Source of the DNA: Diplonema japonicum
Lineage: Eukaryota; Protista; Euglenozoa: Diplonemea
Reading direction: 5' to 3'
DNA length: 64,000 bases
NCBI GenBank assembly: GCA_964019335.1
Contig: OZ025687.1
Coordinates: 186,001 to 250,000, forward strand
Shown: positions 1 through 64,000 of the stretch, one piece after another
Layout: every line of letters starts with the position of its first letter
How positions within the stretch are numbered: the stretch's first letter is position 1
Position numbers and translations under genes: made by a program
Notes under the pieces: generated by a model
Told to the model about the DNA's origin: nothing
The model's database searches: none
The model's input: the letters and a program-made list of their open reading frames with translations, nothing else

Positions 1-2829
1 TGATTCGTACGACTTAATGGCGCTCTGGACATCGCCGAGCGACTCCAGATGTCGGGCGTGTGAGTAGTAGATAGTCCGTAGGTGGATCCTGTCCTTGTCC
101 TCTGCTGTTTTGATGGCTTCGTCCCACCTCCCGCATGCCTGTGAGGTTTGATGGTATTGCGTGTTGTCGATGTATACCTGATGCATGATGTTCAGCAGGT
201 CGTACCTCCCACACTTGATGTACAGCCTTTCTGCATCTTCGATGAGGCCGAGCTGCAGCGCCAACATTGCAATGTGTGCTTCCACCTCGGGCTCCTTCTT
301 GGCTTCCCTTAAGGCACGTGCACCTTTCGCATCCTGCATGTTGCCAAGACAAACCTGTATGATGTGGGTGCGCTGTTTTTCTCACATACCTCAGCAACAT
401 CAAGCCTGCCTGTCTTGACGCACATCTGCGCCATGTTCATCCACACATTCTCGTCTTTGATGAGCTTCACCGATCTATACGCCGCGTCCATGTCCCCGCA
501 GGCGAGGTTGTACGAAAAGTCAAGCAGTGCTTCGCGCACCCTCGGGTCTGTGCAGTCAATGCCCTCGAAGTCACGCATCACCTTCGATATGATGTTGGAC
601 GACAACTCGATGGAAGCCGAGCGTGACTTGCTGTAGAAGTAAAAGTTCGGTACAGAAAGCCCGATAAGCGCTGTCATGGTTTTGTCCAATGGGAACCTCT
701 CTTGTAGTTTTACGCCCTTCGCAGAGGCGAACAGCGTCACCACTTCAATCTTGGACACCTCGGCATTCTCTTCCTCCTTCTCTGCCGCCTCACCGGTGTC
801 CTGCTTCTTGTGCTTACCAGTCTCGCAGGCAAGGATCCGCGGTTCCGTCTCGTCCCAGCAGATGGTGTTCGGTGACCTGTTGAGTGTCGCGAAGTCGAAC
901 GTCATAACCTTGTCGCGCTCCAGGTCGCAGATGAAGACCTTCGTAGCCATCATCTGTTAGGTATTTCATTAATTAATCACAGCATACCGATTGGCCGTGG
1001 GCGTCCGTTTGCTTCGCGAGCACAGCTACCTGACTACCGTTGCAGTTCACAGCAATGCTGTCTATGCTAAGGCTGCCAGGTTCCCAAAGTTGCTTTGGGT
1101 ATCCGTGTGCCTTGTCTTCGCCAGCCCTGCCTCCGATCCACCAGCAGCTTACATAACTCTTGCTAGTTGCGACCACAAGGAAGTCCCCGTTGACGTGTGT
1201 GTGTGTCGCGTCACCCTCGTGAGCCTTTATGGATAGGTGAGAGAGCTTCTGCAGCTGGTGGTTGTACAGCTCGATGCTGCTGATACCCCGCTCAGTGCGC
1301 GTGACAAGGATTTTGTCGGAGTGCAGGGCAACACCCGTGTTCTCGGTTTCGATGACACCCTGTGTGGTTAAATAAAGGAACGGCAACATACCACAGACAC
1401 CGCCTTGTTCATGTGCACGTGGAACACTTCTACCTCTTTGTTGTTCCACGCAGCGAAGTAGGAGCCTGCCAAGTCCACGCCCTTGACGCGGATCTGCGCT
1501 GTGGTAGTGAACACCTGGCGCTGGAGGATGTCCTCGTAGAGCACAAGGTTGGGGGTGAGCTGGATGACGGCTGCGCTGCGCCACAAACGGCGCTTGAGGG
1601 CGGTGCCGTGCAGGATGGAGATGGAGTCCGGAGCTGCGGCTGCTAAGAGGGACTCGCCAGGCCCCCATGTGATGTCGGGGACAGGATCGTCGAGGCGCAC
1701 TTCAGACAGTGAAACCCAGTCCTCCTCTGAGGTGGAAATCTGCCCGCCCGTGTACTGCCAAAACAGCACCTTCCCCCCTTTGGTCCCCCCCACGATGGTC
1801 CGCTTTGCGCTGTTGTACGATATCGAAAGGATCTTTTCTGCTCGCAGCTCTTGCTCGCCTTGCAGGATGTAGTTCTCGTTCGCATCGATGTTCCACACAC
1901 GAACCATGCTCTCGTGCGCGCACGTTGCCAGCAGGCCCTGCCCGATCCAGATCATCTGCGCGGAGGCGGTGTTCGCACCTTTGCCGAAGGATATTCTGAA
2001 CCTCGCTTGCTGGGACCATCTGTTGCCCTCAGCGAGTACGTAGTAGGAGACACCGCTGGCTTGGTTCATGGCGACAAGGCCGCTCTTCTGCGGGTGGTAG
2101 AGGAGGGAGGTGATGGGCTGGTTGTCGAGGTTGAAGACGACGCTGCAGTTGCCGTCCTCGTCTACACCCCACACGTTACCGGAGGTGCCACCCATGAACC
2201 ACGTGCACTGCTCGTTGAAGCGTGCGACGGGGTAGGCAGGGTTCAGGTCGGGCTCGTCCTCGTCCTCGAGCATGAGACGCTGCTCGTCGTTGAGTTCGCT
2301 CTCCTCGTTAGCAACGTTGTTAAGCTGGCGTTCTTTGGGCTTCGCACGGAAGACGACATGTGTGAGGGCACCCTCAAGGTATTCCCTGTCCTTGTTTGAA
2401 TTGTGTTGAGATATGACATTCCTTTCGCCTCTCCACACACACCACACACCGTGCGTGTCGCCGGTCAAGACCTTGTCGCCAGCAGTGTTCCAGCAGACAA
2501 TCCCTAGTGGGTTTCCTTTGTGTGGTGAGGAGACTTCTTGAACTTCATTTTCTGCAGACCAGATTAGGATCGACCCGTCCTTCCACCCCGTGCAAAGAAC
2601 TTTTCGCCTTGGGTGCCAATCAAATGCTGTACATGTTAAACAGTTATCGCTCGAGTTCCCGTGACAGAAGCTGTGGATCAACGCACCTTCGTCTGCGTAA
2701 ATGCTGACCCGTCCGGCGATCCCGAACTCCCCTGACGAGACAGCTAGTATAGGATACTGGGGGTGCCATTTGTTTCCCAACACCGCCACCTGCTCCGACT
2801 TTATCTTGAAGTTAAAATGCAGCGCCATT
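1..2829 (-). CDS. IFT140: Intraflagellar transport protein 140 (IFT-A subunit), 3' end runs off the window
   Basis: Starts MALHFNFKIK (ATG at about 2829). N-terminal WD40 propeller (WHPQYPILAV, FDWHPRRKVLCTGW), then TPR region with '[53 protein letters not shown]'. In-frame GT-AG introns at 1360-1391, 954-987, 355-389, 139-177. Confidence 0.93.
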
Positions 2830-4766
2830 GTTTCAGGGCTTTTCTTCTTCTTTTTTTTTTTTTTTTTTTTTTGGTCTCCTCTTTTTTCTTTTCCTTCCTC
2901 CGCCCCCTCCTGTGTATGTGGTGTCTTTTTTTTTTTTTTTTTTTTTCCTTCCTCCAAATGAAAATAATGAAACAGATATAAAAAAAAAAAAAAAAAAGAT
3001 AATGTCGCCGAATGGTACAGAGGAAAGCTCATTAAAGAGAAATAACCTCGTAAGTAGAAAGAAAACCAAAAAAAAAAGAAAAACCACAGATTTTCGAAGC
3101 AACCGGGGAAAGGGAAGGGGGGGGGGGGACTGTTCTTTTTCTTTTAAAAAAAAGGAAATTTCGATTTAGTTCTGGCCTAAGGACACGGATCTTTCAATAT
3201 AATAAAAAGAAGAAAAAAAGGAGAGAGGGGGAGGAGGGGGGGAAGAGGAGAGACTATCAAGACACCTCCATCTAAGCATCCTCGCTTTCTTTTAAAGCTG
3301 GAACAAAAGTGGTTCAGGATGCAAGCAGAAGTGTCGCTCTTCTTTTCGGTATTCTTGAGTAGGTACACAAAAATCTTCTTTTTTTTTCCCTCCCCCTTCC
3401 CTCTTTTGTTTTATATTTATATTTTATAATAGGTTACAATGTTATTACTATATGTATCCCCTTTTCATTCCCCCTTGCTGGTCCTATTGCGTGACGATAT
3501 CCCAGCGGGGGGGAGGGGAGTGGAAATTATTTTCATTTTTCTTTCCCATAACAACCTCACTATTTTGCAAAGGAGGTGTTTCAAGATAAAAAAAATGTAA
3601 ACTTCAAAGGGAAGGAAGAGAGAGATGGGGATCTTCTTCATTTTACAAGAAGAGCTACTGTTAAATATAAAAATTCTTTTAAAAAAAAAAGAAATTGTCA
3701 ACTCGTGCCTATTTAAAAACCCTATTCTTTTCTTTTCTTTTTTTTTTGCTTTTCTCCCTTTCCTTTCTCGAGCGAAGAAATCAAAAAACGGCAAATCTTT
3801 TTTTTTTTTCCCCGTTTCTTTTTAAATTCATGTTTTCATGTTTGTCAACAACAAGCCTTTTCTTCTTCTTTTTTTTTTCTTTCTCAAAAAAAAAAAGATC
3901 TCTTTTTTCACCAAAGAGTCGCTTTCTTCTTTTTTTCTTTTTTCTTCTCTGGTTCACAGCGATTCTTAGAGGAGGGGGGGGGGGGGGGGGGGGGAGAAGA
4001 AGAAAAGACGTTTAGCTCACTTCTTGCCAACATTCGCGAAATGCGGAAAAGGCTTCTATGGTAGCATTGAAGGAAAGAATAAAAATAAAAAGCCCATACG
4101 AGCAAGGAAGCCTGCTAGTGTCCCTACACACTGTAGTGTAGTCAGAAAAGTGAATGACAGGTGGGGGGGGGGGGATTCTTTTTTAGAGTAATCAAGGTAG
4201 AAAATCACTTTGATGTGGGGGGAAAATGGCAGCAACAAGCCCCACCGGAAGGAACAAAAAAAAAGATTACAGTAAGTCACTATGAATGAATGAAGGTTTA
4301 AAAAAAAGAGAGGGAAGAAGCGGGAAGGGGGGGGGGGGGGGGGATGGTCAAACGCAGTGGGAACTAAGCCTTGCTGTGCTTTTTAAAAAGAAATAACAGT
4401 TTGTCTCGGTTCAGTTCAAAAGCTTGTTTATCCATAAACTGCCTTTGCCTCCCCCCCCCCCCCCCCCCCCTCTGGTGGTATATAAATTCCTTTGGACAAA
4501 TAAATAAGAAGAAACGGAAGGGGGGGGAGAGAGAGAGAGCAGGATTTCTGCTTTTATGGGAGTTCTTTTAGAGAGAAAAAGGAAGATAGACGCCCGAGAA
4601 AAAAAAAAGAAAAAAACAGAAAAAAAAAGAGTAAAAGAATGGATGGCTCTTTATTACCAAACAAACGAATCAACAATTGAACTCGTTTATTTTCTTTTTT
4701 CATGTTTTCTTTTTTTTTTTCTTTCTTTCTTTTCTTTTTTCTCTTTTTTGCACGAGGGACCATGCA

Positions 4767-4799
<33 letters not shown>

Positions 4800-5037
4800 A
4801 TGGGTAACGAGAGTTAACACTGTTTGGTTTCTAAAATTCACTTCCTGTATTTCTTTTTTTTTTTTCTCTTTCTTTTTTACAGCATGATTTCAAATGCTGG
4901 ATATTAAAAAAAAAAGACATGAAAATCTCACAAGTACTGCGATGTATGTAACTATGGCCTGCCTAGGATGAGTAGGACCATAAGGGACCTCCCCTCTTGG
5001 AGTGAAAGTACAGAAAAAAACATAAAAAAAAAAAAAC

Positions 5038-5233
5038 TCAAATTAACATGCAAACTCCCAGAGCGAAAGCCGCATGCCCTAAAAAGGGAGGGGGGTATGG
5101 TCAGTACTAGGTATCTCTCAGTTTCGATCTAATCTTGCGACTCCTCCAAGTGCTGATCTCTTCAGGCAAGAAGCACCCTTCATTGGCTCCCACTAGCGTC
5201 CCAGCAGGTTTGGAGAGTACTTTTCCCGACCAC
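5038..5233 (-). ncRNA. Hammerhead-ribozyme-like element, copy 1 (non-canonical strand order)
   Basis: Minus strand reads UCUUGC-CUGAAGA-GAUC...AGUC-GCAAGA-UUA-GAUC-GAAAC. Core CUGAAGA at 5165-5159, GUC at 5141-5139, GAAA at 5125-5122. Homologous to 20222-20386 with covarying stems. Confidence 0.72.
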
Positions 5234-5807
5234 AAAAAACATAAAAAAAAAAAAAAAAAAAAAACAGAAGTAAAAGATAGATGAACTATGCTCTTCCAGA
5301 CATCACCCATGGCATCCGTGAGAGGGCAAAGGTGCACAGTCTCCTCGTCTTTACCCGCTTTGGAGGCGCCGTCACTCGCCCAAGACCGGCTGGTCTTGCT
5401 GCCCCCCCCCCCCCCCCCCCCCCCCACAAAGAAAATAAATAAATGAATAAATAAAGGAACATTCGTATGGGGGCAAATTCTTCTTGAAACAAATACGGGG
5501 GAGGTGGGGAAGGGGAGGGGGGAGGGGAGCTTAGGTAACGGAGTTCTATTGTCCTAGCTTTTGAAATAATATAAAAAAAAAAAATATACATGGTGCCCTT
5601 TTTTTTTTTCTTCCCAAGTTGTTCTTTGCTTTTTCTTCCCCCTCGTGTCTTCTTGAGGGAAAGGAGGGATCGGGGAATCTATATATGTATTCCCCCCACT
5701 TCCCCCCCCCCCCCCCTTCTTTTCTCCTTCTCTTCTTTTTTACTTAAGAATTATAATAATAAAGCCGATAAAAGGTTTCGTGAGGTCAAATTCTAGACTT
5801 TTCTTTT

Positions 5808-8800
5808 TCACACAGCTATGGCAATAGTGTTCTTGTTAACTGGCTTCCTTCGTCTATGCCGTGGGGATACGGGTGGGGTGGACTGGCTATCAGGGTTTGA
5901 CGGGGATGCAGGAAGAACAAGGCCGGCGTCTGGTGTATCGCTTACCTTGGGAGAAAGATGCTGAGAGGGAATCGAACAAGTGCGGACGTCGTCCTTCAGC
6001 TCCGCCCACGAGAGGTTAGTCAGTGTGGCGGTGGACTTCTTCTCCAATAGAAGAGGGCATTCCAGCTCAAGGGACGAAAGGTCACCGTTTGTGTTATTCG
6101 TCGACCCCGGCAGCACGGTGCTGCTCACATCTGCCATCAAGGCGCTCCAGGTACGCTTCCTCCGGCTTGGAGGCATTTTCCTCACTTCCACCACCTCCTC
6201 GTCACTGTCGATGTCTTTGCTTTCTACGTCTCTACTTTCACACTTCATGACAGGCAGCATTTCACCGATTTCTAGTTCGCACTCATCGTCATCCATCAGC
6301 AGCCTCTTGTCATATTCTTCCCACTCCAGCTTTTGCAGCCGTGTCCGCCGCCCTTTGCACAGCACGTACAGCTCTGTAGCCATGTCGAGAAGGACCTTGA
6401 TCAGCAGTGTGACCAACGCTCCTAGAAACTGTTAGTTTGGTTGTTATTATTAGATGATAAAAAACTTAAGCAAAGAGACATACAAAGATAGCCGCCAAGC
6501 CCATCGCATTGTGCGTAACATCTTCCGCGTAGTACGCGACAGCCGCGCACAGCAGCCCCACCGACTGCAGCAGCAACCGTACACCATCCGCCCAGTTGTC
6601 CCTCATCCTGATGTGCGGCCGCTTCCATGCTTCGACCAAACAGGACAGAAGACAGAGCACCGATAAGAAGACACGGATGTGGCCGCACTGTTGGTATGTG
6701 GAGGCGGGTATCGCTGTCCCCAGCCCGACGAGGAACATGAGGCCGAAGTCGTTGGCTAAGTACCAACAACACGCTTCTCGGAAGGCACGGAGCTGCAAGC
6801 TGAACCGAAAGGTGACGGGGTTTGTTCTCCTCCGTGACACCCACTCCCCTTTGCCCACGATGAACGTCATCCATCGGCTCGTGGGCACGTCCACCTCCCT
6901 GTAACGTGCTTGTTCCGTCTTCACCGCGTCGTACAGAATGTACCCCACATAGCCAGGAACGAGGATCAGGGCACCCACAATGAACAGGCCCACAGTCACG
7001 TGCAACGCAGCCCCGCTGAAAATCAAGGCCCACCCGCACTTAGCCTGTCCCTGGTATAGGAACAAGAACACGAATAGGGAACCCCCTGGGAACCGGATAA
7101 GACCTTGGGCTGCGCTGGTGGTTGTGACTGGCAACCAGTGAGACGGCCCAAGCGTAGGAACCTTCGCAGTCTGTAGAAACAGAAGATTAAACTTTTACTT
7201 TTTTTCTTTAATTCATACCACGCGCTTAACGAGCAAAGAGGCCAAGTATTGCAACCCAAAGGCACTCATCATTATGAGTGTGTTGTATGAAGCAGCCCCC
7301 AGGCAGTCGCTGCCGTCTATGGGCAGACCCAAGGGGTTCATGGAACGGGGGAGTTTTTGTACCGTGCCGTTACCGCACCTGGAAGAGGTTGAAGAAGGAA
7401 AAAAAGGTACATACTCTAAATCAAGAAGCAGGGCTATCTGCTGAGCACCTTGCGGTGCACCTCCAAGGACTGCAGCCACGCCCACGACGTTTTCCCCGAC
7501 AAGGCTTTTGATCTTCTCAGCTTCAACTACGATAACAGCCTCGCCCATGTCAACAACGCGTGTGTACCACAGTGCATCGTCGCTGACCCTGATGGTGACA
7601 GTCTCCTCCATGTCCGCCCTGTACCCGTTGATCATAACCTTGAAGGCGACAGCCCTCTCGCTGAACGAGAGCACGTCGATGCTGATCTTTTGGTTGTCGA
7701 TAGCCCATTGCATCCCATTCTTCAGCTTTTGGTTGTTCGTCCCGAACGAGAACAGGTTCGTGGTAGCTTCGTCACCCTTCCACATATTTCTATCGAAGCT
7801 TCCAGCACTGAGCTCTAGTTTAATCTCGATCCCCGAGTCACCTATGTCGTCCGAGTGCAAGACTCCCATATAAGACCACTGCAGCACGCCTGTCGAGATG
7901 GGTGTGTTTGTGTCGGCAACGGGCGCACCTCCATCAGGCACCAGCTGAGGAGGCAAAGCGGGTGGGTGCTGCGGAGTGTCTGCTTGGATAGGAGTAGCAA
8001 CGGTTGGCTGCGGTTGCACAGGCGCAGTAAGATTCGCAGGGGGTTCAACAGGTGGAAGCACCGGAGGCAGGATAGGAGGTTCTGCTGGCGGAGTCACCGG
8101 CGGCAGCACTGGAGGTGTGATTGGAGCAGTTTGTGGTGGTAGCACAGGGGGGGTGACAGGAGGAGTTTGAGGTGGCAACACCGGAGGCGTGGCTGGAGGT
8201 GTTTGAGGTGGCAACACCGGCGGTGTGGCCGGAGGAGTTTGTGGTGGTAGCACAGGTGGCGTGACAGGGGGCGTTTGGGGCGGTAGCACAGGAGGTTCTG
8301 CTGGCGGAGTCACCGGCGGCAGCACCGGAGGTGTGATTGGAGGAGTTTGAGGTGGTAGCACAGGGGGGGTGACTGGAGGAGTTTGAGGTGGCAGCACAGG
8401 CGGTGTAACTGGAGGAGTTTGAGGTGGAAGAACAGGCGGTGTGACTGGAGGAGTTTGAGGTGGAAGAACAGGAGGAGCTTGAGGCGGCTCAACTGGGGGG
8501 TTCTGTGGTGGCTCAACAGGCGGAGTGATTGGAGGGTTTCTAGGAGGTTCGACAGGAGGCGCCACAGGAGGTTCTACACACTGAGGAGTCATGCACACAC
8601 ACCAGTGGTCTACGGGGTCACAATCTTTCAGGTGGATAGTACCAGAGTTTAAAAAAAGGTGACTATTGTCTGTGTGCCAAATATAGCACCCGTGAGGGAC
8701 CGGGAAATTGGGATCGATGTTCGCTGAGTCTTCTAAATCGGGCGCCTTGCTCGGTGTGACGCCGAGATCCGTGGCTGCCCTTAAACAAGTTTCGCCATCA

Positions 8801-8943
8801 CTGATGATCACCAGAGACATTGTGTCGCATGTGCCCATCTTCAACACTGAATACGCACATCCGGGAGGGAGCTCCTTTGGGGCCAGGGCAATCGGTGTTA
8901 CTGCACCGTAGGCCAGCCCCAGCAATGGGAGCACCCACGCCAT
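5808..8943 (-). CDS. Large surface membrane protein: signal peptide, Cys-rich domain, Pro-rich repeat stalk, multi-pass TM region, acidic/Ser-rich tail
   Basis: ORFs 7213-8943, 6466-7134 and 5808-6416 join through GT-AG introns at about 7379-7414, 7171-7218 and 6422-6483. N-terminus MAWVLPLLGLAYG is signal-like; several hydrophobic helices follow. Confidence 0.7.
8040..8575 (-). repeat. Coding tandem repeat, about 36-nt unit (PPVLPPQTPPVT)n
   Basis: Repeated PPVLPPQT/PPVT peptide units with synonymous variation. Confidence 0.9.
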
Positions 8944-9219
8944 CGTTGGTTATACCTTGTTTTTTTTTCTTTTTCTTTCCTTTTTTCTTTTTTGTCTTCT
9001 CCCTTCCTTCTTCTTTTCTTTTGTTGCAGTTTTTCTACTTTATCTTGTTGTTTTTTCAGAACATCTTTTTTTTTTCTTTTTTTTTTTCCTTTCTTTCTTT
9101 TTAAATATTTCCCTCGTGTATGGTCCTTTTTTTTTGTTTGGTTGGAAGGTTCGATGTACTTCAAAACAAAATTAACTTGTGCGTTTCTCAATATCTAACC
9201 GTTCATGTCGTGCGCTCCA

Positions 9220-9840
9220 CTATTTCAAGGCGGCCTCGATGGCCTCACAAATGGTCACAGGTGATGCCAAACCACCGACACCGACATCGCCACAAGCTAC
9301 TCGCTTCTCCACAGGGGGGACCAGGATCGCTCCAGAAGCCTGAATGGCTGCTATTTGTGTATGTGTCACATTTTGCGCCCACATCACGGGGTTCATGGCC
9401 GGTGCCACAATGAAAGGCTTTGTGGGTACGGTAAATGAAGGGTGTATGTTATAAGGCCAGGCTCGCACAACCGACATAAGTAGGTTCGTGGCAAGTCCGT
9501 GAGTGATGCTTGCTAGGCTGTTCGCCGATAACGGTGCGATGCACAGGAGGGAGCATCGCTTCACAAGTTCAATGTGAACAACGTCATCCGCGCCCACTTT
9601 TTTGTAGGTGCTCCACTCGTCGTCGTCTGTGTACAGAGTCCCATTCATTTCTAAGAGTTTTTCTTCAAGGCCTTTTTCCACCACCTGGCCTTTGTACTCC
9701 GCCTTTAAAAAATTTTTAGCGGATTCTGTCACCACCACCACAACACCCCATCCTCTCTTATCTATCTCCTCGAGAATCTCCACAACCTTGACCGTCGCCA
9801 CGCTCCCTGTCAGACCCAAGCACACGATGGGTTTGGGCAT
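9220..9840 (-). CDS. PPCDC: Phosphopantothenoylcysteine decarboxylase (HFCD flavoprotein, HAL3/CoaC family)
   Basis: Motifs GLTGSVA, HIEL, IAPLSANSLA, PAMNPVMW and ACGDVGVGGLA. Confidence 0.9.
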   Translation of the reverse strand: MPKPIVCLGLTGSVATVKVVEILEEIDKRGWGVVVVVTESAKNFLKAEYKGQVVEKGLEEKLLEMNGTLYTDDDEWSTYKKVGADDVVHIELVKRCSLLCIAPLSANSLASITHGLATNLLMSVVRAWPYNIHPSFTVPTKPFIVAPAMNPVMWAQNVTHTQIAAIQASGAILVPPVEKRVACGDVGVGGLASPVTICEAIEAALK

Positions 9841-10115
9841 TTTTTTTTTGTTTGGGCTGAGGAAGAGAAAATGATTGGGGGGGGGGGGGTGTCTTTTAAT
9901 TCAAAACAAGAAAGTTATACATGGGTTCTGATTGCCATTTAGAGAGAAAGAAAAGGGGGGGGGTAATCTTTTTTAGGGTTAGGGGGGGGGGGGTGGGGTT
10001 TTTTCTCTCTCTTTTTTTTTTCCTCTCTTCATTCTTCTGGACACTCCGCACTCGAAAACGTAAATCACGCAAAAAAAAAAAAAAGGGAAAAAAAAAAAAG
10101 AGGGAAAACTAGACG

Positions 10116-10210
10116 AAGGCTTGCGTTTTTGCGCTTACCAACTAGTCTTTGGCGGCTTCACCCTTTTGTGGGGGGGATGAGCGTGTTGAATGAAGCAGCC
10201 GCTTGCTTTC
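10116..10210 (-). mobile_element. Solo 3'-terminal remnant of the local non-LTR retrotransposon family
   Basis: 10116-10139 matches the LINE tail at 28956-28979 at 21/24 nt. On the minus strand it is preceded by GACTAG, versus GACTAA in the other copy. Confidence 0.5.
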
Positions 10211-10810
10211 TCTCGCAAAAAAAAAGGGGGTAGGGGGAGTAGATAGGATGTGATTTTTGGTTCGGTTTCCTTTTCTTTCTTTTTTTTTTTTTGCCCTTTC
10301 CCGTTTTTTTTTTTTTTTTTTTTTTTTTTTTTCCTTCATTTCTTTTTCTAGGGAAGGGAGATAGTAAATAGACCACGAAGCAAGAGTTTTTTTTTTTTTT
10401 TTCAATAACTTTATATCGGAATAATTCAAAAAAAAAAAAAAAAAAAAAAAAAAAGAAAAAGCACAGAAATCACACGTAAAGACACAGAAACGAGAGGGAA
10501 GAAAAAAAAAGGGGGGGGATGACTTTAGCTGCTCGAGCGGATGTTGCTTCCCTTCCGCGTATGTATAGCTGTGGGTGGGTTGCTATCTGTTGTCAGTACG
10601 AAGGCGCCGGACAACTCTTATCTCTACGCTCTGGTCGTGCTGCGCATTGCCCTTCAGCGAATTCTGGCCTTTCTGCCTACTGAACGGCAACAAAAAAAAA
10701 AAGAGACACTTTCAAAAGAAAAAGAGAAAACGCCACATTGCTACTCAGTGTCTTTTTTTTTTTTTTTTTTCCCCTCACCCTCCCTTTTTTTTTGTTTTTT
10801 TTTCTTGACC

Positions 10811-11725
10811 TCACGCATATTTCCACGAAATCCGTGCTTCATCGGTGGAGCCAGGGGGGCGGATTCTAATGGTTTTTCGACCGTTCTCCGCCTTTGGCAG
10901 CTCCATTTTCGAGGTTTGTTGTTGTTGCTGCTTCTTATCAGCCTTTTCTTTCCGCTTGCTCGTTACAGCGACTCGAGTATCGATGTTCTTCGCCAGTTTG
11001 AGGAATTCTGTTCCGGTAGTGCTGTTGATGAGGCTGACGGGAAGCCATCCACCAATGTTAAAATGGCAAAGAAGACCCACGTACAGTTTCCCGTTGGGCA
11101 GAGTCTCAATGAAGACCCCTGAGCCAGGGTACACATAGGCGGTGACTAGTTTTGTTTTAAAGCCTTCGAAGGGGGTCGCCTTGACTTGGTCAGTCTTTGA
11201 GAAGTCGATCCCTTCAAAGACGGAAAATATCTTATTGGTTTTTCCAGAATCATCTTTGTAGAACTTTGTGAAGCGAATGCCTGGAAATGCTCGGGAGGAC
11301 ACAACTCCTCCTCCTACCTCGTAAGAGGTATTTAGCTCAGCGTCAAGGAAATCATGTTCTCCTGTTGGAGAAGCCCATCGCTTGGGGTATACACCCCAGG
11401 ATATTGCTGCCTTGTCCCATTCCAATCTTTGCCCCCAATCGCATATCTGTGAAAAAACTGTTTCCGGGTCCGAACCCTCAGCTTCCCAAGAAATGCGCCA
11501 TCTTCTGTTGGAGATCCCCTTCATCATGCACCATTCGACGTTGTATTTACCCTTGTTGCCGTCGCTCTTCCATTCACCGCCTTCCTTGACCTTCTTCCCC
11601 TTGCAATCATGTGCCATTATGTCAATTGCCGGGAGCATCATGTCAACCAGTACTTGTGGTGCCTCGCCGTCCACTCGTCTTTCCTTCTCCACTTTGCTAC
11701 CATACTTTTCTTTTAACGCGTTCAT
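10811..11725 (-). CDS. START/SRPBCC lipid-binding domain protein (possible extra 3' exon near 10530-10690)
   Basis: DWGQRLEWD, GGVVSSRAF and HFNIGGWLPVSLIN are typical START-domain motifs. Confidence 0.7.
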   Translation of the reverse strand: MNALKEKYGSKVEKERRVDGEAPQVLVDMMLPAIDIMAHDCKGKKVKEGGEWKSDGNKGKYNVEWCMMKGISNRRWRISWEAEGSDPETVFSQICDWGQRLEWDKAAISWGVYPKRWASPTGEHDFLDAELNTSYEVGGGVVSSRAFPGIRFTKFYKDDSGKTNKIFSVFEGIDFSKTDQVKATPFEGFKTKLVTAYVYPGSGVFIETLPNGKLYVGLLCHFNIGGWLPVSLINSTTGTEFLKLAKNIDTRVAVTSKRKEKADKKQQQQQTSKMELPKAENGRKTIRIRPPGSTDEARISWKYA

Positions 11726-12290
11726 TGTTGTGTTGTTTCTGTTTGGGAATTTTGTTTTTTGTTGTTGCTGTTGTAGAGAGAGAGAAATGAGGAATTAAAA
11801 AAAAGAGGAGAAATGAAGAAAAGAAGAAAAAAAAAGCAGCAAGATTTTTTTAAAAAAAAGAACAACGGGAGGGGCTGGTAGGGTTTCTTTTTTTTTTTTT
11901 TTCCTTTGAGAAAAAAAAAATGTTAAAATAAAATTTTATTTCTATTTCATTTGTTTTCCCCCGTTCACAACTCCACCTCTCATTTTCCTCTCTTTTTTTT
12001 TTTTTTTTTTTTCCCTCTTCAATTTTTTTTTTTTTTTTTTGCTTTTTCCTGCTACACCGTTGAAAGTGCAGTGGTCGGGTGTTGGGAGGGCAGTTTCTTT
12101 CTGTTTCTCGAAAAAAAAACTATTTTTTTGTGTAAGAAGGGGAAAGAAAATAAAAAAAAAAAATAAAATAAAAAGAATAGTAAACATCTTTTGCGAAAAA
12201 CGTTTACCTCACGCAATAATATGAAGGTTTGTACAGATTAGAAAAAAGAAGGAGTAAGAGAAACTACGATACGCTGTTCCAACTACCTGC

Positions 12291-13504
<1,214 letters not shown>

Positions 13505-13560
13505 TTACAGTCATGACAAACGTTTTGAAGAAAGAAAAGGAAACAGAACCGAAAATAAAG

Positions 13561-14125
13561 ATGGCCCTGTTAAGTAGCCTTCAGTTTACCGACGGCAGGG
13601 AGGGGAAGGGGCGCAGGAGGGGTGCAGGGACGGTAAGTCGAGACGAACTGTGGGCAGTCAAACACAGGCCGCTTGGTCCGCTTGCTAGAGGGGTGCGAGA
13701 GACGCTTCAAGCACACATCAAAGGTAGTGCGCCCTATCCAAGGGTCGGGTAACAGCTTGCGGGGTGCCGGAAGAGGTGCCTTTTGCAGGAAAGGCCCAGT
13801 CCCTCCTGCAATAGTCGGCCCAGGGGGTAAACTCGTCAGTTTCGTGCGCACCTGTCGGTGGGGAACCAACCTCAACACGTTACAGCTCTCGGGCCTCAAT
13901 GTTGACAGCCCCACCGCTCGCCTCCTGATGGCCACTGCGAGGTCGTCGCTTGCAAGGGACGTTCCCCACATAGTTGCAGTATCTAAAGGAAGGACTCTTC
14001 GCTTCCCACCACACCCAGACAGAAGCTCATTCGAGTCACGTGTATCATGCACGTGCCCCATCGCCCCAAAAGTGGTCGGCGGCGCCATGCCCCCCTACCT
14101 GCAGCGTGTCGTGATACTGTAGCAA
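13561..14125. other. GC-rich, hairpin-rich non-coding island (candidate structured RNA or short retroposon)
   Basis: Lacks the homopolymers of other spacers and has no credible protein. Stems at 13856-13863/13909-13916, 13872-13878/13899-13905 and 13783-13790/13804-13811. Confidence 0.4.
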
Positions 14126-14150
14126 GTTCAACAAGGCAACAAAAAAACAT

Positions 14151-15782
14151 CTACTTTCCACCCCTTATGATCTGATGATGTACATCGCGTGCAAACGGCG
14201 TGGCGACAAGCACGTTGTAAATGGCCTCCGCAGCCTCTTCGCGGCCTGCGTCCGTCAGGACACTCAAGATGGACGTGAAGATGTTCGGAAGGTTATTGAA
14301 AGAGAGCTTCTCAGCTTCAGCATAAGCGCCCTCTGCCAAGAGGAGGTACACAGGAGACTGGTCAATAGCGTGGAGTGTTGCCGTGGCTGAGAGAAACTGA
14401 TCAGCTGCCTGCGGAGAAGCAGTGGTGAAGACGTGCTGTGGGAGATGGCTGTAGTTTGTGTGAAGCTTTTTGCAGATTGCCTCAAGAGAGGGTGAAGTCC
14501 ATGGGGACAAGCCATGGTGGGGGGTGAGCTGCGACATGAGGTTGAACAACCACAAGACCCGAGAGTGATACCCCTCGTTGTCGCTGTCGACCCCTTCCAA
14601 CAGTGCAAGCATCACCTTCCACGTCTCGGTGTTCGGGCTGACGGAGGGCAGCGACGTGTCCTCTGCGTCGCCTATCCTCGCAATGCTGCAGCATAGCGTG
14701 TCCACCAAACTTGCCGCCAGGTCGAAACCTTGGAGCTCCCCAGAGGCTTTAAGAATGCAATTCAGGGTGTACGTGTTGGGGTTCACACCGTCGTCCATCA
14801 TCTCTGACCATGTCGCCAGCACCTTCTGGTGGTCACCTTTTATTGTCAGCAGCCGCATTGCCGCATTGTAGGTGATGACGTTGGGCATCATATTATACTT
14901 TCCATCGCAAATAGACGCGAAGAGCTTCTCGCCTGCTTCAGCTGATGCTGGTGACTTGTGCGCCGACAAAATGGGGTTAAGTCCATCGATGCTGAGCACT
15001 GTTGAAGGGTTGGCAGCAAGGAGTTTGTGCAGCCCGTCGACGGCGAGAGACGGGGTTGAGAGGCGACCTGCGACCTTTCCATAACTTGCGAGGGTGAGGT
15101 TGCCCATTTCATGCTCGTTCTCAAGGGCGTAGGTGAAGGTGTTCGTAGCCTCGTCGGCGGTGGTGCAGCGGAGGAGGATACGTGACACCTCATGGTCAGT
15201 GAGCCGCCTTGGGTTCATGTGTCGTTGGTCAAGGAGTTCGGTGAGATGCCTGATGACCTTGAAGGGTGAGGGCGCCTCGATGTCGTCAAGCAGCGCTTCA
15301 ATGTCCCATTCGTCCACGTCAAGCGCGACGAAGCTGTTCAGAAAGGTGCCCATGAACATGGAGCTCTTGACGGACGGTCCGCGTGCTGCAGAGATCCGTC
15401 TTGCGTAGGGGCGGCCTTGGTTGATAAGTTGCGGCATCTTCTGCGGTGCTGTTTCGCGTCCCATAGGCTCTCCTGCGATGCTCACCACATCGTAGAAACT
15501 TCCTATCTTCCTGTTGCGCAGGAATGGAAGCCGCATCGTGTCGTCTTGGTCCCTCACATCCTTGTCCAGCGTCCCGTAGCTCTTGTTCGTAACAGGAAGG
15601 TACTCTGCTCCGCCAAGTCTCCTCTGCACCTCTTGCATTCTCACCTCATCTGTCTCCTTCCGAAAGTCTCCCGTATAATGCTTCCACCACGCTGTTAAAT
15701 ACTTATTCTTATACGCGTCGAAATAGTGCTTGCTGGGCGGTCCATTGACCCAACGCTTCTGCCCCCGCATTCTGTGGAGCAT
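14151..15782 (-). CDS. Pentatricopeptide repeat (PPR) protein, probably mitochondrial
   Basis: PPR-like units PNVITYNAAM, GVNPNTYTLNCIL and SPNTETWKVML. Arg-rich N-terminus MLHRMRGQKRW. Confidence 0.8.
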   Translation of the reverse strand: MLHRMRGQKRWVNGPPSKHYFDAYKNKYLTAWWKHYTGDFRKETDEVRMQEVQRRLGGAEYLPVTNKSYGTLDKDVRDQDDTMRLPFLRNRKIGSFYDVVSIAGEPMGRETAPQKMPQLINQGRPYARRISAARGPSVKSSMFMGTFLNSFVALDVDEWDIEALLDDIEAPSPFKVIRHLTELLDQRHMNPRRLTDHEVSRILLRCTTADEATNTFTYALENEHEMGNLTLASYGKVAGRLSTPSLAVDGLHKLLAANPSTVLSIDGLNPILSAHKSPASAEAGEKLFASICDGKYNMMPNVITYNAAMRLLTIKGDHQKVLATWSEMMDDGVNPNTYTLNCILKASGELQGFDLAASLVDTLCCSIARIGDAEDTSLPSVSPNTETWKVMLALLEGVDSDNEGYHSRVLWLFNLMSQLTPHHGLSPWTSPSLEAICKKLHTNYSHLPQHVFTTASPQAADQFLSATATLHAIDQSPVYLLLAEGAYAEAEKLSFNNLPNIFTSILSVLTDAGREEAAEAIYNVLVATPFARDVHHQIIRGGK

Positions 15783-16096
15783 CTTTTCTTTTGCCCTGGA
15801 TGGTGGTGGCGGTGATATTGTCAGTTTTTTTCTTCTTTTCCTACAACTTGAAGGAAAAAAAAAATGGGGAGGGGGAGGGGAGGTGAAAGGGCGTGTGGAA
15901 ATTGTATACCAAATACTGAACGGATAAAAAAAAAAAAAAAAAAGAAGAGAAAGTTCTTTTCGCACTAAACTTTAACAAGCTTTTCTCCAGCCCTCGGTTT
16001 CGATTTTCATTGGGGGGAAGCGTGGAGAAGTTTGTCAGATAGTCTTTACTAAAGGAAAAAAAAAACCCCCCCACCCTACATCTTTCCCATAATAAG

Positions 16097-17653
16097 CTAA
16101 AATTTTATAGCTGCTGTCCCGCCACGGGAAGCAGTAGTGTACGGGGTGATTTCGAAGTAATTGGACAGCTGGCGTAGGTGGTCTGGGAAGACTTCATTGC
16201 CTGCTACAATGGTAATGTGACGCAAGGGAAGGTTCTTGGAGGGAGTCTGGATGTCCTTCTTGACTGCAGTGTTGAGACTTATCCAGTTTGCGGACGATCC
16301 TGCTCCGGCTCCTGCGGCCCCAACCTCTGTCGACTCCTCAGATTCGAACATTTTTAACGACGCCACGTCATCGGAACCCTCATCGAAAGAAAATCTATTT
16401 TTCGCACGTCCACCTGACGGGATAAAGGTGACTTCGCAAGCGCTGATCAATTGCTCCACAGCTTCGCTGTGGATATTATTGTGTGCCACATCAAGATGGA
16501 ATAATTCGCTTGCAGAGGGGAGCACTTCTACAATATAATCGAACCCCGACTTATCCAAAATCAGCGGGCGGGTTCCAAGGTTGTTTCGCCATAGCATGAG
16601 CTCGCGTAGCTTTGCGTGGTCGCGGATCAACATTGAAAGGTGCATGCCTGCCTTCGCTCCGATCTTATTGGTTGAAAGGTTCAATGAACCGAGCTTGGAC
16701 ATCCTGTTGGAGAGGATGCCCTTGCACACTGCCTCGCAGCCCTCGTCCTGCATGTTGTTCAAGGACGCGTCGACGTGGCGCAGCTTCCCGTTCTTCTGCA
16801 AAATCTGTCCTAATATCTTTGAACCGTCGATGCCCAATCGTGCACCGCTTACATTGAGCCTTGTGAGCGAAGGATGGTTTGAAAGAGAAGTCCCAACGTC
16901 GGAGAAGGACGGCCCGATCCCAGTCCCGGACAGTGAAAGAAACACCAATGTGTCGCAAAATGCAAGTGACCCTCCAAGACGAACCCCCCGCCCGCTTTCT
17001 TTCAACGACATTCCCTGAAAAGACGCGACATACACCTTCTCAGCAGAAGGGTTCCCCACCGAGACCACACCCTTGAGATTGTTATGCGCCAACTGTTTGC
17101 ATATAAATTCGACACGGCGGTCTTCATCGACAGAGGACACTCTGAAGGCAGATCGGATCCCGTTGTGACTTCGTGCTGACTCCCATTGCTTTCTTGTGGG
17201 GGCTTCTGGGAATCTACCAGATTTTTTATAGTCGACAATGTGGAAACCTAAAGGGTGCTCCTTTCTTGCTTGCATTGTTGTAGGGGGACTGTATTCGGGG
17301 TAGTGATGTTGAAATGCTTCTTTTGCGACAGTTTGCAGCTCTTCTGGCGTCAAGCAGTGAAGAGCGAGCTCCTCATTGAACGGGAGCTCTGCTGCGGTGT
17401 CCTCGTTCTCGTTGTTGAAGATGATTGTTCGCAACATACTTCGCAGACCTGCTCGTTTGGACTCCTTTTGCGAAACAGCAGCTGCCGACTTGTCCGGGCC
17501 CTTCCACACATTCTTCAGCACCGTTCCCCACCTCCCCTTCTTTTCTTCATGGGACTGGTTTGAGCTCGTTTTGTCTTCCGCCACATTGACAACGTGGAGC
17601 AGATCATCTGGTTTTTCCTCGAAAACTTCACCTTCGTCACTTCTTGTGCTCAT
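16097..17653 (-). CDS. Leucine-rich repeat protein (RNI/NLRC3-like LRRs)
   Basis: Repeated LxxLxLxxNxI/LG units such as LGSLNLSTNKIG, LRELMLWRNNLG and LFHLDVAHNNI. Confidence 0.85.
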   Translation of the reverse strand: MSTRSDEGEVFEEKPDDLLHVVNVAEDKTSSNQSHEEKKGRWGTVLKNVWKGPDKSAAAVSQKESKRAGLRSMLRTIIFNNENEDTAAELPFNEELALHCLTPEELQTVAKEAFQHHYPEYSPPTTMQARKEHPLGFHIVDYKKSGRFPEAPTRKQWESARSHNGIRSAFRVSSVDEDRRVEFICKQLAHNNLKGVVSVGNPSAEKVYVASFQGMSLKESGRGVRLGGSLAFCDTLVFLSLSGTGIGPSFSDVGTSLSNHPSLTRLNVSGARLGIDGSKILGQILQKNGKLRHVDASLNNMQDEGCEAVCKGILSNRMSKLGSLNLSTNKIGAKAGMHLSMLIRDHAKLRELMLWRNNLGTRPLILDKSGFDYIVEVLPSASELFHLDVAHNNIHSEAVEQLISACEVTFIPSGGRAKNRFSFDEGSDDVASLKMFESEESTEVGAAGAGAGSSANWISLNTAVKKDIQTPSKNLPLRHITIVAGNEVFPDHLRQLSNYFEITPYTTASRGGTAAIKF

Positions 17654-18381
17654 CTTATCTTTTTTTTTTTCTTTTTTTTTTTTTTTCTTCCTCTGCCCCC
17701 CCTTTTTTTATTGACGGGGAGACACCAAAAATGAACAAAGAGGGTTTCGTTCAAAAATATATGCCGGGAAGGGAAGGGCTTTAAAAAAAAAAAAAAGGGA
17801 AAAAAAAAAAAAAAAAACAATAGTTTTCTTCAGAAAACGACTTTGCGGGGGGTATTAAGCAGAAGCGATCAGAAAAATAAAAAAGTTCACTATGGTCGGG
17901 GAGGGGGGGTGTTAACCATCAAAAGAAAGGAAAAGAAACGGTACGCAAAAAAGGGAGGGGGAAGGGGGGAGAACTTAAGATCCGTACAAGAGCGCAAAAA
18001 GGCAGGCAGAACACACAAGGGAGAACGGCTTTCTTTTTTTTTTTTTTTTTTCCCCTTTTTTCCGTCCCTTCTCAACAGCAAAAACTTAAAAAAAAAAAAA
18101 AAAACTTAAAGAACAACAAGCATTCAATGAAACTTTCCTTGGATTTCTTTTTTTTTTTTTTTTTCTTCTTCTTTTTTGCATAATCAACAACACAACTTAG
18201 GTACTAGCCTCCCCCACTCTCTGTGGTTTTCCTCAGTTAAAGGACTGCTGCCACCTGAAACGTGCTCTTACCATCTTGTCTTTTCTTGGGGCATGGGGTT
18301 CAGTATTGCCCATGTGGGGAAGGGAAGGGGTCAAAGGTCTTCTAGCTCCTTTCGAAGAAGAGACTTTATAACGTTCGTAAC

Positions 18382-19644
<1,263 letters not shown>

Positions 19645-19706
19645 CTAGAAGAAGAAGAAAAAAAAAAGAAAAAAAACAAATTGTTGCCAGCACACTGAAG
19701 GCCTGC

Positions 19707-20171
19707 CTAGCCTAGCATCCGTTTCTTTGCGTCGCCCATTTTTTCTCCCATGGTACCCGACTTCAGGTAGCCAAAATGCCGCGCGCCCTTTATAGTCCCA
19801 TAGAAAACTCCCATTGCAAGGAAATACGTGAAAAAGAAAAGTGCGATCTGAAATTTTATTAATAAATTTAGGAGTGGGATCGTTCATACCTTTGCACCCG
19901 TGCTCATGCCACTGTCGCTGCTGGGTGGTGCTGAGGTTGCTGGAGCTTGAGTTGAAGGTGCTGTGGTGGGTATATTGCTAGGGCTGCAGGTGCCGGTGCT
20001 GTTATCATAAGTGCAGCCGACGAGTGTGTCACACATAGTCATGTTAGAGGTTCCGTTGTCGCAGCACTCCGTGACGTTTACGCTCTTCGTGCAGTCCACA
20101 TCCCACACCCAGTCACCAACGGTGTCCTGAGCCTGCGTCAGAATAACAACCCCGAGGGTCACAAACAGCAT
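19707..20171 (-). CDS. Small single-pass membrane glycoprotein (signal peptide, Cys-rich domain, S/T/P stalk, TM helix)
   Basis: Exon 1 MLFVTLGVVILTQA...GMSTGAK. Intron 19848-19889 (GTATGA...TTTCAG). Exon 2 IALFFFTYFLAMGVFYGTIKG...KKRMLG*. Confidence 0.72.
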
Positions 20172-20221
20172 TGTTATATTACTTTTGGTTCCCCCCTCCC
20201 TCACCTTTCTTTAATTAAAAT

Positions 20222-20386
20222 TCAAATTAACACGCAAGCCTGAGACGAAAGCCGCATGCTCTAAAAAAGGACTAGGTATCTCTCAGTTTCGGACATATCT
20301 CACGACTCCTCCAGGTGCTGTCCTCTTCAGACGAGAGGCACCTTCAATGGTTCCTACTAGCGTCCCAGAGTACTTTTCCCAACCAC
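20222..20386 (-). ncRNA. Hammerhead-ribozyme-like element, copy 2 (non-canonical strand order)
   Basis: Minus strand reads UCUCGU-CUGAAGA-GGACA...AGUC-GUGAGA-UA-UGUCC-GAAAC. CUGAAGA at 20330-20324, GUC at 20306-20304, GAAA at 20290-20287. Confidence 0.72.
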
Positions 20387-20540
20387 GGTCTTCTTGGTGC
20401 TATGGAAAGAAAGAGACCGGTTTTTGTTTTCTCATCTTTTTTCTGTCTTTCTTTGGGTTGGAAAGCGAAGAAGAATAACTACTACTATTATCTAATCTTT
20501 GGGGGAATTCTTTTTTTCTTTTTCTTTTTCTATTGTCTGT

Positions 20541-23500
20541 CTAAGGCCACCTGGCGAGCGACCGTTTCAAAACCGCTACGTACACCCAGACTGAAAGGTA
20601 ATCGTTGTTCCCGCAGGAGAAAAAGCCTTTGGTGTAGACTCCGATCGCGAATTCTACGTTGGGGTCCGCTGGGTCGGTGCTGTGGATGGCAGTGTGGGCG
20701 ATTGCACGCTTGATGGTTGCGAAGTCACTCCAAGGGAAGTGAAAGGGGAACCCGTGCATTTCGTACGATGAAAGGGCTTCGCGAAGGGAGGTGCGGTGAT
20801 AGTCAAGGATCTCCGTGTGCTTTGCAGCAAGCCAAGCCTCGCTTCCGTCGCCCTCGCCCCTGCCTCTATCATAGCCTTCTGTGTATGCTTGTTCCATCGC
20901 AGGCAGCAGTACGTGGTCCAACACCTTTCTGCCGTGAATGTCTAGTAGATTCCTAAACGTCGTGAGCATGTTCTTCACAGGGCTTCGCAGCTCCTTCATC
21001 TGCGATTTTAATTCATCTGTGAGCAAGACCTGTATCCTCACCTCCTTCTCCTCCGCAATAGGAAGGTATGTCCCTATCGACGCTTGACACGACTCCTTCG
21101 GCACGCTGTTCATATCCAAAAACAATGGCCGCCACGACCGCCCTGCAAACAGATTCCACTCCATCCTCCTCGGCAAGCTTGTCGCCTGTACATTGCACAA
21201 TATGTTTGTGTGGTTATAAACCACGCTGATGTCCTTAAGAGGACATTTGTTGCTGTGCAGGGAGTACCTGTCTCCGGTGACAGGATCCCACAAGAAATAC
21301 GCATCGGGGTTGATGGCGTCTATTGTAAGAACAAACGACGCCTTCAAGTGCTTGTCGGTGCTGCCGAGCACGACCCAGACTTCGGAGAACCTTCTGAACG
21401 GAGGGTGGCACAACCACTGGAAATAGTTGGCGAGCAGGCTGCTGTGTTCGTCATAGTCACCTGCCCCTGTCTCGAGGAACTCGAGTGAAGTGCTCCAACA
21501 CGTGCCGGTGTCATCGTCGCGCACCACAACCGTCTCCAGGAAAGGGATGATGCTGACAAACCGGGAAATCGTGAACTCGGGTGGGATCTCGCTGTTCTCC
21601 AGCAGCTCTTGCGGGGGCACCAGGCCGTCTTGTCGGACGTACCTGCTGATCAGTGTCGCGCGTTTGTCGGTGCTGTGCACCAATGCCATGATCCTCTCCA
21701 TCCTGGCATGCCCGCTTGGTGCTACATTTTTGACTGTTGAACGACATCTTGCCAACCACCGCTGTGCGTGCCAGAACAGCTGGACAGGTTCATTTGAATG
21801 CAACGCATCAAACGAGTCGGAAATGCTCCTCGGCGCGCTGCCTGGCGACAGGGTGATGTAAAGCGAGAGCGTCGAGAAGTTGTTCATCGCCTGCTCTTGG
21901 GAGGAAGGAAGATCAGACTGTTGTGCGTAAGCCAGCGACACAGCTGGTGCCTGCAGCCGCAGCGTGCCTTCCCACGTTGATCGTGTCGAATTGTACACAG
22001 TGGCAAACGGGATCTCGCAGCTACCTAGGAACTTCTTCATCTCGTAGTAGTTCACAGTCTTCCCCTCTGCCTGCTCGTGCAGATCGTTGCCGAGCCTGTG
22101 GCTCTTCACCTTGTCGAAGAGGCGTACTTCTATCGGATCATTCATGACGGCCAGTGTCTCTGTTTTCAGATCGTCTGGTAGGTTGAGTTTCACTGTCTCG
22201 AAAAACAGTGGGTCCGGCCCCACGGCGCTCCTGCTTTTCTTTGGATTGCTGACCCCGAACCTCACCTCAGCGAAGACATCGAGGTCCACATCTGCTTCCT
22301 TCTTCTCATCTTTGCTCTCCTCCAACCCGAGGCCCACTGAACCAAACCCGGACCCCCTAGGCTTCGCAAGCCGAACGGACTTCTTGCCTTCGCTCAAATG
22401 TGCCGAGCATCTCACAGGCAAGTTGCTGCCACTCTTGATGTACACCAGCAGGGTAGGCTTCTCCCCAGACATCTCTGCAACCGTCTCATCGATAAAGCGC
22501 CTGTAAGGCCTGAGTTTTGAAATCGGCTGGAAGAAGTCGATCAGTACGTCGAAGATGTTCCTTTGCACCTCATCGATAGGCTGTGTCACCATTTCATTCA
22601 GCAGCTCGTTATCACGCATGGTACCCTTCTTCGCAAGCAGCGCTTTCGCTTTCCTGATCTTGGCTTGCCACGCCTCAGTCGAAAGCACGTTCTTCTCATC
22701 ATCAGACTCAGATTCTTCAGGGTCACGCTCCCAGTCTTTCTCCTGAGGGAGCCTTGGGACAGGGAGGCTGCGCGATCCTGCAAGCAGCCTGTCCTGCCTG
22801 TCTGCGATAGGTGCCTTACTTTCGATCAGCTTCCACCTACGTTTCAGGAGCTTCGTCCTATCCATGAAGCCCTGTCGTGGCGTGATGTGCGGCGGCGGAA
22901 GAAGGACAGAGGCCAAGGGGCCGTCCTGCTCTTGGGCCACCATCCTCCGCTTGCTTCGGGTAAGTGCCGCCCCGTGTCTTACCGCGAGACGTTTTATGAG
23001 CGGCTGATGCACAGGGTCGTTGGGGTCCATCCTGCCGGCCACAACCTCCTTTGTGACTTCCTTGAGATCCATCAACTGTGTGTTGTTGATGATGGGCAGC
23101 GGTGCCCGCGAAGGGAAGCCCTTTTCATGCTGCGACCAGAAGGCCTCGACAAGCATACAGCCAGCTGTCTGCACATCGGAGGAGAACGGGTGCCATGCTA
23201 TGTTCCTGCTTGACTGCGCAGCGCCTGGCTCAAATGGCGAAGCGCCAAAGGGAGGGGTCACTGTGACATATCCACATGAAAAGCTTCGTGTCAGACCGCG
23301 CCCTCTCTGGATCACCTGGATGAGCAAGGCTTCAGGTTCCTTGGCCAAGTGGAGCCTCACAAGGCTATTGAAATCGACATTGAAGTCCTTCCCCATAGGC
23401 TTCCACTCTGTCTTAGCTGCCAATCGGCCCCTGCCGTCCCCGTCTTTGAGCCGCACGAACAGCATACACTTGTACAACAACTTATCGTGCAACTCCTTGC

Positions 23501-25886
23501 TGGGCTGGATGTTGAGTTGTGGTGTGACAGACTTCAATATGTCAAAAGCGGTGCCCGTCGTATTGCCGACATCAGCAGCAGGGTACCTGCGGATCAGACC
23601 AAATGAAATGCCCTCAGGCAGCCCTTGATCTTGCAGGGCATGCCATTCGTCCAGCATTTGCCTTATTAGGTCTACCTCTTCTTCTATCGCCTGGTCCCTT
23701 AGTCGCCTTGCGTCGTGAAGACTCCGCAGTACATCGGGTTCAACCTCGTGCTCCCGCATCACAGCCTCCAGCTCCTGAATGGCTTTTGGCAGCTGCAGCA
23801 CTCCCTGCACTTCGCTTCTGGTGTTCAGCAGATGTGACTGCAACGATGTAATGGTGTTGGGGCCGATGGCACCGTCAATAGCATGACGGGTAAAAGAGTG
23901 CAGCCCAAGGACTATTTGCAGTGCCTTGCGATCGTCGAGGCTGAAGGTCAGCATGCCGTCCAGAGGTTCTGTCCAGAAGTCCCGTGGCAAGTCGCCAGGG
24001 AGCTCTTGGTCAGGGAAGTTACGCATGAATGTGGTGCCCTCTAGCACAAGCCAGTGTTTCAAGGATATGAGTACGTTAGAAGGCAGGTCTGTGAAGCTGT
24101 CATCACACGTGTCAGGGACCCACGTGACTGCATCTTCATAAGGGTGCGGAGTTGCTGCAAACAAAAAATCTGTGAGCGCTGCAAGCGTTCTCTTCCCAAA
24201 GTCTCCATCCTCCACGTGCGGCTCCGACCAGATCTCATCAACAACCAAACCTGCCTTGCGCACTGCCTCGCCGTGAACTCCACTGACAGCAGATTTCACC
24301 ATGTGCTTGATGAAGTCTTCTACCTTCCGCTCTGCAACTCTGCGTGACGGGTGCGGTGGGGCAAGCGGGGACTCGCTCGGCACAGGCTGTTTTGTGAGTT
24401 TGTGGAACTCACGGAACATCTGAGCGAGTGCCGCTACTCTCCTGTTGACTATTGTGAACTGCGGGTGCTCCACAAAGGAGACCTTGCTGATGTGCACGTC
24501 AAGCTGATATGTGTCCATCCCGCCACGGCTAGGACCTTCCTTGTTGGGTACAGCTACGTAGAGCCGTGATGACCACGGCTTGGGACCCGTCAAGGTACTG
24601 ACATCAAAGGGACCCACAACGTGCTCAGACAGCGGGTCGACAGTGCTTCGCAGAAGCCCCGTCTCAGGATCGATGTACTTGGAAATTGGGGTATCGGTGC
24701 CTGCAGCTGCAAAAAGGCGCTGCTCTAGGGAAGATGAGAGGTGCTTGAGGATGGTGGGCTGCTTGACCTCATGCTGCCCGTCGCTACCGGCTAGGAGGTA
24801 GTCAACAGGCACGCAGCAGGGTATCTTGTCTTTTGTGAACAGTGACTCTGCTTTCTCCCAGAACCCCGTGATGGCGTCCGTGTGGAGGATGGAGGCACGC
24901 TCTCGTATGGCTTGTGCCAATGCAGCAGGCGGGGGTTTTTCAACAGCAGCTTCTTGTGGGGCTTGGCCCTCCTCTTGTATCTCGATTCTTGGCGGTGCCT
25001 CTTCTTCGTTATGCATCCTCGGCATGGGGGATTCCTTCACCTTAGCCAAGTCTGTGAAGGACTGCAACATGTTGTCGAACAGCCCGTACCCCAGCCCGTG
25101 GCTTTCCCTCCCAAGCTCTGCAGCAGCATCCTTCAAAGACAGCGCTGCAAGCGCGGCACCCGTCGGTTTTGTCACACCGAAGGTCATGCTGGGCTCGATG
25201 CGGTCTTCCAGTAGTGTATGCACAACAACGGTGCCCCCTGTCATGCTCCTCGAGCTGTGCAGTCCCCCCATCCCGTAAGGGCAGCTTGCGTTGCACAGCA
25301 AGTGTTGCGGGTCGAAGTTCTTACGCATGACGTGGATGGCAACGTTGCTTGACTTGAGCTTGAAGTATTGCACCGTGTCAAGAATGCGTTGGACGTAGTA
25401 AGGGGTCTGGTAAGTGATGCCCTTGCTGAGCTCTATGCGGGGGTGCGTCTGCCACATCCAGGAACGGACGGTGCGCTCTTTTCCGCATGTGTTGCACGCC
25501 ACATGACACTCCATGTCTTCTGTGTTCAGCATTTGCAGGTGGTTGCAGCTCAGGCACACTGCGTCTGAGTATTCAGCGCCATCGAGGACGCTCTCCTCGC
25601 TTTTTGCCGACAGCAGCGCTTCGCTCTCCCTGTCGCCCAGCTCGTAGTCGATGATCTGTTGTGTCTCTGTTGAGATCTGTACCAACGTGTCGGGTGCACC
25701 GAGCCTGCCTTGTGCCTGCCCTTGCCTGTCCCCCCATCGCCCCCTCAAGCTGCTCCCTAGCACTGGTGACACAACGTCAGGGCCTTCTTGGTCGGGGTGT
25801 GTTGCTGGTGCTGTAACAGGCGGCTCATCTGTCGATAGCTGCGATGGTTGTGATGGTGCTTGGGGCTCCCGCCCCCATCTACTCAT
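20541..25886 (-). CDS. CC2D2A: Coiled-coil and C2 domain protein 2A (MKS6)-like transition zone protein
   Basis: About 1780 aa single exon. Contains FFQPISKLRPYR, a C2 domain (LLVYIKSGSNLPVR...KFLGSCEIPFATVY), transglutaminase-like GAGDYDEHSSLLANYF, and C-terminal SVWVYVAVL. Confidence 0.85.
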   Translation of the reverse strand: MSRWGREPQAPSQPSQLSTDEPPVTAPATHPDQEGPDVVSPVLGSSLRGRWGDRQGQAQGRLGAPDTLVQISTETQQIIDYELGDRESEALLSAKSEESVLDGAEYSDAVCLSCNHLQMLNTEDMECHVACNTCGKERTVRSWMWQTHPRIELSKGITYQTPYYVQRILDTVQYFKLKSSNVAIHVMRKNFDPQHLLCNASCPYGMGGLHSSRSMTGGTVVVHTLLEDRIEPSMTFGVTKPTGAALAALSLKDAAAELGRESHGLGYGLFDNMLQSFTDLAKVKESPMPRMHNEEEAPPRIEIQEEGQAPQEAAVEKPPPAALAQAIRERASILHTDAITGFWEKAESLFTKDKIPCCVPVDYLLAGSDGQHEVKQPTILKHLSSSLEQRLFAAAGTDTPISKYIDPETGLLRSTVDPLSEHVVGPFDVSTLTGPKPWSSRLYVAVPNKEGPSRGGMDTYQLDVHISKVSFVEHPQFTIVNRRVAALAQMFREFHKLTKQPVPSESPLAPPHPSRRVAERKVEDFIKHMVKSAVSGVHGEAVRKAGLVVDEIWSEPHVEDGDFGKRTLAALTDFLFAATPHPYEDAVTWVPDTCDDSFTDLPSNVLISLKHWLVLEGTTFMRNFPDQELPGDLPRDFWTEPLDGMLTFSLDDRKALQIVLGLHSFTRHAIDGAIGPNTITSLQSHLLNTRSEVQGVLQLPKAIQELEAVMREHEVEPDVLRSLHDARRLRDQAIEEEVDLIRQMLDEWHALQDQGLPEGISFGLIRRYPAADVGNTTGTAFDILKSVTPQLNIQPSKELHDKLLYKCMLFVRLKDGDGRGRLAAKTEWKPMGKDFNVDFNSLVRLHLAKEPEALLIQVIQRGRGLTRSFSCGYVTVTPPFGASPFEPGAAQSSRNIAWHPFSSDVQTAGCMLVEAFWSQHEKGFPSRAPLPIINNTQLMDLKEVTKEVVAGRMDPNDPVHQPLIKRLAVRHGAALTRSKRRMVAQEQDGPLASVLLPPPHITPRQGFMDRTKLLKRRWKLIESKAPIADRQDRLLAGSRSLPVPRLPQEKDWERDPEESESDDEKNVLSTEAWQAKIRKAKALLAKKGTMRDNELLNEMVTQPIDEVQRNIFDVLIDFFQPISKLRPYRRFIDETVAEMSGEKPTLLVYIKSGSNLPVRCSAHLSEGKKSVRLAKPRGSGFGSVGLGLEESKDEKKEADVDLDVFAEVRFGVSNPKKSRSAVGPDPLFFETVKLNLPDDLKTETLAVMNDPIEVRLFDKVKSHRLGNDLHEQAEGKTVNYYEMKKFLGSCEIPFATVYNSTRSTWEGTLRLQAPAVSLAYAQQSDLPSSQEQAMNNFSTLSLYITLSPGSAPRSISDSFDALHSNEPVQLFWHAQRWLARCRSTVKNVAPSGHARMERIMALVHSTDKRATLISRYVRQDGLVPPQELLENSEIPPEFTISRFVSIIPFLETVVVRDDDTGTCWSTSLEFLETGAGDYDEHSSLLANYFQWLCHPPFRRFSEVWVVLGSTDKHLKASFVLTIDAINPDAYFLWDPVTGDRYSLHSNKCPLKDISVVYNHTNILCNVQATSLPRRMEWNLFAGRSWRPLFLDMNSVPKESCQASIGTYLPIAEEKEVRIQVLLTDELKSQMKELRSPVKNMLTTFRNLLDIHGRKVLDHVLLPAMEQAYTEGYDRGRGEGDGSEAWLAAKHTEILDYHRTSLREALSSYEMHGFPFHFPWSDFATIKRAIAHTAIHSTDPADPNVEFAIGVYTKGFFSCGNNDYLSVWVYVAVLKRSLARWP

Positions 25887-26237
25887 GTTACCTGGTTGCT
25901 GTGGTTGGCGGTGTTGAAAAAAAAGGGGAGGGACAAAGCGCCGGAAAGGCTTCCACAAGGTATGCGAACACGTGCGGCATCCTTTGCGAGGCAAATGCCC
26001 GCGGCATACAAAGGAAAAGAGTGGGCTAGAAACCTGGGCAACGTTCTTACGGAAGTCCCCCCCCCCGTTCAAACTTTATCGGCTGTATAAATACAATAAA
26101 AAACTTGTTGTAAAAGAAGGGGGGGGGGGGGGGAAACAAAGAGTTTTGTTCAAACCCGGCAACTGCTCTTTTTTGTACAACACAAAAAAAAAAAGAGAGA
26201 AAGGAAAAATCTTCTTTTTCTCTTCCCGTCCACATTA

Positions 26238-26801
26238 TCATCGCCGGATACCACCCGGTATGTGTCCGCTGTAGCCAGGAACGTGTCGGGAAGAAGGGAA
26301 GGTGCCTTGAAAGATCGCAAGATCCTTGCAATCGGCTTTAGTTTGCGCGTAGCCGTCAGGGTGATGGGCAAGGGACTTGTGGAGGACCGTGGCGGTGTGC
26401 TTTATATTCGGCTTGTTCGACATTGACAGTGATGCGTTGACCTTGTCTTGCCGCAGGCTGCTGTAGGCAGTGTCCCCAACGAGCTTCAACTGCGATTTCT
26501 TCGTCTCGTCTATTTCGTCCTCCACTGGCGCCTTGAACAGCCCTTTCGCATTCTTACATGGTGGGCCCTCTTTCAGCCTCTGGTTGCCGGTAAACCCTTC
26601 ACCGCTCTTCATGGGGGGTCGTCCCCATAATGTTACATGGCTCTCCTCCTTTGAGTGTACCTTCCCGGTCTGTTTGCCAAACATCTTCCTGCCGTGGTGT
26701 GCGGTCCACCCCTCCGGTCGGTGGCCTTGGTACCCAGGGATGTGATGGAAATCATTTGGGTTGCATGAGGTTGGCTTGTTCTCCAGGCCTCCTCCACGCT
26801 G

Positions 26802-26838
<37 letters not shown>

Positions 26839-27084
26839 CATACATCTGTTTTTGGTGCGAGGGCACCGTAGAGTTCGCCGTCGCCTTCAGTGGGCTGGTA
26901 AACGTGAGCAGCACCTCCTCCTTTATACCTCAATGAGCCGTGGTTTATCTGCCGGGTATGGTAAAGTAATGGAAAGGGGGAAACAAACCTTTGGGAGCAA
27001 TCTTGGAGGGGGCGAGGACACACCAAATTTTCCAGTTTTCACATGGCTCTGTACATTGCGTGATCCGGCAACCAAAGGAGGCAT
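26238..27084 (-). CDS. FAM166/CIMIP2-like microtubule inner protein with PGY-G motifs
   Basis: Three exons (introns about 26949-26988 and 26799-26843). Motifs HIPGYQGHRP and HVPGYSGHIPG. Confidence 0.6.
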
Positions 27085-28891
27085 ACCCACCCGCAACCCA
27101 ACCCCCCCTTTTTTTATTTTTTTTATTTTTATTTTGTATCCCGTGACAAAAAAAAAAAGGAAAAAGAAAGAATGGGAAAAAAAAGAGAAAAAAAAAGAGA
27201 AATTTACAAATGGAAGGGTAAGGTGAAATAAAAGATAAAAAAAAAATGAAAAGAAAAGATTTTTTTTTTTAAAAAAATTGAACTCATAAAAGCTTTTTTT
27301 TTTTTAGGAGACAAAAAAAAGATTTAAAGAAACTGTATTCGCTTCAACCGGAAAAAAAAAAAAAAAAAAAACCTTAATGTGTGTGTTATGTGGTGTGGGT
27401 AGGACCTTTTCCCGCATGGTAGCAAGTAGGCCAGTGAAGCATGCTCCTTTCTTTTCTCTTCTCTCGGTTCTTTTTTTTTTTGAGTTGTTTTCAAACTGCA
27501 CCTAATGTCCTAGGTAGGTCATTGAGAGGAAATCTTATTCGGAAAGTAGAGGGACCGCCCCCTTCCCTTTCTTTATGACTCTTATTTCTTTTTTTCTTTT
27601 TTTTAAATTTTTATTTTCTTTTCTCAGAAGGGAGAAAAGAAAAAAAAAAAAAAAAAAGAGTCGGTTTATTGTTGTTTGTGCACAGCCGGGGGTTAACCTG
27701 TAGAAGGATAAGCCCGACAATGCTACCACTTCTCTTTTAGCAATAACAATTCATTATCAATATATTTATTGTTTTTCTTGTTCATGCGAAGAAAAAAAAA
27801 GAAGAAAAAAGCAAACATATCTTTGGTAGGGAAATCGGTAATGATTTCTGCCATCGTCAAAACCTTCAACTTCTTTTAAAAAAAAAAAAAAAAGTAAGGA
27901 AGGTCCTGAACAGATACAGTTCTACTCAAGAATTTATATTCAAAAAATAACATTAATTTTCTTTTCCCTCTTCCCCCCTGTTCCCCTAAAGAGTTTTGTA
28001 GCGTGAGGAAAAAAGAAGAAGAAAAAGGGGGAGGGGTGAAGAAAAAAAAGAAAGAAAAAAGAATGGTATGAGACAGGGGGGGGGGGGAGCCGTGAGATCG
28101 CCATCAAACAAATATTTAAAAATAAAAAAGCAGCCCAACGTCACCAGAAAAAGAGGGGTCTTCAGCAAGTTACTTCTCATAAAGGTTTCGCGCTCACCAG
28201 AGTGGGGGGGGGGAATAAAATGAATTTCTTAAAAAAAATTAAATAAAGGGGGGAAGAAAAAGAGGGAGGGAAAAAAAAAAAAAAAAAAAAAAAAGCGGGC
28301 TAATAGAAAAAAAAAAGGGGGTGTTGAAGGACTGATTTTCTTTTTTTATTTTTTATTTTACAAAAAAAGAAAAAAAAGCAGGAAGGGAGCCATAAATAAA
28401 AAAAACTGACTTTTATTCTCCCCGTACGTGTTCACAGATGTGTATGACTCAGCAGTAAAGCAGCAAAGAAGAAAAAAGAAAAAGAAAAAGAAATGGCAAT
28501 AAGTGAACACTGAAGGGGAGGGAGGGGGGATGGAGGGCGGGGCAAGGTAGAATCAAAGGATTTTTCTTTTTTTTTTTTGGGAGTGGGGGTCGAAAAAAAT
28601 TTTCCAGCACATGTTTTTTTTTTGTTTTGTTTGAAAAGACTTTTTAAACCCCACTGGCATGGCCACTTTCACCAATAGTTCATTTTTCTCTCCTTTCCTC
28701 TTTTTAGTCTTTTTTTTCTTCTTCTTCTTCCTTTTCTGCCAAAATCAAGTCCCTTGATTTTTTTCTTCTTCTTTTTTTTTTTTCTTCCCATCTACTTCAG
28801 AATACACTCACAAATACCCCATTAGCATAAAAGTTGAGATTTCTTTTAAAGTTTTCGCATTTTTCCTTAAGGCAGAAACAAATCAAGGAAC

Positions 28892-28947
<56 letters not shown>

Positions 28948-28949
28948 AT

Positions 28950-30110
28950 TCTTTTAAGGTATGCGTTTTTGCGCTCACCGGCCGCGCTTAGTCCCCGTTG
29001 TCCCCGTTATGGGGGGTTCCTACTGCGGTGGTAAAACTGCGGGGCAGCCTTGTCGGGGTCTGCGACAGGTACGTGTCACGCAAGCCTTCGATGCTGCTCA
29101 TGGTTCGCTCCGGGAGTACTGGCCTCCTGTCATACCCGTGTGTGGTCGGTCCTCCTATACAGCGCAGGGAGTTGACGCGATCCACCCGCGCTGCTGGGAA
29201 CGCCGTCCTTCTGCCATCAGCGTGGTACAGGTCCTACACGTCTCAGCACAGCCTCCTTGCCTTGACGCCCAGGTCCTCCGCCTTGCCCACTTCCCCGCCG
29301 TCGTCTAGCGGCAGCTCCATCTCCCGCTCGAAGTCGAGGGCAAGCTCCAGCGTCGTAACCGTCGTGTGCCGTCCAGGGGCGTCATCCCACAGCAAGCCAC
29401 TCAGCCACCTCAGCACCGGCCCCAGCAGCCTGTCCATCACCTTCCCCGATGCTCCCAGCCCACGTAATTCGGCCACCGTCGGCGTCGGGTGTGCCCTTCC
29501 CGTCACGACCACCCGCCACGGGTATGTCTGCGTCTGCAATGCGCGGTTCGCTTCCACCGCCGCATCCCTCAGCGTGACCACCTCCAGCAGGTACTATTTG
29601 CACCAACAGGGCCCTCGGCTTGTCTTGGCATCCCCTGGGCACTATCCCGTGGAGCGCCGTCGCGTTCGGCATGGTCGAGGCTCGCATACTCTGGCCCCGC
29701 ACCGCATCTCCGAGTTCGCATCGCCAGAGGGCGTGCTCCAGCACCTCGGTGTAGCTGCCGTAACGCTCCCCACACACGTCACAGAGGTGCTGCAGCGGGT
29801 TGTCCGGCCCCTCCGCCACTCCCCGCACCGCAGGGTACACCGCAAACACCGCCCCAGCAATCAGTCTCCTCAACCTGTACGCCGCCACCGGGTTGTTCGC
29901 GAGCGCCCTCTACCACCCGTTCGTGACCGGGTCGGCCCCCTCCGGCATGCCTCTGTAGGAGGTCCTCCCTTCTGCTTGTTCCGCTGCTGTCCATCACCAC
30001 CGAGATCGGGCACCCCTGCAAAATGCCGTTCGACGTGGCGAACTCGTCACCCACCCCTGTCGGGTACTTGAACCTCCGCCTGAGGGACTCGTACATCGTC
30101 GTCAGCGGCC

Positions 30111-30112
<2 letters not shown>
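28950..30112 (-). mobile_element. Degenerate, 5'-truncated and internally deleted non-LTR retrotransposon related to 33700-37551
   Basis: RT fragment MYESLRRRFKYPTGVGDEFATSNGILQGCPISV is joined at about 29990 to the C-terminal region (RLRRLIAGAVF, CDVC...EHALWRC, GGPTTHGYDRRP). Contains a stop and frameshifts. Confidence 0.9.
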
Positions 30113-30149
<37 letters not shown>

Positions 30150-30550
30150 AGAGAGGGATACTCAATAAGAATAAAGAGGTGCCCCATGCACATATAAGGA
30201 ACAAGGAGGATGCGGAGAGAAAAGGAGATAGCCTTACCCCTTTGGTATTCTTCTTTTTTTTTTCTTTTTCTCGTGTAGGTCATTCTTTCTTCTTCTTTTT
30301 TTTTGATTATTTGATCATTGAATAGAAAATATTTTGCTGTTTTTTTTTTTTGGTGTTGGGTTCCCCCCCCTCCCCTCCCCCTTCACTTTAAAAAAAAAAA
30401 AAATCGCACGAGTTCAGTTTTTCTTTTTTTTTTTCTTCTTTTTTTTTTTATTTCCCAGATTTTCCGTTAATTTTGCGACCCTCAGCTTCGAGCATGCCCT
30501 GTACAATTTATTTTTTTCATTTTTTTTTTTTTTTTTTTTTTTTTTTCCCC

Positions 30551-31719
30551 TCATACCTTCAGTGCATTTAAGCTAGCAGGAGAACTGTCATTTACAACCT
30601 TAGGTGAGTGGGAAGGCTCAGCAGAAGGACAGGGAGGTGACGCCTGTCTTGGGGAAAGCAACCCTGGGATGAACTTTTGATGTTGTGCCCCAATCGGCGA
30701 GTCAGCCCAGGTCGGGCTCATAGTGTCCCCCACCGCTTCTGTTACTGAATCAACAGCTTTTTGTTTCACAGCATCAACATCAATGGGGACAGGCCGCTTC
30801 CTGCCAGCTTGCTGTTGCTTGTCGTCCACGGCGTGTTCCCCTGTCCAAGGGTGTTTCAGAAGCTCATCGAGGCTGAGCCTCTTCGCTGGCTCTACAATAA
30901 TAACGGACGTAATAAGGTCCTTGATCTCAGGGGTGAGGTGCTGCGGGAACTTATTTATCTTCCCCTTTTTAATATCCTGTTGGATCTGCGACTCTGTGTA
31001 CCCTTTACTCCCAAAGGGGAACTTCCCAGTGCACATCACGAACACGACAACACCAATGGACCACAGATCCGCTTTGAAGGCATTGTATGGACCACCGAGA
31101 ACCTCAGGTGCTGCATACGAAAGCGTTCCTTTTTTTTTTTTTTTTTTTTTTTTGTTTGTTTTGTTAAATTCTAAAAAAAATAAAAACACATACCAACCGC
31201 GTCTGTTGAAAGATCGGATGGGTCGGATATTTCGCCTCTCCCGCGGTGAAGGCGTGACAGCCCGAAATCAGCAACTTTCAGTACACCATCGACAGATATT
31301 AAACAGTTTTCAGGTTTGATGTCTCTGTGCGCGACGCCTGCTTGGTGGCACGCAGAAAGCCCGGTGCAGAGGTTTGCGAAATATTTCTTGCCTTGTTCTT
31401 CGCTTAGCTTTCCTGCTGACATTATGTGATCGCAGAGGTCGCCACCTCGAACTGATTCTAGGACTATGTAGTAGTGCTTACTGCTCTCCATCACTTCATA
31501 CATTCTGACTATATTCACGTGGTCTAAGAGCTTCATGATGCTGATTTCCAGCCTTACTTCCTGTTCAACGTTCTTTCTTTGTTTGTCGCCTGACGAAGAA
31601 CGCTTGTCGATTATCTTAAGCACGTATTCCTCGTCCGTTTCCATGTGGACCGCGACCTTCACCTTGCTGAAGGCACCCCTCCCCACCGTTTTCCCCAGTT
31701 CATATTTGCCAACTCGCAT
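30551..31719 (-). CDS. Ser/Thr protein kinase, CAMK group (SNF1/CIPK-like)
   Basis: MRVGKYELGKTVGRGAFSKVK, HRDIKPEN, DFG, GTLSYAAPE, DLWSIG. Intron 31129-31192. A further 3' exon is possible (ends AAG|GTATGA). Confidence 0.92.
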
Positions 31720-32956
31720 TGTGGTTCTTTTTTTTTTTTTTCTTCTTCTTTTTTTTTTTGTCTTTTTTCGGCCCCCCTCCCCCGCCTTCCTGTTTTTCTT
31801 TTGCGTGTTTCTTGCGGGTAATAAAAAAAAGGGGGTGGTTGTTTGTTGGGGCAAATAAAGTAACTTTTCTTTTTTTTTTTTTTTCTTAATTTGACCCTCC
31901 TTTTTTTTTTTTATCCAACATTCTTTTCATTGTACAAACAAATAAATAAATAAAAAGAGGAGAATAAAAAAAAAACCGACCTCCGAGTTTTTTCAAAGAA
32001 GGTGTAAACACACGTCGTGGGGGGGGGGGGGGGGGGGGCACAGCATTTTTTCTTTTACCCACTCCCCTCCCATTGAGGGGTGAGTTATGTTATTGTACTG
32101 TTGAGGGGGGTACTTTACTTTTTAAAAAAAAAAAAGTAAAAAAAAAAAGTAAAAAAGAGAGAGAGAAAGTTCGGGAAATGGGAAGATGAACAAGTAAAAA
32201 AAAAAACAAACTCATAGTAAAAGACAACCCCACTGGAGGACAGCCTCTTGTGGTCTGAGTTCCTATCTATTAATGCTCCCCTTCTGGAGCATAGCCTTCG
32301 TTCCTATTGCCGCCTTTAAAAAAAAAAAAAGGAAATTCATTTTTAAAAAGAGGGGACCACGGGGCTGCATGGGGGATGACACAATGACTGCTCGCTTTCG
32401 ACCACTCTCACTAAAAACTAGATTTTTTTTTTATCGCAAAGCCTCGCCTGACTTGAATTGACACCGAATTCACACCATCATGAAAATAGAGGACAGGACT
32501 ACAGCTTTGCTGTGACTCGTGACTAGGATGACTTGTAAAGTCCACCGTCGATATATTCAGTCCATTCTGGCCAACGCCTCCTTCCCTTTCTATTCTATGG
32601 TAGATAAAAGGGATAAGGAAAATGGGTCAAAAAAGAAACTTTTTTTTTTATTCTCCACTCTAAGTGAAAATGGATCAAAAAAAAAAAAAAAAAAAGGAAA
32701 ACGGAGGATAGACCATTAATAACAAAACAAAAAAAAATGAAGGGAAGACGAAGGGGAACGGTGGGGGATGGGATGGTAATTATATACATTCGTGTTTCTC
32801 ACATTCTGCTTTTTTTTTTTTTTTTTCTCTCTTTTTTTTTTTTTTTTTTCCCTATTTCCATGCCTACTTGCTTCTTCTCTTCTTTTCCATTGACCTCCCA
32901 GGGAAACACAAATAAATCTGTTACCCAAACGCAAAAAAACAAAAACAATAGCTATT

Positions 32957-33676
32957 TATTAAGTGAAAATAAGATAGCATTATTTCACGCGTGGTGACAG
33001 GGGGTTTAACGAGTAGGGATCTTTGTTCACTCGCTTCCCTCGTGAACTAATATCCTGTTTACTTCACGAGCGCAGCGAGTGAAGTAAAAAGCTACGAGTT
33101 AAACCTGCCACCACAAGTGGAATAATGCTCTTATTTTCACTAATACGTTATTTTATTTAACAAGAGCCGGGTTTGAAAGGGTGGGAGGTTACAGGGTTAC
33201 AAGTGAAAAGTGGGATTTGGGTTACAGGGTGTGGGATACACCGTCGCTAAATTTCAGTTTGTGCGACTCTTTGTCCTCATCCCGCTTGCAAACATGCAAG
33301 CTGCATATGCCTGACGCACTATGTTAGGGGTCGCTGAATTCCATTCAGATACTCTTTCATTTGTTCCAGGCTAAACACCGAAGCTTTTTTTCACCTCATG
33401 GCCTTCTTCAAAAGAAGCAACCCGGGGAAAGCTCTGCATTTTTTTACCGAAGTTTCTTTGGATGATGGCGTTGATCTTGCTGTAACTTGCCCTAAACCTA
33501 GGTGGAATAGGTGAAATTAGGCCCAGGAGTGAAATAATGTTACATTATTTCACGCTCAAACATTATTTCACTCCTGGGCCTAATTTCAAGGTAAACTGGG
33601 AGTGAAAATAAAGCTGGGAGTGACATAAAGTAAAATCTTATTTTCACTCCCACCCTTGAAAACCCGGCTCGAGTTA
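32957..33676. mobile_element. Non-autonomous foldback/MITE-like element with nested inverted repeats
   Basis: About 190-bp imperfect palindrome 32957-33145. Inverted repeats 33158-33187/33647-33676. Perfect 30-bp inverted repeat 33512-33541/33559-33588. Recurrent GTGAAA(A)TAA motif. Confidence 0.65.
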
Positions 33677-33699
33677 TATAAAAAAAAAATTTGATAAAT

Positions 33700-36600
33700 T
33701 TCGGTGTGCGGGTGGGTGCTCACCGTTCAGGGAGAAATTCACACTAATCGGTCACCGTTCTGCGGTTGCTGTCTGGTGCCTGCGGTGGCTGTTTGTCGCG
33801 ATGAGATGGACGGCATCTGGGCGAGAAACATTGCTTGGAGTCGTGCTAGGTAGGGGGCGGTTTGGCTCGAGGAGAAGAGTGGTCTCCTGTCGTAGCCGTG
33901 TGTCGTCGGGCCCCCAAGATGTCGAAGGGTGTGTACCCTTGTCTTTGCGTTGGCGGGGAAAGCATTCTTCCCACTCTTTGCTGTGCATTTCTGAATACGT
34001 CCTAAGATGTATCGCATCCTTCCAGCCTTCTCTGTGAGCCAGTCCTGGTCGTCGAGGGGTCCAGCCAAGGACTGCCGGGTGGCCTGCTCATAGTCTACTG
34101 CGAGCTCCATCGTCGTGACGGACGTCAACTTCCTACCTGCGTACCATCTTAGGCTTTTCAGCCACCTGAGGACGCTCTTCATGTAGAACATTAGGACCTT
34201 TCCCGACGCTCCGTTCGATTTCAACAGCTCCACTGTGGGCACAGTGTGCTGCTTCCCCGTTGTGATCTCATCCCACGGGTTGGTGGTGAGGATTCTGGTG
34301 CTCCGTTCAGCCGCTCTGGCGTCTCGTCTTGACACGACATCCAACAGGTATCGTTGCACGACTGCCGCCTGTTGCTTCGCAGCCCCCGTTGCGCCCCTTG
34401 GAATGATCCCGTGGAGGGCGGTCACTGCAGGTAGGTCACTTCGCGTCATCCCGCCATATCTTTCGTTTGTCAGGGCAGCTCTCGCTGGTGCACATTCCCA
34501 TAGGGCGTGCTCCGTGACTTCTGTCGTCGTCTGGCATCGATGGTCGCAGACGTCGCACGCAAGAGACGAGCTTTCCACACCCTCACGTTCATCCAATTGC
34601 TTCCCCCACACTCGAGGGTGTACCGTGAACACTGCACCGCTGATGATCCGCCGCAGTCTGTACGATATCAGCGGTCTCCGTGACTGGAGCTTCCTCCACC
34701 AGGCGTTCGTGGACGGACATGCACCCGCTTCCATTCCAGCAAAAGACGACCTGCCGTGGATCAATTCCTTTGCAACAGCCGGTCTGATCGCCTGTCTTAC
34801 TTCATGGCGTCTCGCACTGGGCACCAGAGCGCGCAAACCTTCAATGAAGGACCACCCCTTGTTCAGGAAGGGTAGCCACCTCTTCAGCAAGACCCCTAGC
34901 GGCCCCCTCTCCTCGTCGTCCTCTCGCTCCCGGTACAGTGTAACAATCTCATTGACTCGCTGCCACAGTTGTGGGGAGGTGAGGCTTTCTCGCATCAGGC
35001 AGTTCACCGTGTTGTAAACAATCTTCGCTTGTGGATATGCTGTGTGTCCAGGTAACAGCACATTGAGCACAGCCATCGGGGATCTCATCCTGAAGCGCGG
35101 TCCCCACAGGGAAGTCACCGTCGCTGTACAGAGCTTCTTCAGCTGGTTGTCAGACGGCGCAGCGTAGGTCGTACCGTATAGACAGGATGGTAGCACAGTG
35201 CCCGTCAGCATTGACGCCTTGTTCCCGAAGCTTAATGGCAATGCACCAAGCCGGGACAAACGGCCTTCGGCGGAATGTAGCTTGTCCAAACTATGTTTCC
35301 CGTTCATGTTCAGGATCACGCCAAGCGCCTTGATCCCCTTCGTCACTCTGAACGATGAGCCTGTGCACTTCAACCAAGGGCCGATCTCATCCTTCGTCGA
35401 GAATGCTTGTGACTTGTTTTCGTTAAGGCGCATGCCTGTCCGCTCGCAAAACTCGATTGTTTTGTTGGTCGCTCTCTTGAGTACCTCGACCAAACGCGCA
35501 AGTAGGTACGCGTCGTCCGCGTACGACAGCGATCGCGAGCCAGGTACCTCAGCAATCACGCACTTCACCATCACTGACACCAGAGCGTTCACCAGGATGA
35601 CGGAGATTGGACACCCTTGGAGAATTCCATTTGTCACGTGGAACTCGGAACCCACGCCAGTAGGGAAGCGGAAACGTCTTTTGAGGCCTGCGTACATCGC
35701 TTTGAGCGGGGTCAGTATCCTCTGGTGCAAACCCAGGTCTTGCATAAGCCCGAACGCTACTTTCTGTGGCACCCTGTCGAAGCACTTGACGAAGTCCAGT
35801 GCTATGCCGTTAAGAGGGGTGTTGGTCAGCATCGCCGTCTCCAGCTGCGTGCTGAGCTCCATCAGGATGCTGTCCGTCCCGTGACGTGGTCGAAAACCAT
35901 GCTGCGAGTCGTCCGCCCATTTCTCTTGCCATGGCGATATATCACGCAACCTGGCACAGGCCCACAGTCTGTAGACCGCACTCGTGACTGTGATGGGGCG
36001 GTGGTTGAGCGGAGTCCTCTCGCCTCCCTTCGGGATCAGCGTAACCAACGCCGTCAGGAGTGCCTTCGGCCACTTCCCTGTCACCTCGATGGCGTTGAAG
36101 AGCATCGCCCACGCATCCAACAATACATTTGGCATAGCGCGAAGTTCTGCCATCCTCCACCCATCAACTCCCGGTGCTGTCCTCGTCGATTTCTTGGCCA
36201 GAACTGCTCTCAGATCAGCCCCTGTCAGTGGCTGGAGCACCATGTCATGCGTCGAGATGTATGGCCCGTATCTAGCCTTGAAGGCCTCGTACGATGGTTC
36301 TTCATGCCCTTCACCGTACATCTGGAGCACGCCGTCCCATTCCGCGTGCATCATCCTGTCCATCTCGTCGAGGTCTGCGGTCAGCACTCCGCCGCTCTCC
36401 ACTGCCTGCGCCGCTGACGTAGAAGTGTTTTTCACAAAGGCGGTCATCCCCCTCCGCTCCTCCTGGAACTGGGTGTTGATCCTCGCCTCGTACTTCTTCT
36501 CCCGCTCCACTCTCGTGTCCTTTGCGATCTCGCGTAGTAGCGAGGAGAGGTTGTCGTCTAGCAGTTGAAGTCTGGTGACAATCGACTCCAGGTCATCCTT

Positions 36601-37551
36601 CAGCAAGTTCCTATCAAACACTGGAGGGTTCGGCAGTTTCTCCAGCAAACTCAGAGCATTCGCCCAAGTCTTCAACAGAACTACTGGCATGTTGCACACT
36701 TGTCCCTTGTCAATCATCACCTGGATTTCCGCGCTGATGTGTGCAAGCTTCCTCTGCAAACAGGCAATCGACTTCTGTCTACCCACCGCTGCGCCCGTGG
36801 CTTCCTTTACAGACTTGGCCGACAGGCATTTCTCCTTGGGTTTGCGCTCCTCGCCCCTCCCTCGGAAAGTCTTCTGTTGCTCCATCGGCACGCCTGTGAT
36901 GCAGTGTCTTTCCGAGACGTCAGCCAGCACACGGTATGCGCCGTCGATGTCCTCAAGTTTTTGGATGAATCTCTCCGCCTGTAGCAGCTCAATCACGTGG
37001 TCATCACTAGCAGTCGACACCGGCAGTTCCTTCGGGATGAAGTACTTGCGTGTCTTGCTCTTGAGAGTAGGGATACACAGTTTGATGGAGAGGCATCTGT
37101 GTTCGTTGGTATACACCGTGTCGTGGACCCACGCCTTCTGTAGTCCCGCCGCAGCGATCGGGTTCATCAAGACGTAGTCGATGCGTGTCTTTGTGTCAGT
37201 GGCTCTCCTCACAAAGGTGTGGCTCGGCCTTACCCCGTCTTTCTCGGCCTGCATTGCTGCTGCATCCACCCAGTCACACCCAACCGCCTGCTGTAGTACA
37301 CCTGATTGCGACACCTCGGTGTTTAGGTCCCCCGCGACGATGATAGGAACATCTCCCAGGGCACATCTCATCTCGTTCAGCACCTTGTTCAAAAGTGTCT
37401 CACGCTGGTGTTTGCCGTAACTTCCCGAGTGGCAATATACCACAATGAGGTGGAGCCACATGTCTCGTCCGTCCAAGTTGATCATAGCATGGACCCACCT
37501 GTTGCCGTCGTCCATCGAAGCGACTGCTTTGACTATCGCCGGCCTGCACCG
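33700..37551 (-). mobile_element. Non-LTR (LINE) retrotransposon, 5'-truncated, open ORF with APE endonuclease, reverse transcriptase and C-terminal Cys/His motif
   Basis: ORF 33739-37611 has APE motifs AGDLN and RIDY, RT motifs APGVDG, LDFVKCFD, ILQGCPIS and YADD, then CDVC...H...C. Short 3' UTR hairpin at 33703-33724. Confidence 0.95.
33739..37551 (-). CDS. LINE ORF2-like polyprotein (partial APE endonuclease plus reverse transcriptase)
   Basis: Uninterrupted reading frame of about 1270 codons with intact YADD. Confidence 0.9.
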   Translation of the reverse strand, partial: RCRPAIVKAVASMDDGNRWVHAMINLDGRDMWLHLIVVYCHSGSYGKHQRETLLNKVLNEMRCALGDVPIIVAGDLNTEVSQSGVLQQAVGCDWVDAAAMQAEKDGVRPSHTFVRRATDTKTRIDYVLMNPIAAAGLQKAWVHDTVYTNEHRCLSIKLCIPTLKSKTRKYFIPKELPVSTASDDHVIELLQAERFIQKLEDIDGAYRVLADVSERHCITGVPMEQQKTFRGRGEERKPKEKCLSAKSVKEATGAAVGRQKSIACLQRKLAHISAEIQVMIDKGQVCNMPVVLLKTWANALSLLEKLPNPPVFDRNLLKDDLESIVTRLQLLDDNLSSLLREIAKDTRVEREKKYEARINTQFQEERRGMTAFVKNTSTSAAQAVESGGVLTADLDEMDRMMHAEWDGVLQMYGEGHEEPSYEAFKARYGPYISTHDMVLQPLTGADLRAVLAKKSTRTAPGVDGWRMAELRAMPNVLLDAWAMLFNAIEVTGKWPKALLTALVTLIPKGGERTPLNHRPITVTSAVYRLWACARLRDISPWQEKWADDSQHGFRPRHGTDSILMELSTQLETAMLTNTPLNGIALDFVKCFDRVPQKVAFGLMQDLGLHQRILTPLKAMYAGLKRRFRFPTGVGSEFHVTNGILQGCPISVILVNALVSVMVKCVIAEVPGSRSLSYADDAYLLARLVEVLKRATNKTIEFCERTGMRLNENKSQAFSTKDEIGPWLKCTGSSFRVTKGIKALGVILNMNGKHSLDKLHSAEGRLSRLGALPLSFGNKASMLTGTVLPSCLYGTTYAAPSDNQLKKLCTATVTSLWGPRFRMRSPMAVLNVLLPGHTAYPQAKIVYNTVNCLMRESLTSPQLWQRVNEIVTLYREREDDEERGPLGVLLKRWLPFLNKGWSFIEGLRALVPSARRHEVRQAIRPAVAKELIHGRSSFAGMEAGACPSTNAWWRKLQSRRPLISYRLRRIISGAVFTVHPRVWGKQLDEREGVESSSLACDVCDHRCQTTTEVTEHALWECAPARAALTNERYGGMTRSDLPAVTALHGIIPRGATGAAKQQAAVVQRYLLDVVSRRDARAAERSTRILTTNPWDEITTGKQHTVPTVELLKSNGASGKVLMFYMKSVLRWLKSLRWYAGRKLTSVTTMELAVDYEQATRQSLAGPLDDQDWLTEKAGRMRYILGRIQKCTAKSGKNAFPANAKTRVHTLRHLGGPTTHGYDRRPLFSSSQTAPYLARLQAMFLAQMPSISSRQTATAGTRQQPQNGDRLV

Positions 37552-37607
37552 CTGTACTAGTAAAACTAGGAAAAAAAAAAAAAATACAATGTATTGTATT
37601 TCCCGTC

Positions 37608-40600
37608 TCACTGCCTAACATGATGCAGTCCCTTCTGAGGAGAAGAGTTTAAAGGGATGTGGTTACCATTAGTAGCCCCATTCGTTTCAAGCTGTCGTGA
37701 GCTGCCGTATAATGGGTTATAGGTAGGCTGCTGTAGCCGTGGTACAATTGATGGATATGACTGATTTGCTGTGTACGGGGAGGAAGGTACTACCGGCTGA
37801 CCACGGCCCCTGCCAGCTGCGGTTGCACGCTGGAGCTCTTCTCTTATGATCTGTTTCATGTCGTCTTTGGTGATGCTCTCTTGTTCAGGTTCTTTGGCAA
37901 CGATTCGCCTCTTTTCCTTCTCGTTCGTCGTGGCGGCTGACGAGGTGGCAGTGTTCGTCTTCAACTTGAAATCCTTGAGCTCCTGCGGCTCCCTCCAGCA
38001 CCTCACACCCGTTTCCTTATTCCAGAAGTAAGGTCTGTTATAAGTGGTGTCCCACGTCTCCCTCCATTGGGTTTCATTGTCTTGCTTCTGATGCTGTTGT
38101 TGGGATTGAGGTTGGGGTTGGGGTCGGTCCCACTCGATTTGCTTTACCACAGGAGGCACTGGGGCATTGACATATTCGGGTGCTGCCTTTGGTTCCAGCG
38201 CTTGCGGTAGCTGGAGCTGTGGCAGCTCTGTGTTGTCCGGAGCCAGCAATTCCTTTGAAGGCGGGGGGCTTCTGTCAAATGCCTTGCTCAAAGATGTTCT
38301 CGCGTACTCTTCGCCCCGTAGACCGGACCACAGCGCAATGCTGCGAATTTTTGACTTCATCCTCCCCCACCGCTGCAGCGCCCTAGTGTGCACCGACCCC
38401 CACACAGACTCATCTACAAGAAACACAATGGCGTGGTTTGAAAAGCTCCCGTATTTGAACCCTGGTGGCAGAAGCTGCGGGAACCTGAGTGTGTCCTCCT
38501 CTTGGTACTCCCACACTTGCCCCTTTATCAACACGGCGATCGCGTTCTCTGGCATCTTTATTCTTTTGCACGCACCCCACTCGTCCCCTCTACTTGCGTC
38601 CAGTACATACTCCACATACCCACCTCGTGCAGTCTTTGATATCCTCTTCTTGTCCCACAGGTTGTACGTTGAGTCGATGCCCATCAGCATGCGTGTCACA
38701 TCTATCCCGTTGGCCCGCCACAGCTCTGACGCTAAAGAAGAGAAGTCGTTTAAGAGTTGTGCTAGCTTCTTAGCATCTAAAAAGAGCATCTGAAATGAAA
38801 ATGATCACCGCCCACCCCCCGACCACATACCGTGCACTCGGTCTCTGTGAAGGTCTCGCTGAAACGCTCCGACCCCTTGTGCGGTGAGGTCAATAGAGAC
38901 TGAAGACCGAGAGTGTACCCGCAACCGTAGGCAAACAGCTTACGTCCCAACCTGATCTGAACCACACCCGTGGCGACGATGAACAGGCCAGGGCACGCCC
39001 ATGACTTGTCCGTGGGGCGGTTGAGCTCTTTGGACTTGATGCGCATGAAAGACGACTTCAAGTCAGCGTTCCACGTCTGTAGCGCACCCGGCTCGGAAGC
39101 CATCTCACGCAAGGCACGTTGAGCTTCAGGTTCGCAACCAGAGAACCAACTGGTTAGCTCTAGTATTTCGTCAGTGCTCGGAAGCTCCATCTTGTCGGGG
39201 AACTTCTTCTCGATTTTCTTCATCTGCTTCTCAATGCCCTTCACGAGCAGCAATTTATCCTATGTGGTGGGTGTGCGGGCGGTGCAACGGGCATACCCCT
39301 TCATCGATCCTTCCTTCCTTCAGCAAGGCACCTACCTCGCTGCGCATGTTGTTCAGTGTGCTCCTCGACGCGTGGCGCGTGCGCACCGCACGTGCATAAC
39401 CAGCGAGCGAGGGGTCGTTGCGAATCATGTTGCTGAGCTTGTTGACGGTGTCAGTGGACGTCTGTGTGTGTGGTCGACATGAAGGGCAGGATACCTTTTT
39501 AGAGTGAGCAACGATTACTTTCGCCACACTGGGCTCCGCCAGTAACGGGATCTTCTGCTGTGCGTAGCGGTGAATCATGAGGTACCCGACTGCTATCTCA
39601 AAAGACGACTTTATCTGTAGCGGCGATGGACCAAAGCAAAGGAGTGCATACCCATGTTTTCCTTCTGAACCAGTTGAACTTAGGTGCCACCATGATGGCG
39701 TCAAGACTGTTTGCCTCGAGGTACCCAGGGCTCTCTGCCGAGAGGGTATCGGGGTTCAGCTCGTAGGCAGCTTGCACTATTTCAGACAGCCTCCGAGCAG
39801 ACACAGCAGCGATAGCACCCCCTGCGTACTGAGTATGGATGGAGGATACCGCAGTGTTCAGGTACGCAATGCGGCCTGCCTCGAGCGCTTCCTGATGACT
39901 GAAGGCATCCAACTCGCGGAGGTTGCCTTTATGGTTGTAGGGATCTATGTAGGTCTCTTCAAGGTCCTCTCCGAGGTCTGTTATGTTACCTACGTTTTTC
40001 CAGTTGCAGTCGTAGTACAGAGGTTCCTTGCGCAGCTCGTAGATCTCGTTGTTGGAGACGTCTCTGATCTGCTCAAACTTCTCTTTCATCATGCGCCGCC
40101 TCCTGAGCTCAACGGCGTTCAGCTCGAAGTACGACACAAGCTTCTGCGTTGTGGTCCCGTTGACAAGCAGCGTCAGGATCACAATGCCAGCCGTGTGGAA
40201 AACCACCTTGTCCCGCACGTTTGGCTGCACCACTTCGGTGTCGTTTTGCAATACGAGCGCTAGTGAAAGACCGACCGCACCTCTGAGCCCGCCCCACGCC
40301 ACCAGTGCGATGGTGCCGCCCGACAGCTTGGACGCAGGTCTGCACATATTCATTGCATAACAAAAGGCACCACAGACAAGCCCCCTCACGATGTTGATGG
40401 TCGCGTAGGTAATGACGAGGTACACGGCGTCCATGCCCTCCAGGTTGTTAAACGCCTTCAAGGCGACGATCATCCCTGCAAGTGCGAAGATACAGGAGTT
40501 TGTAAGAAATACAGCAACCTCCCAGAAGTGGTGCAAAGTGTGTTCCACCTCAGGTGAGATGCAGTGTCGGAAGTACGAGAGGTAGCACCCCAGGGCAACG

Positions 40601-41772
40601 AGACCCAGGACGCCCGACACCTTTGCGAACGCCTCGCAGACGAAGAAGGTTATGTAGGATGAGGTGAGGGTGAGCGTGACTTCGATGAGAGTGTCATTGA
40701 AAACGCGTTCCAAGGACTTGACGGTGATGAAGGCGATGACAAGGCCGATCACGGGGCCACCGAGGGCGACGTACAGAAAGTTCCACACGATGGACAAGAT
40801 GCTGTCCTTCAGCTCGCATTCGAACTCTGGACAGTAGCACTGGTCTGTGCAGGACGACCAGTCCACGTCGCAGCTCTTCCGCTTCACGGCACCGATCAGC
40901 ACGTTGAAGAACACAATCGCCGTCCCGTCATTGAACAGCGATTCCCCTTCAATCATAGTCGATGTTAGCTTCGAGGCGCCCAGCTCCTTCAGCAGCGCTA
41001 CCACTGCCACGGGGTCGGTCGCGCTCAAGATTGTCCCGAACAGCAGACATGCCTCCATTGTCCACTCGTATTTCGTGAAGAACACCTTCGCCACGGTCCC
41101 TGTCAGCACCGAGGCGATCATCAGCCCAGGGCCAGCCAACAAGATACACGGCCCCACAACCTTCTTGAAAACCGGAATTTCCATTGCAAATGCTGACTCG
41201 AAGATCAGAACCGGCAAGAATGCGTACATGATCAAGTGGGGGTTCATGTCTGCAAGCCCCATGTATGTGTCCCAGGTGGAGTCTGTGCCGGCAACCTTGC
41301 CGATGGCACCGAAGCCGCACCCCAAGAGGAACATGACAACTGTGAAGGGAATCTTTGTGTCGAGGCAGACAAAGCGCACGAGGGCACCGAAGGCGAAGGT
41401 CCCGAAGAGGATGAGGAGGTTGTGAGGGGCTTTAGCATGGTCTTCGTCAGCTGCAGTGATCGTGCCTTGGCCTTCGGAGGTGTGTGTACCAAAAAGCTGC
41501 TGTGAACAGTAAGCCAAGGTCCCGTTTGTAACGTGAAGTATGCACTCCCGCTCAAACCAGGTGGGGTCGATCCCTTCACAATCCACGTCATCGCTCTGTG
41601 TCAGGGTCACTGTGGGCGTAGGAAGTGTCACCGATCTCTCCACTGTCCGCGTGATGGTCTCGGTTTCGGTTTTTGTAAGAAGCGTCTCGGTAAAGGTAGG
41701 CGTTATACTGGGCGGGGCCGCACCTACCTCTATCCAGAACACTATAACCAGGATTGCGAGAAAAGGCTTCAT
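37608..41772 (-). CDS. Na+/H+ exchanger (CPA1, SOS1/NHX7/SLC9C-like) with CNBD-like region and C-terminal WW domain
   Basis: FLPVLIFESAF, LSATDPVAVVALLK, IEGESLFNDGTA, WGGLRGAVGLSLAL. Introns about 39616-39651, 39462-39494, 39260-39296 and 38790-38831 join four ORFs. GLFIVATGVV and AIAVLIKGQV resemble cNMP-binding strands. Confidence 0.88.
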
Positions 41773-42047
41773 TTCTTATTCCCTTTTCTTTTTCTTTTTT
41801 TTTTTTTTTCTTTTTTTTTCCTTTTTCTGGTTCTCGCTTTTTTTTGTCTTTGTTTCTTTTTTTAAAATTCTTCGTATTCTTTTTTCTTATCTAATTCCTT
41901 TCTAACACATAATTGTTTTTTTTTTCTTGTTTTTGTCTTTTTTTTTTTTTTGTGGTGTGTCTCTGTATGAGGTGATGGTTATTGGAAAAACAAAAAAAGA
42001 AAAGTATATGAAAATGACTCAAAAGGGTGCGAAGTACGAGTGCGTGC

Positions 42048-42561
42048 TTACTTCTTCTTGGAGACACCAACGGTACGGCCACGACGGCCGGTGGTCTTGG
42101 TGTGCTGACCACGCACACGGAGGCCCCAGGCGTGACGGAGACCCCTGTGGTTCCTCATCTTCTTCAACCTCTCGAGGTCCTCACGGAGCTTGTTGTCCAC
42201 CAAGTTGGAGAGCATCTGACCGCTGGAACCATCCTTGGGGTCCTTCTTCCTGTTCAGGAACCAGTTGGGCACCTTGAACTCCTCGGGCTTGGAGATCACC
42301 TGCACAACACGCTCAATCTCTTCGTTGGAGAGGGTACCTGTAAAAAAAGAATTTAAAAAATATTTTTCCTCCCCCCATTCTCTACATACCGGCCCTGCGG
42401 TTCACGTCGACACCAGCCCTCTGGCAGGCAACGAAAGCCAACCTACGACCAACACCCTTAACGCCACGGATGGCGAACGGGACCTTCCTCTTACCGTCGC
42501 AGTTCGTGTTCAGAATACGCAACATGTGCTGGAAGTCCTCAGAGCCCATAACGAGAGTCAT
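42048..42561 (-). CDS. RPS18: 40S ribosomal protein S18 (uS13)
   Basis: [14 protein letters not shown]...[11 protein letters not shown]...[33 protein letters not shown]. Intron about 42338-42389. Confidence 0.98.
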
Positions 42562-42601
42562 CTTTGCTTACGATTTGGTCTAGCTTTGTATGGTTGTTCG
42601 T

Positions 42602-42635
<34 letters not shown>

Positions 42636-42686
42636 AAGCAGGCAAACAAACAAAAAAATATAAGATAAACTAGGTTGGAAAACCTG

Positions 42687-45600
42687 TCATTTTTTCACCT
42701 TCCAGCTTTGCACCAAGGGGCGGATCCTGCTTTCGAGGTCGTCGAAACGCCCCCTGATGTCCTGCACCACGCCCATCTCATCCTTCAGACGTAGGATCTG
42801 CTCTGCAGCCTTTTCTTGAATGAGCTCTCTTGCACGCTCGGCGGACTGGTGGTACTCATCCCGTTGGTCTTTGTTGTACTCCCATGCAATGTCAAGCCAC
42901 ACCTGTGTTTGAAAATCTCGGAGGAAAAAAAAAAAAAACAAATAGATACCCTGTACAAAAACTCCTCACTAAGGTCATCCTTGATATGCACGGGAATGGT
43001 GCTCATGTAGTCGTCTCTGTGAACAAAGATGCTGGCAAGCTGCTGGCGGTGCTCTTGCGCTTCCTGTATTTAATAATTTGTTTTTTTTCTTCTTTTCTTT
43101 TTTTTTTTTTTCTTTCTCCCTGATACCACGTCCTCGTCGGAAAGCATTTTGTTCCGGAACTCCTTCATCGCGTTCCTGACCTGCGACAGGAGTCCTGTTT
43201 GCGTCTTACGGTGTTTGATAAGCTTCCACTTGCGCTGCAGAGAAGCAGGGAGACATTCAGACTTCACATCTTCAAAGGTCTTGGCAAGCGTCGAATCCAG
43301 ATCGATAAAAGACTGCTCCGCAGAAACGTCGGCAAAGGCATCAGAAATGACGGCGATGAGAAAGTTCAAGAGTAGGAAGAGACCGAGGACCTGGAACGTC
43401 CAGAAGAAAGCGGATGCCATTTGTTTATTCTCATCCCGCAGCGCAGGGTAGTCGAAGTCTCCAAGAAGGTACCTAAGCAGTGTCGAGAACGAAGAGTTGA
43501 TGCTACGGAACTCAAAGATACCACCGCCGAAGACGGAGTTCCCTGTTATGGCGTAGCCGAAGACAACCCAAACAAACAAGACAAGAACACCGAGAATACT
43601 CTGCTGGCATGCAGCGAGCGTACGCGTCAGGATGTTCAACCTGTCGTTCAGCCGCACAAACTTCAAAATCTTCAAAAACGTCAGAATCGTATTTACAGAG
43701 TTCGTCCAGACCTGCATCATGAAAGCGTCTAAGATGTAGTCGAGGTCCTTTGGGTACTCTGTGGAGACCGGCGGCATCTTCGCCTTCTCGCTGTTTGTCA
43801 CAGACAGGCCCCACCATATGAACCTGTACACAAAGATCACCAAGAAGCAGACTAGATTGACGAGCTCGAGGAAGTTCCACGCGTCGAAGATGAACTTCAG
43901 GATGGACTTTGAAGTGAGGTAGTCGGAGTACCACTCGCGGACGAACGCTACGCAGTAGAACAATATGAACGAAAAGAAGAAGAAGTCGTAGATAGTCTTC
44001 GAGGTCATGTTTGTCGTCCACACGCGGAAGTTCTTTGTGACGCCTTCTGACAGCCACGCACCACCGGGCGCGACCTCCACGAAGTACTTATGAGCAGTGA
44101 AGTAGTTGACAAACGGCGTGTATGTCATGTATTCCACAGTTACGAAACGAGTAGCGCGATTGTCGACAAATCCATTATCGATGATGGCAGCCATCATGTC
44201 ACGCGCGGCATTAGGGGACGAGTAGAACGGGATCTCCACCGTGTGTCCCCCGGGCGGCCACAGTCTGTCGCCAACCTGTCCAGCAGTCCCTGTCCCCCCT
44301 ATCTCGCCCGACGTGAAATACTTGAAACCGAGGTCGTCGAACCATTTGTCTGCCCACTGCTTTGTGACGCCTAACTGTTGCTCCAGATACCCTACCTTGT
44401 TGAAGCTTCCAGTTGGGTATGGGTATCTGTTGCATGTAGAGGACTCTTCGCAAGCGAATGGTTCCATACTTGTTTTTGACGGCGACCACGGTCCGTAGCA
44501 CTGTTGGTAGAACTCCAACAGGGCTTCATTTTCAGGCTCGTACAGCGACCCGCTGAAGAACTCCGAGTTGACGCTGCAGGTGTCGTTCTTCACGCGCATG
44601 GTGCGGAACCTCACGGCGCCTATGAGGTACTTCCCACCAGTTGTTGGCGGTCTTCGTTCGGCGTTTCCGTCGGCGCCCCCTGCTCCCTGAAACAACCCCG
44701 GCAGCAGCACGCCCATCGCCCAATCATTGAAGTCCCCTGCGTTCGCAATGTCACCAAACCGTTTTGCAACTTTCAGAATTCCTACCTTCGGATCACATTG
44801 GACAGGGATATACGGTGCTCCTGTGTCTCTATTATCCCATGGCGAACCGTCGGGCAGCCTACACCACGGCTGCCTTGCAATCTCATTCCCTTCCATCACA
44901 TCCGTGGCAGCCCTTGTGATGAAGTACGACTGTTCGATCTCACGGCTGACGAGGAAGAAGAACACGAACATGAGCAGGAACGGTATGAATACTATAGAGT
45001 CGAGGAACAGCTTGCTCGATTTCACCTTGTAGTCCAATTTGTCGATGACGAAGTTAATGGGTAGCGCGTCATAATGGAAAACAGCCTCCCTAGGGTCCAT
45101 TTTGATCAGCGCTCGTTTCTTCTCTTTGTTGTAGTACTTCTTCTCGTCGTGGGTGTGGTACGCGTCGTCTTTCTTCTTCTTCCTTTCCTTCTCGACGCGT
45201 TCGTTGTCGTACGGGATGAACTGCGTGATGGGCTGCTTGACTGTCAGCAGGTCTGTTACATCCCATCTATTGACGTGTTTGTCGAAGCTGCAAGTACACA
45301 GTTGGTTGTTTTGCAGCGTCATGCATGTTACGGTTTTTTCATGCCCGAAGAGAACCTCCTTCACCTTCCAAGTCTCCATGTCCCAGCACGCTACAGTACC
45401 GTCCTTTGAGCATGAGAAGAGGATCAGACCGTGGACCAAGAGGCTCCTGACCTGTCCTTGGTGCCCCATCAAAACCCTTTCGCACTCCGCGCGTCCAGCA
45501 GGGTCGTCCCACACCTTGATCGTTGAATCAGAGGACCCGCTTATGAGCTGCCCCTCGCCTGTGATGCGAAGCGACCACACGGCGTCGGTGTGCGCGTCGA

Positions 45601-46147
45601 TCTGACGGATGCACTTTCTCGCTGATATGCTCCACACTTTGATGATGGACTTCGACCCTGAGAAGAGCCATCTGTCGCTTGTCGTTATGCAATTGACAGC
45701 TGATTTATGCCCCTTGAACGTGAAGACGCACTTCGAGGTGTTCGTGTTCCACTGCTTGATGGTGCGGTCGTCGCTGCCCGAGAAAAGCCCTGTGCCGTAG
45801 TCGGAGGGCATCACGCAGAGTGCTGCAACGAGGCCTTTGTGCCCCATGTAGGACTTGATGCACTCGTACGTGTTGTGGTCCCATTGCATGATCGACAGGT
45901 CCGCGCCTGATGTGAAGATACCCAGGCTGTTGTAGGTCACCGCGAGTACCGCGTCAGAGTGGCCTACACCCTCGACCTCAGATGACATAGGCTCCAGCTG
46001 CGTTTCCAGCTTCCCATTTCTGGGGTCGTACACTTTCACCTCCCCACTCCCTGCACCGCCAACGAACAGCCTCCCACCAGGCAGCGCCGTCATCCCGTAC
46101 ATTCTGTCCCCCGTCGTCCATCGCGCAGCAGGGATACGCTGGGTCAT
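42687..46147 (-). CDS. WD40-repeat / polycystin-2 (TRPP, PKD2-like) cation channel fusion
   Basis: About seven GH...WD repeats, then a polycystin domain (GAVRFRTMRVKNDTC, FVDNRATRFVTVEY) and six TM helices with pore (TLLRYLLGDFDY, FLLLNFLIAVISDAF). 3' introns about 43064-43125 and 42903-42949. Confidence 0.87.
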
Positions 46148-46355
46148 CACCTAGCGGCATTGAAAGCACTTCACGACAAAGTCAAAAGATCTACTGAACG
46201 GGAAGGGGAAGGAGGGGGGGAACATCTAAAATAAACAGCCGGTCGAATCCTTCCGTGAGATAAATGAATCGAATCTTGTTCGGCCTCTTTTCTTCCTTTC
46301 TCTTTTCTCTTTCTTCTTTTTTTCTTTCCCATTCCCTTTTCTAACACTATGGTCA

Positions 46356-47461
46356 TCACGCGTTGGCCAATTGCGTGAGGTACTTTTTGTATGTTGACAT
46401 AAACTGCGGGTGTGCGTTTAAAAAAAAAAAAAAAAAATCGATCATACCTCGCAGACGAATGCTTCAATGTGCACGATGGGCTTGGACCCCATGCGAAGGT
46501 TGTGTTCGAAGTGCGCTGCAATGGCAGCGATCTTTGCCTGAGTAGAAGAGTCGACTTTTTTGATGAGATTGAGGGCGAGACCCTGGATGATGACTTCGGG
46601 GGGGACGCAGTTGCCAAGAAGCTCATAGATCTTAGCTCGAACTTCCCAGATACGTTTGGGTGTCTGCTCTTCTATGATATCCCTGGCGATCTCAGCTAGG
46701 AAGAGCGACCAGTCGGGAAGCACGGGTTCGATGTGGTCTTCCAGAGAGTTCTTTTGAATCTTTGTTGCTTCCAACACCAATAAGGCCCGTCTCATGTTCC
46801 CGTTGCACTCTTTGAGGATTCTCACGGCGAGGCCCTCGGAAAGCTTTGCGTTCTCTTTCTTTGCAGTGTTGATCAGAACACTCTTCAGCTCTTCGGGGGC
46901 AGGCAGGGGCACACGGACTGCAAGACATCTGCTTCTCAACGGGGGGATCAACCTACTCATCGAGGTTGTGATGAGGACGAGCCTGCACGTTGCCATGTAC
47001 AATTCCATAGTGCGTCGGAGCGCTTGTTGTGCACCTTTCGATAACTTTTCCACTTCGTTTAAAACTACTACTTTAAACGAACGCTTTCCAGCCGTGTCTG
47101 TGAGAGGGACGGACATCGCGATTTCTTTTAAAAGCAGCATGACCACCTCCCTGTCGTACATCCCTGACTCTGAAGGGTTGATTTCGATGTGGTGGTTGGA
47201 TACGAGTACACCGACTTCGATTTCTTTGCTCTCTCTCACTTTCAGCATTCTTTGTTCCATTTTTACCTTTCCGGCCCCCATTCCGTAGTGTTCCCGCAGT
47301 AGCGCCATCACTCTCGTCTTCTTCCCTGCTCCGGGCGGCCCGTACACGAGCAGATGCGGGAAGTCTCCGCTCTTCGCAATCAATTCCAGCTTCTTCGTCA
47401 CATCGCAGTTCACGTCCAACGTGCTGAATGTTTTCGGTCTGTGCGCGTCGACCCACAGCAT
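46356..47461 (-). CDS. RFC3: Replication factor C small subunit (human RFC3 / yeast Rfc5)
   Basis: MLWVDAHRPK, FPHLLVYGPPGAGKKTR, AQQALRRTME, PLRSRCL. Last intron 46404-46447, then FMSTYKKYL. Confidence 0.95.
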
Positions 47462-47637
47462 TTCTTCCTTTTTTCTTTTTATCCCTTCTTTTGCATTATT
47501 TCACAAGTCGGCACAAGATATTTCACAAAAATAAAAAAAAGAACAAAAAAAAAAATAATACAAAAAAAAAAAAAAAAAAAGAGAAGGGGGAGAGGGGGAA
47601 CAACACTCCTTAGTGCCGTGGTACTCCTTAACTCGTT

Positions 47638-48603
47638 CTACGAATTCTCCTCCTCAGAACTACTGTCCCACTTGCTCTTCTCGGTGGGAGCAACTTGAAG
47701 GCGACTGTCATATTCATAGTTTGGGTCGTCTCTGGAAATAGCGGAGGCCTGGAAGGTGACGTCCATAGCCTCCTTGTACTCCACGAGCATAGTTTCGCTA
47801 ACGGACTGGAGGTTTACATCCTTAGTGCCGTGGTACTGGAGTGTGTGGAAATCGGGGTTTTCGGTGTTTATAGGAATCTCATGCATGGGGACATCTACCG
47901 ACTCCCATTGGCCCTCACCCCCAGAAGACTCTTGGTCACCGACCAGCGAATGAAGCTTTTCCCGTTGAGAGGCAGTAAGCAGGTGTGCCGTTCTTGGTAT
48001 TAACGATTTCAAGGAAACTTTTTTTTTTGTGGACAGCCGAACTGTGCGGACTTCGGAGCTTCCTTTTCGGTAGGAGATGAAGATTCCTTTGAACCCGCTC
48101 AGCACCCCGTACTGCGTGGCAAAGGTATCTTTTGGGGGCTCGGGTATGGCCCACCACCGTTTGGGGAACTCGTGAAAGGCCATCGGCCCTGAAATATATA
48201 ACCATGTCGCCAGGTCTTTATCGATCTTGGTTTTGAAATCCAACTCGTGCGGGGTGGTAAACCTTGCTAGAGACTCCATGTCCGCGTAGCTCTTTGAGGT
48301 TTGGCCTGCCACATGAGCGAACAAGCTTTGAAGGCCGTCCTTTTCCAGCACGTCATCTGTCGCTGAGCAGCTGAACATCAGCTCGATTGTCATCTCCACA
48401 ATGTCAGCCTCGTCCTTGATGAGTTCCCCCGCCCTTTCCCGTATTTTCTCCTTCAGCTCTTTATATGTACATAACTCCCTGTATGCAACAGGCTCGACTC
48501 CTACTTCCATGCATATTCTCCGTGCTGTCTCGTCTGCCTTGTCCTGCTGCACGCCTTTGCTCAATATCTTGTTCAGGTGGTACCCGAGGTCAGTGTCATA
48601 CAT
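47638..48603 (-). CDS. CEP19-like centrosomal protein with N-terminal extension
   Basis: C-terminus VNLQSVSETMLVEYKEAMDVTFQASAISRDDPNYEYDSR...SKWD resembles the CEP19 C-terminal motif. Confidence 0.65.
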   Translation of the reverse strand: MYDTDLGYHLNKILSKGVQQDKADETARRICMEVGVEPVAYRELCTYKELKEKIRERAGELIKDEADIVEMTIELMFSCSATDDVLEKDGLQSLFAHVAGQTSKSYADMESLARFTTPHELDFKTKIDKDLATWLYISGPMAFHEFPKRWWAIPEPPKDTFATQYGVLSGFKGIFISYRKGSSEVRTVRLSTKKKVSLKSLIPRTAHLLTASQREKLHSLVGDQESSGGEGQWESVDVPMHEIPINTENPDFHTLQYHGTKDVNLQSVSETMLVEYKEAMDVTFQASAISRDDPNYEYDSRLQVAPTEKSKWDSSSEEENS

Positions 48604-49449
48604 TACTCTACTCCTCCGCCTGTTGTTTTGTTGAAAAAATATGTATGGTCGCGTTTTTTTTTTTTCTTTTTTTTTTTTTCGTTTGAAAAAAAAAAAATGA
48701 ACAAGAAGAAAGAAAAAAAAATGAGGGGGTAATAATATGAAAGGGGGGGGTGGGAGAAAAAGATCAATATGCATTGGTCTTTTTGTCATGCCTTCCCCTT
48801 TTCTTCCCCCTCCTCTCTCCTTTCTTCGATTTCGTCCCCCCCCCCCCCCCCCCCCAATGGCACCCCTTTTCTCCTTTCATCTTTTTTTTTCTTCTTTCCC
48901 CCTCGAAGAAAATAGAACTGGCCGTCGTTTGCGTGCCGGGTGCCGGAAGGTAAAGAAAAAATAAAAAAATAAAAAAATTAAAACGGCGGTGTTCACTCGG
49001 CAAGAAGCAAGCATGATGGAAAAGGAGGACACACAACAGTAGAATGGGAGATCCAAGATGAAGCTGAGATAGCTCACGCTAAGAGTGTGCTATGCTGCGA
49101 GAAAAAGGGACAAAAAAGGGGGTGAGACAGGTACAAAGGGGAGAGTCAAAAAGGTGAGGAATGCTGCTGTTTCTTGTTTGTTTGCTTCCGTTTTCTTCGT
49201 ATGGCCGATCGCCTTGCTTCTTGAAAAGAAAAAAAAATTTAGGAAAAAGTAAAAAGAAAAGAAAAAGAGAAATACAACCGGAAGGGGGGGAAAATAAAAA
49301 AGAGGATGGAATCAAAAAAATTTCTTTTTCTATCCCTTATGGGCACACCGAGCCTGCAACAGCAACAAAAAAAAAAAAGAAAAAAAAAACTTTAAATAAA
49401 AGCAGGGCCACAGAAGACTCGCTGGATATCATTTTTTTTTTTTCTTCTT

Positions 49450-49733
49450 TCAGGCAGAGCTGAGGATTGTGATTGCGGACAACGGGATCTCTTGCAAGCA
49501 ATGAAGCATTTCTTTTTCGGTCGCCTGGGAAAACGGTTTCCCGTAGCCAGACTCCCCGCGCTGTCTCTGCATCGCCCAGTACTTCCGCAGGGTGCGTAGG
49601 TTGTCCAACGCCTCAGCAGTACGAGGCGCTGTGTCCTTTACATAGTACAACATAAACGCCTGTCCTGGAGGGGTGTTCTTCGGCAACCGCCACCTCGCGT
49701 ACGCCCTAAGGTACCTATATGTCTGAGGCTGCT

Positions 49734-49775
<42 letters not shown>

Positions 49776-50929
49776 GAGAGAAAATACCTCATCCCAAAGC
49801 TCATCGTTCAAAGGCGTTGAATCGATATCTTGATGCTGCCTGCGCCGCTGCTCCGCCTCAGTCATGGTGTCCGGCCACACTGACTCATTCGGTTTTACAA
49901 CAATCGCCTGGGTTTTTTTTTTTTTTTTTTTTTTTTTCCCCTTCACGGACAAACCTGTTCATATGTAGTTTCCACTGCGTATCGTTCTTGGATGTCTTGA
50001 AGGTTCGAGCAGTACGTGCACGGGGTGGCCGCCTTGTCGCCTTCAATGTGCCACCACAGCACGCCTGTCTGCACACCGATCACAACAGCGTGTTTCCCAG
50101 CAGACATCCCCCTCCCTATCATGAGCTTCTGCCCGTGTTTCACCCCGTACTCCTTCAACGCCTCCTCACCCCGGTCGAACAGATACGTCAGCCCGAACGA
50201 GCCTAGGTATTCTATTTTGTTGAACGGGATGGACTGGTTTTTGATGGTAAGCGGTGTGTTTAACACCTTCCAACCGTATTTTCTTTCAAGGTCGTGTTGG
50301 TTGTTGCAGAATGTACAAGGAGTGGCGCCTTTGTCGCCATCAAGGTGAACCCATAGAGACCCTGTGTGGACACCGATGACGGTGGCGCACCGGCTTCTGC
50401 ATGCGCCTCGTGTAGCACGGACACGTTGGCCGTGGTGGAAACCAAAGGGTTCGGTGTCGTTCCTTGTGCATCTGAAGACGTACCTTCCCATGGGGCCTTG
50501 GTACTCGAAGGCCTTGAGTTGTTCTTCGTCACGTGCGCCGACGAAGTGTAGCTTTGGGTGTGTGGGGGACTCCGGCCAGTCGTCCTCGTCTTCTTCTTCG
50601 AGCATTTGTAGACCGTATCTGTTTTTGAGGTCTTCCTCGTTGAAACACTGTTTCAGGTCCTTGACGTGTTCCTCTTCGTCAAGCTGTACCCATAGAACCC
50701 CATTCAGAACCCCCAGGACGGTAGCTTTCTTCCCTTCCCACTGTCCCCGTGATATGAGCACCCTGTCGTTGTGAAACACTCCAAACACCTCGCACGCCGC
50801 GTCTGTTGTGTCGAACTGAAAATTCCCGAATGCCGCAGGCCAACTAAATTTTTTATTCTGCACCCCTTTCCTCCCCCATGGCGACCTCGCCCCGCTCCCG
50901 TCATCAGGCACACTGATATCAATTTTCAT
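49450..50929 (-). CDS. Hypothetical protein with three tandem ~90-aa beta-rich repeats
   Basis: Repeated (F/Y)G..H.(Q/D)...RG.......V(I/L)GV..G.LW unit. Introns 49908-49954 and 49732-49787 join the ORFs. Confidence 0.7.
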
Positions 50930-51231
50930 ATTTTCTTCTTTTTTTTGTTCTTATATTTTTTTTTTTTTCTCCTCTCTCTCTTTCTCTTTCCTCTACCTCC
51001 CTCTTTTTTTTTTTTTTTTTTATGTTAACGTGGAAGAACGGAAAAAAGAAAGAGAAAAAAAGAAAAAAAACTGTCGCGAAACAATGATATAGGACAGGGA
51101 CGGGGGTGCCGCAACAGATTCTTCCTTTTGATAAGAACCGGAAAAGGAAAAAAAGAAAAGGAAATATGACAGTGTGTGTGTTTCTTTTGCTCTCGCTTTT
51201 TTCTTTCTTTTTTTTTTTTGCACCTTCTGAT

Positions 51232-52834
51232 TTAGTGTTTCCAAATGCGAACCTGTGGCATGGATTACAGTAAAGAATAGAAAACATGTGCACACCGTCT
51301 TGTCCTTGGAACCGCTGCAAGCTGTGAGGCCGTCTGGCGACCAATCACAGGCATAGACCTCGTCGGCGTGGCCAGGGAGGTCGTTGATGAGCTTCTTTGT
51401 TTTCATTGACCAGAGTTTGAGTGTTGTGTCTTTGCTGGAGGAGAGGATCTGCCTGGAGTCGATGGACCATGCAACGTGGTACACTGCCGCCACGTGGCCT
51501 CTCAGGTTGGCGATGAACTTCCCGTCTGCAGCGTTCCACAGCTTGACAGTCTTGTCGAAAGAGGCAGAGGCGATCGTCTTCCCGTCAGGGGCGAAGCTCA
51601 CAAAGCACACAACGCCCTGGTGTCCCACCATTCGCGCCACTGGCTTGTTCGTCTTCGACGGGTCCCACAGGAACAGCGTGTGGTCGTCGCTGCACGACAC
51701 CACCTTCTCACCCGCCTCCCCTGCCACCGCTTCGAAACGTTCCTTCGCGTACGCCTGTGCCTCGACAGGGCTCCCGAACACCTTCTCCGTATGATCATAT
51801 GCGCCCGACCTCAGAACCAGTTCTGTGTTCAACGCCAAACTATTCACCCAGTGCGCGTGTCCTTCAAGCCTCTTGGAAGGAACGCCAGTCTCAGGGTCCC
51901 ACACCATCACGCTCCTGTCCTGCGATGAGGTGTAAATAAGCCCCAGCCCGCCCCATTTCACAGACGTCACCGACGCGGTGTGCCCCGCCAGCGACCTCTG
52001 CATCTGGCTCGCCTTCGCCTTCGTCACCTTCCAGACAATACCCGACGCGTCCTTGCTGGCGCTCACAAGCCTGTCGCATTCGAGGTTCTTGTGGAAAGGC
52101 TCCCAGCTCAGGGCGTTGATCCATGCCTTGTGGTTGCTGAAGGTGGCTATCAGCTTGGTGCCCTGCCAGATACAGATCTTTCTGTCTTTGCTGCCTGACG
52201 CGAGGTATTTCCCGTTCGCGGACCATGCCAGGACCTGCACCCACTGTGTGTGCCCGGTGAGGGTGGCCATGGGTGTCTGTGTGTTGAGGTCCCACAGCCG
52301 GACTGTCTTGTCGCCGGACCCTGTGGCGAGGACGTTGCCGTCGGGGGAGAAAGAGCAGACGAGGACGGCTTCCGAGTGGCCGGACAGGGCACTGGTGCAC
52401 CTTGTAAGGCTGCGCACTTTAAAGACAGCCTGTGGTCTGTAGGTGATCTCGTACTCTTCTTCTGCGGAGACTTGGAGGGCCTGTTGGTCGAGCAGCTTCT
52501 GAGTCACGCGCCTACCTTCGGACTTCATCTTGTCAAGCCATTTCTGATTTTGCTGGCTTTTAAGATGTTCTGCGAGGTTATCGGTGGTAACCTCCTGACC
52601 GCCCACGAAGAAGGAGTAGGGCACCTTGTCCGTCTGTTGCAGCAGGCCGTTCACAAGGGTTTCCATTTGTGCAGTGCTGACATCAACAGCAAGTTGAACC
52701 TTGGGGCCCGTTGCTGTCCCGTCCTCAGCCATGAACCTCGCGTACAAGGTTGGCTTGTCCGAGGCCTCCACTACCTCCTCCACTTCCGACATCTTTCTCT
52801 TTGAGGCGGGCATCTCCCTGTGTGTCCTGTGCAT
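51232..52834 (-). CDS. NLE1: Notchless (Rsa4) ribosome assembly WD40 protein
   Basis: NLE domain (VPYSFFV, ITYRPQAVFKVRSLTRC), WD40 repeats, LPGHADEVYACDWSPDG. Final intron about 51253-51296, then VRIWKH*. Confidence 0.95.
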
Positions 52835-53167
52835 GGTGTCAGTGACTTCTTCGGACACAGGAGGGGTAAAATAAATATAAAAAAAGGAGGACGTGAATGT
52901 GGGATAGGAGGGTTGAAAATCAAAAGGCGTAAGTCGCCGCTTTGGGTTAAGAGAAAATAGCGACCTCAACAAAAAAAGAAGAAGAAAGAAGGAGAAAGGG
53001 GAAGAAGAAGAAAAAGGGGTGCAACCCTCAGGATAGGGCGTTATAAGTATGGTCAGTATCCAAAATTACTGTTACTCGGGTTAAAGGCTAGCTTCTTCTA
53101 AAAAAAAAACACTTGTCCCCAACCCCCTTTTTTTTCCTCTTCCCTTTTGTTTTTCTCCATCTCGCAT

Positions 53168-56165
53168 CTACTCTTTCTTCGGGATATGAACCGTAATCTG
53201 TTTTTTTCTCTTTTTTTTTCCCCGTTTTTTTTTTTTTTTTTTTTTTTTTTCCATACTCTCGTACGAGTGGGCAGTTTGAGGTCAACAAGAGTGGTGTCGA
53301 GTTCAGCTTTGGTGTAAGGCTGTTTTTTTTTTTTTTTTTTTTTTCTTCCCTTCTTCCTGTAAACCATACCCTTCTTGGGAAACTACACATCAGCGAAACG
53401 CTTGATGCAATATCATGGAAGTCGGGGGTCCCACTGATTAGCCATAACCGGGCAGCACCAAGCGTATCGGTGGGTACGAATTCTTGCTGCTTAGTTGTTC
53501 CATCAGGAAGCGCAAACTGAATAGTGAATGCAGCAACAGCAGCAGCAACAGCTGGTTTGACAACGGGCTTCACAGGCGAAGATGCAGCTTGTTGCATTTG
53601 GTGCCGTTCCTTCCTCTCTTTCTTCTCTTCCTCCATTTCAATCCTGATTCGTTCCTTCTCCATCTCTCGATCTTTCTTCTCCTTCAGCATGCTTTGTCTT
53701 TCCCTCTCCATCTTCGCTTTTCTAAGAGCTTCTTTTTCCTCTTCTGCCTTCTCCAGCATTCTTTCCCTGGCAAGCACACCCCCTGACCGTGCGCCTAAGA
53801 TATCTTCTGCTTCTTTTTTTTTGATACGTCTAGAATCCTCTGCTTCCGCTTTTCTTTTCGCGATCTGTTTCTTCCTGAACTCTTCCTGTTCCCTCTCTGC
53901 CCGCATCCTCACTTCCTCGTTGTGTAACGTGCGCTTTGCTGTGTTTGCTGCACCGAACTTGCCTTCGTACAAGGAACGCAACGCGTCCTTGCTGAGGTGC
54001 TCCACTTCCTTCGGCTGGATTGACACCCAGTTGCTGGGAGGGGGTTGTTGCGGTTGCACCTGCTGCTTCGGGGCAATTTGTGTGTGCAACAAGCTTTCCC
54101 TTGCCTTTGCTATCTCGGCAGCATCGGCCTCTTTCTTGACACCCGACAGAATGAAAGAGTAGTACACCTCTGCTTCAAGCACCTCGCTCTTCTCTGTCGC
54201 ATAAAGCAGGTGGTTCACGTCGACCTTCTTGTACAACCGCTCGCCACTCTTAGTTGTGTAGAAGTGATCAATGTTCAAGGGCCGTATGCCTAGAGAGTGC
54301 ACGATCTGCGTTGACAGCTCAGCGGCGTCAATTGCGGCGTTGGTGTTGATCTTCGCGCCGACATACTTGTCAAAGGTCTTCACAAATGTGGGGAAAGTGA
54401 GGGACGTAGCGAAAGGGTCTGAAATGGAGCCCTGCTGCACCAGAAGGTCTTTTGCAGGCTTCATCGCAATGGTGACCACTTGGCTTTCGTACCAAAGGGA
54501 CTGTGGGCCCTTCTTCGTGTTCAGCATAGGCACCGAGTCGATGTATTGTCCGTACACAATGGTGCCCTTACGCAGCAAAGGCAGCGTCGTACTGGAGAGG
54601 ATCTTCGGCGGGCCCACCGTCGCGAGCGAGAGCTGCAGCTTCAAGCCGCTGACGTTGAGATCGTGGTCTACCGCCTTTTGCATGCACAAGCTGCGCGCTG
54701 CCTCGCACGGGTCGGGTGCTGCCTTGCACGACGATGTGTCAACTGTGCCCAAGTACCGGAGCTTCTCGTCGTCGCCTAGCAGCTTGAAGTGCACGAAATG
54801 TTTCTTTTCCATGTACTTGGAACACACATCCCCATCACGATGCACGCAGACACCCACAGTTGAGTGGCTCTGGAATACATCACGGAGAACGGCGCTATGA
54901 CTCAAGGGGCTTGGGTCGACCAGTGTGTATGTCTCACCTGTCCACTGTAACTTCGATGCTTGCAAGGTGTCAAAGGGCACATTCAGCCTCCCCGCAGCTA
55001 TCCTGAGTACCAGCTCCACCATTTCACTGCTGAACAGCCGTACTGTAGTTAACGGCTTGCCGAACAGTGTAAAACTACTGTGGCTCTCTATGCCCCTATA
55101 GTCGTAGATGTTGACCACTGTGTACACGGCATCGCTCACAATGCGCGTCGCGTCCCTCGTCTGGCTCACTATCTTCGGCGGAGGCGCCACGAAGCGGTCC
55201 TGCGCATCCCGCTTCAACTTGTTGCCCCTTCCGGGGAAGCTCCTGTCCTGCCTCCCCCACTTGTCGTAGCCCCCATAGCTCACCTCGAGGTCGGGTTCGA
55301 TCACCAGGTCATCGGTGTAGAATTTCTTTCTCCCTTCTACCCTCTCATCTTCCTCTTCTTCTTCGTCATCGCCCTCCTCGCTCTCTTCATCTTCTTCAAC
55401 CTCATCATCATCATCGTCGTCACCATCATCACCATCATCAGCATCGTCGTCACCATCATCATCATCATCTTCATCATCACTACCATAGTCATCATCGTCA
55501 TAGCCGAACCCCCTTAAGGTGAGGGGGGTGCCACAAATAGGTCCAACGCGCACCTCTAGAAGGATGTCGTAGAATCGTGGCCGCATCTTCTTCAGAACGA
55601 GCCCGTCATCCGTGCTGATGGATAGCCTGACGGAGCGATTGGAGGTGGTCATCAGGTTGGCGGTGCGGGCACGGTCACGTGTTTTATGCTGGCGGCCGGT
55701 GCGCTTGTGGATGGAGATGAGGCGGGCACGGTAGGCCACACGAGCAGCAGTAAGGTTTCGCGTGTCCATGAGGGTGAGGTGGGCCTTGAAGTGGGTGGAG
55801 GTCATGCCACCAGTGATCTTCCAGGTGCTGTCACTGGACATGAAGTAGTCTTTGATCCCTTGCTTCGACACAGGGAGCAAAAACGACGCACGAGGGCACC
55901 CGTTCAAAAACAGGTCTTTCAACTCCAACGCCGCGTCGAACTCGTCTTCGTTGCGCTTTACGACGCCATCTAACGTGTCAGCGTGCAGGGCACCCCACCT
56001 GCTGTAGCAAATTCTCTTCCACAGATCAAGCTCGTATGCCTCTTCGCAGAACAACTTGCACGCTGACGCACATCGCAGCAAGTCGTTCCCGTCTAGATAC
56101 TGAAGAAACAATTGGCACACGTCAGACGAGAATATCTCCCGTGCGTCCTGAATGCCCCCAGACAT
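53168..56165 (-). CDS. F-box protein with acidic tract, coiled coil and C-terminal UBX domain
   Basis: N-terminal FSSDVCQLFLQYLDGNDLLRCASACKLF (F-box-like). C-terminal TIQFALPDGTTKQQEFVPTDTL...LMCSFPRR...TLVDLKLPT (UBX with FPR motif). Introns about 53320-53369 and 53197-53257. Confidence 0.75.
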
Positions 56166-56246
56166 CTCTTCAACCTAATGGATGTGATGCATGGATGAAA
56201 TGGAAGAATGTATAAGGGGTTTACTAATTTAACTCTCTTGCTCTCT

Positions 56247-58531
56247 TCAGGTGGCATCGTCGGTTCCCTTCTTTCGAAGAAGCTCTTGCTTTGCCTTGTC
56301 CTGCTCCTTGCTGTACGAGGTGGAAACCACGCCGAGGAACAGATCTTTTTCTCTGGTGCTGAGGGTCCCGAAAATGGGTAGGATGTCAGAGATGCTGGAG
56401 TACATGGCGTTCTTGTGCTTCACGTGTGACGAGGAAGCTTCGCGCTCCTTGATCATCCTCTGGTCGGAGGGAGGGATGGAAATCTCGATGCGCCGGTCGG
56501 GGAAGGGAATCCTGTTCTTGTTCATGCCGTACACGCCGTGCAGACGGTGGTCAATGGCCACGTCATCACCCTCGCCTTCGTGAGGCGCCCCGAATGTCAA
56601 CTGCGACGTGAGTTCAGAAAACAACTGATTGCACAGAACCGTTGATATGGTACTCTCCATCTCTGTCCCTGCAGGACCTGGCATCTCCAACTGCTTCAAA
56701 TGTGTTGCCCATGAACCGTCGTCCTCTTCGCTTTGCTTTTTCGTCTGCGGGCTGACCACAGGAATCTCTGCCGATGTTATGGGCGCCGTTGCAGGTCCAA
56801 ACGCCACTCTTTTATACCCAGGTGGCTTGTTGATAGTAGGAGGTGCTGGCTTCGTCAACGACTGGTCGCCGTCTTCAGTCGACACCCTGTTGTAGAGCTG
56901 GTGTCTGCAGTGTAGCTTTTGCCGTGTTTTTGATTGCAGTCCCCTGTGATGCGATTGCAAGTCTGTGAACACCATGTCGTCTACGAGAGAGAATTTTGCG
57001 TCAATGGTCCTCTCGTTGACCCACGCACACCACGCGCTGAACTTGCTTATGTCTTTTGACTTTTTAAGAGCGAGCTCTTTTTCGTAGCACTGCTGCAGCT
57101 GCATGTTTTCGTCGGTACTGTCATAGAACGTGGAGTAGCACGCTTGGCACAGGGTTACCTGTCTGTTCAGCCAAACATCGTTGCGCCGTATTTCCTCAAT
57201 GGACTTGGACAGCCGTTGCAGCACAGGCGGGACTGTCACCCAGTTGTGAGACTGGTCCAAGAATGCCGTGCTGTCGGGGTTTGTGAAGGGCGACGATTGG
57301 TTTGTATTGTCAATCTTGTTGCTGGACATCACGCACTGCTTCTGTTCTTTTGTCCTGCGATCGAAGTACCTCATTATGCTGAGGTATGTGGTCACATGGA
57401 CGCTGCCCTTGGCCACCAAACTGCTGCAGTTCGGGCATAAGAACTGGTCAGCAGGCTGCTTTCTCGTTTTGATCTTTTTTATTTTCTTCGCGGCGATCTC
57501 CTTCCCCGTTGCTTGTTGCGTATGAGAGTTGGGCGACAGGGCAAAGTTCAAGTCGAGCGGCGTGCGTTCTTCCTCAATACCAGTTTTCCTCCGCTTTTTC
57601 TTGATGAATTCGAAGTCGGGTATGGACCAATCGACGCCTTTTTCGGAGCTCTTGGTATGCCCGAAGCCAAGAAGCCACAACTGGTTAGAACGGTCAACTT
57701 TGAAGAGGCACGAGATCTCTCTGTCTTGCCGGACAACAGAGTTGCACGCCTCACGTCTGAGGGACGAGAGCTGTTCATTGAGGAACTTCATGGCGGGACC
57801 TAAGACAGAGAGAAGTGTCGTAGACTGCATCTCGTCGTACCCCACAGAGATCTCAGACGGGTGGTACGGTGACACGATAGCACTTGGTGGTGGTGTCAAC
57901 TTCCCTATTGTGGGTATGGCTGTGTGCACGCAGCTCTGCTGTGTGATTCCAACCGCTTTGCTCGGTTCCAGTACTGTGTTGTTGAAACGCCTCTCTACTG
58001 TGAGGTAGGAATCAGACACCACCAGCAGCTCGTGGTTCACACCCTCCTTCCCCTTGATGTCCTTAGGGAGGATAAATTTTTGCAGAACCCCACACCGTCC
58101 TCGGTCTGCCCTGTGTTTCAAAAACGCTTTCAGACGCGCTTCGTCGAAGAACTCCTGCGTGTAAAGGTAGCCCTTCGCGTCTTTCCGTTCACTGTGCCAA
58201 ACTGCAACAGGCCCTTCTGGGGTGCCTTGTACCGACAAGGCCCTTCGAATCGCCGTGGTTGTGATCTGTGATGGCTTTTTTTGCACAACACCCTTCGTCG
58301 GTGATGTGTAGTACCACTTCACCTGGTCCGCTTGCCTGTACACAATGGTGTGCGGCAGCATCACTCCATGCCCTACCAGCCCCATGTTCGAATCTGTCAT
58401 CAGCGCCTGCAAGCACAGGTCCATCAAGAAGTCAAACGGCGGTTCCCTGTAGGAATACACTTTGAAGCGATACCATACCCTTCATCTCGTCTACTCAGCG
58501 CCGCCCATGTCTTCGGTGCAGCGTCGGACAT
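56247..58531 (-). CDS. Hypothetical protein with two CxxC pairs
   Basis: Short first exon MSDAAPKTW, intron 58447-58478, then a long ORF with CPNC and CQAC motifs. Confidence 0.7.
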
Positions 58532-58636
58532 GTGCACTGTGGTGCGTGAACCAACAGAGAACCGTGAGGCGAAGCAAAAATACATGTACAATAAAAGAAT
58601 ATAGATAATAGACAAAATGGAAATGGTACAATACAA

Positions 58637-59471
58637 TTACACGTGGCGTGCAGGGCTGCCGTAGGGAGACGCCGTGCGGACACCACGTTCGAGAAGATGG
58701 TCTTTGACCTCGTTGATGCGGCCTTGGACATTGTGGTAGCGTTGCGAGCGTCGGCTAGTCTGGTTTTTTTTTTTTTTTTTTTTTTTTTTTCCCCCTGGGG
58801 AATACCCTTCTGTCAACCTTCCGTTGTTCCCGAAGGAACTGCCGCTGGTTGATGGAGGCGGTCGCGTCGAAAATGGCTTGCTGCCGATCTTCTTGCTGGT
58901 GCATTATGTCATGAGCGACAATCCACTCCCGTTGCAAAGGGCGGAAGTACTCAAGCGTGTCTTCAGGGCTGCCGCTTAGAACGGTGCGGAGCTGCTCAAC
59001 CTCACTGTGCAGCCTGTCGATTTCCGCTGCTTGCTTCTCGATGATCTCGCTTCTTGTAAGTGCCATCTGCATCGACTCAGAGGTCATGCATGACATGTCT
59101 TGCATCTCAGGCTGTGCTTGGACACCCATTTCCACCTTCTCAGGAGCCGCACCCCGCACGGAACGCGGGGACGCACTTGGTGACACCGATGGGGAAGCAG
59201 ATACTCTCGACTGTGTTGGACTCCCTGTTCCGAATGCTCTCGTGAACATCCCAGATGCTATCTCCTTCTTTACCTTTGCACGCTCTTCCATCAACAAGCA
59301 CTGAAAGGACTTGTCCTTTCCCAGCGCTGCAAGCTCCACACCTAGTGTGCCATCACCCTCGCTCCTTAGCCTCTGCAGCGGCGATACCACCCTTAACATC
59401 TTCCTGGTGGTGGGTAGTAAAGACGGGTTGAAATGTTTCAAAAGACCATCTCTCTTGTATCTCACGGCCAT
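58637..59471 (-). CDS. Hypothetical coiled-coil protein
   Basis: ORF 58755-59552 from MAVRYK, A-rich intron about 58760-58806, then last exon TSRRSQ...PARHV*. Confidence 0.6.
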
Positions 59472-59622
59472 AAGAAGCAAATAAAAAGAGAAGCAAAGGA
59501 TGCAGAAGGAGGAAAAAAAAAACAGCAAAAGAGAAAAAGAAACAAGAAACAAGGGAAAATAATGAAAGCGAATGAGTTACATTTTTGTACCGTGTCCCCC
59601 CCCTCCCCCCCTTTTTTTCCAT

Positions 59623-62507
59623 TCAAAAGGATGGCGGTGTTGGATCCTTGCTGGCCTGGTTTGGAGGTGTTGAGGGAGGTGTGGAAGATGGTTGAGGCTT
59701 GACACTGGCCATCTCGGACTTAAGGCTCATGTCTTCTTTTTGGGGAGATTTCTCGCCACCGTTAGTCTCTGTTAGCAAGAAGTTGACCCACATATCAGAC
59801 AGAGAGGGGCCCGCAGTGCTCTTCTGAGGTGTAAGTCGTCCCCACCAGGTGCCCGAGTTTTCTGTGCTCTGGGGGAAGACACCAGCTTGGCGCTTGTCCT
59901 CGTCGGTCCAGTTCAAGGCGCTGCCCATGACGGTCAGGATCTCTGCAACGTCAGCCCTATCTCGCACCACCTGCACGTACTGCAGGATGAGCTTCGTCGC
60001 GACTTCTTTCTCTATCATCAGCTCTTCATTGGTTTTGTACATGGCATCATCGAGCAGCTTCCGCATCTGTGCCAGCTTGTTCTGCAGCGTGGTGATGGAG
60101 GAATTCCGCGTCGCCAGCTCCTTGTTGTTTGCCTTCCGCAACTCGTCCGTCTCGGCCTCCTTCGCCTTCAGCGCCTCCTCTCCCTTCTGTGTCGCGCTGT
60201 GCGCCTTCTCCAAGTCGGCCAGTAGTTTGAACGTTGCTTTCTCGATGTCGGCATCTCGCTCTGCAACAAAATGGTCCAGTACAGACTGCAGGTTTTCGAG
60301 TTTCTGCGTGACGCTGTGCAGCTCGGAGTCCCTTGCATCCTCGTCACTTTTGAGGCCGCACAGACGTTGTGTGAGTGTCTGGATCTCCTCGTCACGTGTG
60401 AGGAGTCGCTGCTCCAGTTCGTCCACTTTGCTGTACGCTTCTGATTCCACTGAAGCAGCATGCGCCTCAGCGTTCCTCACTTTTTCCAGCAGTTCCGCCA
60501 TCTCACGCTCCTCCTCATCGATCCTCGAGTCTTCATGCATCGTCAGCTCTTCACATTTATACCGCTCCACTTGCAGCTGCGCCGTGACCTCTTTCAGTTG
60601 TGTTGTGAGTCTCGAAATGATGTTGCTCGACTCCCCTTCGCTCGCCTTCGCGTTTTCCTCGCAACCCTTGAGTTCTTCGATCTCCTCGTTGGCTTTCAAA
60701 AGAAGCTTCCTTGTTGTCTGCAAGTCCTTGTCTTTTGTCTGGAACTTTGCACGCTGTTTGATGGCTTCTTCTTCCAGGCTCTTTACGGTCTCGTTCTGAG
60801 ACACGATCTTCGTGTGGTACTCTTGGAGTTGTTGGTATTGCTTTTCGAGTTGTTCCCGCCTCTGTTCTGAAGTGGCCGTCACGTCGTCCAGTGTCTTCTG
60901 GCTTGTCTTGTGCCAGTCGTGATACTTCGTAAGGTTCGTCTCGTAGCCTTGCTTCTCCGCTGCACGCGCTGCCTCGATCACCTTGATCTGCTCCTTCAAC
61001 CCCGCGACCTCACTGCGCAGCTCAACCACAGCATCCGTGTCCTTGGGCCCCTCCGCCGCAGCGTCGGGGATCTCGGGCTGGGGATTCGCTTGTGTGCTCG
61101 TCTCCATCGCCTGTATTGTGGGTAGGTTTCAATGAACTTGCCAACACACCTTCAGTTTGTCAGTCAGCTCAGCAATCTGCTGATTGTGCTCTGCCTTGCT
61201 CACAGAGGCTTCCAACTGTGGTGGTCTGAGCGTGTCTCGTTTACACATACCTCTCGCTGCACCATGGCCGTCTCTTCTTGTGCCGCCGCCACCACTGTTT
61301 GCTGTACCTCGAACTCCTGTTGCAGATTCTTCAGTTCCCTTCTGATGCATATGGTCGCTTCAGCGTCGGACTTCAGACTGTTGATCTCATCTCGCAGCAG
61401 CTCCGTATCAACGACACTCTCCTCGAGAGCGCTGATCTCACCGCGCAAGGTGTCCACTAAGGCGGTCTGTGCGTGGTTGGAGGGTGACTACGGTCCATAC
61501 CTCGGCTTGCAGTTGGGAGGCTTGCTGTGAGATCTGCTCCTCGTACTGCGAGATGGCAGCAGCATGCGCAGCAGAGTCAACCTGTGGTTGCTGATCCGGT
61601 GGGCTGCCGGGTACCTCAGACACAGATTCCTGAAGTTTCCTTTCGAGTTCTTGAAGCTGGTTGGCAAGAGGTGCATTCTTCTGCACTTCCTCCTGCAGCT
61701 GCGTCGTGAGCACATCGATCTTCTCTTTCGCATCAAGTAAATGAGCGTTGTTCTCCTTCCCGATGGTGGCCTGTAGTGTCATGGGTTGCGATGGCGAGAT
61801 CCTGTTGGCATACCTCGACTGCGAGCGTGTCCCGCTCTTTGACGATGGCTGTGTGGGCGCTTTGCAGGGTTTCAAACTCTCGCTTCGTGTCTTCAAGCTC
61901 GTCTTTGAGGAGCTCGGCTTCACCTTCGAAGGCCTGCAATTCGGAGACCTTTAAACGAAGCTTGTGTGCTTCCTTGGCTTCTTCCTTGAGACGCGCTGTG
62001 TCGCTGTCGGAAGACTTTAGAACCGCGATCTGTTTTCTTTTATTGGTTTTTTTGTACTGTACACACCTCTGCTTTGAGACTTGGAACTACCTTGAGCTGC
62101 TCTTCGAGCTGCGAAATCTTGTCTTCCAAGAGGTGAGTGGTGGTAGGGGTTGTGGGTTTTGACTGGGATAGATCTGTAATCTGTTGCTCGAGCCCTGTTG
62201 TTGTCTTAGCATGTTGCGCCCGCAACTTGTTCATTGAATCTTCGTGTTCTTTTGTTATGGCTGCGATCCTTTCTTTTGCCTCGCTTTCCAGTTTCCGTCC
62301 TTTCTTTGCCTCTCTGAGTAGCATGTCGAACTGGCTTTTCCTCACGCTCAACACCTCTTCTTCCGCTTCTTCGTCTTCATCTTCACCTTCTCCCTTTTTC
62401 TTTTCTACGCCTGGTTCCTGTCCGTCCTCGAACTCAGGCTGTACTAAGTCTCTGACACCCTCCGACACCGCTCCCAACAAAGCCTTACCATATCCCCATC
62501 CATCCAT
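59623..62507 (-). CDS. GRAB-domain golgin (GMAP-210/Rud3-like)
   Basis: Long coiled coil over about six exons. C-terminal EKEVATKLILQYV...EILTVMGSALNWTDEDKRQAG (GRAB) and SLSDMWVNFLLTE (GA1-like). N-terminal MDGWGYG amphipathic segment. Confidence 0.75.
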
Positions 62508-62822
62508 TCCTTTTACTTTCACCACCGTCCCTCTCCCCCTTTTCTTTGCTTTTTGAGGGTGTGTGTAAGTATTCAAACGGGTATAAAAAAACAAAAGCCG
62601 AGTTTCCCTTTTTTTTTTTTTTTTTTTTCTCTTCCCCCTCTCTTCTTCTTTACTTTCTTCAAAAAAGAACAAGCCAGCAAAACAGGGAGAGGGGCAGGGG
62701 AAAAGAAAAGGTATATCCCCGACGTACGTGTGTATGCACTTTCTTACCTCGTACCCCACCCCACCCAAGTTATTATTTTCACTTTTCTTTTTTTTTTTTT
62801 TCCTTTTCTTTTTCTTTTTTTT

Positions 62823-63503
62823 TTACAGCAAAGGTGTTTGTTCATCATCAGTAACATAGCCTTTTGCCGGTGCTGCGGTGAAATCTCTGACACCGACAAG
62901 CCAAGAGCGTACACACAAAACTGCACCCCGCAGACAGGAGGAAACGAGGGGGACCAAAGCATTCACACAGGAATCGATACAGATAGATATAGAAAGCACG
63001 CATGTCTCGGGACAACACGAGAAAATGATGAACAAGACACCCAACACCATGTTCACCTCTCCAGTCGTCTCGTAGTCGGTGGGGGAAGAGAGGTCAAACG
63101 AGGTACAAGTGTCCTTAACAGTGCAAGGGTACGATTTGTTGGGCTGGAAACCGGGAAGATCGACCCAGCAGTCTCCGGGTTTTTCATGTGGGCCGCACCG
63201 GCACATGGTTATGCCCTTGTCTTGTAACTCTACGAATTCGTCATATAAAAGTGTTTTGTTGCCGCATTTTTTTGGCGCCACGGCGCTGTATCTGAAGGAG
63301 TGGCCCGAGCAGTTTGTGTAATCCGACACGAGACCGCCGCACTCGTAGCTGCAGTTCCTCTTCTCTCTCTTTGTCATTCTGCATAATTCTTCACTTGCCG
63401 TCTTCAGCCTTTCCTCGCCTATGTCATACACAGCTTTCCCAGTTGAAATCAGCACGCAACCAAACAACGCCGCTATCATCCCAATTGCCACCCTCCGCAG
63501 CAT
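62823..63503 (-). CDS. Two-TM membrane protein with Cys-rich extracellular loop
   Basis: Hydrophobic segments near both ends flank a loop with many Cys and N-glycosylation sequons. Confidence 0.65.
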   Translation of the reverse strand: MLRRVAIGMIAALFGCVLISTGKAVYDIGEERLKTASEELCRMTKREKRNCSYECGGLVSDYTNCSGHSFRYSAVAPKKCGNKTLLYDEFVELQDKGITMCRCGPHEKPGDCWVDLPGFQPNKSYPCTVKDTCTSFDLSSPTDYETTGEVNMVLGVLFIIFSCCPETCVLSISICIDSCVNALVPLVSSCLRGAVLCVRSWLVGVRDFTAAPAKGYVTDDEQTPLL

Positions 63504-64000
63504 GGTTATTATTTTTTTTTCTTAATTTTTTTTTTCTTTTTTTGGAAACCAATCAATATATTTTCATTTCCTGCTGTTTTTTTCTTTTAAAAGAAGAAGA
63601 ATGGGCAAAAAAAAAAAAATGGGGGAAGAATGTCTAAAAAAATAAAATCATGGGCTGGTGGGGGGGGGGGGGGGGGGGGGCGTTGACAAAAAAAAAAAGA
63701 AACGTGAAATGAATGAAAATGACTTTTCCTTTTTACACATTTTCAGTTTGCGGTGCTTTTTTCTTCTTTTTTCTTTATGTTTCTTTTGTCGCTTTAAAAC
63801 TTTACTCAAACGGGCAATCGCGGAAGGGGGTCAGAAAGTTATAAAAGAAAAAAATGCCACCATTTCTCAGTTTTTTTTTCTTTTTCAATTCTTCCCGTGC
63901 TCTGAGGGGACAATTAAAAAAGAAAAATTAATACGGCAATAAAAAAATGAGAATATGGTTAAAAAAAAAAAAAAAAAAACTATGAAAAAAATTAAAAACG

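What the first reader, a model, noticed from the sequence alone, without database searches (positions are those of the whole stretch)
5121..5180. Hammerhead ribozyme core in a non-cyclic ('knotted') strand order, supported by covariation between two copies
Seen on the minus (transcribed) strand. Copy 1: GGGUGCU-UCUUGC-CUGAAGA-GAUC-AGCACUU-GGAGG-AGUC-GCAAGA-UUA-GAUC-GAAACU. Copy 2 (20345-20285): AGGUGCC-UCUCGU-CUGAAGA-GGACA-GCACCU-GGAGG-AGUC-GUGAGA-UA-UGUCC-GAAACU. All canonical core nucleotides are invariant (CUGANGA, G10.1-C11.1, GAAA, GUC), while the differences between copies fall almost entirely in stems and preserve pairing. Stem II changes GAUC/GAUC to GGAC(A)/(U)GUCC (two double compensatory changes). 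Stem I changes UCUUGC/GCAAGA to UCUCGU/GUGAGA (one double change plus two G-U wobbles). Stem III is ACU/AGU in both. Established: hammerhead types I, II and III are cyclic permutations of strand A (CUGANGA), B (GAAA) and C (UH). Here the order is A-C-B: the cleavage strand sits inside the stem II loop, the distal ends of stems I and II are joined by a 2-3 nt linker, and an extra helix (GGUGC/GCACY) clamps strand A. Inference: either a double-pseudoknotted hammerhead topology I do not know to have been described, or an obligate dimer/trans-cleaving ribozyme in which one molecule's A+B cuts another's C. Predicted cleavage is between 5139/5138 and between 20304/20303.
Basis: partly seen in the sequence, partly recalled or inferred. 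Interest (0 to 1): 0.93.

Follow-up and report, generated by a model that had tools for sequence, protein, structure and literature searches.

The report
Permuted (type-CSG) hammerhead in a retroposon
A short mobile element present about 300 times in this kinetoplastid genome carries, on the transcribed strand, a complete hammerhead ribozyme core in the rare knotted "type-CSG" strand order, a form so far known from only two metagenome sequences, giving it a host organism and a biological setting for the first time.

Summary
Both minus-strand sequences read as stated. A strict descriptor for this strand order hits only these two sites in the window and none in 300 resampled windows.

The motif is not a lone RNA gene. 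It lies inside a 197-260 nt SINE-like retroposon with target-site duplications, variable 5' truncations and a constant 3' end. There are about 300 copies, all oriented with the flanking genes where this could be scored (40 of 40).

Three subfamilies differ by one compensatory pair in stem I and two in stem II. N7 and H17 vary only as a hammerhead allows, and no core nucleotide changes. Pseudoknot-free folding explains none of this.

Eckert et al. 2023 (PMC10085705) named it the type-CSG hammerhead and showed that both known examples self-cleave in cis. This family has the same architecture: a 6-bp clamp helix, 6-bp stem I and 4-bp stem II. Its stem III is only 3 bp.

Cleavage was not testable here, because no raw RNA reads and no close relatives were available. 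The finding is a new member of a known kind, in a new host and context. Other first-stage notes flagged the same motif elsewhere in this genome.

The parts
5037..5233 (-). Retroposon copy 1 (short form, 197 nt): GTGGTCGGG ... TTAATTTGAG
   Evidence: Boundaries come from the alignment of 33 copies with flanks and the flank analysis. This copy is 98-100% identical to at least 12 other copies.
5234..5255 (-). Target-site duplication of copy 1, upstream copy (TTTTTTTTTTTTTATGTTTTTT)
   Evidence: A 22-nt exact direct repeat abuts both ends of the element (sequence).
5015..5036 (-). Target-site duplication of copy 1, downstream copy
   Evidence: sequence.
5120..5178 (-). Type-CSG hammerhead candidate, copy 1 (clamp helix through stem III)
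5173..5178 (-). Clamp helix P0, 5' strand GGGUGC. It pairs with 5148-5153 (GCACUU).
   Evidence: Cells are 96-99% paired, with G.U<->G-C variation only. It is the only helix that nested folding also predicts.
5159..5171 (-). Block C: stem I strand 2.x UCUUGC (5166-5171) plus core CUGAAGA (5159-5165). The stem II strand 10.x GAUC follows at 5155-5158.
   Evidence: Among copies N7 varies A/U/C while the other core letters stay fixed in the subfamily consensuses.
5133..5142 (-). Block S: stem III strand AGU (5140-5142), C17 (5139), and stem I strand 1.x GCAAGA (5133-5138). The predicted cut lies between 5139 and 5138.
   Evidence: Stem I pair 2.3-1.3 is C-G in 50 sequences and U-A in 26.
5120..5129 (-). 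Block G: stem II strand 11.x GAUC (5126-5129), GAAA (5122-5125), and stem III strand ACU (5120-5122). The UUA linker at 5130-5132 precedes it.
   Evidence: The stem II pairs are G-C 59 / A-U 22 and U-A 41 / A-U 32.
20221..20386 (-). Retroposon copy 2: an older subfamily with two internal deletions, about 150 nt downstream of the stop codon of the 1843-aa ORF at 20541-26072
20285..20342 (-). Type-CSG hammerhead candidate, copy 2. C17 is at 20304 and the predicted cut lies between 20304 and 20303.

Best explanation
The motif is a hammerhead ribozyme of the non-circularly permuted type CSG. Its block order is CUGAnGA block, cleavage-site block, GAAA block. It sits in the middle of a SINE-like non-LTR retroposon of a kinetoplastid.

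The RNA is made as part of the one-strand polycistronic transcripts, because every copy that could be scored lies in the sense orientation.

Shown here:
- stem I (6 bp) and stem II (4 bp) cross each other;
- they are tied together at their far ends by a 6-bp clamp helix on one side and a 2-3 nt linker on the other;
- together with a 3-bp stem III they enclose a complete hammerhead core.

Inferred from the published type-CSG ribozymes: the fold places C17 in the usual active site and the RNA cuts itself 3' of C17, between 5139/5138 and between 20304/20303. This leaves a 2',3'-cyclic phosphate and a 5'-OH.

More speculative: the cut either processes the element's own read-through RNA or severs the 3' UTR or intergenic RNA that hosts it.
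For: 1. The sequence and pairings are confirmed.
2. The descriptor is specific: 2 hits in the window, 0 in 300 resamples, and all 62 hits in held sequence belong to the family.
3. Covariation: on 57 copies, 96.9% of cells pair against 24-45% for slid controls, with three pairs changed on both sides. On 99 distinct copies aligned with a model that does not contain stems I or II, 93.3% of cells pair, with C-G 50 / U-A 26, G-C 59 / A-U 22 and U-A 41 / A-U 32. The stem I states stay matched against different stem II backgrounds.
4. Between P0 and GAAACU, the three subfamily consensuses differ at about 11 sites. Six of these form the three compensated pairs, one strengthens the clamp, and the rest are spacer or linker. 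None falls on a core nucleotide.
5. N7 is A, U or C, and H17 is C, U or once A, as the hammerhead consensus allows.
6. Nested folds do not explain the conservation. The RNAalifold consensus has 0 compensatory pairs, and MFE z-scores are +1.3, -0.7 and -0.2.
7. The same block order is published as type-CSG. CSG-1 and CSG-2 cleaved at the predicted site with kobs 0.004 and 0.026 per min. Their oligo sequences give a 6-bp clamp, a 1-nt spacer, a 6-bp stem I and a 4-5-bp stem II. This family has a 6-bp clamp, a 1-nt spacer, a 6-bp stem I and a 4-bp stem II (this is my own parsing of the oligos).
8. Orientation is sense in 40 loci, antisense in 0, unclear in 16.
Against: - No cleavage data exist. 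The public runs are held only as contigs, which cannot show RNA ends.
- Stem III has only 3 bp and never covaries. The two active published examples have 4-5 bp.
- The subfamilies are only about 12% apart, so an unchanged 13-nt core is not significant by itself. The covariation amounts to a few events inherited by many copies.
- Genomic 'fossils' give no support. Eight copies 5'-truncated within the 40 nt before CGAAAC start at scattered points, and only one starts at G1.1.
- A cut in the middle of the element does not create the element's own ends, so the benefit to the retroposon is unclear.
- Some copies lack the clamp's 5' strand through internal deletion.
Confidence: 0.6

Rival explanations
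1. The pseudoknotted fold is real and selected in the master copies, but it is not a working ribozyme. It would serve retroposition, for example as a structure recognised by the partner reverse transcriptase. Or it would bind a protein through a hammerhead-like or k-junction-like three-way junction with tandem G.A pairs.
For: - Covariation proves the helices, not catalysis.
- The flanking parts of the element are equally conserved between subfamilies.
- Stem III is short and invariant.
- There is no excess of copies starting at the cut site.
- A mid-element cut has no obvious use for a SINE.
Against: - All 11 conserved core nucleotides, the A15.1-U16.1 pair and an allowed H17 sit in the exact register between the verified helices.
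- The only variable core positions are the two that hammerheads leave free.
- The two published RNAs of identical architecture are active.
Confidence: 0.25
2. It is a hammerhead that works only between molecules or between two copies in one transcript. Blocks C and G of one copy would cut block S of another, because the 3-bp stem III and the tight linkers disfavour the cis fold.
For: - Stem III is only 3 bp. Hammerheads with minimal stem III in Penelope-like elements cleave as dimers (Lunse et al. 2017, cited in PMC10085705).
- Some loci hold two copies 270-480 nt apart.
- There are about 300 sense-transcribed copies.
Against: - Published type-CSG ribozymes were assayed and described as cleaving in cis.
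- Most copies are solitary.
- The 6+3-bp arms are weak for trans recognition.
Confidence: 0.08
3. The hammerhead motifs occur together by chance in a repeat, and the apparent covariation reflects subfamily structure only.
For: - The scan covers very many windows, so rare chance motifs will turn up.
- The compensatory changes are few events shared by descent.
Against: - There were 0 hits in 300 resampled windows.
- Six of about 11 subfamily-diagnostic sites in the module fall pairwise on predicted partners and restore Watson-Crick pairs.
- Slid controls lose the pairing.
Confidence: 0.03
4. It is a multicopy small-RNA gene (snRNA, snoRNA, RNase P/MRP-like, or another Pol III transcript ending in a T run).
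For: My first impression rested on T runs after the element, a GCCAAUGA box and a UUUUUAG stretch.
Against: - Rfam 15 gives no hit at gathering score in the window, and nothing relevant at E<=10 locally.
- The T runs are target-site duplications of variable length.
- The copies show 5' truncations and decay typical of a retroposon.
Confidence: 0.02

Closest known systems
Type-CSG hammerhead ribozymes CSG-1 and CSG-2 (Eckert, Friedrich, Weinberg & Weinberg, Nucleic Acids Res 2023, PMC10085705)
   Same: - The block order is C-S-G, with two pseudoknots in the core.
- The full conserved core is present: CUGAnGA, GAAA, U-H at the cleavage site.
- A helix flanks block C directly and ties stems I and II together.
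- By my parsing of the oligos: a 6-bp clamp, a 1-nt spacer before stem I, a 6-bp stem I and a 4-5-bp stem II.
   Different: - There is no sequence similarity outside the core.
- Stem III has 3 bp here, against 4-5 bp in the published RNAs.
- The stem I-to-stem II linker is 2-3 nt here, against about 5-6 nt.
- The published pair comes from metagenome DNA of unknown organisms, with 'modest covariation'.
- This family sits in an identified eukaryotic genome, inside a roughly 300-copy retroposon, with three compensated pairs.
- Activity here is untested.
Type-SGC hammerhead ribozymes (HRIMA-1 motif; same paper)
   Same: They are also a non-circular permutation, with a short linker between stems I and II and an extra helix joining their other sides.
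   Different: The block order differs (S-G-C). They are found almost only in metatranscriptomes, probably in circular RNA agents, not in genomic DNA.
Hammerheads carried by mobile elements: Schistosoma SM-alpha SINE, Penelope-like elements, retrozymes (PMC4209133, PMC7761336; partly from my own knowledge)
   Same: In both cases a self-cleaving hammerhead is embedded in a non-autonomous or autonomous retroelement present in many copies.
   Different: Those are classical type I or type III hammerheads that Rfam models detect. This family is invisible to those models. Its ribozyme sits mid-element rather than at a terminus or in a terminal repeat.
[quoted passage not shown]
   Same: - They are short non-autonomous retroposons in the intergenic regions and 3' UTRs of polycistronic units, preceded by a T-rich stretch.
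- A conserved structured segment there is tied to site-specific RNA cleavage.
   Different: - No shared sequence could be tested here.
- SIDER2 cleavage is thought to be protein-mediated, and no ribozyme activity was found.
- The L1Tc ribozyme is HDV-like and lies at the element's 5' end.

Membership tests
Type-CSG hammerhead ribozyme (Eckert et al. 2023) | 5'-to-3' order is block C (CUGAnGA with adjoining stem I and stem II strands), then block S (stem III strand, cleavage site, stem I strand), then block G (stem II strand, GAAA, stem III strand) | tested here: met
.
Type-CSG hammerhead ribozyme (Eckert et al. 2023) | All highly conserved hammerhead core nucleotides are present, with no insertions between the core and the stems | tested here: met
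   C3 U4 G5 A6 N7 G8 A9, G12 A13 A14, A15.1-U16.1 and H17 = C are present in both window copies and in all three subfamily consensuses. N7 is A/U/C, and H17 is C/U and once A.
Type-CSG hammerhead ribozyme (Eckert et al. 2023) | Stems I and II are supported by covariation | tested here: met
   One pair in stem I and two pairs in stem II changed on both sides. Cells are 92-95% paired on 99 distinct copies.
Type-CSG hammerhead ribozyme (Eckert et al. 2023) | Stem III is supported by covariation | tested here: inconclusive
   Stem III is 3 bp (ACU/AGU) and essentially invariant. Only 2 of 99 sequences show a double change.
Type-CSG hammerhead ribozyme (Eckert et al. 2023) | A helix brings the other sides of stems I and II together | tested here: met
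   GGGUGC/GCACYU directly flanks block C and is 96-99% paired. Variation is only G.U<->G-C, so the helix is present but not proven by double changes. The feature is described.
Type-CSG hammerhead ribozyme (Eckert et al. 2023) | Site-specific self-cleavage 3' of H17 that a core mutation abolishes | not testable with these tools
   The runs are held only as contigs and show no RNA ends. The genomic proxy of truncated copies starting at the cut site shows no enrichment.
Classical hammerhead types I / II / III (Rfam models) | Cyclic block order that forms an unknotted three-way junction and is detected by the Rfam covariance models | tested here: not met
   No Rfam hit in the window at gathering score, or locally at E<=10. 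RF00163 gives no hit above cut-off anywhere in the genome. The block order makes stems I, II and III mutually crossing.
SINE-like non-LTR retroposon | Dispersed copies with variable-length target-site duplications, a constant 3' end and variable 5' truncation | tested here: met
   Target-site duplications of 6-22 nt. Truncation points are scattered. At least 150 model hits. Contig depth over the element is about 200-400 times that of the flanks.
SINE-like non-LTR retroposon | A poly(A) or simple-repeat tail, and a 3' end shared with a partner LINE | tested here: not met
   There is no tail between TTTGAG and the duplication. There is no similarity to the 3' region of the one APE+RT LINE I could read. 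Other LINE families could not be fetched.
SIRE / VIPER of Trypanosoma cruzi (my early guess) | T. cruzi host; element equals the split direct repeats of a tyrosine-recombinase retroelement; no target-site duplications | tested here: not met
   There is no T. cruzi mucin family. The spliced-leader 3' part reads ...CTTTATTG, not the Trypanosoma form I recalled from memory. Target-site duplications are present. Neighbouring ORFs are host genes or a LINE.

The most novel reading that the evidence does not exclude
The roughly 300 sense-oriented copies are active type-CSG ribozymes that cut polycistronic pre-mRNAs or 3' UTRs. The organism would then have a genome-wide, RNA-catalysed layer of transcript processing or decay delivered by a retroposon. 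This would be an RNA-only counterpart of SIDER2-mediated decay in Leishmania.
Probability: 0.15. Interest if true: 0.85.

Novelty: new member of a known kind. Interest (0 to 1): 0.6.

Why it matters
Non-circular hammerhead permutations were first reported in 2023. For type CSG the authors had only two similar metagenome sequences and no host organism. [quoted passage not shown]

This family would supply several things that are missing:
- a culturable-type eukaryotic host, a kinetoplastid;
- a mobile-element context, which extends the long-known link between hammerheads and retroelements to the knotted permutations;
- dozens of apparently intact copies in at least three covarying subfamilies;
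- a natural test set for the geometric rules of this topology, since the clamp, stem I and stem II lengths match the published pair.

Every copy that could be scored is transcribed in sense within polycistronic units. Activity would therefore bear directly on how such transcripts are processed. The family also shows that standard Rfam models miss this class entirely.

Tried and rejected
1. Small-RNA gene (U4-like K-turn, box C/D, RNase P/MRP CR-I, Pol III terminator). Rejected: there are no Rfam hits, and the T runs are target-site duplications.
2. T. cruzi SIRE/VIPER 3' repeat, guessed from the one-strand gene array and a shared 5' extension. Rejected. The PNAS 2000 paper is not held, and no paper contains the sequence.
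3. A canonical type I or type III reading using flanking sequence. No register pairs (worked by hand).
4. Hairpin-ribozyme and HDV-like readings. The helices do not fit (by hand), and Rfam is silent.
5. RNA-end evidence. All 17 runs are Logan contigs. Laying four of them showed only high repeat depth and subfamily variants.
6. Relatives in other organisms. Two metagenome pattern scans gave 0 hits. The nearest homologue of the adjacent 1843-aa protein is 39% identical, so no close genome was reachable.
7. Partner element. Only one copy lies near an RT ORF. That ORF belongs to an APE+RT LINE separated from the copy by a host-like gene, with no shared 3' sequence.
8. A Penelope-like origin, suggested by other notes. 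This could not be supported: the only GIY-YIG hit is a single 362-aa ORF, and one degraded RT locus has no model hit.
10. 'Fossil' test for retroposed 3' cleavage products. No enrichment at the cut site.

Full report
OBSERVATION

In standard hammerhead numbering, copy 1 runs as follows:
- clamp strand GGGUGC (5178-5173), then a 1-nt spacer;
- stem I strand 2.x UCUUGC (5171-5166);
- core C3-A9 CUGAAGA (5165-5159);
- stem II strand 10.x GAUC (5158-5155), then A;
- clamp strand GCACUU (5153-5148);
- GGAGG;
- stem III strand AGU (5142-5140);
- C17 (5139);
- stem I strand 1.x GCAAGA (5138-5133);
- linker UUA;
- stem II strand 11.x GAUC (5129-5126);
- GAAA (5125-5122), whose last A starts stem III strand ACU (5122-5120).

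Copy 2 has the same layout, with C17 at 20304. A descriptor that encodes this layout finds only these two sites in the window. It finds none in 300 first-order Markov resamples of the window. In all other sequence I held (about 290 kb), its 62 hits all lie in the same repeat family.

WHAT CARRIES THE MOTIF

The two sites are not isolated genes. A search of the window's own 62.5-Mb assembly with copy 1 gave 41 scored matches out of 252 candidates, at 88-100% identity. Copy 2 gave a further, more divergent set. A covariance model gave at least 150 hits, which is the scoring limit. In public runs of the same organism, contig depth over the element is roughly 200-400 times that of the unique flanks.

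Alignment with flanks shows a unit that runs from GTGGTCGGG to TTAATTTGAG, 197 nt in copy 1. Many copies carry a further 63-nt 5' extension starting CGCGCAGGAGCC.

The copies are flanked by direct repeats of 6-22 nt in T-rich DNA. For copy 1 the repeat is a perfect 22-mer at 5255-5234 and 5036-5015. There is no poly(A) tail. The 3' end is constant, while 5' ends are truncated at many different points. This identifies the strand carrying the motif as the sense RNA of a SINE-like retroposon.

The host is a kinetoplastid:
- ORFs run almost entirely on one strand.
- The genome holds 264 copies of a spliced-leader-type 20-mer ending ...CAGTTTCTGTACTTTATTG|GT.

The host is not Trypanosoma cruzi, so my early idea that this was the SIRE/VIPER repeat is rejected.

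In 40 of 56 loci the flanking open frames lie on the same strand as the motif, in none on the opposite strand, and 16 were unclear. Both window copies lie between minus-strand ORFs. Copy 2 starts about 150 nt after the stop codon of a 1843-aa ORF.

IS THE FOLD REAL?

The family falls into subfamilies whose consensus sequences differ by about 12%.
- Stem I is UCUUGC/GCAAGA in one subfamily and UCUCGC/GCGAGA in the others.
- Stem II is GAUC/GAUC, GGUC/GACC or GGAC/GUCC.

That makes one compensated pair in stem I and two in stem II.

On 57 distinct copies, 96.9% of pair cells are standard pairs. The figure is 24-45% when partners are slid by 1-3 columns. All 68 double-change cells fall in the three compensated pairs.

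I then aligned 99 distinct copies with a model that contains only the outer helix, the clamp and stem III, so the alignment cannot lean towards stems I and II. The proposed structure still pairs in 93.3% of cells. The counts are C-G 50 / U-A 26 for pair 2.3-1.3, G-C 59 / A-U 22 for 10.2-11.2, and U-A 41 / A-U 32 for 10.3-11.3.

The stem I state is matched in several stem II backgrounds. Either the compensation arose more than once, or recombinants kept it.

Between the clamp and GAAACU, about 11 sites distinguish the subfamily consensuses:
- six form the three compensated pairs;
- one turns a clamp G.U into G-C;
- the others lie in the spacer or linker;
- none touches a core nucleotide.

The core's only variable positions are N7 (A, U, C) and position 17 (C, U, once A). 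These are the two places where hammerheads are free.

Pseudoknot-free models fail. RNAalifold finds no compensated pair. Minimum free energies are no better than shuffles, with z-scores of +1.3, -0.7 and -0.2. The clamp helix is the only nested helix predicted consistently, and it shows only G.U<->G-C variation. Stem III (3 bp) does not vary.

Caveat: the double changes are a handful of events inherited by many copies. With subfamilies this close, an unchanged core is expected about one time in five anyway. The helices are well supported. Catalysis is not shown.

WHAT IS KNOWN

Rfam 15 has nothing here, and the type I model finds nothing above threshold in the whole genome.

[quoted passage not shown] The authors divide the hammerhead into block C (CUGAnGA), block S (cleavage site) and block G (GAAA). 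They report natural types SGC, CSG and GCS.

Both cleaved at the predicted site, with kobs 0.004 and 0.026 per min. The authors note a helix that brings stems I and II together, and they rate the evidence as weaker for want of covariation.

From the oligonucleotides in their supplement I read CSG-1 as follows:
- clamp AUGCGG/CCGCAU (6 bp), then a 1-nt spacer;
- stem I UGGUUG/CAACCA (6 bp);
- CUGAUGA;
- stem II GGGG/CCCC (4 bp);
- stem III GUUGU/ACAAC (5 bp);
- C17.

CSG-2 is the same, with a covarying clamp and a 5-bp stem II. The present family has the same clamp, spacer, stem I and stem II lengths. It has a shorter stem III (3 bp) and a shorter stem I-to-stem II linker (2-3 nt against about 5-6). 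No later paper in the library uses the term type-CSG, and none reports a natural hammerhead in a kinetoplastid retroposon.

MECHANISM AND RIVALS

Best reading (0.6): this is a cis-cleaving type-CSG hammerhead, transcribed as part of polycistronic RNA, that cuts 3' of C17. The fold is shown. The cut is inferred by analogy with the two active published RNAs.

What the cut is for is open. It does not make the element's ends. Eight 5'-truncated genomic copies in the relevant 40-nt interval start at scattered points, and only one starts at G1.1. So there is no trace of retroposed cleavage products. By position, the cut could sever the 3' UTRs or intergenic RNA that host the element. This recalls SIDER2-linked site-specific cleavage in Leishmania, which is however thought to be protein-mediated.

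Rivals:
- a selected but non-catalytic fold, serving RT recognition or protein binding (0.25);
- a hammerhead that works only as a dimer or in trans because of its 3-bp stem III (0.08);
- chance (0.03);
- a small-RNA gene (0.02).

WHAT COULD NOT BE DONE

- Raw RNA reads were not available.
- Two metagenome scans found no relatives.
- The nearest protein homologue of a neighbouring gene is 39% identical.
- The one LINE I read (APE+RT, 1911 aa) shares nothing with the element.
- A Penelope-like origin, hinted at by other first-stage notes, found no support. The only GIY-YIG hit is a single 362-aa ORF.

VERDICT

The finding is real and not ordinary, but it is not a new topology. It is a new, well-populated family of the recently described type-CSG hammerhead. 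It is the first such family tied to a named kind of organism and to a mobile element. Cleavage remains to be shown. Other first-stage notes on other contigs of this genome describe the same motif, which fits its roughly 300 copies.

Noticed in passing
G000, e.g. L062:1490-1520 (C1:890276-890295), and 263 other places: A spliced-leader-type 20-mer (AGTTTCTGTACTTTATTGGT) occurs 264 times, dispersed over many contigs. Many copies lie within a few kb of contig ends rather than in one tandem array. What follows the GT in L062 did not look to me like a trypanosomatid SL intron (from memory).
   Followed up: partly
G000 genome-wide; L125:4250-9985 minus: There are very many reverse-transcriptase loci: 625 candidates, and 150 scored, nearly all above the Pfam cut-off. 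Several size classes have intact open frames of 1430-2185 aa. The one I read is an APE+RT non-LTR element with a 1911-aa ORF. Retroelements therefore look active in this genome.
   Followed up: partly
window 5037-5233 minus: 5228-5233 with about 5096-5101: The element's first six bases, GUGGUC, can pair with GACCAU just 3' of the ribozyme module, which would enclose the whole module. Copy 2 lacks the 3' partner. The pairing was not tested for covariation.
   Followed up: no
L010:1480-2500 minus (C12:106534-107216); L030 about 1500-1980 (two copies starting at about 1500 and 1769): Some loci hold a 5'-truncated copy followed directly by a full copy, or two copies about 270 nt apart. In such RNAs two ribozyme cuts would release a unit-length piece, as in retrozymes. 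L006 and L010 also share a longer upstream segment of about 277 nt.
   Followed up: partly
L069, L072, L082, L096: Several copies have an internal deletion. It removes the region from about CTCCAAACC through the clamp's 5' strand but keeps blocks C, S and G. These are natural 'clamp-less' variants that could be used to test whether the clamp is needed.
   Followed up: no
window 309-3032 minus: An IFT140-like gene appears as three consecutive or overlapping minus-strand ORFs (1368-3032, 973-1668, 309-953). This suggests a frameshift, an assembly error or a pseudogene.
   Followed up: no
window about 5040-5085 and 20225-20262 minus: The 3' part of the element forms a GCAUGC...GCAUGU hairpin. Its inner sequence differs between subfamilies (CGCUCUGGGAGUU versus CGUCUCAGGGGCU). 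This may be a second covarying structure, perhaps the part recognised for retroposition.
   Followed up: no
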